Positions 1 through 64,000 of a DNA stretch of 64,000 bases are shown piece after piece (position 1 is the stretch's first letter; every line of letters starts with the position of its first letter). Source of the DNA: a virus. Its lineage: Duplodnaviria; Heunggongvirae; Uroviricota; Caudoviricetes. The DNA lies in the IMG/VR virus record IMGVR_UViG_3300000976_000008, positions 239,223 through 303,222 of that record, one strand, 5' to 3'. The notes under the pieces were generated by a model, which ran no database searches, was not told where the DNA came from, and saw nothing but the letters and a program-made list of their open reading frames with translations. The position numbers were made by a program, and so were the translations under genes.

Positions 1-187
1 ATTGACAGAATCCGCCATTTTCAATCTGTTGGTTCATCTTACCAAGCAGAACAACTTCTCTCATCAACTGAGAATCGCAATTCAGAACCATCTCTTCGAA
101 GTTCCAATTCTGATTTTCAGGTTTTTGCCATTCAGCGTAGGCAACATTTAGGGCCGCTTGCCATGCCTTTTCGAGTCCGGGATTCAT
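1..187 (-). CDS. Partial (runs off window) DUF4375/DMP19-like protein
   Basis: Manual translation MNPGLEKAWQ...LLGKMNQQIENGGFCQ; NGGFxQ motif; GGAGCAGGA RBS; promoter motif at 225-251. Confidence 0.5.
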   Translation of the reverse strand, partial: MNPGLEKAWQAALNVAYAEWQKPENQNWNFEEMVLNCDSQLMREVVLLGKMNQQIENGGFCQ

Positions 188-224
188 GTCCTGCTCCGAG
201 GGGTTGGGGGAATTGTCTACTTAT

Positions 225-251
225 TTGTTGCAAGAGGATATTCCCCGTTAA
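225..251 (-). promoter_or_regulatory. Class I promoter motif TTAAC-N13-TTGCAACAA
   Basis: TTAAC GGGGAATATCCTC TTGCAACAA upstream of ORF starting at 187. Confidence 0.75.
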
Positions 252-274
252 TATCACTACCGCGTGGTCTATTG

Positions 275-511
275 CTACCTAGCACCGGCAACGGTCATTT
301 TACATAATTGTACGAATGCATCATGCTTGCACAATGACGTTACAGGTATATTGGTGAGCAGGTCATATGTAAACTCAACAGCAGTGTCGGCATGCATTGT
401 TTTGATGTTGCCATCAACATTGATGGCAACATGATCTGTTGTAATTTTGTCACCTTTGATAGGACGTTGGATTGAGATGCCTGCGTGTCGTGCGAGTTCG
501 AATGTTTGCAT
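275..511 (-). CDS. Hypothetical protein
   Basis: 78 aa ORF between two promoter copies. Confidence 0.6.
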   Translation of the reverse strand: MQTFELARHAGISIQRPIKGDKITTDHVAINVDGNIKTMHADTAVEFTYDLLTNIPVTSLCKHDAFVQLCKMTVAGAR

Positions 512-545
512 ATTCTTCTTTCAAGTTTGGTGAATAAACACCTAT

Positions 546-572
546 TTGTTGCAAGAGGATATTCCCCGTTAA
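546..572 (-). promoter_or_regulatory. Class I promoter motif
   Basis: Identical to copy at 225-251; upstream of 511. Confidence 0.75.
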
Positions 573-630
573 TACAACGATGGCCCATCCTGAATGATGA
601 GCCATCGTTCCCCGAGTCGCCAAAGACGTC

Positions 631-1296
631 TTACTTGACGTATTGGACGCATCCGCTCCCCATCGCCTCACAGACTTGTGCCATCTTCGTCGTATCATTT
701 CCGCAGATTGCAGCGAGTCGCTGCATGACGCCAGGACGATAAGACCGCTTCTCTTTCGCAGTGAGAAGATCTTCGACCGCTTCGCCGTCCAGAGTTTCAG
801 TCTCAACCATTTCAGCCATCGCGGCTTCGATATGCTTGCCGAGAATGTCCATGACTCCATCGCGAGCCAGAATTCCCCGATCGAATCCGAAGACAGTCTC
901 TTCGTAGACCATGTCGTCAACACCGTCTTCGCCGAGAATCTGGGTCAAAGCTTCAACCGAATCGTCCGAGACACCGTACTGGTTCCGTTCTTGAACAACA
1001 AGAGTTGCTGACGCACCATCGGGATTCACGACCTTCATTGGTGTGTCTGGGAAAACGCTATTCGCAGCGTAAGTCTGGCAGAACTGCGTCTTTGCATGAC
1101 GTAGTACGACTGCTTTGTGAGCCGTGAGCTTGGTTTCAGTCTTCTTTTTCTCTGCGTTGAGAACAGCGATCTGTCCAATGGCCTTGGCAACAGGTCCCGT
1201 GGCTTCATCGGAGCCGACTGACCACGTGGTGCCTTTGCTCTTCTTTGCTTTTGGCTTGTTTGATGTTTTGCTTGCTGCTTTTGCGAAAACTGACAC
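631..1296 (-). CDS. Hypothetical protein, Lys-rich N-terminus
   Basis: 221 aa, AGGAGA RBS, biased codon usage, own promoter. Confidence 0.85.
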   Translation of the reverse strand: MSVFAKAASKTSNKPKAKKSKGTTWSVGSDEATGPVAKAIGQIAVLNAEKKKTETKLTAHKAVVLRHAKTQFCQTYAANSVFPDTPMKVVNPDGASATLVVQERNQYGVSDDSVEALTQILGEDGVDDMVYEETVFGFDRGILARDGVMDILGKHIEAAMAEMVETETLDGEAVEDLLTAKEKRSYRPGVMQRLAAICGNDTTKMAQVCEAMGSGCVQYVK

Positions 1297-1353
1297 TTGA
1301 AATCTCCTGGGTTAACAATGCTGTCGCTGCGGCTGATTTGCCGTGATATCAAT

Positions 1354-1380
1354 ATTTTGCAGTCAGGAAGACCCTGTTAA
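1354..1380 (-). promoter_or_regulatory. Class I promoter motif (variant)
   Basis: TTAAC-N13-CTGCAAAAT. Confidence 0.6.
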
Positions 1381-1670
1381 ATCGGGTCTGAGTAATAGCA
1401 AACGATATCGCTGGCTTCTTCTCCGCGTTCGTTCTTCCTAATACAACAGGATATTACGCCAGGTATTATTCTAGAAGAGGGTTTCAAAAAGATCGTCTCC
1501 GCTAGTTCACCAACTGTCTTGCATTTTGGGTATCCAACAGCAAGTTTGGTTATTATCTCTCGCGGTTCGTAGAAGTCATCGAATACCGCTTCGATGGTTA
1601 ATGTCTCTGGACCACCCTTGACGAATATTTTAGGATGGTAAGAAACGACCTGTTTTCCGAATTCTGGCAT
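1377..1670 (-). CDS. Hypothetical protein
   Basis: 97 aa ORF. Confidence 0.7.
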   Translation of the reverse strand: MPEFGKQVVSYHPKIFVKGGPETLTIEAVFDDFYEPREIITKLAVGYPKCKTVGELAETIFLKPSSRIIPGVISCCIRKNERGEEASDIVCYYSDPI

Positions 1671-1696
1671 TAACAGTCCCTATTCTCTTGCAACAA
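1670..1696 (+). promoter_or_regulatory. Class I promoter motif
   Basis: TTAAC AGTCCCTATTCTC TTGCAACAA on + strand, upstream of + strand ligase-like gene. Confidence 0.75.
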
Positions 1697-1726
1697 AAAC
1701 GCATAATCACGAGTGGAGTAAATGAC

Positions 1727-2458
1727 ATGATGCTAGAAGTTACAGAAGATCAGTACATTTACCCGCCACGACCGAAAACGGCAATGCCCTTCGAAGACGT
1801 CGAGTTCTTCGCAGAAATCGGGTGGGGCTGGCAGTACAAGGTCAACGATTCAAGATGCCTGATCAAGTATCTACCAGATGGTAGCGTTGAATTGTGGAAC
1901 AGGCACGCTGAACGGTTCCGTTCCTACAATCTCCCCGATTGGCTCGAAGACCAATTGGTGGCTACGAAGAAAGCTCTGGGACTTGTTGATGGCGAATTGC
2001 ACATCTTAGATGGTGGCCTTCTCGACCAAAAGCACGCAGCAATCAAGGATACAATTGTAATCTGGGATATTCTTGTCCGAAGTGGGAAGCACCTACTAGG
2101 GACGACATGCCTAGAACGATTCAACTCTATCGCTGTCGGAACGACAGATTTCAAATTCTCACATGAATCCTACGAAGCACCAATTAAGTTTGGTAGGAAT
2201 TATGATGGTAGTCCGAATGTGTTTCACCTAGAGTGGAATCCGGATGGAGATCTTGCTTCCGCATGGCAGACCGTTCAAAACGTCAATAAGCCATATACAA
2301 ATGGAAAGCCTGGATGTAGTGATTATTCGATCAAACCTATCCTAGAAGGGCTTGTCTTAAAAGATGGACAAGGCCCACTTGAAATGGGTATGGTGGAGAG
2401 AAATAATGGATCTTGGATGTGTCGAAGCCGTGTCACAACAGGACGTCACCAATTCTGA
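1727..2458 (+). CDS. ATP-dependent ligase/capping-enzyme superfamily nucleotidyltransferase (adenylation domain only)
   Basis: Motif I-like YKVNDSRC, ELWNRH, ILDGGL, IVIWDIL, EGLVLK; GGAG RBS before ATG 1727. Confidence 0.7.
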   Translation: MMLEVTEDQYIYPPRPKTAMPFEDVEFFAEIGWGWQYKVNDSRCLIKYLPDGSVELWNRHAERFRSYNLPDWLEDQLVATKKALGLVDGELHILDGGLLDQKHAAIKDTIVIWDILVRSGKHLLGTTCLERFNSIAVGTTDFKFSHESYEAPIKFGRNYDGSPNVFHLEWNPDGDLASAWQTVQNVNKPYTNGKPGCSDYSIKPILEGLVLKDGQGPLEMGMVERNNGSWMCRSRVTTGRHQF

Positions 2459-2993
2459 ATGCAGAATTTGTGAGAAATGCCAAAAATTGCGACCAATCAC
2501 GAATTTCGCAGGCAAAGGATCTCATACAAGCAAGGATGGCACGAAGACCAAGTATCGATCCAAGATGTGTCGGAGATGTGAAAAAGCACAGAAAATTGCG
2601 TCTGGGATATGCAAAATGTGTTGCTCTCCGGCAGAGTCAGGCAAACATCACTGTCAGAAACATTTGAATTTGTTAAAAGACAGTAATAAACGCTTAAGAG
2701 AAAAGGACAAATTGGCAGCGTTTGAATATTATGGTTCGCTTTGCCAATTTTGTGGCGAATCAATCGAATTGTTCTTAACAATCGACCACAAAAACAATGA
2801 TGGAGCAGAGCATAGACGAAAACTACGATCAGGAAACAATCGTGGGCATGACATCTATGCTTGGCTTCGAAAGAATCAATATCCTGAGGGGTTCCAAACG
2901 CTTTGTTTCAATTGTAATGCGGCGAAACATATTTATGGCGAAAAGCCGCTTCTAGAAGAATTAACAAAACACTCAAGGTGTGTTGTTCAATAA
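2364..2993 (+). CDS. HNH endonuclease with N-terminal Zn fingers
   Basis: CQFCG...LTIDHKNNDGAEHR...GFQTLCFNCNAAK. Confidence 0.85.
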   Translation: MDKAHLKWVWWREIMDLGCVEAVSQQDVTNSECRICEKCQKLRPITNFAGKGSHTSKDGTKTKYRSKMCRRCEKAQKIASGICKMCCSPAESGKHHCQKHLNLLKDSNKRLREKDKLAAFEYYGSLCQFCGESIELFLTIDHKNNDGAEHRRKLRSGNNRGHDIYAWLRKNQYPEGFQTLCFNCNAAKHIYGEKPLLEELTKHSRCVVQ

Positions 2994-3024
2994 GAACTAT
3001 TTTTATTTCGAGGCAAATCAACAG

Positions 3025-3468
3025 ATGGCAGCAACGAAGCAAGCACAAGCAATGAGACTCTCTTGGGATCGAGCAAACAAGCTCGCCAAGCTAACTGGGA
3101 AAGAACCAAGAGATTGTCGATCTTTCCTTTCAGGAATGAATGGTGAAGCCGCGATCCTTGACAAGCAAGGCGTCGATGGTCGAAACAAAGGAGTCAAGAA
3201 ACTCATCAAAGGGATGAGCACTTGGGTCAGACCACCCAAGAAGAAAGCCACCAAGAAGAGGACCTACACCAAACGAACTCCGGCAACACCGACCGAGAGC
3301 CGAGTTAACATGGGGCAAGCACTGCAAGACGTCCGCAGTGCACAGTTGAAGAACGACATGACATTCGAAGAGACGGTCGAAATGGCCTACGTTCTGTCAG
3401 TTCTATCCGAGAAGCCATTGGATCTGGCGAAGATGGACAAGCAACTGAAGACGAAGTACAAAGAGTAA
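3025..3468 (+). CDS. Hypothetical basic protein
   Basis: GAGG RBS, ATG 3025, Lys/Arg-rich. Confidence 0.75.
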   Translation: MAATKQAQAMRLSWDRANKLAKLTGKEPRDCRSFLSGMNGEAAILDKQGVDGRNKGVKKLIKGMSTWVRPPKKKATKKRTYTKRTPATPTESRVNMGQALQDVRSAQLKNDMTFEETVEMAYVLSVLSEKPLDLAKMDKQLKTKYKE

Positions 3469-3496
3469 GTCTCTCCTTGAGACCGACTGATACTGG

Positions 3497-3522
3497 GGGC
3501 GACTGGTGAGAATCAGTCGCCC
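3497..3522. terminator. Hairpin between convergent genes
   Basis: GGGCGACTG-N8-CAGTCGCCC. Confidence 0.6.
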
Positions 3523-3544
3523 TCATGTATTTCCTGGCAGGAAA

Positions 3545-3763
3545 TCAGGAATTCTCTATAAGGTCAACGACCAATTCTAGCAGCTTTGGGTTTGCCAAAT
3601 CGTATGAATATTCGGTGCCCGGAATAATATCACCATCTACCACCTTGAACTTGCCTGGCTTTTCTATTCGCACCAGGACAAGGTCATCAAATAAGATACG
3701 ATACCTTACTTTACCATCGTAGCTGGTGTAAATCCCCATAATCTCCCAACCACTATGTGTCAT
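3545..3763 (-). CDS. Hypothetical, family A (SDP motif)
   Basis: C-term YSYDLANPKLLELV. Confidence 0.7.
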   Translation of the reverse strand: MTHSGWEIMGIYTSYDGKVRYRILFDDLVLVRIEKPGKFKVVDGDIIPGTEYSYDLANPKLLELVVDLIENS

Positions 3764-3849
3764 AAAGACACTACATTTTTCATGGTCGTCGCGATTAGAG
3801 AGAAGGTCGCCAAAACTAGCTGAGAGTAATCGATTGAGATGTAAGTCGA

Positions 3850-4221
3850 TTATTTCATCCTAGTATCGATATAATATTCGGATGTTAGAACGTGGCCGAA
3901 ATCAAACAGATCGTCGAAATCTGTGATAGAGTCTTCTTCAGTTTTGCGTAGGGCACCGCGATCGATCAATTCAAAGATAGCGAATCCGAAGTCATCGGTA
4001 GTATAGTAACCCCATTGGTTAAAAACTGTTTCAGTTAGAAGACCAAAGAAGCGATGGCCTAAGCCAACAACTCCCCTCATCATCTCCATAGCATTTATGT
4101 GCCGAATCTCACCTTCACATTGATCCTGAGCGTAATTTAAAGCACTCATGATGAACCTGTAAGATTCGGGATGAAATTTGAGAGGCTTCACTTCTTGTTG
4201 AGATTCATTTCGCATCATCAA
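3850..4221 (-). CDS. Minf_1886 / Plancto_Ver-type conserved protein
   Basis: YRFIMSALNYAQ...RHINAMEM...FGLLTETVFNQWG..TTDDFG..IFELID.G.LRKTEEDS..DF matches the family pattern. Confidence 0.8.
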   Translation of the reverse strand: MMMRNESQQEVKPLKFHPESYRFIMSALNYAQDQCEGEIRHINAMEMMRGVVGLGHRFFGLLTETVFNQWGYYTTDDFGFAIFELIDRGALRKTEEDSITDFDDLFDFGHVLTSEYYIDTRMK

Positions 4222-4652
4222 ATACCAATCAAAGTTCTATCGTCTAGCCCATAGTGATAGCAGGCAACATTCAAAGCAACATCTTTCAAATCAGATGAAA
4301 AGCTGTTCTTAGCGAGAATAACACACGATTCGTGTGATACGATCTGCCAATCTATCATTGTAGACCCTCTCTCTTCCCAAAGAATTGGGAGAAGATGAAG
4401 AAATCCAAATTCCCCACCAACTTCAGCAGGGCAAATCGGAAAATCACCTAAGAATCCGATTGGGGGCTGCAATTTGACGAGGTCAGAATTCTCAGTATAT
4501 CCTCTCAGATCTGAAGGATCGACATCCCACCCTGCATGGTCGCAAATCAAATCGCCAGTAGTTCCGAATAATTCTAGAAATACTAACCGAAGCGTCTCAA
4601 AGTCAGTTTGCTTTGGATAATGTGCTGGCATCCCGCATCCAAGAATATACAA
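4218..4652 (-). CDS. Hypothetical protein
   Basis: ORF coupled by ATGA overlap. Confidence 0.7.
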   Translation of the reverse strand: MYILGCGMPAHYPKQTDFETLRLVFLELFGTTGDLICDHAGWDVDPSDLRGYTENSDLVKLQPPIGFLGDFPICPAEVGGEFGFLHLLPILWEERGSTMIDWQIVSHESCVILAKNSFSSDLKDVALNVACYHYGLDDRTLIGI

Positions 4653-4998
4653 TTGTAATGTGGTCTAGTGTTCGTTTGGAACAATCAGCACGCCGTCCAG
4701 AATAGATTATATCCCCATTCACTGTGTATGTCAGAATGGAATCCTCATCATAGAACCCATTCCCCTTTACGTGAATACTGGTATTGCTTGGTTTGTCACA
4801 CAGTACCTCTTCGAGTTCTTCCTTTGCCTCTCCTGAGCCTTCTGTTGGGAAGAAGGTGGAGATAAGGGTAAAGGCTAAAAGGGTCATCGTGAGACCCCAA
4901 AGAGTGCCTTCATTAGTTTTCAACGTAACAATCGCGGAACCGAATGTCGCTAAAGCTAAAAAGACACGGTTAACAACCATCTTCGATAGATTCATCAC
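4603..4998 (-). CDS. Hypothetical membrane protein
   Basis: Two N-terminal hydrophobic segments. Confidence 0.7.
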   Translation of the reverse strand: MMNLSKMVVNRVFLALATFGSAIVTLKTNEGTLWGLTMTLLAFTLISTFFPTEGSGEAKEELEEVLCDKPSNTSIHVKGNGFYDEDSILTYTVNGDIIYSGRRADCSKRTLDHITIVYSWMRDASTLSKAN

Positions 4999-5291
4999 AC
5001 GCTCGCTTCCTTTGCGGCTGCTCTACTCCATTCCACAAACTCAGAGGAACAATTGATAATGTATTTTTTCCACTTGATTCGGAAAAATACTCCCCTAGTC
5101 TGTGAACTATCTGCTTCGCCTTCTCTAAGACCCTCATTGTAACACTTGAGGGCGATATCGAGGCTTTTGAGATCTGACGCAAATACAACCCAAGTGTCTG
5201 TCATTCCAGAAAATTCGAAGTATTTACGCAATTCCTCCAAAAATTCGCTGAATCTGACTCTGTCGTAGATTTTGGGTTTGTATTCGCTCAT
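4995..5291 (-). CDS. Hypothetical protein
   Basis: Coupled ORF. Confidence 0.75.
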   Translation of the reverse strand: MSEYKPKIYDRVRFSEFLEELRKYFEFSGMTDTWVVFASDLKSLDIALKCYNEGLREGEADSSQTRGVFFRIKWKKYIINCSSEFVEWSRAAAKEASV

Positions 5292-5292
5292 G

Positions 5293-5994
5293 TTATCGCA
5301 TCCCTGGCCAATATCCCGGCATCATCATACGATTGGTATTCCTGTCTGACACAGATCCGTTGATGCTGATAGTGACTGGAACACCAAGATGCTGACAGTA
5401 ATCATCCGTCAGTTCTGTAAGCCGTGTCCGAAGATTTTGTGCCTCTGACTTTGAGCCACTCGGTTGTTCTGCCCGAGCTTTAAACGAAGCGACTTTCATG
5501 TTCTCGTGGTAAAATCTCTGTGCCAGCACTAGGATTGGCTCGTAGAAATCGGCATTGAGAACGATCCGCTCCAGATACCTAACCGGATCTTCGATCATCA
5601 CGTCGAGAAACCGTTGAAGTTGACAGTAATCAAGGGCTTGAGAGAGTGCATCTCGTTCTGCCTTTTCGATCAACGATTTGTGATCGTCTGTTAGCCTGAC
5701 TTCTTTCATCTTTGATGGTTTCTCTTTGAGAACCTCGTTCCAAGGAACACGGCAAACACCAACCACCTTGTGGTCTTTGCTTCCGATCTGATGCTTATCA
5801 ATGAAACACTTCGATCGAACGTAAGTAACGGTACAAGAGACTGTGAATTCGACCACGTCTTGTTCTGAATCAGTGCGTTTCGGGAGAAACTTTGCGGACG
5901 GATGCCCCCATCGGACACAATCGCTCTTAGAAAGCTCGTCGATCAATTTGTTACGTTCGCAAGCACCTTCAACTACTGGACTAGCATTCGTCAT
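5293..5994 (-). CDS. Hypothetical protein
   Basis: 233 aa coupled ORF. Confidence 0.8.
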   Translation of the reverse strand: MTNASPVVEGACERNKLIDELSKSDCVRWGHPSAKFLPKRTDSEQDVVEFTVSCTVTYVRSKCFIDKHQIGSKDHKVVGVCRVPWNEVLKEKPSKMKEVRLTDDHKSLIEKAERDALSQALDYCQLQRFLDVMIEDPVRYLERIVLNADFYEPILVLAQRFYHENMKVASFKARAEQPSGSKSEAQNLRTRLTELTDDYCQHLGVPVTISINGSVSDRNTNRMMMPGYWPGMR

Positions 5995-6269
5995 TTCTTC
6001 GCTTTCTTCAGGGCTTCTAGGTATTTTTCGGAAGATCGGATTCGGGCTTCTGTCACTCTGACTTCACTCACCAGCCATTCTTCAGATGGTTGTGCATCTA
6101 AAGAGTAATCGAATCCTCGGTATTTATCTGACCATCGATGTTCGCTGGCTATATCCTCCTTAATATGTTCAGGCAATTTATCGCCTTCAATTTCAGGATC
6201 TTGACCAAGCCATTGAAATTCTGGCTTTGATGGTCCACTAGCCCATTTGTGAGTGATTTTGACGAACAT
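5991..6269 (-). CDS. Hypothetical protein
   Basis: Coupled ORF. Confidence 0.8.
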   Translation of the reverse strand: MFVKITHKWASGPSKPEFQWLGQDPEIEGDKLPEHIKEDIASEHRWSDKYRGFDYSLDAQPSEEWLVSEVRVTEARIRSSEKYLEALKKAKK

Positions 6270-6871
6270 TATTGGCCTTCTATTAATTGTTGCAAAGCGT
6301 CATTGATTGTTAATATTGGGCTAGCATCTGACATATCAAGAACCCCAAATATCTGGCCAGCAGAGTTGCTATAGACACCACCTGCTATGAGGTAGTCCTT
6401 ATCCCAAGGTCCATCGCTAATTCTGATGCGACATAGACCCTTATAACCAATGCAAGAAGCGTTTTTGTATCCTAATTCTTTTAGAATATTTAAGATGGCC
6501 GATTCAACCATACTGGGATCACACTGCCGTAGTCTCAATAATTCAGTGTCCCGAGTGTTACTAGCATTGTCTGTTTGGCGTTTTAGAATCACTGCTAATG
6601 AAACTAACTCATCAATTATCGTCTCAGGATCACTTGCTGGTGACTCAAGAGGACCATACTCGAAATCCAAAAATTCATAGCTAGAAAGGTCCTTATGGGT
6701 ACTGTATTCGACGAACCCAAATTTAATCACGCCAGGAATGATAACTATTCTTGGTCTACCAATCAGGCCCAACTGAATAGAACCATTCATAGCGAACCAT
6801 ATAACACCATGACTGTCTAATTTAGAAGTCAAAACATTGTAAAGCAATCTGACTTCATCACTATTCCTCAT
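6269..6871 (-). CDS. Hypothetical, family A-like
   Basis: SPASDPETIIDEL; LRQCDPSMVESAI. Confidence 0.75.
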   Translation of the reverse strand: MRNSDEVRLLYNVLTSKLDSHGVIWFAMNGSIQLGLIGRPRIVIIPGVIKFGFVEYSTHKDLSSYEFLDFEYGPLESPASDPETIIDELVSLAVILKRQTDNASNTRDTELLRLRQCDPSMVESAILNILKELGYKNASCIGYKGLCRIRISDGPWDKDYLIAGGVYSNSAGQIFGVLDMSDASPILTINDALQQLIEGQ

Positions 6872-7175
6872 AGGATTGAATTTTTTCTCTCAATTTGGTG
6901 ACAAGTTGTGGATCGCTATATGCAAAGTTTAAGGAATCATCATCCTTGCCAGTAATAGTTCCTAATATCATCAGAACGTTAAGATGGTCTTCATGAGTTC
7001 TAATGACGAATGGTTTGCCGAGATATTCACCAGATAATACAAACTGGCGATATCTTTCAGGAGCAGGCTTTCTTGTGTAAGAATGGCGAGCAGTTGATAT
7101 CGTCTCGATTTTGTAGCCTGGTCGCTTCGTTAATTCGGAAGCCACACCATGGATTATAGCTTCTTGAATATTCAT
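6861..7175 (-). CDS. Hypothetical, family A
   Basis: FAYSDPQLVTKL. Confidence 0.8.
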   Translation of the reverse strand: MNIQEAIIHGVASELTKRPGYKIETISTARHSYTRKPAPERYRQFVLSGEYLGKPFVIRTHEDHLNVLMILGTITGKDDDSLNFAYSDPQLVTKLREKIQSYEE

Positions 7176-7570
7176 CTCATGACCGACTTATAATCGATTT
7201 CATCTACGAGAATTACTGAAACATTTTTCGTAGAACGAGTTTCGTATTCATTGATAGCTGTTGTGAGTCTGTCGATTATGTCTTTATGATCGTCTGACTC
7301 CCACACACTTCTCAGCACGTGTAGTTCATTGCCTCTTTTCAAAGAAGCAAACATTGAAGAATAATCTGGCCACATTAGGCAGAAAAATTTTACAAGCCAA
7401 TGTCTATTATCTTCTGGTGGGAAATCTAACATGATTCCATGCCCGCAATAGAAATCACCATTTCCAAGAGCACACCATGCATGATCTTTCAGATGATCAC
7501 AGATACAATCCCATAGATCCAAATTTTTATCTTTCTCATCTTGAACTAGCATCTGGCTCTCGTTTCTCAA
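7172..7570 (-). CDS. Hypothetical protein
   Basis: Coupled ORF. Confidence 0.75.
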   Translation of the reverse strand: MRNESQMLVQDEKDKNLDLWDCICDHLKDHAWCALGNGDFYCGHGIMLDFPPEDNRHWLVKFFCLMWPDYSSMFASLKRGNELHVLRSVWESDDHKDIIDRLTTAINEYETRSTKNVSVILVDEIDYKSVMR

Positions 7571-8355
7571 CTATGATGACTTTCATCAACTGCATCGTAT
7601 TCTTTCCATTCCTCATCGATTATGATTCTGGTATTATTTTCTAATTCGATGGGATCTATGTTCCGAATTGCCGTTACAGTATTTTGCATGTGCAATAACT
7701 CTTCATCACTGCAACGAAAATGCCTCTGGACAGCCGTCTTCCACAACTTAGCTTCATCATCATACATCTTGTCCACATTTATATCGAAGAATTTTCTTAG
7801 GACGAAAGAGATGATTGTTTGTACGAAAGTTTCTTCTTTCTCTGGTGGCATGACTCCTGGTAAATCAGGTATAAAGACTACCTCTTGATCAGTATCTCGA
7901 TACAAGTTTTTCCATTTGCTTGGACGTTTGTTTCTGTCTGCAATATACTTATCTAGGAAAGTGCCTAATATATCGCAAAAATCTGGCCTATTGAAGCCTA
8001 AGAACATATGTTCATAATTGAAATCTTGAGTTGTTTTCTCATGAGCAAGTGCATTGACTTTAGGGTTGAATATGACAGTAGGATGCCATAAAGAGATAAC
8101 AACTGGATTATATCCAGCATATGCGATAGCCTCAATGGCTTGTTTTTCTTCGTCATATCGTATAAAGATAGGACCTTGATACTCAACGCATCGAAGCGAT
8201 TGCTCAGCGTAACAAACAGTGTTTACGAACTTATCATTGCTGCTATGCCGGATACCTCTTTCCCGCATAACAACTCTAACTAATTCTCGAACACCAGTTC
8301 TAACTGAAGTCATAATATAAAGTCTTCCGCTTCCGTTTTTTCTTCGTGAGGCCAA
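7567..8355 (-). CDS. Hypothetical, family A-like
   Basis: FLGFNRPDFCDIL. Confidence 0.75.
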   Translation of the reverse strand: MASRRKNGSGRLYIMTSVRTGVRELVRVVMRERGIRHSSNDKFVNTVCYAEQSLRCVEYQGPIFIRYDEEKQAIEAIAYAGYNPVVISLWHPTVIFNPKVNALAHEKTTQDFNYEHMFLGFNRPDFCDILGTFLDKYIADRNKRPSKWKNLYRDTDQEVVFIPDLPGVMPPEKEETFVQTIISFVLRKFFDINVDKMYDDEAKLWKTAVQRHFRCSDEELLHMQNTVTAIRNIDPIELENNTRIIIDEEWKEYDAVDESHHS

Positions 8356-8672
8356 TCTTTGAACATGAAGGTTTTGAGATCACAGAAGAATTCAGGATCA
8401 GACAATTCAAAAGTGAATACCTCACCTAAATCGTTTTCTAGATCTTGAAGTTTCAACACGCCATCTCCAAAATTGTAAGCCCAAGCTGGTGCTCTTATAT
8501 CTATTTGATTTTCAACACGAACAAGAATAGGAAGTGGACTCATGTAAATCCAATCGAACAACCTATCGTGACCAAGATGGAGGTTCAACTCTTTAGCTAT
8601 CTTAGTTAGCAAGAAGGCATCCTCAGAATTGTCCAGATCAAATCTGACCCTCTTAAACGGCTTCGCCGACAT
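8310..8672 (-). CDS. Hypothetical, family A
   Basis: FELSDPEFFCDL. Confidence 0.8.
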   Translation of the reverse strand: MSAKPFKRVRFDLDNSEDAFLLTKIAKELNLHLGHDRLFDWIYMSPLPILVRVENQIDIRAPAWAYNFGDGVLKLQDLENDLGEVFTFELSDPEFFCDLKTFMFKDWPHEEKTEAEDFIL

Positions 8673-9351
8673 ATTGCAATGCCCCTTCTAGGAGCATCGT
8701 GTCGATTTTGCTCAATTGTACTTGATATTTCAGAAGATAATAATAATCAATACCATCATCCACTTCTTCGCAAAGATCTGAATCTTTCGAACGAGGGATT
8801 ACTTCTTGATACCTCAATTCGCCATCATCGATATCGACGATAAAATCCCGAGCTTGGTACCAAGACAAATCATTAGGTGGATTCCTACTGCACTTTAACA
8901 AGGGATAAGAATCGGGCGATATAGGGCTTGTTTCGAACAGCAAAGAATCTTTGAAGGTTACGAACTTCGAAACCTGGGCAGTATAAATCTGTTGCTGGAG
9001 AGTCACTGATCCTAATCCGCGAAACTTAATAAAGTTATTGGTAGGACTCATCCATTTTGGCTTCTTAATGCGTGATAAGATATATCGCTGTGATCGAGCC
9101 ATCTTAGTGCCTCTACATGCCACGCATGGAGATCCACGTTTCTTTTTCTTCGCTTTGCCTCTTTCTGAAACACCAAGATCTGATTTCTTAATGGCTAAAG
9201 TGTGTTCAGCACCAAACCACTTCCCACACAATGATTTATGTGAAGGATCATCACCCACTGGAGCTTTGGGATGGTCAGCGTCATCTGGGCACCTGTCTGT
9301 AAGATGCCTGGTAATACCAGATTTATGACTTACGATCAGATCGTGTATCAC
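8653..9351 (-). CDS. Hypothetical protein with N-terminal His/Cys cluster
   Basis: SLCGKW...PCVAC. Confidence 0.75.
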   Translation of the reverse strand: MIHDLIVSHKSGITRHLTDRCPDDADHPKAPVGDDPSHKSLCGKWFGAEHTLAIKKSDLGVSERGKAKKKKRGSPCVACRGTKMARSQRYILSRIKKPKWMSPTNNFIKFRGLGSVTLQQQIYTAQVSKFVTFKDSLLFETSPISPDSYPLLKCSRNPPNDLSWYQARDFIVDIDDGELRYQEVIPRSKDSDLCEEVDDGIDYYYLLKYQVQLSKIDTMLLEGALQYVGEAV

Positions 9352-9779
9352 GGTTTTTGACCGTTATAGAACATTGAGACAGCATATTGAATCTGCTCAA
9401 ATAGTTCTGGGTTGACATAATCAACTTCGTACGTCCAACCACTAGCAGAAATGGTAACTTTCTCTTTACCAAATGAAACAGTAGCGGTAGCGGATTTCCT
9501 ACCACGATAAGATTGATCGTCTCGGAAGTTAGAATCCTTATTGATGGCCAAATAATCCCCGTTGCGTCTGATACTCATCGTATTCAGCATCATTTGTGAC
9601 AGGTTTTCATTGAGCCAACCGACTATCGCATCGACGAAGCCAGGAGGGGCTGTGCCAGTAAGAAAAGATCCATAGTCAAAATCTGCATATGACTTCCTAG
9701 CGAATGGTCTAACACTTCTTCCAGATCTCTGGTGCATTCTAGTGTAGTCGAGACGTCTCTTTCCGTGATATTGTGTCAT
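9348..9779 (-). CDS. Hypothetical, family A
   Basis: VDYVNPELFEQI. Confidence 0.8.
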   Translation of the reverse strand: MTQYHGKRRLDYTRMHQRSGRSVRPFARKSYADFDYGSFLTGTAPPGFVDAIVGWLNENLSQMMLNTMSIRRNGDYLAINKDSNFRDDQSYRGRKSATATVSFGKEKVTISASGWTYEVDYVNPELFEQIQYAVSMFYNGQKP

Positions 9780-11893
9780 GCTTCCACCAGTGCGGGGAGT
9801 TCCGCTTGTCCGTCCAAAACCTTCTTTAAAAAGTCCAAAGAAATGATCTGGGTGAAGCCGTTCGCGTCAGCATTTTTGGCTTTCGTAGTCATCTGCAGCG
9901 GATCTTTTTGAATTAGAAAGTGTACTGATTTCTTCGACTTCGGAACACTGCTGGCGAAAACTCCACCACGTTCTTCAACATCCGCCATGAACGCTCTTGT
10001 GCCAGTGATGCAGAAAATAAGCCCACTAAAGGGCTTGTCAGCGTCGTCGCCATCCTCAGAAACTATGGGATATGAGATTGTCACTCCGTTACTCATCAGT
10101 TTGTTGATGAGTAGTGACATTTCCTTCATCCCATTGATCACAGCTTCGCGAATTGCATCCCCGAAGCCTTCCATCTTGATTTCTCCCAGTTTCTTGAAAT
10201 CCAACCAGTCGGCTAGGGTATCAAGTTCACCATTGGCGTTCTCGCGGAGGATAATGACCCTTCGGCGACCGAGAAGATCGATTCCGAGTGACCCCAAGAA
10301 TACTTCGAGAGGGAGATGTTTCTTGCCTTGGATATTAGCCACGATTTTGTTGGCTCGTGACTCACCAATTCTCCCGCCGCCTTCGAGTTCCAAGTCTTTG
10401 AGATCATCTGGTTTCAACGTGTAGAGATCAGCAGCATCGCCAATTACTTCGTTGTCCCACATTGCTTTCAGAATGCCATCACCGATGTTGAGGATGCCAA
10501 CGCCTTTCTTTGACGATCCGATCCACTTGTCGATTTTTCCGAGCTTACAATCTGGGCAATTTTGAGGGTCAGTACAGTAGACTACAGCACCTTCTTTGCC
10601 TCTGTAGATCCGCGTTGTAGGTTTACTACAGCTTGGACACGTTTTCGGTTCTTCAATCGGCGTTCTGTTGGTTCCCTTGTTGACGACTCGGATGATCTTG
10701 GGAATGATATCGCCAGCCAAAATCACTTCGACTTCATCTCCAAGTTGCACACCGAGACGCCCAATTTCATCCCAATTGTTCAGAAGACAATTGGAGACAT
10801 TCACCCCACCAATTCGAACTTCTTGCAACCTAGCTGTTGGGATAATTCCTCCCGTGTGGCCAACTGAAATCGCAACACTTTCAAGGATTGTTGTATTAGA
10901 CTTGTGAGGAAATTTGATCGCCCTGGCGTACTTTGGTCGCAGTTTCGTTTTGACGTCATCAGTGATAAACTCTGATTGCAGTTCGAGATCATCGAGGACC
11001 ACTACTAGTCCATCAATCTCAAAGGGTAGATCATCACGACCCGCAACAGTGCTGTCGTAGAATGATTTCAATTGTTCAACTGTGTCGCACATAATATGCG
11101 GAACAGGAAGGAAGCCCATGCTCTTCAGGAACTTCATCTTCTGCTCTTCAGTGTTTGCGAACGTCGGACCGATGACGTCAACATTGAAGGATATGAATGT
11201 CATCTTTTCTGAGTCGACACCATCATCGCGACTAAAAACGCCGTTTCCAACGTTTCGTGGATTGCTTTGACTTTCTTTGGGGATCTTATCAAAGGGCATG
11301 CCAGCATCGCGAGATCGAACGGCCTTGTACTCTTCGATGTACATGACGGCTTCCCCGCGAACATCCATTGTTAATGGTTCGTTCAATTCGAGGGGGAGAT
11401 TTTTGAAGTTAATTCCGTTGACAGTGATATCTTGACCAACGGCACCGTTGCCGCGAGTAGCGACTCGGACCAATTTCCCCTCTTTGTAGGTCGCACAGAT
11501 GCTCCCGCCGTCAACTTTGAGAGAAGCGAAGACACGAGTTGTGGGAGTGGCTACCTGGCTCAACCATGGAGCGTAGCCTGCGATACCGTCATCCGTGTTG
11601 TCGAGAGAACCCATGGGGATTCTATGTTCGACCTTGTTTCGGAGATCTGCGAGATCAAACGGAATTCCTACACGATCTATACGTTCATCGTTTGGAGCGA
11701 GATTCTTCAGTGCTGGACGAAGAAGGTCATATTCAGCATCTGTCAGAATCGGTTCTGAACCAGATCGATAGTAAGCCATGTCGGCTTTGTCGATTAGTTG
11801 GCGAAGTTCATCGATCTTCAGGCGAATTACTGCGTTACCAAATCCATCGTCGTCTTTTCGGAGGGATCGGATTGTTGTGCTGACGTTTGACAT
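9776..11893 (-). CDS. ligA: NAD-dependent DNA ligase
   Basis: YY..DAEYD, KVDG, ATRGNG, VRGEA, NPRN, EIDGLVV, AGDIIPKI, C4 Zn finger, HhH, BRCT (ITGT). Confidence 0.97.
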   Translation of the reverse strand: MSNVSTTIRSLRKDDDGFGNAVIRLKIDELRQLIDKADMAYYRSGSEPILTDAEYDLLRPALKNLAPNDERIDRVGIPFDLADLRNKVEHRIPMGSLDNTDDGIAGYAPWLSQVATPTTRVFASLKVDGGSICATYKEGKLVRVATRGNGAVGQDITVNGINFKNLPLELNEPLTMDVRGEAVMYIEEYKAVRSRDAGMPFDKIPKESQSNPRNVGNGVFSRDDGVDSEKMTFISFNVDVIGPTFANTEEQKMKFLKSMGFLPVPHIMCDTVEQLKSFYDSTVAGRDDLPFEIDGLVVVLDDLELQSEFITDDVKTKLRPKYARAIKFPHKSNTTILESVAISVGHTGGIIPTARLQEVRIGGVNVSNCLLNNWDEIGRLGVQLGDEVEVILAGDIIPKIIRVVNKGTNRTPIEEPKTCPSCSKPTTRIYRGKEGAVVYCTDPQNCPDCKLGKIDKWIGSSKKGVGILNIGDGILKAMWDNEVIGDAADLYTLKPDDLKDLELEGGGRIGESRANKIVANIQGKKHLPLEVFLGSLGIDLLGRRRVIILRENANGELDTLADWLDFKKLGEIKMEGFGDAIREAVINGMKEMSLLINKLMSNGVTISYPIVSEDGDDADKPFSGLIFCITGTRAFMADVEERGGVFASSVPKSKKSVHFLIQKDPLQMTTKAKNADANGFTQIISLDFLKKVLDGQAELPALVEA

Positions 11894-12414
11894 GATTCGA
11901 CCTTTGAGAGTGCGACGATGTACTTTGTTGTGGGAAAACGATCTGCGTATGCTTCGCCAAACGCTGGGTGTCTCAGGCTATTTCCTCTAGCACGCTTGCC
12001 ATCGAGTGTCAAATGATCCGGAGGAAAAGAAGTGATCATTTGGTAGACAGTGTCTCCAATATCCATAAGTTGCACGAGACCATCGTCGGTCTGTTCTGAG
12101 ACACGAAAGCCAGCGATTTCTGCACCGAAAAGTCCTAGATCCTCATCTGTTACAAGGATGATTCGATCCAATGTATCTATGAAGCAATTCTCTTTATGAT
12201 TGTAGAACCAACGTGGAGAAATTCTCTCAGCTACACGACCTCGTTCTTTTTCGAGTTCGGTCCTTCTCGGAATCTTTTCAGTGTTAGGATTCCAAGCGTC
12301 AGTAGCTTCTCTGTACTGCTCAGAGAGTCTAATTGGTCGCTTAGGAACGTCAAATTCGATGCTGTATAGCACACGAACGATTTGTTCCTCTTCCCATTTC
12401 CTGAAGTTGTCCAT
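11827..12414 (-). CDS. Hypothetical protein (possibly leaderless)
   Basis: ATG 6 nt downstream of promoter motif. Confidence 0.75.
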   Translation of the reverse strand: MDNFRKWEEEQIVRVLYSIEFDVPKRPIRLSEQYREATDAWNPNTEKIPRRTELEKERGRVAERISPRWFYNHKENCFIDTLDRIILVTDEDLGLFGAEIAGFRVSEQTDDGLVQLMDIGDTVYQMITSFPPDHLTLDGKRARGNSLRHPAFGEAYADRFPTTKYIVALSKVESCQTSAQQSDPSEKTTMDLVTQ

Positions 12415-12420
12415 AATATA

Positions 12421-12447
12421 CTGTTGCAAATGGGGTTGATCTGTTAA
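12421..12447 (-). promoter_or_regulatory. Class I promoter motif
   Basis: TTAAC-N13-TTGCAACAG. Confidence 0.7.
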
Positions 12448-12800
12448 ATCTGCTTTGCCTTATCTTCAAGCCTCTTCGCTTCTTCGCGAAGTTCTTTAAC
12501 TCTCTTGGTGAGTGCAGCCTTCTTCGTGTCCTTCACAAATTCTTGAACACTGCTCAAGGTTTCGAAAACGCCCTGAGCTTCCCAGTTGGTTGTCGTAAGA
12601 TCCATGTCGGTCATACGATCCTGGACCATTTGCTTTAGTTCGTTACCGTCAATCGGTTCAGTAACAGTTATTCCTAATGCATTGAGCAACTCAGCAGGTT
12701 TGGGAGTCTTCCCCCAATACACTTGTTTATCATCGAGAAATACGAGTGTCCAACCTTGGACTTCGATGACAGTGACATTTTTGCTTTTGCTTTTGGCCAT
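12444..12800 (-). CDS. Hypothetical protein, C-terminal coiled coil
   Basis: 118 aa ORF. Confidence 0.8.
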   Translation of the reverse strand: MAKSKSKNVTVIEVQGWTLVFLDDKQVYWGKTPKPAELLNALGITVTEPIDGNELKQMVQDRMTDMDLTTTNWEAQGVFETLSSVQEFVKDTKKAALTKRVKELREEAKRLEDKAKQI

Positions 12801-12839
12801 GGAAAGTACACTTTCTCAATACATTCGAATAATGAAAGT

Positions 12840-13304
12840 TTAGTTGTTCACAAACAAACTGAAAAGATTATCTGCTGCTTGTTTATCTTCAGGAGATAAA
12901 CAATTCGGGCAGACATATCCATACTTAGTATGATGGTCATGGTCTTGAAAATTTGTGCCACAATCAAAACAAGGTATACCAGGCAACTGGTTCGGTTTGA
13001 AATTAGGTGTAGTCAGGTGTATCTCTTCAGATGTAATCTTCACTTGAAAAGATTGTATGATTGATAATCGATTTCCGACCTGAGTGTAACCCACAGCGTG
13101 AAGTTGTTTAGATGACACATAAGGTGCACCATTATGGCCTTGTGTCAGAATTCTAGGTCCGTACTTCTCAGCGTTGCTCTTTTTCTTGTAGACAGTCGCC
13201 CCCACCAGATCTGTTGAACCTTCATAAGGTGCCCCATTTTTCCGAAAGAATCTCTTTCGACCATCGGAGAAGCCAATTTCAATCACAAATCCAATTTGTT
13301 TCAT
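12840..13304 (-). CDS. Hypothetical Zn-ribbon protein
   Basis: CFDC...CPNC. Confidence 0.75.
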   Translation of the reverse strand: MKQIGFVIEIGFSDGRKRFFRKNGAPYEGSTDLVGATVYKKKSNAEKYGPRILTQGHNGAPYVSSKQLHAVGYTQVGNRLSIIQSFQVKITSEEIHLTTPNFKPNQLPGIPCFDCGTNFQDHDHHTKYGYVCPNCLSPEDKQAADNLFSLFVNN

Positions 13305-13308
13305 TTTG

Positions 13309-13671
13309 TTACTTGCTGCTTAGATGCCAATCGAGATAAGCGTAGATTTTATCTAAGAAGTCAGGGTCGGTATATTCGAAGTCTTTCTCGTTGTCGTAAT
13401 CAACGAGAAAAATCTTCAATGTTGGTATACTCGGAACGGCTACAACACAAGCAAAATCATAAGTAGATCTCTTCAAGATCCTGCAATGTTCTAATTCATC
13501 TATTCCCAACCATCGTCTAACTACATATGAAGGCGGTGATGATTCTACTCTTCTGCACCAACTGAGACGGTAATCAGGGAGATTCTCAACGATTTCGTCG
13601 CAAATCGTCTCAACCAGAAACGTTTGCATTGGTTGTCCACCAATCGATAGCTGCGAGAACCAATCTCTCAT
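13309..13671 (-). CDS. Hypothetical, family A
   Basis: FEYTDPDFLDKI. Confidence 0.8.
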   Translation of the reverse strand: MRDWFSQLSIGGQPMQTFLVETICDEIVENLPDYRLSWCRRVESSPPSYVVRRWLGIDELEHCRILKRSTYDFACVVAVPSIPTLKIFLVDYDNEKDFEYTDPDFLDKIYAYLDWHLSSK

Positions 13672-14476
13672 CGGACTTCGTCATGGTATCGAAGTCATAT
13701 TTGAACCGTCTTTTATTGAAACCGCGATCAATCCTAGTTGCAGACCCACCACTTCGCAAAAGCGGATACCATACTAATGTGCCGTCTTCAATCGGTTTAA
13801 CCAAGATGGCACACGTTGAACTTGATTCTTTGTTTGCGGCTTCCCCTTCAATGAGGAACCAGATATCAGCCTCAGGATTAGAGATATCCTTCTCAGAAGA
13901 ATCGATGCGATTATCTTTACCGATGACACCAATACCGATAACTTTAGCAGTCAAGAAAAAATCCAACCGCCTAAAGACTCCAGCATAATCAAGGTAAGAT
14001 CTCCTGTGAGGATAATCTTCCATTTTTATGATGGAGTCTTTTTCGAAGATGCGTGGTGGTGGCAATTTCTGTATGTGTGAATAATCGCCAAGGGTATTGC
14101 TAACCCACACTTGGACTTGTTCGAACGATTCTGTTGTGCAATACATCAGATCTTCGTTCGCCATCCCTTTTTGCATTTTGCCATCGATTTTGATCTCGAC
14201 GGAACAATTTATGGAAAAGCCTACTTCTTTTACTTCCACAGCAGATACACCGAGATGTTTTAATCTACCGGGTGGGCGATGGGTCCAGTACATCGTAGAA
14301 ACGGAGATTCTGACTCCCCGAGCTTTATCGGAGGCGAACCATCTGGTATCACTACTTGGCGATTTAGCCACTTTGTAGTGTTCCTTTAGAAGATCTAGCA
14401 CTGGTTGTGCCGCTTTTACCTCTGCTGAGATCGCATCAGGGACGTCTGGACTGAACTCATCGACTTTTTCATTCAT
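13610..14476 (-). CDS. Hypothetical, family B (PxxDxWF)
   Basis: NPEADIWFLIE...WYPLLRSG; ATGA overlap with TraR gene. Confidence 0.8.
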   Translation of the reverse strand: MNEKVDEFSPDVPDAISAEVKAAQPVLDLLKEHYKVAKSPSSDTRWFASDKARGVRISVSTMYWTHRPPGRLKHLGVSAVEVKEVGFSINCSVEIKIDGKMQKGMANEDLMYCTTESFEQVQVWVSNTLGDYSHIQKLPPPRIFEKDSIIKMEDYPHRRSYLDYAGVFRRLDFFLTAKVIGIGVIGKDNRIDSSEKDISNPEADIWFLIEGEAANKESSSTCAILVKPIEDGTLVWYPLLRSGGSATRIDRGFNKRRFKYDFDTMTKSDERLVLAAIDWWTTNANVSG

Positions 14477-14649
14477 GATTTCGGAGACCATCCATTAGCA
14501 CCACTCGGCGATGCTTTTGCACACAATTCGTCTGGATCATGGACGACTTTGGGGGGATTACCAACTGAGCAATCGACGCATAGAGTCGTCGATGGGATGG
14601 CATCAAGTCGTTCCGCTGGGATTTCTCCCTTGCATATTCTACAATTCAT
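14473..14649 (-). CDS. TraR/DksA C4-type zinc finger protein (58 aa, below ORF-track cutoff)
   Basis: MNCRICKGEIPAERLDAIPSTTLCVDC; AGGAG RBS; ATGA overlap downstream. Confidence 0.85.
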   Translation of the reverse strand: MNCRICKGEIPAERLDAIPSTTLCVDCSVGNPPKVVHDPDELCAKASPSGANGWSPKS

Positions 14650-14658
14650 GTCTTGCTC

Positions 14659-14949
14659 CTAGCCAACGCTGATGAAACGATCCCAACGTTTGAGTAATCG
14701 CCTGCCCTCTGCAGTAAGGGCGTGTTCTACATATTTGCGTTCTTCCTGGTAGTAACGCCGCTTAAGAAGCTTGCGAGCAACTAGCCGTGAAGTGTAATTG
14801 CGGAGTGAAGGCATCGGATGTTCGATTCCTTCGGATAGCAATTCCTCTTGCAGATCTGCCATCCCACACCAATCGAATCTGTTAACGACAGATAATACGC
14901 ATACAGCGTTGAAATCAGCTTTACGCAGTGGTTTTGATGTTCTAGGGAT
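14659..14949 (-). CDS. PadR/MarR-type winged-helix regulator, probable ATC start
   Basis: Frame open upstream of Met 14862 to AAGGAG-N6-ATC; SLRNYTSRLVARKLL...ALTAEGRRLL. Confidence 0.65.
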   Translation of the reverse strand: MPRTSKPLRKADFNAVCVLSVVNRFDWCGMADLQEELLSEGIEHPMPSLRNYTSRLVARKLLKRRYYQEERKYVEHALTAEGRRLLKRWDRFISVG

Positions 14950-15298
14950 TTCGGTCTCCTTTGTCTTCTCTATCTCTTTGTTGCAAAAGAGGAATCTTCG
15001 TTAATAGTGCCTCGCAGAAAACGCAGAAATTCTTTGACTGCCCTATATAGTCCTCTGGATCTGCACAATTGAGGCAAAGATCGGCATCATTTACGTAACA
15101 ACCAAATTCAATTTCTGTATCTGTCACAAAATGTGCTTTGATTTCATCATCACTCCAACCTTTTTTGATCAAATCAGCAACAACTTGCTGACAAGAGAAG
15201 ATATCGGAAGCAACATTCTCAGATCGTGCCTTCATGTAATCGTCGTCGCCCAACATCTCAACGGCGAATTTAAGACATTTTAATTCTTCAACACTCAT
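14942..15298 (-). CDS. Hypothetical Cys-rich protein
   Basis: CLNC...CVFC. Confidence 0.75.
   Translation of the reverse strand: MSVEELKCLKFAVEMLGDDDYMKARSENVASDIFSCQQVVADLIKKGWSDDEIKAHFVTDTEIEFGCYVNDADLCLNCADPEDYIGQSKNFCVFCEALLTKIPLLQQRDREDKGDRNP
14978..15004 (-). promoter_or_regulatory. Class I promoter motif
   Basis: TTAAC GAAGATTCCTCTT TTGCAACAA upstream of wHTH gene. Confidence 0.75.
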
Positions 15299-15385
15299 CG
15301 ATTAATGTGGATGAAAAAGTAAATGCAAATACCAACCATGATCACGTTGAATATGACCCTAACAATTAGCAGAAATATCCTTTCA

Positions 15386-16033
15386 TTACGTGTCACTTGG
15401 ACTATACTCCATCATTGTAGGAAGTATCGAAATCTGACTAACTAATTTGGGGGCATTCACACCCACAGCATCTAAGAATAGGCTGATTCTAGATTGCCCA
15501 AAGAAATCAACTAATCTGACTTGGTCGCTTATCTGAGTAAAAACTATGCCTCTAAGGTGGAATTCAGCCAAGTCTGTTGGCCACCGCATACCATATCGCA
15601 ATAGTATATCGATGACATCTTTATCGAATTTGTCTTTCCAAGCATGATCGAAATCTAATGCAAGATCTCGTACTGCCATGTCGAAACAATTTGGCTCAAT
15701 ATACGCATATCGCCTACGATCTATCAATCGAATTTTCGCACCTTCTTTAAGGTGTATCTTTTTCCCATCTTGAAATCTAGTGCTAAAAGCGTGAGGAGAT
15801 ATTAAGAATCCTTCTTCTTCAAAGTCCAAGATCCATAATCGACCATCTGGATCTTGCTGTTCTTGTTTATTCTCATAGAAATCATATTTGTGTTTGAGAA
15901 CCCAAATACTATGATTTCTAGTATTGCCCATAGCCATCTTGAATCGACCAGAATCGAACAATCCAGAAATTAGAGGATTATCTTCTAAAACCGAATTCAA
16001 AGCATCAATTGTGGCAACTTGAAATCTGTTCAT
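15386..16033 (-). CDS. Hypothetical, family A-like
   Basis: YAYIEPNCFDMAV. Confidence 0.75.
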   Translation of the reverse strand: MNRFQVATIDALNSVLEDNPLISGLFDSGRFKMAMGNTRNHSIWVLKHKYDFYENKQEQQDPDGRLWILDFEEEGFLISPHAFSTRFQDGKKIHLKEGAKIRLIDRRRYAYIEPNCFDMAVRDLALDFDHAWKDKFDKDVIDILLRYGMRWPTDLAEFHLRGIVFTQISDQVRLVDFFGQSRISLFLDAVGVNAPKLVSQISILPTMMEYSPSDT

Positions 16034-17613
16034 GGAATAATCATCTTTCCCATGAACAAACGTGATGCAGTTAGACGATAACCCCTATCCATGAAAACAT
16101 CGTCAATAGTCGGATTGAATCGAGCATATCCCCGATGCAAGAGACGGTATTGTAAAAGGTCTCTCTCCATCTTCCAAAGCCAAGTGTCGTCATTTCTTCT
16201 TGAATCAGAAAGATAGGGCTTTACGAGCTTCTCTCCCAAATATTCGATCTGATTATAATCACCAAACCAAACCCCATTTAGCAAGATATGGCAATCAAGA
16301 CTGCTTCTCACATAGGATGGTGAATTATCAGTGTCAACAATACGAATTTCATCATCAACCATTTCTGTATGAAACTCTATTACTTGATCGCCAAATTTCT
16401 CGGACATAATCGGGCTTGATTTTACACCTGGTTTCAAGAAAACAGCGATATCAAGATCAGAATCGGGTTTGGAGTATCCTTTGAGTTTTGACCCAAAAGA
16501 GACAGCAACTGGATAAATGAGATTATGAAGATCTGGATCTGTGACAAGTTCTCGGATCTTTTTGTGATCAGATGCTTCAAAATTCTTGGAGAAATCACCG
16601 CTTAGATCTGGGTATCTTAATCCGAAAGACCCAAGAATCCTCTTGCTGATAAGTCCCAAACTGTGTGCGACAAATAATGCTCGCGATGATTCTTCTCTTG
16701 CTTCTGGAATGGAAGCAAGCCGAAACAAAGGAACTGCTGTCTTTTGAAAAGCTTGCAATACTGAGTAATTGGATTGACGACTAGTAAATTCCAAGTATTG
16801 TCGAATGCCTGAAGCATAGACTCTCGCAGCATTAGTAGTAGTATGCTTTGGTGTATAATCACCACGCAGCGGTTCTACAAGTTTGCTACCTAAAGACTCA
16901 ACTATCTTAGCATCGTTGTCTCGTCTCAACCATTTGAGCCTATTTTGAGACCCTGAATGGCGATGCTCTTTGAAAGCTCGCAAATTGAATTCTAACGCCG
17001 CCCACACATCCAAGTTATCATTTGGATATGAGCGGTTCCGTCTTCTTGGGTTTTTAAATGGTGGTGGATTCTTAGTAGTAATGTGTCTCCTACTATCTGC
17101 GACAACTCCATCATGATCTTGATAATAAGCTAATCGACTAGAGAACCCCTTATTCTTTAGAGTTTCCATCATCATTACCACTTGGCAGATCTTCTCAGGC
17201 ACACACTGTTCAGGAATATCACCATCAATAAAATCTGCTCTAAGGTCTCGATGGTCAAGAAGATTGAAATAAGCTTCGATAACAGCTTCACAAAATGCAA
17301 TCGTTTGGTCGCTACTATCGTGGTACTGTGTAGCATCTGGAATAAGATGCATCGGAAGATATAATAGTAGTCTATTATACCGAATAAGGAATGGTGTCAA
17401 TGCCTCATAAAGTTCATCCATAGCCTTCTTGAATTCCTTGTCTGATGAGAATTCAAGAGGATTTATGTGGAAGTTGACTTTATCAAAACGCCTGAGTAAT
17501 TCACGTCTTTCAGCGAATGTTTCATTATTCTCTTGCGTTTTAAGCATATCCCATATGCCGGTGGAGCCTCTAAAAAGAGACTCCACCGGAGATGCAACAC
17601 TGACGAAGGACAT
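16030..17613 (-). CDS. Pol-beta/MNT-superfamily nucleotidyltransferase domain protein
   Basis: FGSKLKGYSKPDSDLDIAVFL (hGS-x-DhD). Confidence 0.8.
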   Translation of the reverse strand: MSFVSVASPVESLFRGSTGIWDMLKTQENNETFAERRELLRRFDKVNFHINPLEFSSDKEFKKAMDELYEALTPFLIRYNRLLLYLPMHLIPDATQYHDSSDQTIAFCEAVIEAYFNLLDHRDLRADFIDGDIPEQCVPEKICQVVMMMETLKNKGFSSRLAYYQDHDGVVADSRRHITTKNPPPFKNPRRRNRSYPNDNLDVWAALEFNLRAFKEHRHSGSQNRLKWLRRDNDAKIVESLGSKLVEPLRGDYTPKHTTTNAARVYASGIRQYLEFTSRQSNYSVLQAFQKTAVPLFRLASIPEAREESSRALFVAHSLGLISKRILGSFGLRYPDLSGDFSKNFEASDHKKIRELVTDPDLHNLIYPVAVSFGSKLKGYSKPDSDLDIAVFLKPGVKSSPIMSEKFGDQVIEFHTEMVDDEIRIVDTDNSPSYVRSSLDCHILLNGVWFGDYNQIEYLGEKLVKPYLSDSRRNDDTWLWKMERDLLQYRLLHRGYARFNPTIDDVFMDRGYRLTASRLFMGKMIIP

Positions 17614-17616
17614 GGA

Positions 17617-19101
17617 CTAGTCGTCCACTTCTTCGTCGTAGTCTTCGCCGATCCCTTTGAGACGACGTCCGTGAAGTCGAGCGTTGACGTCTTTCTCAAT
17701 ATCTCTCAACTTCTTCGTTCCTTTCGTGCGTCTCACTTTCCCACCGGTAGGAAGATCACCCCATGGGATCTGGCGACCGAGTGCGAAGAGTGTTCCGAAG
17801 TACCGAAGCTCTTCTTCACCCCCTGGAATGTCGTTGGTGCTCATGATGGCCATCAGGAACCTGGTGAGATTCAATTCGAGTCTCTTGTAGGTAGCTGGGA
17901 CATCGAGCTTCAACTTCTTCAGAAGGAGGTCACGAGTTGTGACACCACAGAGCGTCGGAATCCGAGGATTCTGCAGTACCTTCTGGATCGTGTTGGCCTC
18001 GAAAGCGAGAGCCGATGCGACCTGGACTCCTGTCCCACGAAACAGCTTATTGAGCTTATCGTTGACAGATTCAGCCGCATCGCGGAGAATCCCGCAATCT
18101 GGTGGCTGCATCATACCAGGAGGCATCATTCCTCCACCACCAGCACCACCGAGAATCATCGCCATCATTCCGGCAGGATTCCCAGCACCAGCCATCCACG
18201 TCTCCTGCCAACCAGTCAATGCATCGTTGAAGGTCTTGATAGCTGGCCAGAGAGTCTCGCGGATTCGTGAGAGTAGTTCATTGCGACGAGCGTTGGTGAT
18301 GAAAGAACCATCGAGTCCATCAATCGCTTCAAACAAGTCACCGTAGGATCGTCGTTTGAGTTGCTTTCGCAACGCGAAGAATTCTTTGGAAGCGAGTTCT
18401 TCCGTGACCTCAATGTGTGCTTCCATCGCCGCGACAATCGTCTCAGGAACGTCGTACAAACCGACGCTATCAGCTAATGCAGCCTTGACCGCAGTGACAA
18501 CGATTGAATGCCCGATCTGAGGGTTCAGAACTCCACCAGTGCGAAGAGAATCCAACCAAGAACTGTCATCCGGAACATTTGGGAGCAAACTCCCAAAGTC
18601 TAACGCCGCTGTTGCATTGGTCGCCGCTGTCGCTGCAGTTGCCGTAACTGCATCTGCACGTTCAGAAGCACCATTGAGATCTTTGACGATACGTCTCGCT
18701 TTGAGAACCGGAATTTCCATCCCGGTCAGATCAGATTCAGTCAGTGAACTGAGATCTGCAACAGTCTCAGCACCGAGAGCCTTAATCTTCTCAATCTTAT
18801 CCGCACCAAGACCAAGCCCTGTGAGCTTTTCTGTGATCTCGCACACCATAGTAGCCGTACCTCCTGACCCTTCTCCTGTAACGACAGCACCGCTCGCACC
18901 GTCTCCTGTAACGACGGCACCACTCGTGCTGCCAACCAAATCGATGATGTCTTCCCCACCACCGCCAGTTCCGAAGAAGTCTGGCAAGCCATCTTCACCA
19001 GTTGGAATCTTCGCTGCTTCGGTGGATGTGGGTTCTTCTGACTCAGGAGCCGACTCTACAACTTCGGGCTTCTCTTCGTCGTCTTTCTTCTCTTCAGCCA
19101 T
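17617..19101 (-). CDS. Hypothetical protein with acidic N-terminus and HhH/SAM-like subdomain
   Basis: LGADKIEKIKALGAETVADLSSLTESDL; SGAVVTG repeat; GAGGT RBS. Confidence 0.8.
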   Translation of the reverse strand: MAEEKKDDEEKPEVVESAPESEEPTSTEAAKIPTGEDGLPDFFGTGGGGEDIIDLVGSTSGAVVTGDGASGAVVTGEGSGGTATMVCEITEKLTGLGLGADKIEKIKALGAETVADLSSLTESDLTGMEIPVLKARRIVKDLNGASERADAVTATAATAATNATAALDFGSLLPNVPDDSSWLDSLRTGGVLNPQIGHSIVVTAVKAALADSVGLYDVPETIVAAMEAHIEVTEELASKEFFALRKQLKRRSYGDLFEAIDGLDGSFITNARRNELLSRIRETLWPAIKTFNDALTGWQETWMAGAGNPAGMMAMILGGAGGGGMMPPGMMQPPDCGILRDAAESVNDKLNKLFRGTGVQVASALAFEANTIQKVLQNPRIPTLCGVTTRDLLLKKLKLDVPATYKRLELNLTRFLMAIMSTNDIPGGEEELRYFGTLFALGRQIPWGDLPTGGKVRRTKGTKKLRDIEKDVNARLHGRRLKGIGEDYDEEVDD

Positions 19102-19103
19102 GG

Positions 19104-20519
19104 TTACCTCGCAAATTGAGTTTCTTGTTCGGTAGGCCCGAACGAAATTAAGTGGATTGGGATATCTAGACGACTAAGCATTTCCCGATTGCATAATCGC
19201 AACAATTCATCTGTCGAGGTATGTGCCATATCAATTGTTTTAAATTCTGGCACACATTTCTCTAAGAAAGAACCCAATTCTTGTTGGTACTTTCTTCTCC
19301 GAACATTCTCTGCTGGATCAATTGAAAGCAATTTTCCATCAGATATGAAACGGTGTGATTTTTCAAGCTGTGAAGGCTCGTTAAATTTGTATTTTTCGCA
19401 AATTTCCCATTTGCCAGTCTCATGAATATCGTCGCACCAAGTTAGAGCAATCCCATCAATATCAACTCCACAATTCTCTACTGCATAACGGAGTAGCATA
19501 AAATCTAAAGGGCCGACTCTCACCTTACCCTGATAGCGATTCTCATTCTTATGACTGCCAGGTGCTAACTTCTCCGTCATATCTTCACAATGAGTAGGCA
19601 TTGGGCCAGCACCATGACGAACACTATATGCCCTATGTACCCCAATGTTGACAATTTCACCATTATAATCAAATTGGCGAAGATAATCGGTTACAAATGT
19701 AGGCAATGTACGAATAGCACTCACATGGGGATGAAATCCAAGTGCATTATCTGTCAAAATGCCGTGTGAACTCTCAATTACAACATCGCCATCTTGGGCA
19801 AGAATCTGGCGAATATGATCGCCTTCTACCACGTTTAATTTCTCACCAACTTCTCTGAATCGTTCAATGTTGTGCTTCAAAAAACCCGGATCGTAAAGCA
19901 GGTTCAATTCGATTTGAATCAACTCCCGATCTTCATCAGTAATATCAACGACAAGTTCTTGGCCCAATTTAGAGGTTTTGGCAATGTAGTAGTCCCGAAG
20001 TCTACTCAATTTATTGCTGAGATTATGGAACTTCGAACCATCTCTCAAATCAGAGGCTCTAATTGTCAGATCTGGTTGAACATTTCGAATTCTATGAGCA
20101 ACACCAACTCCAGTCCCAACAGTGCCTCTAGGAGTAGTCCTAGTTAATTCTGTAATCCTTGAGAATATGCCATGGTAGGGGGTGGCACATAATGCTGATT
20201 CATCTACAGTCAACAAATCGAAAGCATTAGTGATACCTATATATCTCAAGCAATCAGCTTCTTTTAACATCCCTGTGGGACTAATTATCATCAGGGGTGT
20301 TATGTGTGTTTTGATTCCCTCAAGTGTTCCGCAACCCCATTGGCTGAAGCAGAACTTTGTTCGCTTATTCTGTGCACCGTGTTGACCCTGTGCACCACCG
20401 ATTTTTACAACGGTGTGGGGATGATGGCGGCAACAGAGTGCATGTATAGCACCCCCTTTGCCGCCATCGCCTGGCCCCAAATCGAAAATTGAAAAGACTC
20501 GATCAGTCATCAGATCCAA
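19104..20519 (-). CDS. Divergent adenylosuccinate synthetase-like (PurA family) ligase
   Basis: DLGPGDGGKG, GGAQGQHG, ESSHGILTD, RAYSVRHGAGPMPT, RVGPLD, ISFGPT. Confidence 0.85.
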   Translation of the reverse strand: MDLMTDRVFSIFDLGPGDGGKGGAIHALCCRHHPHTVVKIGGAQGQHGAQNKRTKFCFSQWGCGTLEGIKTHITPLMIISPTGMLKEADCLRYIGITNAFDLLTVDESALCATPYHGIFSRITELTRTTPRGTVGTGVGVAHRIRNVQPDLTIRASDLRDGSKFHNLSNKLSRLRDYYIAKTSKLGQELVVDITDEDRELIQIELNLLYDPGFLKHNIERFREVGEKLNVVEGDHIRQILAQDGDVVIESSHGILTDNALGFHPHVSAIRTLPTFVTDYLRQFDYNGEIVNIGVHRAYSVRHGAGPMPTHCEDMTEKLAPGSHKNENRYQGKVRVGPLDFMLLRYAVENCGVDIDGIALTWCDDIHETGKWEICEKYKFNEPSQLEKSHRFISDGKLLSIDPAENVRRRKYQQELGSFLEKCVPEFKTIDMAHTSTDELLRLCNREMLSRLDIPIHLISFGPTEQETQFAR

Positions 20520-21658
20520 GTATCTCGCTCTTCGTCGTCATCCTCATCTTCGCCATCTTCTTCAGCTTCTTCGACGCTTGAACTTGAGATTGGCCAAATG
20601 TTGGTATCTTCCCAAACATCTGGTTTCTCTGCGAAGAAATCGCCCTTCATCGGTCGCCGATCAAAGTTCGGCAACTGAGCCTGTGCACCAAGAGGAATAT
20701 CGACCAGAGCCTCCATGATGGTTTCGGCTGCTGCTTCGTCAACATTCATCCTTGTCAGGAATGTTACCACTTCTTGCGGTTCGATGACTCCTTCAGTCAG
20801 ACCAATTATTGCGGCCTGAGTCTGAGGAATCCATTTGGCGTGAGGAATCGGCACGACACGTTCTTTGCCGCAGTGTTCATTCCAGAAACGTTTCGCAGAA
20901 CTACTGTTCCTAACGACAATGATGAAAGCATGTGCTTCTTCGAGAAGATCGTTCCAGATCGTCTCAAGTTCCATGCTGCCACCATTGTGCTTGATTTGGT
21001 GGCCGTTTTCACTGACTTTGGTGAAAACTTCATCGCCGAAGGTCCGTTTCAAAGTCTTGTCATCAACTCGCCCACGGCCAGGTGCATCCGTGACTGTGAA
21101 GTCATAACGCTTGAGGCCGATTCGATTAATGTAAGATCTAACCAAGTACGCACCACCGAAGATCCCCACATCAGGATCTTCAGCAGGATCTCCGCCGCCT
21201 CGCTCTGGTACCATCTGTGTGAGTTGGTTGACAATCTTATCAGCAACCATTTCAAATGGTGGTCTGCAAAGAACGAAATCATCGACGACGTCACCGAAGA
21301 TTCCTGTGGAAGCTTGGATATCGTAGTCTTCGAGAACTTCTTTCCAGTATTCGAAGGCATTTGGAAGCACTTCCAAGGCAGTATCGACACTGTCACCCAT
21401 ACTGCTCGTCGAATCGAAGCGTGTTTCGATTGGAATAGGAGTACCAACCAGCAACTTCCAGCCACCATCTTCCTTACCAACTCGTGGAAGTGATAGCCGA
21501 GTTACTCCGAATTCTGCAGGGTCAACGATAGGCTGCAGCTTACCAGTCTTCTTGGCTTGCTGTTCAGCCTTTTTTGTTACCCCTTTCGATCCGCGAGTTA
21601 CACCAACGCTCGCCAAAGCGGCAGTGTATGTCTCTTTTGTTAAAAAACTGTCACCCAT
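20510..21658 (-). CDS. vWA-like (MIDAS) protein
   Basis: FDSTSSMG, GIFGD, GGGDPAEDP, VTDAP. Confidence 0.75.
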   Translation of the reverse strand: MGDSFLTKETYTAALASVGVTRGSKGVTKKAEQQAKKTGKLQPIVDPAEFGVTRLSLPRVGKEDGGWKLLVGTPIPIETRFDSTSSMGDSVDTALEVLPNAFEYWKEVLEDYDIQASTGIFGDVVDDFVLCRPPFEMVADKIVNQLTQMVPERGGGDPAEDPDVGIFGGAYLVRSYINRIGLKRYDFTVTDAPGRGRVDDKTLKRTFGDEVFTKVSENGHQIKHNGGSMELETIWNDLLEEAHAFIIVVRNSSSAKRFWNEHCGKERVVPIPHAKWIPQTQAAIIGLTEGVIEPQEVVTFLTRMNVDEAAAETIMEALVDIPLGAQAQLPNFDRRPMKGDFFAEKPDVWEDTNIWPISSSSVEEAEEDGEDEDDDEERDTWI

Positions 21659-21659
21659 C

Positions 21660-22556
21660 CTAAACCTCATGCGTCTTGAAAGGATAAAAACCTGGCTCCC
21701 AGACAGAGGCTGGGTTTGATTGCAAGGCTCTTACCGTTTGGTAGAAATTAGTATGTGCCCTCTGTGCGTCATCTTCTCTGCCTCTTGCCAAATAGCTTAT
21801 GTATTCAGTATAAGAGTTATCGTGCGGCGTTTCGTGGGCGAATGCCAGATTATGTCCATTATCTGCACCACCAACCACCTTAATAATACATCTGGCGGCT
21901 TTGCTTATATCCCCCTTCTTATTCTTAGAGGATAGATTAGTATGAACCTCGGCTTCGGACCAGTTGAACAACATGACGAAATGTTGATCGCGTTCGATCA
22001 AGACATTGTTGCCGAAAACGTTGTTAACTTGGATATTTTGCATGTGAGCGAAGTGAATCAGTTTCAGCAGCTTCCCAAAAATCCAAGCACTAGTTCTTAA
22101 ATCAACTCTAAGACCAGCTTTTGGGATCTTGATCAAAGGAACCATTGTAGAAACATCATCGACTGCTTTGAAAGCGATGACACTGACTTGTCGTCGATCG
22201 GACAACACAATGGTCTCTACGATTTCTGGGAACATGAAATCGTAATTGTATGGGACGTCGTGGTCACCGCTATCGATCTTATCAGAAAACATATGCATCT
22301 TGCGAAGAATAATTTCTTGCTTCGCAATTTCAGCGTTGTAGCTAGGATCGAGAGCCACTAACAGGAGAAGATTTCTTCCCGAACTATCTGTGCACTTCCG
22401 AATGCGATAGCTCTTTGTTTCAGCTACTACTTTCCCAATATTGTATTCATCAATGCGTCGCGATCGGCGATCCGCTTTGACAGATCCTTTTGATCCTTTT
22501 CGAGATCTTTTTTGCATTTCTTCAATTCTCGCCGTGTTTGGTTGATCTTTAGCCAT
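21660..22556 (-). CDS. Protein-kinase-fold protein, probably pseudokinase
   Basis: WIFGKLLKLIHFAHMQNIQVNNVFGNNVLIE...LFNWS (degenerate HRD/DFG). Confidence 0.65.
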   Translation of the reverse strand: MAKDQPNTARIEEMQKRSRKGSKGSVKADRRSRRIDEYNIGKVVAETKSYRIRKCTDSSGRNLLLLVALDPSYNAEIAKQEIILRKMHMFSDKIDSGDHDVPYNYDFMFPEIVETIVLSDRRQVSVIAFKAVDDVSTMVPLIKIPKAGLRVDLRTSAWIFGKLLKLIHFAHMQNIQVNNVFGNNVLIERDQHFVMLFNWSEAEVHTNLSSKNKKGDISKAARCIIKVVGGADNGHNLAFAHETPHDNSYTEYISYLARGREDDAQRAHTNFYQTVRALQSNPASVWEPGFYPFKTHEV

Positions 22557-22954
22557 GTTCGTCTTTGCCGAATCTTGTTAGCTCTATCGGCGTTGAATGC
22601 TACCTTTTTTGCGAAATCTAGAACATTATTCGGGTAATCGGGATTGCATATATCGAATATGAATTGTTCTTCTGGACTTTTACCACCGAACACCATACTC
22701 TCAACAGTTCTCGCTCCCATTGTTACAGAACTGACATCGACTTTTAATTGACCGAAATAAACCCAAGCTCCACCAGATGCTCTTGCAATGAACATATTTT
22801 TAGTATGTTGAATAGTAGTAGGATTATTATTATTTCCGTATCCCTGAAATGGAGCAATACGCAAATAAAGGTCATCCCAAGAGGCTTCACTTTTTCTGAG
22901 AGCCATCGAATCGATATTCAAACTTCTGGCTATTTCGTCTCTTAAGTCGAGCAT
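22427..22954 (-). CDS. Hypothetical, family A
   Basis: FDICNPDYPNNV. Confidence 0.75.
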   Translation of the reverse strand: MLDLRDEIARSLNIDSMALRKSEASWDDLYLRIAPFQGYGNNNNPTTIQHTKNMFIARASGGAWVYFGQLKVDVSSVTMGARTVESMVFGGKSPEEQFIFDICNPDYPNNVLDFAKKVAFNADRANKIRQRRTWLKINQTRRELKKCKKDLEKDQKDLSKRIADRDALMNTILGK

Positions 22955-23427
22955 TTTGTTTTTGCGAAATTTCTCATTGTTCGTTTGATCTTAAGATCTT
23001 TGACTTTCTTAGCAACTCTCGATGCCTCTCCTATGAAATTCACGACATTTTGCGGAAATTCCGGGTCAGCCGCTGGAAAATCGAAAACGTCATAATAACA
23101 TTGTGATCTAAGAACACTCAGAACTGTTTTGATATCAAGCTTAATACCGTTAGATCGTATGGTAAGGACACCTAAGAATTCCCATGGATATCCTCTGTCG
23201 TATTGCACCATAATATTCAAACGATATTGGTCGCTAAAAACTCCGCCTCTGTTATCCGTCCTAATCGCAAAACCATAATATCTGGTTCGCAACGATCTGA
23301 AGTAGTCGAAGAGGACAGTTTGTAGATCATTCTTCGAAGTAAGCATACTCACCGAGATCCCAAATAACCAAGCACTTTCGCCCTGATTTCCATGGAAACC
23401 ATCCGATTCTACCAACATCGTCGGCAT
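22942..23427 (-). CDS. Hypothetical, family A
   Basis: FPAADPEFPQNV. Confidence 0.75.
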   Translation of the reverse strand: MPTMLVESDGFHGNQGESAWLFGISVSMLTSKNDLQTVLFDYFRSLRTRYYGFAIRTDNRGGVFSDQYRLNIMVQYDRGYPWEFLGVLTIRSNGIKLDIKTVLSVLRSQCYYDVFDFPAADPEFPQNVVNFIGEASRVAKKVKDLKIKRTMRNFAKTKCST

Positions 23428-23668
23428 CGGTGACTACTACTTCATCCCAACCACGTTTTGGTCCAAAACCGGTTGCAACCTTTTCTCGGCCAGTTGGCTC
23501 TATCATCAGGAGAACCGGATCATCAAGATCCTTGTAATCCTTGGTCAACTGGAGACCATTTTGTTTCTTGGCAAGAATCGCCATTTTCGTAGGCTTCATC
23601 TTTTTGCGTGTCGCCATCATTGAATCCCATATTGGTTGAGATTGGTTTATTGCAGAGGTTGCCAACAA
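23327..23668 (-). CDS. Hypothetical protein
   Basis: 113 aa ORF, start uncertain. Confidence 0.7.
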   Translation of the reverse strand: MLATSAINQSQPIWDSMMATRKKMKPTKMAILAKKQNGLQLTKDYKDLDDPVLLMIEPTGREKVATGFGPKRGWDEVVVTDADDVGRIGWFPWKSGRKCLVIWDLGEYAYFEE

Positions 23669-23826
23669 GTGAAATCATTCATTGTGGCGTCGAAGTATCG
23701 AACTGTTAGAGTATGACCCTTATCCAGTAAGGCTTTAGTTGCTTGAAATATCTCACGGATGCTTCCTTTTAAAGAAAGTGTATCACCGTTTTCAATTCTG
23801 ACTTCCAATGTCTCGCTCGCCTTCAT
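23647..23826 (-). CDS. Small hypothetical protein (59 aa, not in ORF track)
   Basis: MKASETLEVRIENGD...; fills gap, GGGGA RBS. Confidence 0.65.
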   Translation of the reverse strand: MKASETLEVRIENGDTLSLKGSIREIFQATKALLDKGHTLTVRYFDATMNDFTCWQPLQ

Positions 23827-23829
23827 GGC

Positions 23830-24156
23830 TTATCCCCGGTTTTTTATTTGTGCCCTCAAAGAGCAGGTGATGCAAGAGACCGAGTGGGCCGGTCCCATGC
23901 AAGAGTTACATTCGCTGCATTTCGCAAGATGGGGTCTGTTGCACTTTCCTTGGCAGATTCCGCATCTTCCTGTGTCTGTTTCATCAAAACCAAGCTTCTC
24001 TAAGAGAACTGCTTTGACGATTTCTGATGTTGTAGTGTGGTCGTAATCTTCGACAGACCCACCACGAACTTGGTGACTGCGGAATCTCACCGCTTCGGCG
24101 AGATCCCGCTTTGCCACTTCGTCAGCAATCTCTTGAATTGCTTCTTCGAGATTCAT
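23830..24156 (-). CDS. Hypothetical Cys-rich protein
   Basis: Three CxxC; TAATG overlap. Confidence 0.75.
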   Translation of the reverse strand: MNLEEAIQEIADEVAKRDLAEAVRFRSHQVRGGSVEDYDHTTTSEIVKAVLLEKLGFDETDTGRCGICQGKCNRPHLAKCSECNSCMGPAHSVSCITCSLRAQIKNRG

Positions 24157-25589
24157 TACTGGTTGACCTTCATCCGCACTGTGTGACCCCAACCAGGACC
24201 ATCGGTCTGACCTTCAGGAGTCGTGATGACAGTAATCAGAGGGAACCCACATGGCTTATGCCATCCAGTGTAACCGTCTGTCAGCATCACCGTACAGTCT
24301 GGGACCTGCTTGTTTTCCATCAACCAGTCGATTGGACCGACCATGTCAGTTCCGCCACGTCCATTGACAGTCAACCGCTTCCAATCGCCGCGACGGTACT
24401 TTTCGAATCCTTGGAAGGCAGCATCCCATTGGAGGATGGTGATCTTGGCCTTACTACTCAAAGACTCAATCTCTGCGAAGAATTGCTCAAGCTCACGCTT
24501 ACCAATTGATCCGGAAGTGTCGATGATGACGCAAACTGTGGCTGCTGCATGATGAGAGACGCCAGCAATTCCAAAGTGACGTCGACGTCGGTTGCGACGG
24601 CTGTAAGTCTTGCGACTATTGCCGACATGCTTGCCAAGGTATTGTCGGATCAACTCACGCCATCGGATGATTGGCTTGCCAAGTTCGGCGATTGCTTCTT
24701 CTAGGTGTGAGGGGACATGGCCTTGACACTTTTCAGTAGCTTGATCGACGATATCCTTGACGAGTTGTCGTGCTTCGTCTTCGGAGACGTCGGACATGTT
24801 CCAAGTCGAATGGTCGTCGATGACCTTTCCGGAGACACCGCCAAATGAATAGGAGTCACCACCAGATTGGCCACATGCTCCACACTGGGATTCGTCACCA
24901 CCGCCGCCACTGCCATCCTGTTCTTCTTCACCTTGACCGCTACCACTGCCGCCACTGCTGCCCTGGCCGTCATCATCCTCTTCTTCCCCTTTGCCCTTTC
25001 CGCCTTTTCCTTTGCCTTTCATGGGTCGTCCGCACTGTCCGCAGCACTTACCACCCTGCGACTTTTCGAGCTTGTCGTAGTACCATTCCGTGGTTTGGTC
25101 GTGTGGCCAATCCTCAGGAATCCAGATGATATTCCCCTTCAGAGGGACTACCATTTCACTGGATTGTGGTTCGTGGTACCCGATTCGTGGGTTTTGCTTG
25201 GTACCGTTGACGCACATATCGGCGGCAATATTCCAAGCTTCTGGGTTTCGGTGACTGTTGCGAATGCAGTGGCAGCGAACAATGTGTTCGATTTCGTGCT
25301 GGATGACCGCGAACAATTCTTTGAGATTCAGTTTGTCAACGAATGGGGGGTAGTAAATACATTGCACGTCGTGTCCGTTGACGATTCGAACGCCCATTGT
25401 TCGCTGTTGTTCTGGCAACCAAGGCATATTGGATGGAACCCAAGTCATACCCATGGCGACGTGCCCGTACCATGGTTCTCGTGTCATCAGACGACACCGG
25501 GCATTCATCAAACGCTCCGATTGTTCGGCTGTGACCTTTGCTCTGGATGATTTGCGTGCAACCATGTTCGTCGTCTTTGTACCTACCAC
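24156..25589 (-). CDS. DUF2201-type metallopeptidase-like + vWA domain protein (MoxR partner)
   Basis: HEIEHIVRCH, WNIAADMCVN, IDDHSTW, IIDTSGSI, GRGGTD, MLTDGY. Confidence 0.9.
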   Translation of the reverse strand: MVGTKTTNMVARKSSRAKVTAEQSERLMNARCRLMTREPWYGHVAMGMTWVPSNMPWLPEQQRTMGVRIVNGHDVQCIYYPPFVDKLNLKELFAVIQHEIEHIVRCHCIRNSHRNPEAWNIAADMCVNGTKQNPRIGYHEPQSSEMVVPLKGNIIWIPEDWPHDQTTEWYYDKLEKSQGGKCCGQCGRPMKGKGKGGKGKGEEEDDDGQGSSGGSGSGQGEEEQDGSGGGGDESQCGACGQSGGDSYSFGGVSGKVIDDHSTWNMSDVSEDEARQLVKDIVDQATEKCQGHVPSHLEEAIAELGKPIIRWRELIRQYLGKHVGNSRKTYSRRNRRRRHFGIAGVSHHAAATVCVIIDTSGSIGKRELEQFFAEIESLSSKAKITILQWDAAFQGFEKYRRGDWKRLTVNGRGGTDMVGPIDWLMENKQVPDCTVMLTDGYTGWHKPCGFPLITVITTPEGQTDGPGWGHTVRMKVNQ

Positions 25590-25634
25590 GGGATTTCTGC
25601 CTTCTTCGAGTAAAATACGTGTTCCGTTAATCTT

Positions 25635-25661
25635 ATGTTACAAGACTATATTGTTCGTTAA
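25635..25661 (-). promoter_or_regulatory. Class I promoter motif (variant)
   Basis: TTAAC-N13-TTGTAACAT. Confidence 0.6.
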
Positions 25662-25663
25662 AT

Positions 25664-26089
25664 CTATCCAATAAATGGATCAGTAATACCACTAGATTTC
25701 ACGAGTTGCTTTGTAGCAACAATGATTCCTTCTTCCATCCTGAAGAATCCATCCGGATCGCCAGTCTCTATAACTATAACAGTCTCATTACCAGGATTGA
25801 TGGATACCGCAATTGGCTGCGAATCAACAGTATGACTAACTGTTTCCATTGTCTGGATTACTGCAGTTAGATAATCATTTTCTAATGTGAAAATTATCCG
25901 AACCCAATATCCAGAATTACATTTAATGCGGTAAGTTCGAGTATCAGGGTTATCACTAGGATAGATCCGATCAACTCTAAATTGATGAGCAAGTTTAGTT
26001 CTTATGAACTTTTCCAAACTATCACAGATAGAAGGGAAAATGTCTTGATCAAATTTCATGCTAATTCCTAGTATACAGGAGTGGCCCAT
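25664..26089 (-). CDS. Hypothetical, family A
   Basis: IETGDPDGFFRM. Confidence 0.7.
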   Translation of the reverse strand: MGHSCILGISMKFDQDIFPSICDSLEKFIRTKLAHQFRVDRIYPSDNPDTRTYRIKCNSGYWVRIIFTLENDYLTAVIQTMETVSHTVDSQPIAVSINPGNETVIVIETGDPDGFFRMEEGIIVATKQLVKSSGITDPFIG

Positions 26090-26130
26090 CTAGGATGGGC
26101 CACTCAATCGCCGAACGGGAGATCAGACGA

Positions 26131-27486
26131 TTATTCGTCGCTTGACGTTCCCCAAGAGACTCGGGAAAGTGCGTCTTGCAGTTCAGGTCGTTCAGTCAGA
26201 CGATCGATGAACGTCTTCTTGGTGTTACCGGACCGCTTGTTGAACTTCGAGATCATCTTGGCGAGTCGAGGATTCGAGATCACCGCTGCTCGTGCCTTCT
26301 CCTGTTGATCTCCAGGGTTATCACCGCTGACCAAGGCTCGGCAGAATGCGACAACCACATCCTTATCGTTGGCGTGGTCCACCATGAAACTGGCGAAGTC
26401 GAGGCAGACTTCTGCTGTCTTATCGTCTTCGGTCTTGTTCTTGGCGAAACTGACCAGACCCCACATGAGACCAGTCAACTGGTTTCGGTTCAGCTTCTTC
26501 AGCTTCCCTTCGAAAGGCTTGACACCACGGTTGATCAACTCACGAGGCTTGACCGGGCAAGAATGTCGTGAGTAAGATCGGGCAAGCTCTCGACCGACCA
26601 GACCACCGATAACCTCTTCTTTCGCCAGGTCTGAAAAACCCTTGTTGGCAGCAGTCGCGGCTTCCACCTTCGTCACGGATTCCCATGATCGCCGGGAAGG
26701 TTGGACCGAGAATCCGAGTTCACCAGCAATGTCGCCATCAAGGTGCTTCACATTCTGTGAGGCGAATTCGATGACTCCTGCAGCGTCTCCACCGTGCTTG
26801 TCGGCCATGAAGTTGACCCACTCTTCGAGAGTCGTTTCGCCACCGGAAAGTGTCAGGTGGACGAATCGGTCGAGGAATGCCGCATCGTTGAAGCCGGAAA
26901 CTTGGTAGCCTTCCATGTAGTTACCGGCAGCAACAACTTGCCAGCCTGGTGGCAAGACGTACTGACCAACTCGTCGGTCGAGAACCAACTGGAAGATCGC
27001 CTGCAGAACATCGTCCTGGGCACGGTTCACTTCGTCGATGAAGAGGATACCGTTCTGGAATCGCGGCTGGATTTTCTGCAGCTTCTCGTAGTACAACCGT
27101 TCGGTTTCGAGATCTGCCTTCTCCAGAGCCTTTGCGATGGCGACTGGTGCATCCTTGACCTTCTTCGCATCGATGTCGAGAAGTTCGCAGAGTTCCGCTG
27201 TCACGTCTTCGGTCGTCATGTCACCAACTGGCATGTCGGCTGGCGGCAAGTAGTGAGTGCGATAATCGTCTTCGATGCCGAGATTGACACCGGTCTCAGG
27301 GAGACCTCGAACATCGGATGCTTCCAACTGAGAACATCGTAGGTCCAAGAAACCCATGCCGTTTTCGGCGGCGAGTTGTTGGACGAGACTTGACTTACCA
27401 AGCCCTCGGTGGCCCCAAATGAACGGTGTGATTCCCGCAAGACCACAAATCTGAACTGCTTCTTTGAGGATCGAAATCTTCGCCAT
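26131..27486 (-). CDS. MoxR-type AAA+ ATPase
   Basis: Walker A GHRGLGKS, Walker B ILFIDEVNRA, AAGN, AFLDRF, PSRRSW. Confidence 0.92.
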   Translation of the reverse strand: MAKISILKEAVQICGLAGITPFIWGHRGLGKSSLVQQLAAENGMGFLDLRCSQLEASDVRGLPETGVNLGIEDDYRTHYLPPADMPVGDMTTEDVTAELCELLDIDAKKVKDAPVAIAKALEKADLETERLYYEKLQKIQPRFQNGILFIDEVNRAQDDVLQAIFQLVLDRRVGQYVLPPGWQVVAAGNYMEGYQVSGFNDAAFLDRFVHLTLSGGETTLEEWVNFMADKHGGDAAGVIEFASQNVKHLDGDIAGELGFSVQPSRRSWESVTKVEAATAANKGFSDLAKEEVIGGLVGRELARSYSRHSCPVKPRELINRGVKPFEGKLKKLNRNQLTGLMWGLVSFAKNKTEDDKTAEVCLDFASFMVDHANDKDVVVAFCRALVSGDNPGDQQEKARAAVISNPRLAKMISKFNKRSGNTKKTFIDRLTERPELQDALSRVSWGTSSDE

Positions 27487-27547
27487 TTTCCGTGTACTCC
27501 CGTTTCGGATTGTTGAAAAGGTGGGGTGGCAACCCCGTCATATCATA

Positions 27548-27574
27548 TTGTTGCGAGCCAGAAAGGGTGGTTAA
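27548..27574 (-). promoter_or_regulatory. Class I promoter motif
   Basis: TTAAC-N13-TCGCAACAA upstream of MoxR. Confidence 0.75.
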
Positions 27575-27576
27575 TT

Positions 27577-28056
27577 TCAATCATCCCACCGCCAAGCACC
27601 AGTCCCAGAAAGAATATCCAATATATCTGGGATCGTATCAACTTGAACCCTATACAATACATCTAGCTTCTTATAGGGATCTCCATATCCGAAAGCTTCA
27701 GCCATATCCGTTCTATCCGGCTTACAAGAAATGATGGGTACCCAGCATTCTCCACGCCAAAGGATCATCGGTATGCGGAGCATTGATTCATACTTCCCCA
27801 CGCCAACTTGTGGAGGGAAACAGAGCAACGGGTCAGAATCTGGATTCAAGAAACCATCAAATCTGGTCTTATTAGTAACAACCCCAATGAATTCAGGGTC
27901 TTCAGCACCAGGTGGTTTGTTCAGAACTTTGTACTCTTCACATGTCACATCAAAAGCTTCCTCGACGAGATAGAATTCGACGAGATTTGATGGAAAACTG
28001 ACAGCCTTAGAGAAGAATTTATAATGAATTCCTTTGAATCCAAAAGTGCGTGTCAT
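27577..28056 (-). CDS. Hypothetical protein
   Basis: Coupled ORF. Confidence 0.75.
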   Translation of the reverse strand: MTRTFGFKGIHYKFFSKAVSFPSNLVEFYLVEEAFDVTCEEYKVLNKPPGAEDPEFIGVVTNKTRFDGFLNPDSDPLLCFPPQVGVGKYESMLRIPMILWRGECWVPIISCKPDRTDMAEAFGYGDPYKKLDVLYRVQVDTIPDILDILSGTGAWRWDD

Positions 28057-28466
28057 TTGAAAACTAAATCTAGGCTAGCGATGATTTCTGGATTAGCAAG
28101 CTCAACTTCGTAAAGAAGATATCGCTTCTTGTTGTAATAAGGCAATCCGTCAGAATTGAGTGCCTTAACCCAGAATTTATCATCATAGAGGTAAATCTCA
28201 ACTCCACTTGAGTTGTAACCGACAAATAGTATTAGGTCGGTACTAGGAGCAGCAAGATCCGGGAGACGTTTGTTGATATGGCAGCAAAGCATTTCGCCAT
28301 CTGGAGTCTCGACAGGACCTAAAGAGACGAAAGAATAGATGACGAATCGCTCAGTTGGGTTAGGAGTGCAAACGGTTTCATCGTTAGAAGCACGTTTTCG
28401 CTTTCTCGCAACAAGTTTCTTCTTCATCTTAATCTCCCACTCCATATTACAACAAGGGATACTCAA
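28053..28466 (-). CDS. Hypothetical, family A
   Basis: VELANPEIIASL. Confidence 0.7.
   Translation of the reverse strand: MSIPCCNMEWEIKMKKKLVARKRKRASNDETVCTPNPTERFVIYSFVSLGPVETPDGEMLCCHINKRLPDLAAPSTDLILFVGYNSSGVEIYLYDDKFWVKALNSDGLPYYNKKRYLLYEVELANPEIIASLDLVFK
28429..28455 (+). promoter_or_regulatory. Class I promoter motif (degenerate)
   Basis: TTAAT-N13-TTACAACAA upstream of + strand methyltransferase. Confidence 0.45.
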
Positions 28467-28509
28467 ATTAAATCTAGAGTATATCCCACATGGTATAGGA
28501 GATTGCAGA

Positions 28510-29064
28510 ATGGAAGGTCAATTATGGCCAATCGAACGGCAGACATTAAAAGATCTCGTTCTAAAAAATAAACCAAAGGTCACCTTAGAAATAGGAACCT
28601 GGAAGGGCGGAGGATCAACTTACCAAATCGCCACAGCCCTACATGAACTAGGAGAAGGTCATCTTTACACTTGCGAACCAGACACTTCTCTATTCACAAT
28701 AGCGAATGCACTCTACTCTGAAGAACAACAACACCTTCCGGTGACCTGTTTAAATTCTTACAGCAATGAAGTGATTTCTGCGATGCTCCAAAGAAAAGAA
28801 ATACCAGATTTCGTTCTAATGGATGGACCAGAAGATCCAGATGTCTGTCTTGATGATTTAATACAGTTGGAACCCAATATGAAAACAGGCTCTATAGTGG
28901 CCTTCCACGATTGGGAAATAGGAGTTAGACTAGACGGCTTAGTGTCAACAAAGAGCCATAAAGTCAGGCCCTATATCGAACAATCTAAGCTTTGGCAAGA
29001 AGTATTAGTATTATCTCAAGACAGTTACAGGACTGTCGGATTTGCAGCATACAAGAGAAATTAA
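28510..29064 (+). CDS. Class I SAM-dependent methyltransferase (Methyltransf_24-like)
   Basis: LEIGTWKGGGST, DFVLMDG, GSIVAFHDW; AGGAG RBS. Confidence 0.85.
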   Translation: MEGQLWPIERQTLKDLVLKNKPKVTLEIGTWKGGGSTYQIATALHELGEGHLYTCEPDTSLFTIANALYSEEQQHLPVTCLNSYSNEVISAMLQRKEIPDFVLMDGPEDPDVCLDDLIQLEPNMKTGSIVAFHDWEIGVRLDGLVSTKSHKVRPYIEQSKLWQEVLVLSQDSYRTVGFAAYKRN

Positions 29065-29474
29065 TCAACCTCATAAACAGCACTAATATTGACATTAGTT
29101 TTCAAAGTCAGATTGTAATAGTTTGGATAACAACTTGCGACCTGGCGTATTCTGGCAAAATGAGTAACTTGTTTCGTGGTTGAAGATTTTAATATCAATT
29201 CAACACTACGATTGAAAATATATTTCCGATCAAGATCATATTCGCTCCAAACTCTATCTCTCCACAGATACCTTTTAATACCCGCGTAATGGTAGACGCA
29301 TAATGGATCGGATTGTGGAGCTTCTAATTCCAAATGCAAATAGGAAAGTAAGATTATCCTATTCTTAAACGGACGACCAGGGATACGGTCATAATCAGTC
29401 GTATTTATGACATTGTGTTCAATTACCGAATAATAATTTGGGTCTCCCCACATATCCGGAACATCAGGTGCCAT
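29061..29474 (-). CDS. Hypothetical protein
   Basis: Coupled ORF. Confidence 0.7.
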   Translation of the reverse strand: MAPDVPDMWGDPNYYSVIEHNVINTTDYDRIPGRPFKNRIILLSYLHLELEAPQSDPLCVYHYAGIKRYLWRDRVWSEYDLDRKYIFNRSVELILKSSTTKQVTHFARIRQVASCYPNYYNLTLKTNVNISAVYEVD

Positions 29475-29670
29475 GCGGATTCCCCTTTAGGAAATCCGCA
29501 TCACTAACCAAATCATTGGCCTCGACTCGAATCATTGTTTTCTTTTCAATGCTTCGTCTCAATGTGGTCCAATTTTTTGAGATATCTCTACCCCAAGTCA
29601 CCGTTCTCATGATGACGCATATTTGTTTCCAATCGTCCTCGTCAAGCTCTATAAGCAATTTAGCCATCAA
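29464..29670 (-). CDS. Hypothetical protein
   Basis: Coupled ORF. Confidence 0.7.
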   Translation of the reverse strand: MMAKLLIELDEDDWKQICVIMRTVTWGRDISKNWTTLRRSIEKKTMIRVEANDLVSDADFLKGNPHGT

Positions 29671-30533
29671 CTTTTAGCTTCTAGAGATCTTTGGGCTATT
29701 AGGTCGCCAATTGATTGTTGGGCTACTTCTAAGCTGCTTGGCAAGCTGAGATCGACGGAAAACCATTCTTTATGTTCGCCATAATGCATTTCGTCGATGA
29801 CTAATTTATTGTCCAGTATCGACATCATCATGACTGTTTGTGGGGCGGCAAGAATCGGAACAGAAATCACTACTTTTTCTGATTCAACAGTGGTAGTTGT
29901 TGTTCCTACTCCACCATTAAATTTGTTCAACAATTCTTTGCAGATGAATGTGTCTTTTGAGCCGGTATATTTAGCGAATTTCTCTACGCTAAATTTCGCG
30001 ATAGTCTCAATTGTGCTGCTTCTGCTGAGATATAGGCCAATGTAGCCGAAAATGTTGGCTAAAAAGAGAATGATTCCCCAAACCACCATCCCACTCATAA
30101 TGACCATGATGATCGCGGCGAATTCGAACAATGGAACTGAAATCCAATGTATGATTCGCATGATTTTATGGATGGTGGATTGTGGCTGTACGATCATAGA
30201 TCGCCAGGTTTTTACGATCTGATATCGTTTTTCTTCCAACTCATCCTTATTAGCGTCACTCGGAGTGAAATTAAGAGTAAGTTTATAGCTCCACACAGTT
30301 ATGTTGACGATGAGCATCCAGATACCGAATAGAACAGTGCTAGATAGCACTAGATTCGATGCCCAATTACCTAATGGCTCTCCAAACATTTCTTGGTACA
30401 GGACATAGATACAAGCTGCCGACACAGATACTATTACTGTGGGTGCGGTCAATCGACGATACCAGGGTATTTCAGATCGTACTGAATTTACCCAACGCCA
30501 TTGAGCATCTGTAAGTTCTTTTTTAACTTCCAC
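29667..30533 (-). CDS. Membrane protein (about 4 TM) fused to family A domain
   Basis: Hydrophobic segments; C-term VDLSLPSSLEVA. Confidence 0.75.
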   Translation of the reverse strand: MEVKKELTDAQWRWVNSVRSEIPWYRRLTAPTVIVSVSAACIYVLYQEMFGEPLGNWASNLVLSSTVLFGIWMLIVNITVWSYKLTLNFTPSDANKDELEEKRYQIVKTWRSMIVQPQSTIHKIMRIIHWISVPLFEFAAIIMVIMSGMVVWGIILFLANIFGYIGLYLSRSSTIETIAKFSVEKFAKYTGSKDTFICKELLNKFNGGVGTTTTTVESEKVVISVPILAAPQTVMMMSILDNKLVIDEMHYGEHKEWFSVDLSLPSSLEVAQQSIGDLIAQRSLEAKS

Positions 30534-31101
30534 TGAGCAGATCTCCTATCCCTTTTACCACTTCTCTTTGATTCAAGAAAGTGACTCTTTTTTCTTTACC
30601 AATTTTGACAATGAATTCATCGGTCTCGGAGTCGTATCTTGCTAGCCGAGTATAGTTATTTCCATTTAGGAAAAACCTCAATTTTACACGCAACTGTACG
30701 TTACTGTCAGGACTCTCTATCTCATTGACAGTTGCTGCAATTGGTGTCGCCGAGACACAGATTGCAGGTCGGAAGGTTACTGTGCCATAATTGATTGTCG
30801 ATTTCCGTTTTATTGCTACTCGTCTATCAATTTCAGCTTTTAATAGCTTTCCGACCTTTGTGCATTTCTTACCATTTCGAGATTGTAAAAATTGCTCCCA
30901 ATAGACCTGTACCGGTGAATCATAATAAGTTCCAAGATCTCGAATTCTCACTGCTATACATTGAGGCATTTTGCCTTTGACAGCTTTTGCTACAACAGCA
31001 TTGACTGCAGCGATACTAACCGTCACAGTGTGAAGTTTCCCAAGTGTCATAGCTTGAGTGATTAAAGGGAATTTGATTGTGTCTGTATCATTCTGGGGCA
31101 T
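30523..31101 (-). CDS. Hypothetical protein
   Basis: Coupled ORF. Confidence 0.75.
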   Translation of the reverse strand: MPQNDTDTIKFPLITQAMTLGKLHTVTVSIAAVNAVVAKAVKGKMPQCIAVRIRDLGTYYDSPVQVYWEQFLQSRNGKKCTKVGKLLKAEIDRRVAIKRKSTINYGTVTFRPAICVSATPIAATVNEIESPDSNVQLRVKLRFFLNGNNYTRLARYDSETDEFIVKIGKEKRVTFLNQREVVKGIGDLLSGS

Positions 31102-31528
31102 TTTTACCTGATTCCTGCATCAATTTGTTTAAATGCATCGAACGGATACCATTCTGCAAAGATGCTCTAAGGTTCTTGAAAAAATCAGGATCAGCAATTT
31201 TCAAGTGTGAATCTGGATTATCCAGCATAAGACTAGCCCAATCGGTTATGACTAGTTCATCTTCTTCAACCCTCAATTCAATTGTCAGTTTCTGAGGGGA
31301 TTGTAAGAAGATTCGAAAACCTGTAGCAGCTTCTTCCGTTAGAATAGCTGTAGTGATAGATGAGTGTAAACTCTTCTGCCTCTTGAACCAGACAATCACG
31401 CTTTTCAATATTGAGTGGTCAAAAGCATCTGACTCATCAGTTTCATCCCGAACGATGAGAGGCATGAAAGTCTTTCGATAGTAAGAAGAATATGTCTGGG
31501 TCTGAAATATGATACTCAGCCCCCTCAT
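31088..31528 (-). CDS. Hypothetical, family A
   Basis: LKIADPDFFKNL; start may be downstream Met. Confidence 0.75.
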   Translation of the reverse strand: MRGLSIIFQTQTYSSYYRKTFMPLIVRDETDESDAFDHSILKSVIVWFKRQKSLHSSITTAILTEEAATGFRIFLQSPQKLTIELRVEEDELVITDWASLMLDNPDSHLKIADPDFFKNLRASLQNGIRSMHLNKLMQESGKNAPE

Positions 31529-31940
31529 GTTTCAACACATCCTTAACCATTGTAAACTTCGCGTATCCTTCTACGGAACCATCAAAGGTCCAATATATCT
31601 GCCACCAGGTGCTAGTAAAGATTTTGCAGTTAAAATGGCCACCTACCCTTTGCCAGAGCAATGATAAGATCGACAGGTAAAGCGGATTCTCTGATGGGCC
31701 AATAACATCTTCGAAGCTTCCAATAATTGGACCACGAATGGTTAAGTCTTCCCACTTGCCATTATCCTCGAAAGGCGACTGAGTAACGGCACTGGTCGAT
31801 ACGAGATTGCAATCTGAAAGAAGATACGATTGCAACTTAAACAGCGGAGTGCGATTGGGATCACCAAGACGGCCCATACGACTCCGCATGTTGGCTATCG
31901 TATCTTCCATCTTTTGAGATATGATTGCATACTTAATCAC
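31443..31940 (-). CDS. Hypothetical, family A
   Basis: YHISDPDIFFLL. Confidence 0.75.
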   Translation of the reverse strand: MIKYAIISQKMEDTIANMRSRMGRLGDPNRTPLFKLQSYLLSDCNLVSTSAVTQSPFEDNGKWEDLTIRGPIIGSFEDVIGPSENPLYLSILSLLWQRVGGHFNCKIFTSTWWQIYWTFDGSVEGYAKFTMVKDVLKHEGAEYHISDPDIFFLLSKDFHASHRSG

Positions 31941-32476
31941 TTCAACAGATCCTCAATCGTTGGGAATTCCAGGCTGTCGAGCCATGCGACCACTTTTGCC
32001 TTTTTGAGGCGATCGGGAGACATTTGGAATCTGAAGATCTTCGAGAAATTATCGTCGATGAATCTTGAGTGAACTGGGCTTGCTCGGCACGTTTCAACAA
32101 ACTCCTGAATCCCAGCTTCAGGGTTTTCATCGGCGATGACTTTTGCGTGTTCAACAATATCGTTGAAACCAGGATTCCTGTTAAAGACTCTGGCAACTCC
32201 GTACAGAATCGAGTTTGGGAATTGGGGATGGCAATATTCGTGAATCTCCCCATTCACTAGAACGTGATCATTCAGAAGTTGAAGGCTGATTAAGAGCCTT
32301 TGATGCTTCTCGCCATCATGATCAGGCACTTCTCTAGAGACATTGACAAATGTATGACAATCATCGTCATCATGCGTGTCTTGCTCGACAATCTCGATTA
32401 TGCACCAAGTCGCAAGGAATTCTCCGAGGCCAACTCTCAGAACCTCAGCAAGATTTGCTATGAATTCTTTATCCAT
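31937..32476 (-). CDS. Hypothetical, family A
   Basis: HEYCHPQFPNSI. Confidence 0.75.
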   Translation of the reverse strand: MDKEFIANLAEVLRVGLGEFLATWCIIEIVEQDTHDDDDCHTFVNVSREVPDHDGEKHQRLLISLQLLNDHVLVNGEIHEYCHPQFPNSILYGVARVFNRNPGFNDIVEHAKVIADENPEAGIQEFVETCRASPVHSRFIDDNFSKIFRFQMSPDRLKKAKVVAWLDSLEFPTIEDLLK

Positions 32477-32850
32477 CTATCCAGCCCCAATTTCGATAAT
32501 TCGCGTATGCATGTTGCGAACAAGTTGGGGTCTGATAATTCATGCTTTTTAGAAGTTTTCTCTTCAGCATCCATTATGGATATATTACCATTTTGGATGA
32601 TGGCAAAAGCTAACGGCATGACTTGAGAGGCTATTACCAACAATACCCTACGGTGTGTATTAGAGGCATTCCTAGTAATACCATCTGGCACATAAATTTG
32701 GATTTGTGCCTTATTATCAGTGACTTCTAAAATTTCTTTGCCCAGCTCTACAGCAATTTGGGCATTCATGAAGTCATAAGGTGCGTTTATATCACCTAGC
32801 TCTAGTCCGTTGGCAAACCACCTATATTGAACATTTGAGAATCGTGACAC
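32458..32850 (-). CDS. Hypothetical, family A
   Basis: HELSDPNLFATC. Confidence 0.8.
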   Translation of the reverse strand: MSRFSNVQYRWFANGLELGDINAPYDFMNAQIAVELGKEILEVTDNKAQIQIYVPDGITRNASNTHRRVLLVIASQVMPLAFAIIQNGNISIMDAEEKTSKKHELSDPNLFATCIRELSKLGLDRWIKNS

Positions 32851-32852
32851 TG

Positions 32853-33668
32853 TTACATCAACTTTGCTAAATACCTCTCGATGGCTATTTTTATCGCCTC
32901 CCTGTCAATCATCGAGCAATCATTAAAATCGATCTTCCCACCACGTGGTCGCAAATTTGGGGTAATATAAAATTTATCTTTGCGTTTATTCAAGGCGTAG
33001 TATTCTGTCATTTCAAAATTGACTAGAATATTTACATTCTCACCATTAAGAGTCCTGCCGCCAATATTGAACCAGCAATCACTACCAGGTTCTTGAACAC
33101 CATCAACAACGACATCAAGTCGATCTGTGATGATTGCCAGAGATTCACACCAGCAAGTCTTTAGAAATTGCTGAATGACCACTCTCTCGGTGTCTGTTTC
33201 GTAATACAGTGACGACGAGAAAATAAGTGGCCTCAAATCATCTTTTGTTTTGAGTCTCTTAGAGCCTGCTTGTCCTTTCAGATCTCTGATCCATTGTGCC
33301 ACTTCATCGCTTGGGATGCTTTGCCATTTTGTTGGTTCTTTTCTATCGGTTTCTTCAAGCCAACCTTCCACATACATATAGCGAAAACCAGCATTCATGC
33401 TACAACCGAATCTCGCACCAAGCTTATATGTGCCTATGTCAGTGCGAAGAGTAGCTTTAACAGAATAACCAGAATCTGAATATCGACCCTGGGAGATCTT
33501 CAAGCGAACACCGCGTTTAGGATTACTCGCTGACCAATCATGGCCTCTACTTCTCTTAAAAAGGCACGCATCGGATGCTGTTATTTTGTATCCTTCTTCT
33601 TTCAAAATCTGCAAAAGATCGTTAGATCTTTCGTTTATCTTGATTAATTCAGGATCAGTTCTTGCCAT
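32853..33668 (-). CDS. Hypothetical, family B
   Basis: EPGSDCWFNIG...KIDFND. Confidence 0.8.
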   Translation of the reverse strand: MARTDPELIKINERSNDLLQILKEEGYKITASDACLFKRSRGHDWSASNPKRGVRLKISQGRYSDSGYSVKATLRTDIGTYKLGARFGCSMNAGFRYMYVEGWLEETDRKEPTKWQSIPSDEVAQWIRDLKGQAGSKRLKTKDDLRPLIFSSSLYYETDTERVVIQQFLKTCWCESLAIITDRLDVVVDGVQEPGSDCWFNIGGRTLNGENVNILVNFEMTEYYALNKRKDKFYITPNLRPRGGKIDFNDCSMIDREAIKIAIERYLAKLM

Positions 33669-34269
33669 TGCGGAAGCTCTCTAACATTTTTTTGGAATCT
33701 TTATTGCCTGATATGTTTAACCAGTTGTAATAAGATCCCCATTCATCTTCTGATCTAAAACGTCCTGGATATTCTGTTCCGTCAATTAACAAAACCCAAT
33801 GGGTCCATGGTGCCCATTGGTCAGGCACATGTGGAGCAAAATACTCAAGATACAAGTCAGCAGTCGCTCGATCTGCTTCATCTTCTAATTGTTTGACAAG
33901 TGCAGCAACAATGTCTTGCCCATGCTTGGTTATCGCTTCTGCCTTAGACATATTCATTCTGCCGCATTGAACAAGTGCTTGCATTCTGCGGCGATGGATA
34001 TAATTATGACAAGAGTGGCAAAGTGCGACAATTTCGACTAATTCGGCTCTTCCTGCAGCCCAATCGATTTTATATGATTCGTGGGCTTCTAACAGTTGGC
34101 GAAATTTTGCTCTATTTTGATGGATTCCGCAGCAGTGGCATTTTTTATCTTCTTTTGCATATGCCTCTCTTCTTTTCTCATCCCACCATTTTCTTCCCAT
34201 CACTGTCCGGGGGGCTAGGCCATGCAAAGGTGGAGGGATCATGGGGTGGAGAAGCAGTTCTGGTCTCAT
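33655..34269 (-). CDS. HNH-like endonuclease
   Basis: PPPLHGLAPR...CHCCG...LEAHESY...ALCHSCHNYIH. Confidence 0.8.
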   Translation of the reverse strand: MRPELLLHPMIPPPLHGLAPRTVMGRKWWDEKRREAYAKEDKKCHCCGIHQNRAKFRQLLEAHESYKIDWAAGRAELVEIVALCHSCHNYIHRRRMQALVQCGRMNMSKAEAITKHGQDIVAALVKQLEDEADRATADLYLEYFAPHVPDQWAPWTHWVLLIDGTEYPGRFRSEDEWGSYYNWLNISGNKDSKKMLESFRNGKN

Positions 34270-34353
34270 GATAACACCCGCAATGGACTGTGCTTAATTC
34301 GCTTTCACAAATGTCACAATCGCCAGAATGAATATATAGGTCAAATTCGTCAA

Positions 34354-34740
34354 TCAGTCTGCCACAACCGTTGGGGCACCTGAATTTCTTTGTTTTTGTG
34401 CTGATCTCAGATGCTCCAAAATGTTTTCTACGAATTTTGGGTCTTTGATTTCGAAGATTGCTTCATTATCTTTTGTTGAAGTGTGCTTCGAAAAATAATC
34501 AGTAATCGTCGCAGTTTCACCAAGAACTTTGATCTTGTGTAGAACACAGTGATCTTTCCGCTTTTCTTCAAGTTCTTTGACGATTACGATAGATTGTTCT
34601 TCTTCGGCAGATCCAGGTGCGAAAACCTCAAGATTATAATCAAAAGCTTCATCCAAACTATGGAAAAGGCCAATTGCGATAGCAACATTGAGATTATTTG
34701 GATCAACTTGTTTTTTATCGGCCATCGAGGTATTCTCCAA
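34354..34740 (-). CDS. Hypothetical, family A
   Basis: FEIKDPKFVENI. Confidence 0.8.
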   Translation of the reverse strand: MENTSMADKKQVDPNNLNVAIAIGLFHSLDEAFDYNLEVFAPGSAEEEQSIVIVKELEEKRKDHCVLHKIKVLGETATITDYFSKHTSTKDNEAIFEIKDPKFVENILEHLRSAQKQRNSGAPTVVAD

Positions 34741-35368
34741 CTATTTTCTCAACCATCTCCAAGAAACTTGGGTTATCATAAGGAACAACCACCGATTTTC
34801 TCCTAGGAGCCATGAACTCTATTGATATTTCAGAACCACCAGCAAAAACAGCAACATCCCGATCTTCATCACCATATCGACTACTGCAGATTATACTCAC
34901 ACAGAATGAATCGGTCGGGAGATCATGATTTGCAACTAATCCTATCAAATAAGGAGGATCGAACTTTCTCAAATACTCTGCAACTCCAAAACCGATTGCA
35001 CGTACTTCATTGGGAATTCTAGAGAAAGGAATCTTGGTTTTGCTAGCATCAGCTTGATGTTTGAGAATATCAGCGAGTTCAGAAAGACCCTTATTACGAA
35101 TCGAATCGCTGGAAAGATTCAAATCATATACAAAAACCTCATGGATAGTAACACCTGGGTCGTTGACAGGACTCTCTACGTCTTTAAATGCGAAGTACCT
35201 CGCAAAAACACGAGAACTATTTTGGACTTTGGAAGGCGTTTCAGTAACACCGATTGCCTCCGCACTGCTAATTCGAATCACTAATTCAACTTGCCCATCG
35301 ATCTCAGACATCCAATAAGGATGATGAGACCTTATACGCCTACCTAATGATTCGAGGATATAGCTCAT
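34715..35368 (-). CDS. Hypothetical, family A
   Basis: VPYDNPSFLEMV. Confidence 0.8.
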   Translation of the reverse strand: MSYILESLGRRIRSHHPYWMSEIDGQVELVIRISSAEAIGVTETPSKVQNSSRVFARYFAFKDVESPVNDPGVTIHEVFVYDLNLSSDSIRNKGLSELADILKHQADASKTKIPFSRIPNEVRAIGFGVAEYLRKFDPPYLIGLVANHDLPTDSFCVSIICSSRYGDEDRDVAVFAGGSEISIEFMAPRRKSVVVPYDNPSFLEMVEKIVGEYLDGR

Positions 35369-35646
35369 ACTCGGCGAAGAATCCCAGTATCACACAAATC
35401 ACTCAGCATCTGTCGTTGCTGGATTTCAGCAGCCCTTTGGGGGTGTTTCTTCAAAATATGATCCGTGGCAGCTTTCAGATCATTGAGATCAATGAGATCG
35501 GAGCATTGCGGGCAAGCTTTTACGAAGGGACTTGGACTAGAGCCAACTAGAACACGACCTTCTTCCACAAGTTTGGCAACCTGTTCGTTTGAAAAATCTG
35601 GTGTCACACCATTTGGAATCATGTGTTCTCCATTAATCTTTTGCAA
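35365..35646 (-). CDS. Hypothetical C2H2-like Zn-finger protein
   Basis: CPQC...HILKKH. Confidence 0.7.
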   Translation of the reverse strand: MQKINGEHMIPNGVTPDFSNEQVAKLVEEGRVLVGSSPSPFVKACPQCSDLIDLNDLKAATDHILKKHPQRAAEIQQRQMLSDLCDTGILRRV

Positions 35647-36145
35647 GTTCTATATCTGGTGTTAAGTATGTCGTAATAGCAGCTTTTACTACCTCTAAAT
35701 CTAGAGTCGAAAAGCCTGACCAATCGTATGTTTCTTGAACCTTTGTGCCATTACCATGCACCCAAGCGATCAGTTCAGAGTACCCATCAGGATGCCTTAG
35801 ATAGAAATTTGATGGATTATTTCTATTGCTCTGCTCAGCACTAGCGACAGGCAAGTACAGATAATCTGAATTCACGATCAAAAAACGTGGTATTGAATGG
35901 TACTCACCGAATATGAGGAACCAAGGTTCATTGTCTGGACTATCTAAATTTCCCTCATCCAGATACCAATCATCCAATACACAAACTGGCCCAATAACTC
36001 TTGCCCAATCTAAATGATAATTGATCCTAGCCAACGGAGAATCATCGTCGACAAGAAGAGTGAACGTCGTACTTGCTCTGAATTCAATTGGTGGTGGGAA
36101 GGGCACTTTACAAATTCTTAAGGAAACGAGAAATAGCTCTTCCAA
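35633..36145 (-). CDS. Hypothetical, family B (C-terminal domain only)
   Basis: SPDNEPWFLIFG. Confidence 0.7.
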   Translation of the reverse strand: MEELFLVSLRICKVPFPPPIEFRASTTFTLLVDDDSPLARINYHLDWARVIGPVCVLDDWYLDEGNLDSPDNEPWFLIFGEYHSIPRFLIVNSDYLYLPVASAEQSNRNNPSNFYLRHPDGYSELIAWVHGNGTKVQETYDWSGFSTLDLEVVKAAITTYLTPDIELAKD

Positions 36146-36998
36146 ACAATTTGCCGTCTAGCTCAGTAGCGTCATTGTAATCAATTTTCGAGCTTCTTGG
36201 CTTAGCATCATCAATTTTATACCTCTTGCCGGATCTTTTGACGGGATAAAATTGTAATCGATTATCTGGACCTTCTTTCACAATAACCCGTGGATTCCCA
36301 TTGGCGGTTTTGACATCTATGTAAAACCAAGTATCACCATCCGGTTTGTAAATTTCTTCCTGGTTTATTGTAAGGTCATCATCGATTGTTGCAAAGCCTA
36401 GGACTTTTGCATTCCAAAACATGTTAATCATGGAGATGCTGCCATCTTCTTGCTCGAAGATGAATCCTGGTCCGATTTCTATTGGCGGGTAAAGATTTTC
36501 TCTAGATTTTTTAAGTCTATCTTTTGCTCCAACGTAATCACGCAGTTGTCTTATAACAGAAGCGATGTCCCTCTCATTCGGTTCTAACCAAGATGAGAAT
36601 TTGAACTTTTTATGTAATTTAATTTCTTTTTCGGTTATTTCACTAACGTCTACAACATGCGGAACTGCCCACCCAAGATACAATTGTTTTGGTTGTTTTC
36701 TGGGTGGGATGATCCAGGTATCACTACTGCTCTTAACAACAATTTTCATTGTTAAAGAGAATTCGCCGATCCGATGATCGTTTTGTATCTTCCCCCTGGC
36801 AAATGGTTTGTATGGGGGGCTGTAGCATTCTTCGATCGAAACCTTAACGCCTAAATCTTCATTTGTGAAAGTGACGTAGTTTTTTCTGTTTCGATTGATC
36901 CTTTGTTTGTATCCAAGGCTGCATAATTCTTGACAAATCTTCTCGGTTGTTGCTTGGATCTCAAACTCTGGATGAAAATTCGGATGTACCATTATCAC
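36108..36998 (-). CDS. Hypothetical, family B
   Basis: KPDGDTWFYID...FYPVKRSG...KIDYND. Confidence 0.8.
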   Translation of the reverse strand: MIMVHPNFHPEFEIQATTEKICQELCSLGYKQRINRNRKNYVTFTNEDLGVKVSIEECYSPPYKPFARGKIQNDHRIGEFSLTMKIVVKSSSDTWIIPPRKQPKQLYLGWAVPHVVDVSEITEKEIKLHKKFKFSSWLEPNERDIASVIRQLRDYVGAKDRLKKSRENLYPPIEIGPGFIFEQEDGSISMINMFWNAKVLGFATIDDDLTINQEEIYKPDGDTWFYIDVKTANGNPRVIVKEGPDNRLQFYPVKRSGKRYKIDDAKPRSSKIDYNDATELDGKLFGRAISRFLKNL

Positions 36999-37800
36999 TC
37001 ACATTTGAGGCATAATCCTCAATAATCTTCACAAACATCTCTTGATCTGAAGTACCAAGTAGATTCAAATCAACTGACTTCTTTGGCTGCATCTTGCCCG
37101 ATATTCTCATACTTCTACGACTCAAAGGATGAAAACACTCGCCATCAGTAATAATGTCGAACGAAGCTCCCATTGGGGATAAACAGTCGAAATGGAACCA
37201 AACTTCTTGGTCTGGTCGTTGAGCGAGACCCGGTATCGCTTTGTGATTATCTGATAAACCAACAGCACCAACTAGAATACATGATCGCACTTGGGACACT
37301 CTAGTCCATCTGTCCGCATCATCACGCATGTAATCATTTGTGTTGAAGAAAAAAGGCTGTGGGAGATCACTATCCACTGTTAAAATCTTATGCTTAGGGC
37401 AACCTCTAGCATTCCGTACAATTGAAAGGCAAGAAGGAGTAAAAAGAGGTTGCTTGTTTGCGAGACCACCAGACTGGGTTTTGATACGAACCTCCAGATG
37501 GATATGTGGGACATCAGCACAATGTCCACAATTCCTAGAGAAATAAGCATACTGCTGCTTTTTCTGATCTCTAGTCCTAGTGCATTTGAACCAACGAAGG
37601 AACACACCTTTCTCGTCATTCACGGCTGACTTCAAGTCGATGTCTTCACGCTTACGAGTTGCATTGGTACTACCAAGATCTTTATAGTAGATGTAGCTGA
37701 AAGGCTTTCTCGATTTGCCTATAACCCAACCATCATCTTCTTCAAGATATGCAACCAAGTCTTCATGTGTCAGAACATTCTTCATGTCTATATGTTTCAA
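36961..37800 (-). CDS. Hypothetical, family B
   Basis: RPDQEVWFHFD...FHPLSR. Confidence 0.8.
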   Translation of the reverse strand: MKHIDMKNVLTHEDLVAYLEEDDGWVIGKSRKPFSYIYYKDLGSTNATRKREDIDLKSAVNDEKGVFLRWFKCTRTRDQKKQQYAYFSRNCGHCADVPHIHLEVRIKTQSGGLANKQPLFTPSCLSIVRNARGCPKHKILTVDSDLPQPFFFNTNDYMRDDADRWTRVSQVRSCILVGAVGLSDNHKAIPGLAQRPDQEVWFHFDCLSPMGASFDIITDGECFHPLSRRSMRISGKMQPKKSVDLNLLGTSDQEMFVKIIEDYASNVSDNGTSEFSSRV

Positions 37801-37815
37801 GATTGACGTGATTTG

Positions 37816-38142
37816 TTAATCAGAAGTCTCAGCCTCAGCCTTAGTTTCTACCTTTTGAAAGACAGCGATCACATCAGCGACAGGAAGAATATACAATTGA
37901 TTATCTGAATCAAAATCGACGGGAATCATCCGAGATGGATTGATGAGAACTTTGTCATAGGCACGAATAGGAAGTTCTTCGTTGTTCTCGATATCTGGAG
38001 AAATCATAACGATTCTCCCGGTTAGATTCGGTTTCTTAGAACCCTCTGGAAGTGCAATCCCGCCAGCTGTTTTGGACTCGGCTTCGTCTTTCCTGAACAG
38101 AATTCTCCCCTGAAGAGGAATGATTTTATATTCTGAAACCAA
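37816..38142 (-). CDS. groES: Co-chaperonin GroES
   Basis: IIPLQGRILFRK...ESKTAGGIALPEGSK...DKVL...DVIAV. Confidence 0.9.
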   Translation of the reverse strand: MVSEYKIIPLQGRILFRKDEAESKTAGGIALPEGSKKPNLTGRIVMISPDIENNEELPIRAYDKVLINPSRMIPVDFDSDNQLYILPVADVIAVFQKVETKAEAETSD

Positions 38143-38160
38143 TTTTCTAACTCCTAGTCT

Positions 38161-38775
38161 CTAAGGCACAAAGTCTTTACCATCCAATACAATCGCTGAT
38201 CTAGTGCCATAATCCCTAGAGCGATCTTTAGAACGATTTTTATTGAAAGATGCCTCAATAATCTTACATATTATTGGTGCTAGCTTTTTTCCGCTCTCAG
38301 GAGAGCCTATCTCCACGGCATCTATGTGGAGCTTCGGAGCCTTTCCAGGACTTTTCTTGCCCCTGTTCTTGCGTCCCCGTGTTATGCGAACAATAGAAGT
38401 GATCTCGTAAACCACTTCAGAAGCATAATCATGGTCTAATTCGGTACCATACTTAAAATTAGGTGTATTCTGCCTGAAACCATTAGCAGCCCAATATCTC
38501 AACTTCAGTTTATCGCCAACAAGTAAGCATGAAATTATCCTAGGAGTTTCACCCTTTACATTGATTCTTATAGCAGCGTGCTGGAGATCATAATGGTGAT
38601 TATCAACAAAGAATGTGGTGAAAGATGTATGATTATCTAATGGATGTAAACCAATCATTAGTCCACCACTAAATGGCTTATCTCCTTTGAAGATAAATGG
38701 TTCAATCCTCCAACCTTTAGAATGATCTTTCAGATCCTGCACGAGATTTAAAACTGATGCAGCAAGCAGACTCAT
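38161..38775 (-). CDS. Hypothetical protein
   Basis: Coupled ORF. Confidence 0.75.
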   Translation of the reverse strand: MSLLAASVLNLVQDLKDHSKGWRIEPFIFKGDKPFSGGLMIGLHPLDNHTSFTTFFVDNHHYDLQHAAIRINVKGETPRIISCLLVGDKLKLRYWAANGFRQNTPNFKYGTELDHDYASEVVYEITSIVRITRGRKNRGKKSPGKAPKLHIDAVEIGSPESGKKLAPIICKIIEASFNKNRSKDRSRDYGTRSAIVLDGKDFVP

Positions 38776-39254
38776 GATTCAGATTCGTCAAAAGTGCTTA
38801 ATATGACGGTGAGAAAGCCTTCTAACTTCTCAAAGAAGTTAGGTTCTGACAATTCATAGATGAACTTCATTACGTGATCGGGGAATATATTGTCTTCCAC
38901 ATTCTTGTAGAATATGACATCTAATGAACATGTCAGGTCCAAAACAGTCATCTTGGAAATAGAGAAAGAGCATTTCTTTCCGCGAACAGCCAAGACAGGC
39001 AGATACAGGCCACTGTCTGAAATCTTCTTGACTATCTTGTATCGGCATCTATCTTTCACATATTTAAGAATGTGATGTTTGACGCCGTTATAAACTTCAA
39101 GTAAACCCACAGGCACTGGATATGGCTTCAGTTTATTCTCTCTCCGTTTTCGATTCTTTTTCATTATCCTGGATAATCGAACAATTCTTCTCTGCTTCTT
39201 TTGGCTATTCGTTAGCCTCCTACCACTTCGATTACCCATAGCCATTTCCATCAT
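38772..39254 (-). CDS. Hypothetical, family A
   Basis: YELSEPNFFEKL. Confidence 0.8.
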   Translation of the reverse strand: MMEMAMGNRSGRRLTNSQKKQRRIVRLSRIMKKNRKRRENKLKPYPVPVGLLEVYNGVKHHILKYVKDRCRYKIVKKISDSGLYLPVLAVRGKKCSFSISKMTVLDLTCSLDVIFYKNVEDNIFPDHVMKFIYELSEPNFFEKLEGFLTVILSTFDESES

Positions 39255-40298
39255 TCATTCAGCACAACCAAGTACATAATCGCAGAATTGATTGGCCATT
39301 ATCTTCAGTGCACGACTCTTATCTATTTTGCCACCCCAGGATACTTTGATAATTCTTTCCAACAATTCATCTGAAAAATATTCAGGAACTTGCTCAGAAG
39401 TTATCTTCTTCTTAATAAGTTGAAGACCGGCCTTTTGAAACCACCCAGTATACGCAGCCATTGGTTTAGTAAGTCTCAAATTATGATCTAATTTGAGAGA
39501 TCTTTGAGCCATTTCATCAGGCGTCAGAGCAAGATGGATATACGCTCTATTGCATTGTTCATATAGATGACTACCATGCTTCGCAGTCCAAGGATGGCAT
39601 CTGCAGAATATTTTTCCACCTGGGGAAAGTAGTTTCCGCAAGTTCTTGAGGACTTCGGACGGATCTTCTGTTTCTAAATGATCAAGAACATCATATAGTA
39701 TTATGTAATCATATGGACCATTTGAGATCAGTTCATTCGGATCGGTGGTCAATTTCAGATTGTCTAATCTTGGGTCGACCCAAGATTTGTGAATATCGAA
39801 ACCGACAACTTTGGCCGCTTTAGTAGCCATTTCTGCAGATACATGACCTTCATAACATCCATAATCAAGAACATTGGAACCATTCAAATTGAATCCAAAT
39901 GTTTGTTCGATAATGCCTACTACATGTATTGCTCTGAATTGTTTCTCAGAATCGTCTGCATCTGCTGGAGTGATAAGATGCGGCTCAATTGCTAGAGGCC
40001 AATTTGCATCATCAACATTAGGAGTGTCACCTAGTTCAGATGCCGGTAGGCTAACTGCTGAAAGACCCCGGTTCTTTTGCGGAGCAGAAGGAGAAGCTGC
40101 CGTCGTCGAGGATGCTTTCGTAGGTTGGGATGTGCTTGACGATATGTTCGATGTTCGAGAGGTATTGCTTTTCCTCGAAGATGTAGTCGTCTTTCCACTG
40201 GACATGTCTTGGATCAAGGATCTGAGGGTCCCGCAGGTTCCTTCGATCCTGTCGATAGCTTCTAGGACCAGTGCTGTCTTTTCTTCGTTGGTTAGCAT
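39255..40298 (-). CDS. Class I SAM-dependent methyltransferase with low-complexity N-terminal linker
   Basis: VLDYGCYEG, VVGFDI, YDYIILYDVLDH, LLSPGGKIF; start uncertain. Confidence 0.85.
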   Translation of the reverse strand: MLTNEEKTALVLEAIDRIEGTCGTLRSLIQDMSSGKTTTSSRKSNTSRTSNISSSTSQPTKASSTTAASPSAPQKNRGLSAVSLPASELGDTPNVDDANWPLAIEPHLITPADADDSEKQFRAIHVVGIIEQTFGFNLNGSNVLDYGCYEGHVSAEMATKAAKVVGFDIHKSWVDPRLDNLKLTTDPNELISNGPYDYIILYDVLDHLETEDPSEVLKNLRKLLSPGGKIFCRCHPWTAKHGSHLYEQCNRAYIHLALTPDEMAQRSLKLDHNLRLTKPMAAYTGWFQKAGLQLIKKKITSEQVPEYFSDELLERIIKVSWGGKIDKSRALKIMANQFCDYVLGCAE

Positions 40299-40675
40299 CT
40301 TCTTGTATACCTTCTGCTGACATACATGATCAATACCACGACTATCAAAGTGTTCAGCACACCGTTGAATATCTGTTGGATCAGTGATCAGTTTAGGGAG
40401 TGGGTGCGACTCTACGATCATGCCAGCGAGCAATTGTGCAAAAATTGAAAGCAAAACCAACTCTGAAATGTGCTACAGGCACGCCATCATCAGTAAGATT
40501 GACATCTACAATACAATCGGCAAGATCCATTTCAAATACTGGTGGAACTTCGAATCTTCAAGAGAATACTTTTTCTTGAAACAGTTGATATCAATGATTG
40601 AGTGATTCTCAGTCTGTATCTCTTGCAAGATCGATGAGAGTGTAGGTCGGTCGTGATTACCTGGAAGATGAGTCA

Positions 40676-41179
40676 TTAGTGTGTTCCTATTTTACCTTTA
40701 CATTCGGTAAATTCGTTTATAGTGTTTTTGACTTTTTCAGCTAAAACTTTGGTGCAATTATTGATATCTAGTGCACAATAGACGCCTTCGCAAATTACTC
40801 TAGCATTGTAGGGTTTCCATATATGGCGAGAATCAGCCCCATAAGAGACTTGACATTTGATATGCGGGATGCCGTCGTATTTTTGAGCAAACTCGAAGCT
40901 ACAATCATTTGTTTCACTTCGTATACAAAGACTAACTTCTAGCTTTATATATTTTTTAGGTTTTTGTGCTTTATACCGCTTTAATCCTAACAGAGCATCC
41001 AAACTACCATTAGTATTGGCCATGAAGATTGTGACCAAGCCGTTTGACGGAGTAATACCACCTTTGGTCACTTTGAATCTGTCAGGTCCAGTTGCAAAAA
41101 TCGCTTCCAAATCCTCAACAAGTAAATCAGTTACGGCCCTTGAGAGTTCAGGATCATTTATTCGGTATGGCGGAGTCAT
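40676..41179 (-). CDS. Hypothetical protein
   Basis: 167 aa ORF. Confidence 0.75.
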   Translation of the reverse strand: MTPPYRINDPELSRAVTDLLVEDLEAIFATGPDRFKVTKGGITPSNGLVTIFMANTNGSLDALLGLKRYKAQKPKKYIKLEVSLCIRSETNDCSFEFAQKYDGIPHIKCQVSYGADSRHIWKPYNARVICEGVYCALDINNCTKVLAEKVKNTINEFTECKGKIGTH

Positions 41180-41510
41180 TTATGAATTCTGCTGTTTTAA
41201 CCAAATCTTCTTTCAATACACCTGTCATGGTGCATATTACAAGCAAGGCATCATCAGTTAACAGAGTCCAAACTTTATCTTCCCAAATCACGTAGGTTTT
41301 GTAATTTTCTTTGGCCAGTACACTGATGCTGATGAATTCTGAATCTGGTTCCTGAATTTCACCATCGACGAATTCAACTATTGCGTATTTTGAACCGCCA
41401 GAATTTATTCTTCTACTTCGAACAACTTTGTAGAGTTTAGTATTTGTGAAAGTTTCTAGATCGAAATCCAGAGAATTTACAGGTTTTTCTTCGCATATAC
41501 CGATGATCAT
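41154..41510 (-). CDS. Hypothetical protein
   Basis: 118 aa ORF. Confidence 0.7.
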   Translation of the reverse strand: MIIGICEEKPVNSLDFDLETFTNTKLYKVVRSRRINSGGSKYAIVEFVDGEIQEPDSEFISISVLAKENYKTYVIWEDKVWTLLTDDALLVICTMTGVLKEDLVKTAEFINDSAIPNK

Positions 41511-41702
41511 TGAGAATTACTCATTTCTATATGTAAAATACACTGAGTATTATCTGTCTGGACAGACCACCTCCTGTTCTTGGAATGTGGTTGAAACAAT
41601 CGAAGGATTGTTCCGCGACCGGAAGAACGGTCGTCTTGCACGAGCAACAAGCTCTACACTATTTTAACAATCAGACGAGGGTTCTAGGAATACTAGCCCA
41701 CA

Positions 41703-41729
41703 TTAACAACGACGTTCTTCTAGCAACAA
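41703..41729 (+). promoter_or_regulatory. Class I promoter motif
   Basis: TTAAC-N13-TAGCAACAA, 6 nt before ATG 41736. Confidence 0.7.
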
Positions 41730-41735
41730 AAGAGC

Positions 41736-42545
41736 ATGGCAAGTAATCTACCATTATGGGATGATGAATGGCATGACAGGGTTAATCCTGTCATGCGAAC
41801 CGTTTGCGGTGCATATAATCTCAGACCGAGAAATTTGCGAACTTTTCAGAGATCTTATAGCATTTTCTTTCACGGTCATCAAATTATTGTTGACGGAAAT
41901 GGTCTGAAAGATGCAAACCCATATATGGAAGTATCTTACTTAGGATTCACAAATCCAAGGGGTGGTAGTGGGATTGGTGGAATAAGACATAATGAAGTAG
42001 ATTTCCAGAATTTCAAAGTAAATGACAAGTACAAATTCGAAGTCAGTGATCCAAATGGGATCATAGGACTCGACGATTTTTTCGCAAAGTGGCATATACC
42101 AATTCTGTATTATACAGAATATGAGGGTCGAAAAGACCATCCAAATCATGTAGAATTGCAAGACCTTCACAAATCAAGAGAATATGCTGCAAGTCTCGCC
42201 ATCCATTACAAAGACGTCTTCGTCCGACCAGCCTCTTATACAGAGATAAGAAAAGTAGCGATGGGTTGCTTAGCTATTTGGGCAGATGCTCAAATAGAAC
42301 AATACGGCTGCTGGCGACGATGCCACTTAATAGGTGGATTGGGTTCGAGAATCCAGCAGAACATCTCCAGCGATATCTGGAATGGCGGATTTAAGACTGT
42401 AATCCAATTTATGCGAGCGTTCTTATCCGACGACAATAAGACGGGATACAAGGACTCACGACCCGCTGATTACAAAGAATTGGGTTATAGAAAACCCAAA
42501 TTCGAAAACATCCCTGATCAATATATCGAACTCTTCCAGGACTAA
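41736..42545 (+). CDS. Hypothetical with family A domain (possibly leaderless)
   Basis: FEVSDPNGIIGL. Confidence 0.8.
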   Translation: MASNLPLWDDEWHDRVNPVMRTVCGAYNLRPRNLRTFQRSYSIFFHGHQIIVDGNGLKDANPYMEVSYLGFTNPRGGSGIGGIRHNEVDFQNFKVNDKYKFEVSDPNGIIGLDDFFAKWHIPILYYTEYEGRKDHPNHVELQDLHKSREYAASLAIHYKDVFVRPASYTEIRKVAMGCLAIWADAQIEQYGCWRRCHLIGGLGSRIQQNISSDIWNGGFKTVIQFMRAFLSDDNKTGYKDSRPADYKELGYRKPKFENIPDQYIELFQD

Positions 42546-42847
42546 ATATCTTCCTTGTCAACTAATTGATCATTGTGAAGATAATAACGCTTGCGACAAT
42601 ATTTGCAGATATCGGTATTCTTACCTTTAATCTTCTGCTTGTTCCAGTTGCCGTTGCCATCTCTTCTGACATGCCCCATATTGGTGCAAATATCGTCAAT
42701 AGTTTCCCACTTTACGGGCTTGGGTGGAAGTCCCGACCAAACATGATTTTTGACTGGAATTTCTGAGATCGCTTTCTCGATAACAGTGACGATCCCATCT
42801 ATACATTCGTCATCATCAATATCGAATATTAGCGTTACCTGTCGCAT
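42542..42847 (-). CDS. Hypothetical protein
   Basis: 101 aa ORF. Confidence 0.7.
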   Translation of the reverse strand: MRQVTLIFDIDDDECIDGIVTVIEKAISEIPVKNHVWSGLPPKPVKWETIDDICTNMGHVRRDGNGNWNKQKIKGKNTDICKYCRKRYYLHNDQLVDKEDI

Positions 42848-43248
42848 TGATGTAAACCGTTCTCATGGAAGTATTTGTTTCTCTTGCGAAACAAAATTTT
42901 GCCACCTTTGGATCTTTTAGCCCAAAAGCCCCATTTTCTGCGTTCAGGACCTGTGATCATCAGAGTCCAGCAGCCACCTTCATTTACCTTTACGGTATGT
43001 TTGTGTTCTGCTTTAAAGCTCTTAATTGATCCTCTTTTTAATACGGTGTCACCTTCTGGGCTTTGATCAGTATATCCGCCTTTGAGGACGATTGTTGTAT
43101 AATCCCAGGGATGATCGTGCGGTGCCCTATCGTCATCGCTGGCTAACCAGTGATGTAGGCGTAGTGAGAATCATCCGAATTCTAGACACCATCGACGAAG
43201 GTAAACACCGTCGACGCATTTAAGTTCTTGACCCCAGATTATCTTCAT
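42835..43248 (-). CDS. Phage cupin-like protein with one in-frame UGA (codon 26, 43171-43173): readthrough gene or recent pseudogene
   Basis: MKIIWG...YLRRWCLEFG*FSLRLHHWLASDDDRAPHDHPW...LKGGY...HKHTV...WTLMITGPERRKWGFW; ATGA-coupled start. Confidence 0.8.
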
Positions 43249-43412
43249 CTCTTCCTCTTCTTGTTCCGTTTGTTCTTACGTTTCTTTTGTTTGAGTTCTA
43301 CTGGTTCCAATCCCTCACATAAAGGACATTCTTCGTAAGAACTACCATAATCTCCATAAATCGTTGGCGAGTGTATGACTCCTCTTCCCTCGCATTTCGC
43401 ACATTTTGGCAT
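43245..43412 (-). CDS. Small Zn-finger protein with basic tail (55 aa)
   Basis: MPKCAKCEGRG...CPLCEGL...KKRKNKRNKKRKR. Confidence 0.7.
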   Translation of the reverse strand: MPKCAKCEGRGVIHSPTIYGDYGSSYEECPLCEGLEPVELKQKKRKNKRNKKRKR

Positions 43413-43539
43413 TGTTTGTCTTTATCATGATCAGTCCCTCACAAGGACAAGTGAGAATTACGCTACCATACGTGGCAGGTGGTGGATCTCTCTTTACAAG
43501 CTCACCTCTACCATCGCATATCGTGCATTCAAGAGCCAT
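43342..43539 (-). CDS. Small Zn-finger protein
   Basis: MALECTICDGRG...CPCEGL; TAATG overlap. Confidence 0.65.
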   Translation of the reverse strand: MALECTICDGRGELVKRDPPPATYGSVILTCPCEGLIMIKTNNAKMCEMRGKRSHTLANDLWRLW

Positions 43540-43709
43540 TATCCACATTTCCCGTTGCAAGCGGTAGAGCAGAGAGTGCAAGATTCTACTTGTAATCTTC
43601 TACGATGATCATAGTAACAAGATTTCGAACAGTAGTCAGTTGCATCTTCTCTGTTCTTCTTCCAATCGCACTTAGGATTCTTACAATTATTCGGGCCAGT
43701 TTTGTGCAT
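43539..43709 (-). CDS. Small Cys-rich protein (56 aa)
   Basis: CKNPKC...YCSKSC...CTLCSTACNGKC. Confidence 0.65.
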   Translation of the reverse strand: MHKTGPNNCKNPKCDWKKNREDATDYCSKSCYYDHRRRLQVESCTLCSTACNGKCG

Positions 43710-43717
43710 ATGTTGTC

Positions 43718-43942
43718 CTAATCGCGGCGTACTAGAAAAACACGGTCCTCTTCACGTTTCGCAATTCGCCAATTCCCTGGCGGTATGGGAATTCTGATGT
43801 CTTCCCAGTTTGCAGAATCGTTAGTGTCTCCGATTAGCACATTAGATTTGTTGCTAACTGAGAGATTCCCATATTTTGCAGGAACGTATGGTGAATATGA
43901 AGTAACTTTCTCTGATGGTGTGCTCATAACGTTCCAAAACAT
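43718..43942 (-). CDS. Hypothetical protein
   Basis: Short ORF, start uncertain. Confidence 0.6.
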   Translation of the reverse strand: MFWNVMSTPSEKVTSYSPYVPAKYGNLSVSNKSNVLIGDTNDSANWEDIRIPIPPGNWRIAKREEDRVFLVRRD

Positions 43943-44056
43943 TTCGAATAATTAGGTGCACGTTTTCAGCAAATTGACCGTATTGTTCTTTTTGACAGGC
44001 AACCGACAGTGAAACCGGTGCCGCTTTTAACAGTCTTTTTGACAGAGGAACGACGA

Positions 44057-44410
44057 ATGAGTGTTGCAGAATTGGCTTATGTTGCTGAAACAACCCGCAA
44101 AGACCGAGCACACAATATTGCTATTGCGATATTGAAGCTGAAGGATGGGGAGAATCATGGTGCTAGGACTCGCATGATCAGGAGAGTTATCCGAGAAGAG
44201 TTGGGACTGCCAATTCTTGAGGGTGAAGCGATGAATGGTGACCTCAGAGCACATGGAGATGCTCTCGGAAAGCACGAATTGTTCCTCGATGTTCTGAGAA
44301 AGACGGTTCAAGGAAAAACTGAGCGAGTAGTGATGTTCACTGAAGAGAACGTCAAAAAGTGCGAAGAATACCTTGAGAAGAACGGCGAAGATCAAGAGAA
44401 GATTCTCTAG
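44057..44410 (+). CDS. Hypothetical protein
   Basis: GAGG RBS, ATG 44057. Confidence 0.75.
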   Translation: MSVAELAYVAETTRKDRAHNIAIAILKLKDGENHGARTRMIRRVIREELGLPILEGEAMNGDLRAHGDALGKHELFLDVLRKTVQGKTERVVMFTEENVKKCEEYLEKNGEDQEKIL

Positions 44411-44435
44411 TTCTAAGACGGCACGGATGCCGGTG

Positions 44436-44485
44436 GGGGAGGTTCATAGGCTCATCATATGAACCTCCCCTTTCCTTTCTTTTAT
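44436..44485 (+). terminator. Intrinsic terminator
   Basis: GGGGAGGTTCATA-N9-TATGAACCTCCCC followed by T-rich tract. Confidence 0.7.
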
Positions 44486-44490
44486 TTAAA

Positions 44491-44658
44491 TCCGCGACCT
44501 GGGACTCGAACCGCAGGATCTCCCCCATGTTATCACTCCTAGCTCTGACGTTGCAATCATCAGAATTCGGTGTGGCAAATTGGATCGTAAAGCCTAACGT
44601 ACGCTGCTTCACGTTCCTCTCCGCTGGGCGGTGCTTTAACCAACTAAGCTAGTCGCGG
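44491..44658 (-). ncRNA. tRNA-like RNA with about 97-nt insertion in the anticodon arm
   Basis: Acceptor CCGCGAC/GTCGCGG-A, D arm TAGCTTAGTTGGTTAAAGC, T loop GGTTCGAGTCC. Confidence 0.75.
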
Positions 44659-44898
44659 GTGGCGAGCTGCCTACAGAGCAGACAACTCTAAGTTTCGAAT
44701 TAAGTCTCCCTACACCTACTTGGGACTATGGTCTGTGGGACCGTGTGCCTTAGGGGTTTCGGTCAAAATGGTTGGCTTCACACCTTTTGGGTCGATCCAC
44801 CAACCATCATCTACCTTAAATTTCCCATCATGGGCAGAGGTAATCCACTTTCTCGCGAAAGCGGTCACGATTATGCCATCCGTTGCACTATCCCGTTC

Positions 44899-45324
44899 TT
44901 AATTCGAGTAAAACTCCTCCAATTCCAGGATGATCGCATTGAGATTATCCGGGATATCGACTTCTTGCACATTCTGGATGCAATCTGCTGGCCGACGACA
45001 GATCTGGTATTGTTTAAGAACGTGCAAGTAAAGATTCTTGTAACGAGATTCTTTACAATTGATTCTCCGGAATCCGAGACCATAGAACTCCTTCTTGTCT
45101 AGCTTATGCATGCCAGATTCGATGAAGTTCTTCGGTGCCTTGGGTTCATTACCAGAGCGGTTCTGAGGCTGCTTGCGAACCCACCGCAAGTACGCCTTAC
45201 ATTCGACATAGGCTCGGAGAAGAAGCTTGTGAGCCTTCTTCAACTTGAGATATGTCTCATAATCGCATGGGTGGTATCCAAAACGGCCTTCAGTGATAGT
45301 ATTAGTAGTTGTTGCAGTCTTCAT
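44899..45324 (-). CDS. Hypothetical protein downstream of Pth2-like gene and leader ORF
   Basis: GGAG RBS; FGYHPCDYETYLKLK. Confidence 0.85.
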   Translation of the reverse strand: MKTATTTNTITEGRFGYHPCDYETYLKLKKAHKLLLRAYVECKAYLRWVRKQPQNRSGNEPKAPKNFIESGMHKLDKKEFYGLGFRRINCKESRYKNLYLHVLKQYQICRRPADCIQNVQEVDIPDNLNAIILELEEFYSN

Positions 45325-45395
45325 TAGTATCTCCAGGATTGATTTTTACAGCGATTTTAATTAAAGTTGAATCAATGAATCTCAAACTAGAGAAA

Positions 45396-45425
45396 CTAAG
45401 GCGGGTCTCTACAAGGTCATAGCAT
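45396..45425 (-). other. Putative leader mini-ORF ML*PCRDPP* (UGA at codon 3)
   Basis: AGGA-N8-ATG CTA TGA CCT TGT AGA GAC CCG CCT TAG. Confidence 0.45.
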
Positions 45426-45429
45426 AATA

Positions 45430-45792
45430 CTATCCTTTCACCAATTGGAGCCTACGGAATAGGCGTCGATCGTCGCCTTTAATGGGTGCGGTTGCGAGTG
45501 CTGTCAATTCATTATCGCGGTCTGGTTCGTAGAATTTCTCGAACCGAATACCGGATGATTGCAGTTTCTCAGCCTGGGCATGAAGTGCGTCTTCATGCTT
45601 GACATGGCACAACACCAAATGAGGGTGTGGCGTGTCTGGAGCGATTCCGCCGCGTCTAGAAATCTCGATTGCGGCGTGGATTCCCTGCACAGCTTGTTGT
45701 GCGGGAGTTAGATCTTTTCGGGTGATCACGTATACGTGTCCACCGTACTCTTCATCAACTGGAAGTCACAGGTCTTTAGTTTGTGTCAGCAT
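45430..45792 (-). CDS. Pth2-like peptidyl-tRNA hydrolase with in-frame UGA at codon 9 (45766-45768)
   Basis: MLTQTKDL*LPVDEEYGGHVYVITRKDLTPAQQAVQGIHAA...FYEPDRDNELTALA; AAGGA RBS before ATG 45792. Confidence 0.8.
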
Positions 45793-45807
45793 GTCTTTTT
45801 CCTTCTC

Positions 45808-45843
45808 TACCTTAAATACGTTTGGATTGTTTCGAAGAAACAT
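45808..45843 (-). promoter_or_regulatory. Class II promoter-like motif ATGTTTCTTC-N10-AAACGTATTTAAGGTA
   Basis: Both blocks identical to 60768-60803; variant at 46001-46028. Confidence 0.65.
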
Positions 45844-45994
45844 TGTCAAGAAATTCGCTCAAGGGCATTACTTTGGAGCCTTGATCCACCAATTGTTGAA
45901 ATGTCAACCGTTCCTTTCGGGCCTCGCTACGAATCTTTTCTATTCGAGCTTGTTCCTTTTCTGAACGTTTGAAATCTCGGTGTATTCTTGCCAT
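45812..45994 (-). CDS. Small basic hypothetical protein
   Basis: MARIHRDFKR... after class II motif. Confidence 0.6.
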   Translation of the reverse strand: MARIHRDFKRSEKEQARIEKIRSEARKERLTFQQLVDQGSKVMPLSEFLDNVSSKQSKRI

Positions 45995-46011
45995 CTGTAT
46001 CTTAAATACAT

Positions 46012-46391
46012 TTAGATTTGGCGGAAGATTACTCATAATATTTATATGAGATTGGCATGACTCCAACTAAATTCATAACCAATTTATCATCTCTATCAAC
46101 AGATAATCCTAGGCCATTACCAGGATCACCCATTGTGGCAGAATCGTTATTTTCAGGCCATTTAGTTGGAGGCCCTTGAAGTTCATATTCACAAATTTCA
46201 GGATCAGAAATTTCAGGATCTTCAATAGTTATCGTTAAAAAATGTCTACCTTGAATCTGTTCGTATTCAAGATATTCATGAGTAACTCCAAAACTGGTTT
46301 CATAATCACCAGTAGCACTGAAACTTTCAGAAATCAAATTCAATTTCATATGTCACCTAACCTGTGTTAGATTAGATTTGGCGGAAGATTA
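46012..46391. repeat. 20-bp direct repeat flanking ORF 46029..46349
   Basis: ttagatttggcggaagatta at 46012-46031 and 46372-46391. Confidence 0.85.
46029..46349 (-). CDS. Acidic hypothetical protein, N-term MKLNLISES
   Basis: AGGTG RBS. Confidence 0.75.
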   Translation of the reverse strand: MKLNLISESFSATGDYETSFGVTHEYLEYEQIQGRHFLTITIEDPEISDPEICEYELQGPPTKWPENNDSATMGDPGNGLGLSVDRDDKLVMNLVGVMPISYKYYE

Positions 46392-46417
46392 TCCTTCTAA
46401 TTGTGTCGATTGTTAAT

Positions 46418-46702
46418 TTAGATGTGAGAAATATAAAAACTTTCATGTCCATCCTGTTCGATTTCAAACTGATCAGAAAGGTCTGTCAGAAATTCGATAA
46501 CTTCATCTCCGTCCCATTCACGTTCCCCAAAAACACTATGTCCTGCTGAACCAGCATAAAGATGTGCAGCAGAAGCTTCTCCATTCGTATCTTGTATTAC
46601 TTGCTTTATTGCAGCATTTGCCCATGCTATGAATCGTCTTTTCTCTGCTTGTGGATCTGGCTTGTTTAGGGCATGAGTTAATCTATTTTCGAATACATTC
46701 AT
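46418..46702 (-). CDS. Hypothetical protein
   Basis: 94 aa, own promoter. Confidence 0.75.
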   Translation of the reverse strand: MNVFENRLTHALNKPDPQAEKRRFIAWANAAIKQVIQDTNGEASAAHLYAGSAGHSVFGEREWDGDEVIEFLTDLSDQFEIEQDGHESFYISHI

Positions 46703-46746
46703 GACAATATCTCTCGGCGAAAGAAGAGGAGGAATTCATCTACATT

Positions 46747-46773
46747 CTGTTGTGAAAAGCAGATTCCTGTTAA
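46747..46773 (-). promoter_or_regulatory. Class I promoter motif (variant)
   Basis: TTAAC-N13-TCACAACAG. Confidence 0.6.
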
Positions 46774-46779
46774 ATCAGA

Positions 46780-47292
46780 TCATTTTGGCCAACTATCCAT
46801 AAATTCGTCAGCCTTACACCATCCCTGTATAGGGTAGGATTTGATTCCGTCCTTTGTATCTTCAATTCGGATCATCTTTTGACCCACACCGAATTCGATT
46901 ATTGATCCTCGACGCCTCATCCCATGGATCATTGTGCAAGCACTACCGAAAGCAGTCATAATCGGTGTCTCAAATGGTAATTTGTTTACGACACCTATAG
47001 GGATGGTTCTTTCTAATTCGGAGAAACTTTCGAAATCATGCATTATCTGGCTGATTTCTAGTTTATCCTCTACTCGAATCATAGTCGCTCTGGCTTGCTC
47101 GTAATCTTGACGGAGTGGGTTACACTTCCACCCATTCCACCCCCAAGCCATCATGCTGCCAGTGCAACCATCTGTTTTACATTTTCGTTGGTCTTCGTAT
47201 GGCTCATCAGTATGAAGTGCCTCAAAACCACAACCCCAGCATTTCAAGACGTCTTTCTTAAAATGCTCGACTTCTCTTGAATCAAATGCCAT
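46780..47292 (-). CDS. Hypothetical Zn-ribbon protein
   Basis: CWGC...CKTDGC; TAATG overlap. Confidence 0.75.
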   Translation of the reverse strand: MAFDSREVEHFKKDVLKCWGCGFEALHTDEPYEDQRKCKTDGCTGSMMAWGWNGWKCNPLRQDYEQARATMIRVEDKLEISQIMHDFESFSELERTIPIGVVNKLPFETPIMTAFGSACTMIHGMRRRGSIIEFGVGQKMIRIEDTKDGIKSYPIQGWCKADEFMDSWPK

Positions 47293-47711
47293 TAGTTCTC
47301 GCGTGTGATTGCTGCTGGGTCGACTTGGAGCTTGTCTATGTAGGTTTGGAATTGTGCTGCGGATACTGATCGCAGTTGTTGAAGTTCCCAAGTCTTGGAA
47401 TCTGGATTGGTTGGTTTGAATTGCCCACTCCACATAGTGCAGGAGACTGTTGCCTTCTTACCAATCTCCATGTTGATTTCAACGGCTTTGACAGTTGAGA
47501 TCCATTCGCCTTTTTCGTTGAGGACGAGAAGTTGCCCTGGTTTTGCGTCGCACACGATCATGAAGACTGATTTGCCTGTTGATATGGTGGACTTCTGAGT
47601 TGATGTTGGAGTCTTTGTCGCTGTCTTCTCTTGTGCGGCTACAGTGGTGAATTGTGAAAGAAGAACTGATGCGAGAATGACTGCGGAACAAACGACTGCT
47701 AGCTTCTTCAT
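47292..47711 (-). CDS. Secreted hypothetical protein
   Basis: Signal peptide MKKLAVVCSAVILASVLLSQFTTVAAQ; AGGAG RBS. Confidence 0.8.
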   Translation of the reverse strand: MKKLAVVCSAVILASVLLSQFTTVAAQEKTATKTPTSTQKSTISTGKSVFMIVCDAKPGQLLVLNEKGEWISTVKAVEINMEIGKKATVSCTMWSGQFKPTNPDSKTWELQQLRSVSAAQFQTYIDKLQVDPAAITREN

Positions 47712-48217
47712 GAGAGGCTCCTGGGATAGAATTGGTTCAGAGATCAAATACGTGAAAGGCTCGCAGCAAATTATCACTGCGAGCCTTTCTAGCATTATTG
47801 GGCGGGGATCATGGAGCCTTCATGTTGATTATCTTTGGCTCTTACCCCTATAACATTCTCTTTTATTTTCTTTTTATTTGAAACTTTTCTTTTCTTGGTC
47901 TCTTTGACTTGCTCTTGGTCTCTTTGACTTCTCTCAGCGTCTCTGTCTCTCTAAGATACTTTCCCAAACTTCTTTCTGCGAGATGTCGGCCATCCAGAAG
48001 TTTGAGAGGCGGGGTCATAGGGCACTCTGGCCATTCAGCCGCTTAGTGTGCCCTCACCCTTTTATACCTTCACGGGTGGGTGGTGCTCTCGTTCTCATTT
48101 AGTAAGCCTCGCAATTCATTAATGCCTAAGTTCTAATGAGTCATCAGCCCGGCGATCACAGTATCACCCCGAACCTCGTCGCCGCCGTAGCGGACTTCCA
48201 CACTTCGAATACATGAG

Positions 48218-48292
48218 AGGGGCCAGGGGGATTCGAACCCCCGACGAACGCTGGTTTGAAATCAGCCGCTCTGACCACTGAGCTATGGCCCC
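48218..48292 (-). tRNA. tRNA with UCA anticodon (opal suppressor), copy 1
   Basis: GGGGCCA TA GCTC AGTGGTCA GAGC G GCTGA TT-TCA-AA CCAGC GTTCGTC GGGGG TTCGAAT CCCCC TGGCCCC T. Confidence 0.9.
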
Positions 48293-48303
48293 TTGATACC
48301 AAT

Positions 48304-48330
48304 TTGTTGCGAAAAGAGAAACCCCGTTAA
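48304..48330 (-). promoter_or_regulatory. Class I promoter motif driving tRNA(UCA) copy 1
   Basis: TTAAC-N13-TCGCAACAA, 11 nt before tRNA 5' end. Confidence 0.75.
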
Positions 48331-48351
48331 TTTATATTTTACTACATTAAG

Positions 48352-48428
48352 CAGGGCCAGGGGGATTCGAACCCCCGCAAGACAGGAATTTGAAATTCCC
48401 CGCTCTAGCCAGACTGAGCTATGGCCCC
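48352..48428 (-). tRNA. tRNA with UCA anticodon (opal suppressor, Trp-like G73), copy 2
   Basis: GGGGCCA TA GCTC AGTCTGGCTA GAGC G GGGAA TT-TCA-AA TTCCT GTCTTGC GGGGG TTCGAAT CCCCC TGGCCCT G. Confidence 0.9.
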
Positions 48429-48473
48429 ATATAAACTTCAAATCAAAAATAGTGTTGAAGTCCGCAATTCTCA

Positions 48474-48950
48474 TTGGATGAAAATGTGAAAACCTGTTCC
48501 GCTTGCAATGAAGACAAACCAGAAACAGAATTTAATTGGAAGAAAAAAGATGTCAAACGTCATGCTAGGTGTAAAGAATGTACCAAGAAAGATAAGAAAC
48601 GCCATTATGTTAATAACCGCGATTCATATATTACCAAGCAGAGAAAAATAAACATCCAGAAAAAACTGGAAATTAAGAGTTTGGTTTTCGAACATTTAAC
48701 TAAGCATCCGTGTGTAGATTGTGGCGAAGATGATATCAGAGTCTTAGACTTCGATCATCTAAATCCAAATGATAAAAGATTTAATATTTCTGATGCACAC
48801 AGACATTACCAATACAGCATTAAGAAGGTAAACGAAGAAATTGCGAAATGTGACGTGCGGTGTGCAAATTGTCATCGAATACGCCATTGGGAATTAAATG
48901 TATCTGACAATTCAAGAAGATTATACGAATCTCACACTAATAGATCGTGA
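48474..48950 (+). CDS. HNH endonuclease
   Basis: PCVDCG...VLDFDH...EIAKCDVRCANCHRIRH. Confidence 0.9.
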   Translation: MDENVKTCSACNEDKPETEFNWKKKDVKRHARCKECTKKDKKRHYVNNRDSYITKQRKINIQKKLEIKSLVFEHLTKHPCVDCGEDDIRVLDFDHLNPNDKRFNISDAHRHYQYSIKKVNEEIAKCDVRCANCHRIRHWELNVSDNSRRLYESHTNRS

Positions 48951-49153
48951 GAATTGGAATCATGATTGATACGACTGTAATCAAGTTTGCCTTTGATAAT
49001 TACTCTATCATCACCAGAATTGACTAAGCGTTCAATTGTTTCTTTTTTGTTCTTGCCCATACCTATACCTAGAGCTTCAGCCCATTTTTCCAAATCTCTC
49101 TCTTTGAAGGCTTGGAGGACTAGGGTCATCGCTTCTTTACCGATATGTGACAT
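48932..49153 (-). CDS. Hypothetical protein
   Basis: 73 aa. Confidence 0.6.
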   Translation of the reverse strand: MSHIGKEAMTLVLQAFKERDLEKWAEALGIGMGKNKKETIERLVNSGDDRVIIKGKLDYSRINHDSNSHDLLV

Positions 49154-49180
49154 AGATCAAATCTACTCAGGAGAATTATT

Positions 49181-49495
49181 ATGAAATTGAGACTAATTTC
49201 TGAATCAGCAGATCCTATTGCTCATATCTGCCATGAATGGGGTTCGGAAAATATCGAAGAAGTCATGGCAGCAATCATGGTTAATTCAGCAATGGATGCA
49301 GATTATAAACAGGATGGTCTTGAAGGAACTATTGAAGATAAACTCAGATACTGCAAGAATGGATTTGAAACTGCTGCCGAGGCTGCCGCTGGGTATGCTG
49401 AAACCGATTTTGATCTCTACAGCCATATCCTAGATCATGCGAATCTAGAGAAGTATCTCGAAGAGTGTACTCGAATTTTGTGGGCATTCCACTAA
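49181..49495 (+). CDS. Acidic hypothetical protein, N-term MKLRLISES
   Basis: AGGAG RBS. Confidence 0.8.
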   Translation: MKLRLISESADPIAHICHEWGSENIEEVMAAIMVNSAMDADYKQDGLEGTIEDKLRYCKNGFETAAEAAAGYAETDFDLYSHILDHANLEKYLEECTRILWAFH

Positions 49496-49818
49496 TTCGG
49501 GATTGGCAACGAATCCGTTTCAACTGTGGTCCCATAGAAAGATATTATTCTATATCTCTCATCGGCGAAAAGGAGATAACTTTGAGAATGCTCAAACATT
49601 CTTTCTGAGCAAACTCTATTTCTGATCTTTTCAAGGAGTGTCTCATCGGCAACTATTCCAACAATACATTTTCCAGCAGAATCTAGATCCGAACTATGTA
49701 CGGACCAATTGATTCGATGCTCAAGAATTCCAGAATTCCCATTGCTGGATACTTCCTTCATAAAGCCTATACGCCTAGTAAGCCTATAATTAACCATTTC
49801 CATTTGGTAAGTCAACAA
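49492..49818 (-). CDS. Hypothetical protein
   Basis: 108 aa. Confidence 0.65.
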   Translation of the reverse strand: MLTYQMEMVNYRLTRRIGFMKEVSSNGNSGILEHRINWSVHSSDLDSAGKCIVGIVADETLLEKIRNRVCSERMFEHSQSYLLFADERYRIISFYGTTVETDSLPIPN

Positions 49819-50335
49819 TCCTAGATAAGTGGTTGTTCTTATATTTGGTATATTTCTGACAATCTATCCCCTCGACCTGAGAAGCCATTTTCCTTAGCTT
49901 CTTTTCTAAGGACGGGTTTTCTGCTGCCAGAGTGCCCAAGGCTTGCAGGAAGATATCTTCTTCTTCCTTGGAGATATTAACACGATGGTTAACACTCATC
50001 ATATGGTTGTCTACAAAAGATCCGCTATCAACAAGAACACGTGATTCAGATTTTGATTTCACATGTGTAATCTTAGCTCCTTTAGAATTACCAAATCTTA
50101 AAAAAGATGATGGTTCACCTAGAGAATCCAAGCATTCGATGAAGGTACTAATAGTAGTGTCAGCAACTGTTTGAACTGATTGAGTCTCGAATACCTCTTG
50201 TTGATCATGAATCCTCTTGTTCGGTTCCCATGTAGTATTACAACTGGGACACCGCATCTCATTTTCAAAGTAGACCCCTTGCCGCCACTTACCTCGTTTT
50301 CCACAATTTTCGCAACTATAGGGGTCAACTGACAT
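49790..50335 (-). CDS. Hypothetical Zn-ribbon protein
   Basis: CENC...CPSC. Confidence 0.75.
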   Translation of the reverse strand: MSVDPYSCENCGKRGKWRQGVYFENEMRCPSCNTTWEPNKRIHDQQEVFETQSVQTVADTTISTFIECLDSLGEPSSFLRFGNSKGAKITHVKSKSESRVLVDSGSFVDNHMMSVNHRVNISKEEEDIFLQALGTLAAENPSLEKKLRKMASQVEGIDCQKYTKYKNNHLSRIVDLPNGNG

Positions 50336-50612
50336 GAGGTTTCCAAGCCGAAAAAGACTTCCAATAAGCAGCCCAAGCAGCTTCTATTGCATCAGTGTCT
50401 GTAACGACTTCCAATTCAGCAACATGAACCGGTTCAAAATTCCATCCTTGGGTAAAACAGAGATGACCTTCTTCTACCGCTTCGAATACTTTAGACATTC
50501 CTACATTCAAACCACGAGCAACTGTCCTTATATCAGGCCAAGATTGCATACCGGACTTGAGAAAGAATCTCTCAGCGTAGTTCTGAATTCTTTGTTCTAA
50601 AAGTAGAGTCAT
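50325..50612 (-). CDS. Hypothetical, possible HTH
   Basis: WPDIRTVARGLNVGMSKVFEAV. Confidence 0.65.
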   Translation of the reverse strand: MTLLLEQRIQNYAERFFLKSGMQSWPDIRTVARGLNVGMSKVFEAVEEGHLCFTQGWNFEPVHVAELEVVTDTDAIEAAWAAYWKSFSAWKPHVS

Positions 50613-50662
50613 TGCTCTCTATCAGAGTGAATTTGTTTAAAATAATCTGCAGATCAAGACAA

Positions 50663-50711
50663 GCGGGATTACAAAAAGGCCAAAAAGATTTAGGGTTTTT
50701 TGTAATCCCGC
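50663..50711. other. 15-bp inverted repeat hairpin
   Basis: GCGGGATTACAAAAA...TTTTTGTAATCCCGC. Confidence 0.7.
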
Positions 50712-50722
50712 AATGTTCACAT

Positions 50723-51106
50723 TTAATTTGATCTGATTTCATCCACAGTGCCGATTAACCAAGCATTCGCCAATTGGTTAATTTCTATTTCTATGTCTTC
50801 TATCTCGTCCATCAATTTGATACCTTCATCAGGTTTATCGATTTTTCCGAGATCACATCTTGTTTTCCACAACTCCATCTTGATTTGAGCGTGAGTGTAA
50901 ACCTTCGATTGGGGATGCTCTTTAAACATCCGATGCCAATCTTTCCTGCAATTAAAGCAGATCCAGCAAACAACTCCAAATGCTAGATGTACTTCCGCGA
51001 GCATTGGTTCTGGCCTCTCCATATTATCGCCATCACCACACCGTTCACAACACCTAATAGGTCTTTGTTTGAAATTATTACCATCATCGTACTCATCGTC
51101 GAACAT
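50723..51106 (-). CDS. Hypothetical Zn-finger protein
   Basis: CERC...CFNC; GGAG RBS. Confidence 0.8.
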   Translation of the reverse strand: MFDDEYDDGNNFKQRPIRCCERCGDGDNMERPEPMLAEVHLAFGVVCWICFNCRKDWHRMFKEHPQSKVYTHAQIKMELWKTRCDLGKIDKPDEGIKLMDEIEDIEIEINQLANAWLIGTVDEIRSN

Positions 51107-51145
51107 CGTATCTCCGCATCAGAAGTGTCTTTTCTCTAAATACGA

Positions 51146-51180
51146 AGCGAGCCAGGCTTGATATTATTACCTGGCTCGCT
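51146..51180 (-). terminator. Hairpin, probable terminator
   Basis: AGCGAGCCAGG-N13-CCTGGCTCGCT. Confidence 0.55.
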
Positions 51181-51190
51181 GAATAGCATC

Positions 51191-51340
51191 GTCCCCCGTC
51201 ATCACTACTCCCTTGGGTCCTCTTATAGTGAGGATGGAGGGGAGTAATTCAAGGGGACAATAAGATTACCCCCGTCATCACCCTGCGACTCATGTTGTTT
51301 CTCTTTCGCAATGGAGGCATGGACGCAGGATTCAGGGGGT
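51191..51340 (-). ncRNA. Two tandem homologous hairpins with conserved UGAA/UGAUGAC internal loop
   Basis: Units 51191-51258 and 51268-51340; conserved flanks, different but paired upper stems. Confidence 0.6.
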
Positions 51341-51343
51341 GTT

Positions 51344-52033
51344 TCAATTCGTATTTAGTATCCTCACTGGTACAGGGATTTTGAATTCAGTAATACCGTT
51401 ATTAATCGTTACATCACTTTTCCAAGGGATGAAAAACGGCATATATGAAAAAGGATTAGTATTTGAAATCTTAACTGGCAGGTGGAGCGAATAAGGATCG
51501 TCCAAGTTATGCTGCCAATGTCCGAACTTACCAAGATCAACACTTGTCACGTAAAAGCCGCCAGTTTCATCTTCCCAATTATCAGGGATAACAAAACGCT
51601 CATAGGCGAACTGCATGTTTACTACAGGGCCTTCTAAAGCCTCGCGTGTCTCGCGGAAAAAGAGACTGAATTCGATTTTTTGCAGCTTGGCTGATTTGTA
51701 TTCTAAGCAACCTTGAAATTCAATCCGAATTGGCTTTTCTTCATCCCTATCAGCAACGTTTGATTTTCCACGCAATCGCCGCTGCTTCTTCCGCAATGTA
51801 ATCTGTTTGTACGTGATCCTTTGGTGGTCTTCGGCACCGAAAACTCTTGTCGTCTGTTCAATGCCACCATCGAGAAGTGATATAACCTTAATATCTGGAT
51901 GTAGACGATTAGGATCTACTTCGTCATCTTTAACGATCGAGAAGATTGGTTCGCCAGGAGGGAACTTCTCGTCGTAATCGTCACCACCGCGTAGATCGAT
52001 GCTCGTTTCTCGACGATCTGATGAATCAGCCAT
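51344..52033 (-). CDS. Hypothetical protein
   Basis: 229 aa coupled ORF. Confidence 0.8.
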   Translation of the reverse strand: MADSSDRRETSIDLRGGDDYDEKFPPGEPIFSIVKDDEVDPNRLHPDIKVISLLDGGIEQTTRVFGAEDHQRITYKQITLRKKQRRLRGKSNVADRDEEKPIRIEFQGCLEYKSAKLQKIEFSLFFRETREALEGPVVNMQFAYERFVIPDNWEDETGGFYVTSVDLGKFGHWQHNLDDPYSLHLPVKISNTNPFSYMPFFIPWKSDVTINNGITEFKIPVPVRILNTN

Positions 52034-52439
52034 TTGTATCGAGTTCCGGATGTTTATTAAGAAGCTTGACTATAAGTCTCTGGGCTTCTGGTGAGGGATC
52101 TTCAACATTCATCAGGCCATTTATCATAGCTTCCGCCCCTGAATCAAATACAGGAACGTCACTCTTAGACATATCCAAAACAGATGGGTCTAAATGGCCT
52201 CGTGAGAAAGCCAACCGTAAAGCTAGCAAATTGTCGCGGTCGTGGGTGTCAAACCATCCTCTACAGATGGTATTCTCTCGATCATCGTCGTGGCAAAGGA
52301 AAACGCCCATCGGCTGGGCGAACGTTTCAGCATCGTACCTTTCGAGTTTGAAGTATTCTGATTCATGCCAGACTCCTGAGGGACAATCTTTGCGGTAGGG
52401 GCATCCTCCACAAGGCCGATTTTTGACCGTATTAGGCAT
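52026..52439 (-). CDS. DUF6283-like Cys-rich protein
   Basis: RPCGGCPYRKDCPSGVW...FLCH...CRGW...LLALRL. Confidence 0.75.
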   Translation of the reverse strand: MPNTVKNRPCGGCPYRKDCPSGVWHESEYFKLERYDAETFAQPMGVFLCHDDDRENTICRGWFDTHDRDNLLALRLAFSRGHLDPSVLDMSKSDVPVFDSGAEAMINGLMNVEDPSPEAQRLIVKLLNKHPELDTNG

Positions 52440-52443
52440 TTGC

Positions 52444-52941
52444 TCAGTCTACCGCCAGGCTTGGATATCGCAATTCTGCGAAGACCAAAACACGAAATAG
52501 AACCGTCGAAAAAATGAGACTGCTTACGAAAGTGTTCTTAAAGAACGGAATCGCCAGCACATAACAACTCACTAGACCGTCGAAAGAACGTTCGTAGAAC
52601 ATTAACCAACAGACGAAATTCGTGAATAAGAAGAAGACGACTGAACTGACGGTTGAAGCCAGAATCAAGTTTCCAAACGTGGCTTTTTTCTGCAACTGCC
52701 AACCCAAGTAAACTGTGACCATGAAACACAGATAAACCGCTGGCATCATAATATGAGTGCCAATGATTAGATCGCTAATCCCCATAATCAAAAGTGGAAT
52801 GTAGACTGATTCCTTTTTACCGAGAGCAAATCCCCCGAATAATGCGATAGCACAAACAGGAGTAAAATTCGGCGGATGCGGCAGCAGTCTCAAAAGAACT
52901 GCCACCGCGATCAAGGAAGAAACAAACAACAAGCGATTCAT
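52444..52941 (-). CDS. DUF6580-like membrane protein (putative ECF S-component-like transporter)
   Basis: RLLPHPPNFTPVCAIALFGG...SD...FFLFTNF..W...CYVLAIPFF. Confidence 0.8.
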   Translation of the reverse strand: MNRLLFVSSLIAVAVLLRLLPHPPNFTPVCAIALFGGFALGKKESVYIPLLIMGISDLIIGTHIMMPAVYLCFMVTVYLGWQLQKKATFGNLILASTVSSVVFFLFTNFVCWLMFYERSFDGLVSCYVLAIPFFKNTFVSSLIFSTVLFRVLVFAELRYPSLAVD

Positions 52942-52997
52942 GGGGATTCTGCCATCAGGAGTCGAACAAGGGGTCGAACAAGGTATTTTCGACTGAA

Positions 52998-53381
52998 CTA
53001 CGCCGTAAACTTGGCGATCAATCCGACCACCATGAGGATGAATGACCCGATTCCAAACAGGTAACAAATCACAGGAATGATCATCCGTTTCAGGAAGCCA
53101 CCGCCTGTGTTCGCAACACCCTTGCCGAATTGGTCAAACATCGCTTCTGTGTCCAAGGTCGGCGAACCAGAATCGTCAGATGTGGTTGCAGATCCTACAA
53201 AGTTCTGCATACTTGCGAAAGCTGCCGACCCGCTCTTCTTCATGTTCAGGATTTGGAGAACGATTGCGATTGCAAAGAATACTCCTGAGGCGACGAGGCA
53301 CCAAATCCAATTTGCGGCGAGGAATGTCATGTCTGCTGTGTCCTGTTCTTTTCTTGGTTGAGAATTTCTGGCTTTTGCCAA
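52998..53381 (-). CDS. Two-TM membrane protein
   Basis: Two hydrophobic segments. Confidence 0.75.
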   Translation of the reverse strand: MAKARNSQPRKEQDTADMTFLAANWIWCLVASGVFFAIAIVLQILNMKKSGSAAFASMQNFVGSATTSDDSGSPTLDTEAMFDQFGKGVANTGGGFLKRMIIPVICYLFGIGSFILMVVGLIAKFTA

Positions 53382-53391
53382 TTACCCTTAT

Positions 53392-53418
53392 TTGTTGCGA
53401 ACAGAAATGACCCGTTAA
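53392..53418 (-). promoter_or_regulatory. Class I promoter motif
   Basis: TTAAC-N13-TCGCAACAA. Confidence 0.75.
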
Positions 53419-53424
53419 TTTCGA

Positions 53425-53751
53425 CTAAGGTAATTGACCATCGTACAGTATGAATTTCTCACCTGAATCTGTCACTATTGATACAATCAACGATGCTTGG
53501 ACATCATTCCTATTGTTTTCTTTTTTGAACTTTTTCTTGGCTTCTCTAAGACTCTTCTTGAAATCTTTGTCGCCCATGTGCAAAACGTTCTGTTCACCAT
53601 GATCAGACCAGAGAGATTGAAGGAAAATACCAAAGACATAGTTTCCTAAATCGAATTCTCTCTTGAGTTCCTTCAATGCATCCAAAGAAGTTTGGGCGAA
53701 TGCAACGCCTTTATCGATCGATGAACTGATATCATTACTAGAGAAGTCCAT
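53425..53751 (-). CDS. Hypothetical protein
   Basis: Coupled ORF. Confidence 0.75.
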   Translation of the reverse strand: MDFSSNDISSSIDKGVAFAQTSLDALKELKREFDLGNYVFGIFLQSLWSDHGEQNVLHMGDKDFKKSLREAKKKFKKENNRNDVQASLIVSIVTDSGEKFILYDGQLP

Positions 53752-54064
53752 TGACGAATACCTCTATTTTGTCGAAGAATTCTGGATCTGAATAATCCAC
53801 GTGAGTGTTTTTTATAATTCTTGTAGCAAGAATTTTTATGTTATCACCCCTACATATGATATTCGCCAAGACGCTTCTATCTTCCATCAGAACGAGGATC
53901 ATTTTAGAATGAGGATCTATCCTACAGTAGAAGGTTTCTGAAGCCCAACCCGCAATTGCCTCAAATGTTTTTGCATCTAGACTTGCTGGGTGAGTATTAA
54001 ACAAATCATTGAGCAATTTAGGGTATGCCCTCTTCATTTTTGGGATTGTAAATCGGTCAAACAT
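53738..54064 (-). CDS. Hypothetical, family A
   Basis: VDYSDPEFFDKI. Confidence 0.8.
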   Translation of the reverse strand: MFDRFTIPKMKRAYPKLLNDLFNTHPASLDAKTFEAIAGWASETFYCRIDPHSKMILVLMEDRSVLANIICRGDNIKILATRIIKNTHVDYSDPEFFDKIEVFVNGLL

Positions 54065-54410
54065 TCATTTTTCTGATGCACATATTATCAGGAAGATCAA
54101 TATCTGAATCGAAGTGTGGTGATTTTGTTTCTCTCACCAGCACCATAGATCTCGGATTTCCATCTCCGATCTCATAGATGCCTCCTAGTATGAGTGACAC
54201 CATAGGTGCAGTATCGCCATCCTCATTTACTTCAACACATACGTCTCTGGCATTAAATTCATCTAGCACTTCACCACAAATAAGACATCGTTGGACTACA
54301 TAGCTTCCAATTATGACTCTACTTCCAGCCAAATGTGATGTTGCCATTAGTTCAGTTGTCCTGCCTTCATATGTTGAGCTTTTGGTATCTCTTCTTTGCA
54401 GGATTCGCAA
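54057..54410 (-). CDS. Hypothetical protein
   Basis: QRCLICG; true start probably MATSH. Confidence 0.7.
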   Translation of the reverse strand: MRILQRRDTKSSTYEGRTTELMATSHLAGSRVIIGSYVVQRCLICGEVLDEFNARDVCVEVNEDGDTAPMVSLILGGIYEIGDGNPRSMVLVRETKSPHFDSDIDLPDNMCIRKMNV

Positions 54411-54532
54411 GCATGTGCGACTCTACCGCCTGTTTTCAACCATACCCAGTTTTTAGGTAGACCGCGTTGAACTTCTTCAATACGTTCGCATGAGTCACAT
54501 TTAAATCGCTCTACTTTGCCTAGGTAGCTCAT
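54347..54532 (-). CDS. Small Zn-finger protein
   Basis: CDSC...LPKNW...HACESC. Confidence 0.7.
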   Translation of the reverse strand: MSYLGKVERFKCDSCERIEEVQRGLPKNWVWLKTGGRVAHACESCKEEIPKAQHMKAGQLN

Positions 54533-54589
54533 ATTTTCCCATTAGGAAAGGTCAATCAAAAATAGGGTTCATTTACAGAGAGAACCCGC

Positions 54590-55015
54590 ATGCAAAAAGC
54601 AATATGTAAAAAACATGGAATTTGCGATCATAAATCTCAAGCTAATGGATTTGATCCTAAAGGAAAACGAAGAAAGAATCGTTTACGTTGTGTTCAATGC
54701 TTGCGAGAGAGGCAAAAGAAAGTTTATAGAAAAAAGAAGGAATTTCTTGTAGAGAAACTTGGCGGGAAATGTGCATTATGTGGTTATTTGAAGTGTAATG
54801 GATCATTAGATTTCCATCACATAGATAGAACTACTAAATTTAAAAACATATCACAAATGCTATTAAGAGACAGCTATGAAAAATGTTTGTTAGAAGCAAA
54901 CAAATGCGTCTTATTATGTAGAAATTGTCATGGTGAATTCGAATCTGGACATAACGAAACAGTTAATCAACTAAACGAATTTTTAATCAAGTCCGGGGAG
55001 AATCGAACTCCCTAA
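54590..55015 (+). CDS. HNH endonuclease
   Basis: LGGKCALCGY...LDFHH...EANKCVLLCRNCHGE. Confidence 0.9.
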   Translation: MQKAICKKHGICDHKSQANGFDPKGKRRKNRLRCVQCLRERQKKVYRKKKEFLVEKLGGKCALCGYLKCNGSLDFHHIDRTTKFKNISQMLLRDSYEKCLLEANKCVLLCRNCHGEFESGHNETVNQLNEFLIKSGENRTP

Positions 55016-55061
55016 GCACTAACTTTGGAGGTTAGCCGTCGTACCCACCGACTGCGGACGT
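54988..55061 (-). tRNA. tRNA-Trp(CCA), non-canonical, copy 1
   Basis: CTAAC CT-CCA-AA GTTAG; T arm GGGAG TTCGATT CTCCC; A1-U72, G73. Confidence 0.8.
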
Positions 55062-55070
55062 ATGAAAAAT

Positions 55071-55144
55071 CAAGTCCGGAGAGAATCGAACTCTCTAAGC
55101 ACTAACTTTGGAGATTAGCCGTCGTACCCACCGACTGCGGACGT
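55071..55144 (-). tRNA. tRNA-Trp(CCA), non-canonical, copy 2
   Basis: Tandem duplicate with compensatory T-stem change GAGAG/CTCTC. Confidence 0.8.
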
Positions 55145-55306
55145 ATGGAACATGGAAGTACCGGTCCACGGAGAATGAGGGTTATGACCTAAGAATCAAC
55201 ACACCATGGACCTGCACAATTAGCGGCAAGGCCAATAATAAAAAGTGTGTTGTGAAATAGAAGTGGTCATTGTAAGGTATGTTTGAACGAAAAGGCTATT
55301 TTTCAT

Positions 55307-55336
55307 TGTTGCGGCACCAAAATCGGTGCCGCAACA
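55307..55336. terminator. Hairpin/terminator
   Basis: TGTTGCGGCACC-N6-GGTGCCGCAACA. Confidence 0.65.
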
Positions 55337-55351
55337 CTAATCGTAAGTTAC

Positions 55352-55918
55352 TTACTCGCCCCAATCGCCCCAAATTGGGTACGCTGGAGGCTGCGGGAAC
55401 TCAAGGTCGAATCCGAAGATTTGTAGTTGCATGTAGTAACCTTCGAACGCACTGACAATGCTGCCCCATGTATCACCACAATCTGCTTCCCCCTCGTAGA
55501 ACAGGTCATAGTCGTTGGTAGCGAGAGCCACTTGCATCTTTGAGAGACCACCTACATAACCATTAACTCCGGTTCCGTTGGGCCAGTCACCATCCATCCC
55601 ATTGGAAGCGTGCCAGTGAATCCAGAACAGGTCCTTGATGCGGAATGCTTCGTTCACGATAAATTGACTGACCTGCGACGGGAGCCATTCAAGGTACTCA
55701 GTCGCAACGTCTTCAGTGATACCTTCGAACCAATCACTGGCTGGACCAGAGATATCCTCATCTTGATAGAAGTTCTCCAACTGGTTGAGTCGTGCCATGA
55801 ACTCGAAGCCCATTGGTGGTGGGCCATCTCCACCACCCTCTGGTGGGTAATCTCCATCACCTTGTGCCAGCACAGGCACAGTCAGCAACATCAATAGAAC
55901 CGTAGTCAACGTTCTCAT
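55352..55918 (-). CDS. Secreted acidic hypothetical protein
   Basis: Signal peptide ending VLA-QG; GAGGT RBS. Confidence 0.8.
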   Translation of the reverse strand: MRTLTTVLLMLLTVPVLAQGDGDYPPEGGGDGPPPMGFEFMARLNQLENFYQDEDISGPASDWFEGITEDVATEYLEWLPSQVSQFIVNEAFRIKDLFWIHWHASNGMDGDWPNGTGVNGYVGGLSKMQVALATNDYDLFYEGEADCGDTWGSIVSAFEGYYMQLQIFGFDLEFPQPPAYPIWGDWGE

Positions 55919-55961
55919 CTCAACCTCTTCGATAAAGTGCTCGCCAAAATTGGCAAAAGTA

Positions 55962-55988
55962 AAGCCCGGTTGACAACCAACCGGGCTT
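55962..55988 (-). terminator. Intrinsic terminator
   Basis: AAGCCCGGTT-N7-AACCGGGCTT then TACTTTT. Confidence 0.7.
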
Positions 55989-56016
55989 ATTGTATCATCT
56001 GTTCTCTTAAGGGTGA

Positions 56017-56601
56017 CTACTCACCCGGTGGTGGCGGCGGCACCGGATTGTCGGGAAGACCAGGCACCTTTAATGTGAAGTCTGGATATTGAGGCGGAGC
56101 AGCCCCAATTCCCATCAAGTCATGAAATTGTTTGCCAGTGCCGTTGGCCGGAATCGCTAAGAATCCACCCTCCCAACGGTCTTCAGCATTCTGAGAGTAA
56201 ATGGCATAGCCGTCAGCCGCTCTCATATATCGTTTTACATCTTTGTCCTTAATCGCCGCGATCATTTCGACGATGCAAAACTTTCGGCCTCGATTTACTT
56301 GATCATGAAAATCTTGCCAGAGCTTCTGGAGTTTGTTCCATTCTCGAAGACGGTTGACAGCGGCGACTTCTTCAGGAGAGCCAGTGCCGTAGTCAGACAT
56401 GATCTTCACTTGGCTCAAATACCAAGCTTTACCAGGTATTCCCAACTCCGTGTAATTCGGAACGTAAGTGTCTCTTAGCCAACGAGTACATTCATCGTAA
56501 TGATCAGTGCAAGCGTTTTGATAATCTCTTGCCTTATCCCAATCATATCCTTGAGCAAGGGTAGGTGCTGACATAAGCACCAACAGAATCAACGATCTCA
56601 T
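56017..56601 (-). CDS. Secreted hypothetical protein, Pro-rich C-terminus
   Basis: Signal peptide ending TLA-QG; GAGGT RBS. Confidence 0.8.
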   Translation of the reverse strand: MRSLILLVLMSAPTLAQGYDWDKARDYQNACTDHYDECTRWLRDTYVPNYTELGIPGKAWYLSQVKIMSDYGTGSPEEVAAVNRLREWNKLQKLWQDFHDQVNRGRKFCIVEMIAAIKDKDVKRYMRAADGYAIYSQNAEDRWEGGFLAIPANGTGKQFHDLMGIGAAPPQYPDFTLKVPGLPDNPVPPPPPGE

Positions 56602-56695
56602 AACAACCTCAATGTACACGGCCACGTTTATCAACCTTAATAGCTTGCCGCCAGAAACTACCAAAGTGTTTCACTCTATTCATAGAGTGTCGGTT

Positions 56696-56920
56696 TTATG
56701 GGTAATAGTCCCATTCGTGTCGTTCATCAACAAGACGATCTGGTTCATTTTTACCAGTTGTCTTATCTAAGGCATATGAATAGCAAGCCATCTGGCCGTA
56801 CTCACCTTTGTAAGATGAAGCGTCTTTACTGTCTTCACAATAGACAAGAACAGAAGCATCATCAGTTCCTTGACCGTTGCAGGCTCTACCATCGTAGAGG
56901 ATGAATTGGCGATCCGACAT
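56696..56920 (-). CDS. Hypothetical protein
   Basis: MSDRQFILYDGRA; TAATG overlap. Confidence 0.7.
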   Translation of the reverse strand: MSDRQFILYDGRACNGQGTDDASVLVYCEDSKDASSYKGEYGQMACYSYALDKTTGKNEPDRLVDERHEWDYYP

Positions 56921-57096
56921 TAAACACCTGAAGCCATAGAGCAAGTTGATCGCATTGTGAAAAATCGTTGCTTCTCACCACAATGTGGACATTGCCAAAT
57001 ATGGACACCTGCTGGAAGAACAATCATTGAAGGCGGATTATGCTCTGGGTGCTGGCATCTTACAATCTTTTGTTTTTCATTGTCAATAAATGGCAT
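56920..57096 (-). CDS. Small Zn-binding protein (58 aa)
   Basis: CQHPEHNPPSMIVL...WQCPHCG. Confidence 0.7.
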   Translation of the reverse strand: MPFIDNEKQKIVRCQHPEHNPPSMIVLPAGVHIWQCPHCGEKQRFFTMRSTCSMASGV

Positions 57097-57103
57097 GAGT
57101 TAC

Positions 57104-57271
57104 CTAGGTGAAGGGACCTAAAACTATCGCCCAGAGGAAGTTCCCATATTCCATGTAAACTTCGTATTTTCTGGACGTTTTCGTCTTCTTATATTCAGAA
57201 TACTTCCAGAGTAGCTTGATGATTCCAATAACAGACCACGCTATTAGACCAACCCACCAGTAATCCGCCAT
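57104..57271 (-). CDS. Small membrane protein (55 aa)
   Basis: MADYWWVGLIAWSVIGIIKLLW; GGAGG RBS. Confidence 0.65.
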   Translation of the reverse strand: MADYWWVGLIAWSVIGIIKLLWKYSEYKKTKTSRKYEVYMEYGNFLWAIVLGPFT

Positions 57272-57297
57272 TGCACCCCTCCATAAAGAATCACCAT

Positions 57298-57549
57298 TAG
57301 GACTTTCAGACTATAACTATCTTTAGGTACAAGGTCTGTTCTAGTCCCTCATGCCCTCCAGTTCCCCTAGCTTAACGCATCAATGGGCTAAAGTCTACCT
57401 AAGTGGGATTCCTTATGGTTGAGGTCATCATTCCACTAACTACTCTCTGCATCTTCGAGAGTCATTTACAATGACTCGCTTAACAGGGGCTACAGAAGCT
57501 TGAGCTATTCTGCAGTTTGCCAAGATAGGGAACGACGGGGTGCCCTCAA
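57298..57549 (-). ncRNA. Candidate structured ncRNA downstream of tRNA-Ser
   Basis: Multiple helices, no plausible ORF. Confidence 0.4.
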
Positions 57550-57550
57550 G

Positions 57551-57637
57551 CGGAAATCATGGGAATCGAACCCACACCGGTTTTATCCGGAACACTTTAG
57601 CAAAGTGTCGCAACAAGCCAATATTTGCCTAATTTCC
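57551..57637 (-). tRNA. tRNA-Ser(GCT)
   Basis: ACACT TT-GCT-AA AGTGT, long variable arm, G73. Confidence 0.9.
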
Positions 57638-57725
57638 ATAGTCCGGGGTAGTCACAAGTTCATCGTCTTCTTGCCTAACGAATCATCACTGATAACTATT
57701 TAAGGGATAATCCACACCCGGATAT

Positions 57726-57998
57726 TCACCTAATTCTTCTCATATAGTACCTGTATGCCCTGCCGATTACTTCTCTGCTGGAATCGATATCATTGTATTT
57801 TTCTTGAAGTCTTCGAAGGATTTCAGGATATTCCAATTTGCTGGAGTTCTCGAATTCTTTGAAAATTTCATCATCTTTGAGGGATCTGTAGCAATCAAGA
57901 TCATCAAGATGCTCACTTGCTAGGAATCTGATCATATCTCTTTTTCTACGAGATACGATCCTAGTTGTTCCTTGTTGTGGCCTCTTAAATTCTTTCAT
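57726..57998 (-). CDS. Hypothetical protein
   Basis: ATGA-coupled. Confidence 0.7.
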   Translation of the reverse strand: MKEFKRPQQGTTRIVSRRKRDMIRFLASEHLDDLDCYRSLKDDEIFKEFENSSKLEYPEILRRLQEKYNDIDSSREVIGRAYRYYMRRIR

Positions 57999-58339
57999 TT
58001 GACGCGGATCGGTGTCGTCCGAAATCCCTCACAAATTTGGTTTCTTGCTTCTTTGAGTGCTTCGATGTAGCTCCAGTAGAAGTGAATTCTGCGACCACCT
58101 TCTGGCCAGAATTCATCTTTCACTTCTCCTGAAAATGTCATTCCGAGACCATCTTCGTGTATGGTAGCTATCTGGAGCAATCGATGATCTGGGCTAACCT
58201 CTGCGAGACTTTTGTGGTGTCGAAGAACATTCTCCAATTCAGCAGTTGTATCTTCTGCAGCACTCGCCATTGATCTTGATCTTCCAAATGACTCGTAAAA
58301 AAGGAATCTCGTGCTTTTATGTTTCGGGCACATTGACAT
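57995..58339 (-). CDS. Hypothetical protein
   Basis: Start uncertain. Confidence 0.7.
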   Translation of the reverse strand: MSMCPKHKSTRFLFYESFGRSRSMASAAEDTTAELENVLRHHKSLAEVSPDHRLLQIATIHEDGLGMTFSGEVKDEFWPEGGRRIHFYWSYIEALKEARNQICEGFRTTPIRVK

Positions 58340-58694
58340 CGCTAGCGTACCGTCTGCTTTTCTTGAGCAGATTTCAGAAATCTTAAGCTCAACAACTTAA
58401 AACCCGTCTTCAATCCGGTCAACCCTCTCACACGAACTTTTCGTGAAGCACGAAATTTACCTTTCCAGAAATCCTCCACTTCGACGACCTCGCCACTGTC
58501 GCACCACAAGGCTCACAACCAAGTCTTCTTTACGGCATTAAAATACGAAGTTTCTTCGGAATCTCCTATTGCGGAACAAAGGCCAATACCTTAACCACAA
58601 CTAACCTAAAAATACATCTCTGAGTAGTGTGAGATTTCAGGTTACACTATTCACCAGGATTAGAAGTCCTGAGTGGCCATCTTCAACCTCACAG

Positions 58695-58782
58695 CGGAAA
58701 GGAGGGGAGTCGAACCCCTAAGGCACTGTTAATGCTCGCCGGTTTTCAAAACCGATGCCATCGCCAATTGGCTTGCCCTTCC
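58695..58782 (-). tRNA. tRNA-Ser(TGA)
   Basis: TCGGT TT-TGA-AA ACCGG, long variable arm, G73. Confidence 0.92.
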
Positions 58783-58783
58783 G

Positions 58784-59197
58784 TTAATCTAAAGTTTCTA
58801 CCTCATCAACTATGTGCATGATTCCATATCGCCAGTCACACATCCCGGTAAGGTCTTCTACTGTGTCTTCTTTGAACTCTCCTTTACTGTTCTCGATGCT
58901 TAAGGCAACGAATGCCTCACATTTTTTCTTGTCTCGATAGAACTTCTCAGTCCAGGTCTTCCCAATTTTGCCACCATCAATACTGATTGTACGAAATCGC
59001 CATAACCTACCCAGATTATGCGTGTCTGCTTCAGCAATCGCTTCCTTGACAAGATTTGAAACATCACATGCACGATTCAGAAGAATTGTGTACTTGAATA
59101 CCTCATCTCCCGTTTGATGAAGCCATTTGTTGATTTTCATCCCAGAGAGATGAATGATCATTTCGTCTCGGCTAGGGATTGGTGGTGATTCATTCAT
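58784..59197 (-). CDS. Hypothetical protein
   Basis: 137 aa between tRNAs. Confidence 0.75.
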   Translation of the reverse strand: MNESPPIPSRDEMIIHLSGMKINKWLHQTGDEVFKYTILLNRACDVSNLVKEAIAEADTHNLGRLWRFRTISIDGGKIGKTWTEKFYRDKKKCEAFVALSIENSKGEFKEDTVEDLTGMCDWRYGIMHIVDEVETLD

Positions 59198-59203
59198 TGT
59201 GAA

Positions 59204-59277
59204 TGCCCTCTCTCGGATTCGAACCGAGGACCTACCGTTTAAAAGACGGTGGCTCTAACCAACTGAGCTAAGAGGGC
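59204..59277 (-). tRNA. tRNA-Lys(TTT)
   Basis: ACCGT CT-TTT-AA ACGGT; canonical cloverleaf. Confidence 0.95.
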
Positions 59278-59390
59278 CTTAGTTTGCCCTCGTATATGCT
59301 ACAAAGGCAAACTAACTACTGGAGGATAGCCAGTGTTTACCTGAGCGTTTCGAATATAGTTGGTTGTGCATCATTATTGAAATCCTAAGA

Positions 59391-59475
59391 AGCAGACAAC
59401 CGACTACAGAAAGGAGGCACTATGACCCTGCCGGAGCGAATGGGGTAGTAGTTTTTGCCTAATCGGTTGTCTGCT
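59391..59475 (-). ncRNA. Candidate hairpin sRNA exposing anti-Shine-Dalgarno sequence
   Basis: 13-16 bp stem; loop contains CAT-AGTG-CCTCCTTTCT. Confidence 0.5.
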
Positions 59476-59797
59476 CAAATTTCTCAACTTAAGCCTTCAT
59501 AGCTGATTGCCCGAATGCAGAGCAACTAATCTTCAAGCTTAACGTCGGATGTGGGTCACAATTCTTTATGATACCGTTATTAGTGGCATCAATCATCAGA
59601 ATTATGACGATGCGATCTCGTGGGCACAGAATAAAGTGCTTCACTTAATCGCGATGAGTCTTCAACAAAAAGGTTTCATCACTACCAATTTGTTTGCTGT
59701 TTAGATCTCGTATTGCAATAATAAATGCAATAGTCTTCGACCTATTGGCACCCATCACGAGGGATGGTAATTGTAAAACCAACAGCATGAAAACTAG

Positions 59798-59871
59798 TGG
59801 CGGAGACAAGATTCGAACTTGCGACCTCAAGGTTATGAGCCTTGCGAGCTACCGGACTGCTCCACTCCGCT
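59798..59871 (-). tRNA. tRNA-Met(CAT), initiator-like
   Basis: CAAGG CT-CAT-AA CCTTG; A1:C72 mismatch. Confidence 0.92.
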
Positions 59872-60092
59872 ACACTTTTGACACAAACAATGAACTCAAG
59901 GTTCGTGTCAAAATAAAAGATTTGAGCAAGCATCTAACATTTCAATTATTTATTTATAGATGTCTTGCTCAGGACCGTCTTGACCCTCCGTTCGGGCACA
60001 TGATTTCATTTTCAATTTGCCATACTAATATATATTATATTAATATAGCACCGTCATCACGGAATCGTTAAGACACGCAGTCCAATCTTTAA

Positions 60093-60116
60093 CACTTCAG
60101 CACTTCAGCACTTCAG
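60093..60116. repeat. Tandem 8-mer repeat (CACTTCAG)x3
   Basis: Seen directly. Confidence 0.9.
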
Positions 60117-60174
60117 AAAACTTGCAGTTCATCGATCTCGGACAATTTATCTTTACCCGAAACCTCCCTACCGA

Positions 60175-60372
60175 CTAGGCACTAGCAACGTTTTGTGCCC
60201 TGGGACCTTTATCACCATGTTCAACGTCGAACCTGACAGATTGGCCTTCTTCCAAGACTTCAAATTGACCGTCACAAGCATTAGCATGGAAGAAGATATC
60301 CTTGTCCGATTCAGAGCTAGTAATGAAACCAAACCCCTTCTCATCAATCTTCTTCTTAATCGTTCCTACCAT
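60175..60372 (-). CDS. cspA: Cold-shock domain protein
   Basis: KGFGFI (RNP1), DIFFHA (RNP2), LEEGQSVRF, KGPRAQNV. Confidence 0.95.
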   Translation of the reverse strand: MVGTIKKKIDEKGFGFITSSESDKDIFFHANACDGQFEVLEEGQSVRFDVEHGDKGPRAQNVASA

Positions 60373-60400
60373 CGAATCAAAACACCCTCAAAATGAAAAA

Positions 60401-60551
60401 TGACCAGAGTTGGACTCGCACCAACACCGCTGCCTGTTAGGACAGCCTTCTCTCCCGATCCTCAATCGATCGACTCAATAGACACGCCGAACAAAGTTCG
60501 ACACTTCCGTGAGTCCGTAGATCCAAAACGAGATCCTTAAAGTATCTGGTC
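60401..60551 (-). ncRNA. tRNA-like RNA with expanded D-arm region
   Basis: Acceptor GACCAGA/TCTGGTC-A, T arm GTTGG TGCGAGT CCAAC. Confidence 0.6.
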
Positions 60552-60637
60552 GTAAAGTGAGTGACTCTTCAATCTGGAATTCTGCATCCCAATCCAGCTT
60601 CAAGATGAGTCGTCTGGAGGCAAACTGTTACTCACAG

Positions 60638-60752
60638 TCACCCGTAGTGGAATCGAACCACTTTCTGTCAGGTCATAGCATAGGTCTTGGTATCGGGCCG
60701 AAAACCAATCCGCCAGCGTTCCCTTCTTGACTTACCATTAGTCGAACAGGTG
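60638..60752 (-). ncRNA. tRNA-like RNA with about 65-nt segment replacing anticodon arm
   Basis: Acceptor CACCTGT/ACGGGTG-A, D arm GACT AATGGTA AGTC, T arm AGTGG TTCGATT CCACT. Confidence 0.75.
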
Positions 60753-60767
60753 AAATTTTCGTCTCTG

Positions 60768-60803
60768 TACCTTAAATACGTTTGAATCATGAAGAAGAAA
60801 CAT
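60768..60803 (-). promoter_or_regulatory. Class II promoter-like motif
   Basis: ATGTTTCTTC-N10-AAACGTATTTAAGGTA, 15 nt before tRNA-like RNA. Confidence 0.65.
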
Positions 60804-61332
60804 CAACTGGTCCAACATGTTCAAGGTCCGATCTTTGATACTGTCTTCCAGAGATTGAGATATCGTCCTCCCAACCGAAATCTACTATTCCTAATTCCTC
60901 CATCTTATGGAGATACCTAAGGTCAAATAGAATTACTGCTAGGTCAATCCTATCAAGAATTGTCTGAATTGTTTCCGTGTAACGTTGAGAAGTTAACTCA
61001 TTTTGTTTAATAAGCACACCCCTCTGTAGAAGCAATCTGAAAGTTACTGTTTCATGAATCTTTGCGAACACCCTTTCTATTATACCAGGTTCAGTAATAT
61101 CGTACGACATGTGTGGATGACTAAGAGAAATTCTATCATCCCAGAAATGTACACTAGCTAATGTCTGAGGCATTTTCTCAGGTAAGACGCCTCGTATGGC
61201 GATCGCAAAATCACTCTCCAACTCACGATCAGCATCGTCGGGATCAAGGTCAGAGTTGTCTATAAAGCTTGCGATCGGTGAATAAATCCCTTCGACCACT
61301 TCGAAAATACCAGTCGCGATCTTCTGTATCAA
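60787..61332 (-). CDS. Hypothetical, family A
   Basis: YDITEPGIIERV. Confidence 0.75.
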   Translation of the reverse strand: MIQKIATGIFEVVEGIYSPIASFIDNSDLDPDDADRELESDFAIAIRGVLPEKMPQTLASVHFWDDRISLSHPHMSYDITEPGIIERVFAKIHETVTFRLLLQRGVLIKQNELTSQRYTETIQTILDRIDLAVILFDLRYLHKMEELGIVDFGWEDDISISGRQYQRSDLEHVGPVDVSSS

Positions 61333-61723
61333 ATTCTACCTCTCGATAGCAATCCCAATAACACATCCACGTAGTTAGGTAATGCGATATCTGACGATAA
61401 GCGTTCTTGGGAAATTCTGGGTCAGAGTACAGGAATTTATCAGCTTCCGGTTGAAGCCCACCCGGTTGCAAACGATCCGGATGTAAGAATCTGACTCTTA
61501 CAAATTCTCGATGGTAAGTGTTTATCTCTATGCAACGAGAAACATGATCATCATGCTGATGGTCTGTTGGTCCAGCAATGAAAAACAGACCATACTTTAT
61601 GTTCCTAGAGCCGATGAAATTCAACCTGAAGCCGTTTGAAAGATGTAAATCCTCATATGTGTCGAATCCTTCGAGAAGTATAGCAGTCGCTAATTCTCTG
61701 ATTTCATAATCATTGGTCTTCAA
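61250..61723 (-). CDS. Hypothetical, family A
   Basis: FLYSDPEFPKNA. Confidence 0.75.
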   Translation of the reverse strand: MKTNDYEIRELATAILLEGFDTYEDLHLSNGFRLNFIGSRNIKYGLFFIAGPTDHQHDDHVSRCIEINTYHREFVRVRFLHPDRLQPGGLQPEADKFLYSDPEFPKNAYRQISHYLTTWMCYWDCYREVEFDTEDRDWYFRSGRRDLFTDRKLYRQL

Positions 61724-61732
61724 GATTCACAC

Positions 61733-62338
61733 TCATGAAAGTTTCCGACCGATCGCCTCTTCGACCTTCTTCGTCAATCCACTGAGTGGGTGAGACGAGC
61801 CGACGATCATTTCTGAACTGAGTCGTTTCGAGTCTCGCACGTCGTAAGTTCGATCGAACGTGAATACAAACTTGAATCGATCTCGATTGTCGTGTTCTTT
61901 TCGGGTCTCGAATTCGACGACAATACCAGGGTTACACTCTGGTGAGAGAAGGCGATCTTCAGTCACGCTTTTGATCTCGAAGATTTCCCCGTCGCCATCA
62001 AGTTCAATCCACTCGAAACTGTGGCACTTGTTCTGACTTCCAACGATGGCTGCTTCGATGCACATTTGCTCGAAGATAGATTGGGTAATCTTCCTACCCT
62101 TATCGTCGTTTTCAGAATATCCCTTCCGTCGCTTCTCGCGGAATTTCGTGTCAATGAAGCGAGAAGCGGAATAGACGTCAGAGTGCGAATGTTCTTTCGA
62201 CTGTCCCTTAGTCCCAAGTCTGCCCCACCGGACGACGACTTTCTTTTTCTTTTCATCCCACCAAGCGGCCCAAAATTTGTTGTGGGTGCCCGATTGTTGG
62301 ACAACGATTTTTTCTTCTTTGTATCGATCTTGCCACAT
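61733..62338 (-). CDS. WGR-domain protein
   Basis: HNKFW...VVVRWGRLGTKGQ...EKRRKGY. Confidence 0.85.
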   Translation of the reverse strand: MWQDRYKEEKIVVQQSGTHNKFWAAWWDEKKKKVVVRWGRLGTKGQSKEHSHSDVYSASRFIDTKFREKRRKGYSENDDKGRKITQSIFEQMCIEAAIVGSQNKCHSFEWIELDGDGEIFEIKSVTEDRLLSPECNPGIVVEFETRKEHDNRDRFKFVFTFDRTYDVRDSKRLSSEMIVGSSHPLSGLTKKVEEAIGRKLS

Positions 62339-62367
62339 GGCGTTCTCCAGGATTGAAATCTACTATA

Positions 62368-62394
62368 TTATTGCAACAGGAGGATTGTCGTTAA
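62368..62394 (-). promoter_or_regulatory. Class I promoter motif
   Basis: TTAAC-N13-TTGCAATAA. Confidence 0.7.
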
Positions 62395-62396
62395 TA

Positions 62397-63032
62397 TCAG
62401 ACTTTGAAATTCGGATCTGCAGCAACATCAGGTATTTTGTTATTTTTCAAAGCTTCATGAAGCATGAATCTATTAGATATTACTTCATCCTCATGGATGG
62501 CTTTAAATTCTTTATACCATTGTAGAACTCTGGGATCTTTTACTTCATTCTCAATCGTAAAAGAAGGACATGAATTCTTATGGCGAATAGCACGAAGAAG
62601 AAACATTTTTCGATTTTTGACGAGATCTGTATAACGTGTATCATTGCCAGGCATTGCCTGCATTTTGCTATATAAATCCCTAAAGAGACCTACTTTTTCA
62701 CAGATAAACCAGTAACGACCTGGACTCGATTCGACACCAATCCATTTGATACCATCTGCTCTTAATGCAGAAGCTGTGGCAATCATTTCATTCTGACCAT
62801 CGCAATCCAGAACGAGTATGTGTTGTCTCTTCTCGAAAAATCTCGTGAACCACCATCTGCCTGTTTTAGGCAATCGAGTAGAAACAAGTGCTGCAAATTT
62901 CTTATTGAAGATATCACCATCTTTGATGGCGACACTGATGCGATTTCTAAACTTCTCCAGAGTTTTCTTCTTCATTTCAACCGTATTGCCATATGGTCCG
63001 CTGTATTCCATCACAGTGTAATATTCAATCAT
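62397..63032 (-). CDS. Hypothetical protein (weak prim-pol-like LVLDCD...ESSPGRY motif)
   Basis: Motif resemblance only. Confidence 0.6.
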   Translation of the reverse strand: MIEYYTVMEYSGPYGNTVEMKKKTLEKFRNRISVAIKDGDIFNKKFAALVSTRLPKTGRWWFTRFFEKRQHILVLDCDGQNEMIATASALRADGIKWIGVESSPGRYWFICEKVGLFRDLYSKMQAMPGNDTRYTDLVKNRKMFLLRAIRHKNSCPSFTIENEVKDPRVLQWYKEFKAIHEDEVISNRFMLHEALKNNKIPDVAADPNFKV

Positions 63033-63508
63033 AATGTTTCAAGCAACCATCTTTTAGCTAAAGTGTCAACCCATCCCATCAATACATCGAAAGAATTTGG
63101 ATTAGATAGTTCATAGTTCATTGTTGCTTTGGGCCATTGTTCACATTTGAAAGCTTGTGAGCGAGTTCTCCAATCGATCATCAAGTTCTCAACATTCCTG
63201 CCTGCATGGATCTCCGCAAAATCTGGAATTTTGGCCACTCCAAATCCTGCTTTGAATTCCAGTTCATTGATCTCTCGATCTAAACGAAGCGGATCAACAG
63301 AAAATGTGATAACACGGCGATTTATCTGCGTCTCTATGATTTTCGAGTAATTCTCATATTCTCTAATTGCGAAGACCATATCACAATCAGAGAATGGGAG
63401 TGACACCCTACGAGACGTAGCAGCGATCTCAGGAACAAGATTTAACTGTTCCGCTATTTCAACATAAATCGCCAAAGCTATGTCAGTGGAAGCAACGCTA
63501 TGCTTCAT
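63029..63508 (-). CDS. Hypothetical, family A
   Basis: YELSNPNSFDVL. Confidence 0.8.
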   Translation of the reverse strand: MKHSVASTDIALAIYVEIAEQLNLVPEIAATSRRVSLPFSDCDMVFAIREYENYSKIIETQINRRVITFSVDPLRLDREINELEFKAGFGVAKIPDFAEIHAGRNVENLMIDWRTRSQAFKCEQWPKATMNYELSNPNSFDVLMGWVDTLAKRWLLETL

Positions 63509-63992
63509 CGAAAATTGCCATTGCTTCAGTTAGGATCTCGTCACTGACTGGATCAACGTAGACCGCAATCGGATTTTCACGATTGGCATCGAATCGCATA
63601 GTCATGACTTCCCGATCTCCGACCTTTTCGATCTGCCATGATTCAGGCAGTGGCGCACGAGACTCTTCATCTTCGCTGTCAAAGTCCGTGATCGAAATCT
63701 CGCAATCCGGGTCAGAAGAGAACTCGAAATCACCAACTAGTGCTTCCAAACCTGAACCTTCAGACACCAAAGCCATTCTGTCGAAGAAATCCTGAGCAAG
63801 TGGTTTGCTAGTTTCATATTCCGAGTCTTCTTGCTTTTCTGCGAAAACAGACACACTGTGATCAACGTCGTCAGTGTTTCGTTCGTTAGCTTCGGCTTCC
63901 TTCACTCGATTCACGACGTCGTTGATAAGTGAGCCAAGAACATTGCGGTGAACGATCTCCGGTGGCTCGTCTTCGAAGTTATTCGAGATCAA
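63498..63992 (-). CDS. Acidic hypothetical protein (may extend beyond window)
   Basis: 164+ aa ORF. Confidence 0.7.
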   Translation of the reverse strand: MISNNFEDEPPEIVHRNVLGSLINDVVNRVKEAEANERNTDDVDHSVSVFAEKQEDSEYETSKPLAQDFFDRMALVSEGSGLEALVGDFEFSSDPDCEISITDFDSEDEESRAPLPESWQIEKVGDREVMTMRFDANRENPIAVYVDPVSDEILTEAMAIFDEA

Positions 63993-64000
63993 TTTGGTAA

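Follow-up and report, generated by a model that had tools for sequence, protein, structure and literature searches.

Why should a phage that ends its genes more often at TGA than at any other stop carry two tRNA genes predicted to read UGA? The question is raised by a 64,000-nt window (the whole stretch analysed here, positions 239,223 to 303,222 of IMG/VR record IMGVR_UViG_3300000976_000008) from the complete 408-kb genome of a jumbo myophage. As judged from sequence comparison, both predicted genes probably encode working opal suppressors that would act in trans as the key to a conserved phage module, and not as agents of genome-wide recoding.

Two diverged tRNA(UCA) genes

The initial annotation proposed two tRNA paralogs with a UCA anticodon at this locus, and ARAGORN and Rfam RF00005 each call both of them (positions here and below are those of the window):

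48218–48292, minus strand: tRNA(UCA) copy 1 (RF00005, 63.4 bits, E = 2e-11)
48352–48428, minus strand: tRNA(UCA) copy 2 (RF00005, 58.2 bits, E = 5e-10)

Both copies pass as canonical (class I) elongator tRNAs above the 29-bit gathering score of RF00005, the class being defined by a 7-bp acceptor stem, a 4-bp D stem, a 5-bp anticodon stem with a 7-nt loop, and a 5-bp T stem with a GTTCGAAT loop. The anticodon loop is UUUCAAA in both (U32-U33-U34-C35-A36-A37-A38), which places UCA at 34–36 after U33 and before a purine at 37, the arrangement of an opal suppressor; A36-A37-A38 is the context typical for tRNAs that decode U-initial codons. Minimum-energy folding yields the cloverleaf for copy 1 and a competing structure for copy 2, which the covariance model still aligns as a cloverleaf. 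Neither gene encodes the CCA end.

A region-by-region comparison bears out the initial description of which parts are shared. The copies match exactly throughout the acceptor 5' strand (7 nt), positions 8–9, the D-stem strands and position 26, and the anticodon loop and entire T arm (17 nt) are also identical. Of the 10 bases of the anticodon stem, 8 differ (3/5 in the 5' strand, 5/5 in the 3' strand): copy 1 has GCUGA/CCAGC, forming 4 bp plus an A31.C39 mismatch, and copy 2 has GGGAA/UUCCU, forming 5 bp. The variable region is 7 nt long in both, as first reported, where 4–5 nt is usual, and differs at 4 of its 7 bases; the D loops measure 8 nt in copy 1 and 10 nt in copy 2. The identity elements had likewise been described correctly, with G1-C72 and U73 in copy 1 and G1.U72 and G73 in copy 2.

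ARAGORN labels the copies selenocysteine tRNAs, a reading that has the UCA anticodon alone in its favour. Bacterial tRNA-Sec has an 8+5 arrangement, its D stem is 6 bp and its extra arm is long. The 7-bp acceptor and 5-bp T stems, the 4-bp D stem and the 7-nt variable region of both copies rule this identity out and leave it a negligible probability.

Which amino acid the tRNAs might carry was assessed from identity elements. Copy 2 matches the Trp set (G73, a weak 1–72 pair, C34-C35-A36) at G73, G1.U72, C35 and A36 but has U34; copy 1 departs from it with U73 and G1-C72. Compared with the Gly(UCA) set of code 25 (U73, G1-C72, C2-G71, G3-C70) and the Cys set (U73 and a GCA anticodon), copy 1 has U73, G1-C72, G3-C70, C35 and A36, but G2-C71 and U34. 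U73 is seen again in other suppressors of the module described below (L076-A, L194 and L205). Trp is most plausibly the amino acid of the G73 copy, Cys and Gly are candidates for the U73 copy, and it is possible that the diverged pair reads one stop codon as two different amino acids. Ancestry of the acceptor stem gave no isotype: the stem is common to 114 bacterial tRNAs, mostly Met/Ile2(CAU), and none of them is a Trp, Gly or Cys tRNA. Over its full length, copy 1 most resembles a Phycisphaeraceae tRNA-Lys(UUU). Among the phage's 21 other tRNAs no close paralogue of either copy was found, and the bodies of its two unusual tRNA-Trp(CCA) genes are unlike theirs.

Close relatives of the locus were sought by several routes. 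Megablast of the 47–50 kb region against phage records found none, distant blastn returned generic tRNA matches only, and contigs related through TerL (62–82% identity), all of them fragments, contained no UCA tRNA. An exact-pattern scan of IMG/VR found no orthologue of either tRNA(UCA) by which to gauge the conservation of these particular tRNA genes. A neighbouring protein (46780–47433) has no close relative in IMG/VR. An HNH endonuclease gene directly adjoins the pair. In the 400 nt that follow copy 1, no structured RNA or ribozyme matched Rfam at E ≤ 1, and the folding z was –1.2.

Two elements lie upstream of the tRNA genes:

48305–48330, minus strand: candidate phage promoter with the motif TTAAC-N15-YGCAACA, 13 nt upstream of copy 1
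48529–48556, minus strand: weak sigma-70-like hexamers (TTGACA, 16 nt, TAAATT), about 100 nt upstream of copy 2

The first had been presented as copy 1's own class I promoter. It belongs to a real repeated intergenic motif, with 11 copies in the window against 0.49 expected, and its standing is that of a candidate promoter. The sigma-70 scan returned 1 site where 2.4 are expected by chance and is not above chance.

UGA in the rest of the genome

The tRNAs could be general decoders if an alternative code with UGA as sense (Trp in code 4, Gly in code 25) applied to the whole phage genome or to one block of it. U73 of copy 1 resembles the discriminator of bacterial code-25 tRNA-Gly(UCA). Recoded phages frequently encode suppressor tRNAs (10.1101/2021.08.26.457843). 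However, TGA is the top stop of this genome, ending 251 of 621 greedy ORFs (~40% of this crude ORF set), and since it is the commonest stop the phage follows neither code 4 nor code 25. TGA also leads among stops in every 40-kb block. Coverage of the genome under table 11 is 88–92%, with 88% for ORFs of at least 100 aa; long in-frame extensions past TGA show no excess over those past TAA or TAG, only one ORF is a clear case of strictly requiring TGA as sense, and no release factor gene was found in the genome. The low table 11 density, many in-frame TGAs and rare TGA stops by which code 4 phages are recognised are all lacking. Coding density, stop usage and extension statistics rule out genome-wide recoding, and an alternative code, even one confined to a block, is very improbable. 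The genetic code is the standard one.

Back-up stops are in no surplus behind TGA-ending phage genes. Given this and the predominance of TGA among stops, an efficient suppressor is expected to be costly. No genes for Trp- or Tyr-tRNA synthetase or for a CCA-adding enzyme were found in the genome; the host's CCA-adding enzyme and aminoacyl-tRNA synthetases would mature and charge tRNA(UCA).

Candidate target genes with early UGA codons

UGA-bearing candidate targets lie 3–5 kb downstream of the tRNA genes on the same strand. Because these genes open with the UGA that the tRNAs would read, they are probably made only when the stop is overridden. They and their neighbours are:

47292–47795, minus strand: 167-aa protein gene with a signal-peptide-like N-terminus, between the tRNAs and the Pth2-like gene
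45430–45792, minus strand: Pth2-fold hydrolase gene (ATG at 45792, TGA codon 9 at 45768–45766, stop at 45432–45430)
45396–45425, minus strand: leader ORF M-L-UGA-P-C-R-D-P-P-stop (UGA at 45419–45417)
44899–45324, minus strand: 141-aa protein gene, by synteny a conserved partner downstream of the Pth2-like gene
42835–43248, minus strand: cupin-like gene (phrog_4786), interrupted inside the conserved domain by an in-frame TGA, codon 26 (43173–43171)

The 167-aa neighbour is itself conserved in synteny (tblastn, 39–45% identity with L193 and L194).

The Pth2-like gene begins MLTQTKDL-TGA, and the conserved strand YGGHVYV is encoded after this TGA and before the first standard-code start, a GTG at 45729. 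With GGTGGA upstream, this GTG is a possible internal start. The predicted structure (pLDDT 91) adopts the Pth2 alpha/beta fold in the model, matching MJ0051, AF2095, Bit1, PH1539 and S. solfataricus Pth2 (Foldseek probability 1.0, TM 0.6–0.7). The protein has no Pfam match (PF01981) at E ≤ 0.01; a distant homologue, P0125, does carry PF01981. We use the terms Pth2-fold and Pth2-like for this putative hydrolase because the fold matches but the Pfam sequence profile does not.

The early stop recurs in other phages. In L193, L194/L195, L077 and L078 the homologous gene consists of an ATG, 1–7 codons and then a TGA at the equivalent place, and a tRNA(UCA) accompanies it wherever the contig reaches. 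The early-TGA layout is found in L193, L194, L077, L078, L197 and L207, and an early TAG in L196, L198–L203, L205, L206, L208, L209, L212, L217, Serratia phage BF and Acinetobacter phage ME3. The Pth2-like gene of phage BF is unannotated. When the stop was tabulated against the suppressor tRNA in the same locus, within 4 kb, across IMG/VR loci and cultured phages, six TGA genes went with UCA, nine TAG genes with CUA and none was mixed (Fisher p = 2e-4). The cloverleaf is common to eleven suppressor tRNAs taken from loci of the module, and 15 of its 21 pairs show compensatory change. The initial annotation had argued that the pair reflects selection for UGA decoding and not a single decayed copy; the compensatory stem changes, the UGA targets downstream and the match of stop to anticodon across phages all support this argument.

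The same observations bear on a reading in which the tRNAs are leftovers or selfish passengers of the tRNA/HNH region and the TGAs are nonsense mutations or short uORFs followed by internal starts. The HNH gene directly beside the tRNAs, the possible GTG start of the Pth2-like gene and the failure to find exact tRNA orthologues in IMG/VR would fit such a history. It sits poorly with an early stop held at the equivalent place in at least 15 independent homologues, of a type that tracks the anticodon of the neighbouring tRNA, with L194, where the first canonical start past the TGA would remove the entire first strand, and with pairing maintained in both copies through different anticodon-stem sequences. 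We consider a passenger origin quite unlikely.

The leader ORF follows the Pth2-like gene. The Shine-Dalgarno region of the 141-aa gene is paired with the leader's stop codon and the bases that follow; this anti-SD helix is present in 4 of 4 folds and has undergone a compensatory change (CCAGG:CCUGG versus CCAAG:CUUGG). Homologous leaders read ML-UGA-RDRAPP (L193), ML-UGA-SKRAPP (L194), ML-UGA-RPRPPPFS (L197) and MT-UGA-VARGPP (L078), and in L196 RAPP is the C-terminus of the Pth2-like ORF itself. The relatives carry arrest-like motifs, RAPP in L193, L194 and L196, RGPP in L078 and RPRPPP in L197. Two of these, RAPP and RGPP, are arrest motifs already described (PMC10951233, PMC12992588); the leader in the window carries RDPP and not the proven RAPP or RGPP. 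The 141-aa protein has homologues downstream of the Pth2-like gene in L193, L194, L196–L199, L201–L203, L206 and L212. It belongs to no Pfam or PHROG family, and its model (pLDDT 94) matches no fold in the PDB by Foldseek or VIA-align (best Z 4.5).

In the cupin-like gene, 71 codons without any start codon follow the TGA, and the alignment with homologues runs across it. The column at codon 26 holds W, F, L or I in homologues, W being commonest; G accounts for 3 of 49 and C does not occur. This is the only target column that is informative about the inserted residue. Two of the three gating codons lie at unconserved positions, so any amino acid would serve at those two gates. The cupin TGA could also be a tolerated TGG-to-TGA mutation. 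The L222 homologue has a TAG at codon 4.

A candidate suppressor-gated module

Read from its sequence, the locus appears to be the opal version of the module, with two diverged suppressors that have different discriminators and a third gated gene, the cupin. The best reading of the gated set is a small regulon comprising the Pth2-like gene, the leader/141-aa pair and the cupin. The two tRNAs are presumably expressed and charged, and RF2 and tRNA(UCA) would then compete for a small number of purposely placed UGA codons. Synthesis of the Pth2-fold hydrolase would be gated by the UGA at codon 9 and that of the cupin-like protein by the UGA at codon 26. In the 9-codon leader, readthrough of UGA codon 3 would take the ribosome to R-D-P-P-stop, where it is expected to stall and melt the helix over the ribosome-binding site of the 141-aa gene; stalling at RDPP is itself a prediction. 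The Pth2-like enzyme may feed back on the suppressor and hold readthrough low, as we infer from the ~40% of phage ORFs (crude set) that end in TGA.

An extension of this scheme, a "code dimmer", is a speculative possibility that we consider rather unlikely. Paralogues served by different synthetases (for example Trp on G73, Cys or Gly on U73) and by different promoters would form a self-limiting system together with the UGA-gated Pth2-like hydrolase: the suppressors would open the small regulon, and the hydrolase, made only by readthrough, would strip the suppressor's ester, giving a low set point of genome-wide UGA readthrough that a phage with 40% TGA stops could tolerate. L076/L077, L198 and XacN1 likewise have two suppressors for one stop, a hint that selection favours the doubling itself, perhaps for charging across different hosts.

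The main job of the tRNAs could instead be global, either low-level readthrough of host (and phage) UGA stops (in takeover or anti-defence) or extra UGG decoding through U34 wobble, with the gated genes as monitor or brake. The standard-code jumbo phages XacN1 (PMC5852040) and Atu_ph07 (PMC6102473) carry suppressors with no known targets, a suppressor-gated hydrolase resembles a feedback device, and this phage holds the two unusual tRNA-Trp(CCA) genes. A host target is unsupported, however, and the global role, although compatible with the gating data, adds a purpose beyond what sequence can show; we regard it as unlikely.

The gated regulon resembles several known systems, although we found no published description of such a suppressor-gated module. 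In prfB (RF2) autoregulation, an early in-frame UGA is escaped via a +1 frameshift that senses RF2. The Pth2-like gene shares with prfB an early UGA in a translation-factor-like gene whose synthesis would report the efficiency of UGA termination, but here a dedicated tRNA would pass the stop in frame and the product is a predicted Pth2-fold hydrolase. The arrest leaders with RAPP or RGPP in ApdA, ApdP and ApcA are long and monitor protein secretion (PMC7897499, PMC10951233, PMC12992588). They have in common with the module an R-(A/G)-P-P just before the leader stop, and in both a helix masks the ribosome-binding site of the gene that follows; the leaders of the module, in contrast, have 9–11 codons and reach the motif only via readthrough of UGA codon 3, and the copy in the window has RDPP.

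Recoded phages of codes 15 and 4 (crAss-like, Lak, Agate, Jade) encode suppressor tRNAs, their in-frame stops have been proposed to serve regulation, and TGA suppressors also occur in some of their standard-code relatives (10.1101/2021.08.26.457843). As proposed here, a phage-encoded tRNA reads the stop and charging is presumed to be by host synthetases. Recoded phages, however, deplete TGA or TAG as a stop (for example to 2.7% of genes) and place in-frame stops across many late genes, whereas here TGA is the commonest stop at 40%, about three genes are involved with the UGA near each 5' end, and no release factor or Trp/Tyr-tRNA synthetase gene was found in the genome. Closer in setting are XacN1, with two CUA suppressors for which the authors report no target genes (PMC5852040), and Atu_ph07, with one UCA suppressor for which they state several potential targets only (PMC6102473). 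Like the present phage, both are standard-code jumbo myophages in which the suppressed stop is abundant and one or two suppressors stand among many tRNAs. The difference is that candidate targets are identified here and covary with the tRNA across phages. In XacN1 the Pth2-like domain is joined to an N-terminal domain, and its gene, unlike that of the window, lacks an early stop.

Suppressors in standard-code jumbo phages have long been reported without a known target, and this locus offers concrete, conserved candidates together with a readable mechanism: a stop early in a Pth2-fold gene, repeated in a candidate arrest-peptide leader, with a private tRNA that would read each of them. The question of what such suppressors act on therefore becomes directly testable, and cultured phages with the amber version exist in Serratia phage BF and Acinetobacter phage ME3. 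Genes gated by a stop in this way will be missed or truncated by annotation, as in phage BF. The locus also bears on the origin of stop-codon recoding in phages and, if the proposed reading is true, the module would be a translational switch of a new class, with a tRNA as its inducer.

Two tRNA(UCA) genes in a standard-code phage

Judged from sequence, the two UCA tRNAs are rather likely to be working opal suppressors that serve as inducers of a small UGA-gated regulon.

Features of the tRNA(UCA) region and example motif sites
48292..48218, minus strand: tRNA(UCA) copy 1, 63.4 bits with the Rfam tRNA model (threshold 29)
48428..48352, minus strand: tRNA(UCA) copy 2, 58.2 bits with the same model (threshold 29)
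226-251, 6288-6313, 27549-27574, 48305-48330, 53393-53418: example sites of TTAAC-N15-YGCAACA

A region-by-region comparison bears out the initial annotation, which had described two diverged UCA paralogs with dissimilar ends and a 7-nt variable region; the evidence backs its central idea, that UGA decoding has been selected for. The two copies match base for base along the acceptor 5' strand, at positions 8-9 and 26, in both D-stem strands, in the anticodon loop UUUCAAA and throughout the T arm, whereas the anticodon stems differ at 8 of 10 bases with pairing kept (GCUGA/CCAGC in copy 1, with an A31.C39 mismatch; GGGAA/UUCCU in copy 2). Both variable regions are 7 nt long (G-N5-C). The end pair and discriminator are G1-C72 and U73 in copy 1, and G1.U72 and G73 in copy 2. 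CCA is encoded in neither, and no CCA-adding enzyme of the PF01743 family was found in the phage. A tRNA-Sec identity was ruled out on structure.

An HNH endonuclease gene adjoins copy 2 in divergent orientation. The motif TTAAC-N15-YGCAACA, present 11 times in the window (0.5 expected), is found mainly between genes, on the coding strand, and probably represents a promoter or regulatory element specific to the phage. One site (48305-48330) is located 13 nt ahead of copy 1 and probably corresponds to the putative class I promoter proposed initially.

ARAGORN finds 23 tRNA genes genome-wide and 8 in the window, two of them with anticodon UCA. Its calls include tandem, near-identical tRNA-Trp(CCA)-like genes (54987-55062 and 55070-55145, minus strand) with A1-U72, a C2.U71 mismatch, G73 and a 6-bp anticodon stem; they fall under the Rfam gathering score and by energy fold no better than shuffled sequence. 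Between them, these and the UCA genes give the phage readers of the UGR box with CCA and with UCA anticodons. With introns allowed, ARAGORN also reports a tRNA-Val(AAC) whose anticodon loop would hold a 93-nt insert (44491-44658, minus strand). Acceptor and T-arm-like ends are discernible by eye, and Rfam returns nothing over this stretch at E <= 1; it may be an intron-bearing tRNA, a broken tRNA or a false call.

The virus record is a single 408,349-bp sequence (GC 43%, CheckV completeness 100%), of which the window spans bases 239,223-303,222. By its PHROG matches (tail sheath, portal, large terminase, family-B DNA polymerase, ribonucleotide reductase) the virus is a jumbo myophage; its terminase is at most 28% identical to that of any deposited phage and 62-82% identical to those of a set of uncultured IMG/VR contigs. 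A PurA/PurZ-like adenylosuccinate-synthetase homologue (19104-20519, minus strand; phrog_1211, E 1e-37) lies amid large unannotated genes.

Code 4, code 25 and block-wise recoding, any of which would make UGA an ordinary sense codon, are excluded by coding coverage, stop usage and extension lengths. Under table 11, 88% of the genome lies in ORFs of at least 100 aa. In a greedy non-overlapping ORF set, TGA ends more ORFs than either other stop (251 of 621) and ranks first in essentially every 40-kb block, and in-frame extensions past it (median 9 codons) are not longer than those past TAA or TAG. A genome search for ORFs that exist only with one stop type read as sense gave a single convincing, TGA-dependent case, and no release factor, Trp-tRNA synthetase or Tyr-tRNA synthetase was found among the phage genes, which also argues against recoding.

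UGA-interrupted genes downstream of the tRNAs

Candidate targets of the putative opal suppressors lie on the same strand.

Genes with an early in-frame stop, and the partner gene
45792..45430, minus strand: Pth2-like gene; Shine-Dalgarno, ATG, seven codons, then in-frame TGA
45425..45396, minus strand: leader directly after the Pth2-like gene, ML-UGA-PCRDPP-stop
45324..44899, minus strand: 141-aa gene downstream of the leader
43248..42835, minus strand: cupin-like gene with TGA at codon 26

The first standard-code start of the Pth2-like gene is a GTG 13 codons past the TGA, and the stretch between them, including the first strand 'YGGHVYV', is conserved as protein in four homologues (P0103, P0105, P0110, P0112). 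In Foldseek, the AlphaFold model (pLDDT 91) hits Pth2 structures from archaea and human (probability 1.0, TM 0.6-0.7); Pfam's own Pth2 model does not match the protein, which we therefore name Pth2-fold. Since its three closest homologues seemed truncated, those of their contigs with available DNA, which excluded that of P0104, were examined. The gene of contig L193 (72% identity) reads MKNLNDL-TGA-PSDNHGGHIYV, and that of L194/L195 (63% identity) reads MKDL-TGA-AHYCYIVV, with a tRNA(UCA) lying 2 kb upstream in the same orientation. The window, L193 and L194 have a common gene order (167-aa protein, Pth2-like gene, leader, 141-aa protein), preceded by tRNA(UCA) in the window and L194; the 2.2-kb L193 contig carries no tRNA.

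The leader recurs in four other loci.

Leader peptides in other loci
L193: ML-UGA-RDRAPP-stop
L194: ML-UGA-SKRAPP-stop
L197: ML-UGA-RPRPPPFS-stop
L078: MT-UGA-VARGPP-stop

Both RAPP and RGPP are known to arrest ribosomes (PMC7897499, PMC10951233, PMC12992588). In locus L196 (about 4280-4330) the arrest-type motif is not in a separate leader: the Pth2-like ORF, gated by TAG, carries it at its own end (EEARAPP-stop). In all four loci folded, a helix joins the leader 3' end to the Shine-Dalgarno region ahead of the 141-aa gene, in three of them through the stop codon and the bases after it, and this helix shows compensatory change between L193 and L194 (CCAGG:CCUGG versus CCAAG:CUUGG). In the mechanism we propose, termination at leader codon 3 would leave the helix closed, and readthrough of the UGA would bring the ribosome to the arrest motif, where it would occupy the 5' arm and free the ribosome-binding site of the 141-aa gene. 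For the 141-aa protein, about 55 homologues are solid (E <= 1e-12), and neither Pfam nor PHROG has a family for it; its model (pLDDT 94) has no fold match among solved structures (best Z 4.5), making it a candidate new fold tied to translation control.

The cupin-like gene is a candidate third target. With TGA as sense, its 137-aa frame matches phrog_4786 (E 7e-36) over residues 13-124, spanning the TGA, and 98 database homologues align at about 99% coverage. No start codon follows the TGA for 71 codons. A cupin homologue in locus L222 (5968-6357; 64% identity) reads MKN-TAG-IIWGQ, its TAG at codon 4 preceding the conserved N-terminus; no tRNA was found in that 10.8-kb locus. This one example hints that the cupin family is stop-gated in relatives too, and it may be a second gene family so controlled in phages of this kind.

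Stop and suppressor types across loci

Metagenomes scanned independently with a UCA tRNA pattern yielded three contigs: L076 and L077, each with a tandem pair of unrelated UCA tRNAs, and L078, with a single one.

Tandem tRNA(UCA) pairs in metagenome contigs
L076 528-677, minus strand: one U73, one A73
L077 808-957, plus strand: one U73, one A73

Directly downstream lie Pth2-like genes in L077 (beginning ML-TGA) and L078 (MGG-TGA); in L076 the 141-aa homologue is located downstream. L076 appears standard-code and carries cell-like genes (nucleotide-sugar epimerase, transposase), so that the module of suppressor, gated Pth2-like gene, leader and 141-aa partner may also occur in bacterial chromosomes or other mobile elements.

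An IMG/VR profile search with the Pth2-like alignment gave 22 loci; in 15 of 17 distinct loci, ATG and 1-12 codons are followed by an in-frame stop right before the conserved strand. This stop is TAG with tRNA(CUA) nearby in L196, L198 (two tRNAs), L201, L202, L203, L205, L212 and L217, and TGA with tRNA(UCA) nearby in L197 and L207. Among independent loci, 6 combine TGA with UCA, 9 TAG with CUA, and none is mixed (Fisher p = 2e-4). The amber version is present in two jumbo phages that have been cultured, Acinetobacter phage ME3 (KU935715.1; MT-TAG, tRNA(CUA) 450 nt upstream) and Serratia phage BF (KY630187.1, about 286080-286409; MTH-TAG), whose record lacks an annotation of the gene. The Pth2-like domain of XacN1 and of Stenotrophomonas phage CM1 is fused to a larger N-terminus without a stop.

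Eleven module suppressors can be aligned on a single cloverleaf, in which 15 of 21 pairs show compensatory change. Suppressors from different phages, L194 5255-5327 (UCA) and L205 4777-4848 (CUA), have acceptor stem GGGCGUG/CACGCCC, U73 and much of the body in common, which suggests amber/opal switching by anticodon mutation, the gate codon changing along with it.

Possible charging of the suppressors and relation to known phages

The acceptor stem of the UCA tRNAs is common to 114 bacterial tRNAs, mostly Met/Ile2(CAU) and none Trp, Gly or Cys. Copy 1 has its best full-length match in a Phycisphaeraceae tRNA-Lys(UUU), and the phage's own tRNAs include no close relative. Judged by known identity rules, copy 2, with G73, a weak 1-72 pair and C35-A36, would best suit TrpRS, and copy 1 (U73, G1-C72, G3-C70, C35-A36) would in part suit CysRS or GlyRS; insertion of different amino acids is plausible. 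Discriminators across module suppressors are mixed (U, G, A). Two of the three gate codons occupy unconserved positions, where any residue would serve. The cupin TGA column (W 12, F 9, L 9, I 7, G 3 and C 0 among 49 aligned homologues, the closest with W) points to Trp or some other hydrophobic residue. Two different suppressors of a single stop also occur together in L076/L077, L198 and XacN1, so the doubling may be selected, speculatively for charging in different hosts or for two promoters.

Suppressor tRNAs are well known from recoded phages; this phage instead uses the standard code. Some standard-code relatives of recoded phages carry suppressors and have very few TGA stops (10.1101/2021.08.26.457843), whereas here TGA is the commonest. 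The standard-code jumbo phage XacN1 has suppressors whose targets its authors were unable to identify (PMC5852040), and in Atu_ph07 a single UCA suppressor coexists with 267 TGA stops (PMC6102473); phages of this kind have been reported without identified targets, whereas the window contains candidates. Full-text literature searches found no paper tying a suppressor tRNA to a stop-gated Pth2-like gene. Phages BF and ME3 offer laboratory systems for testing the switch. The locus described here represents an opal module with two diverged tRNA paralogues, in which the stop to be suppressed is the phage's commonest and a cupin-like gene is a candidate third target.
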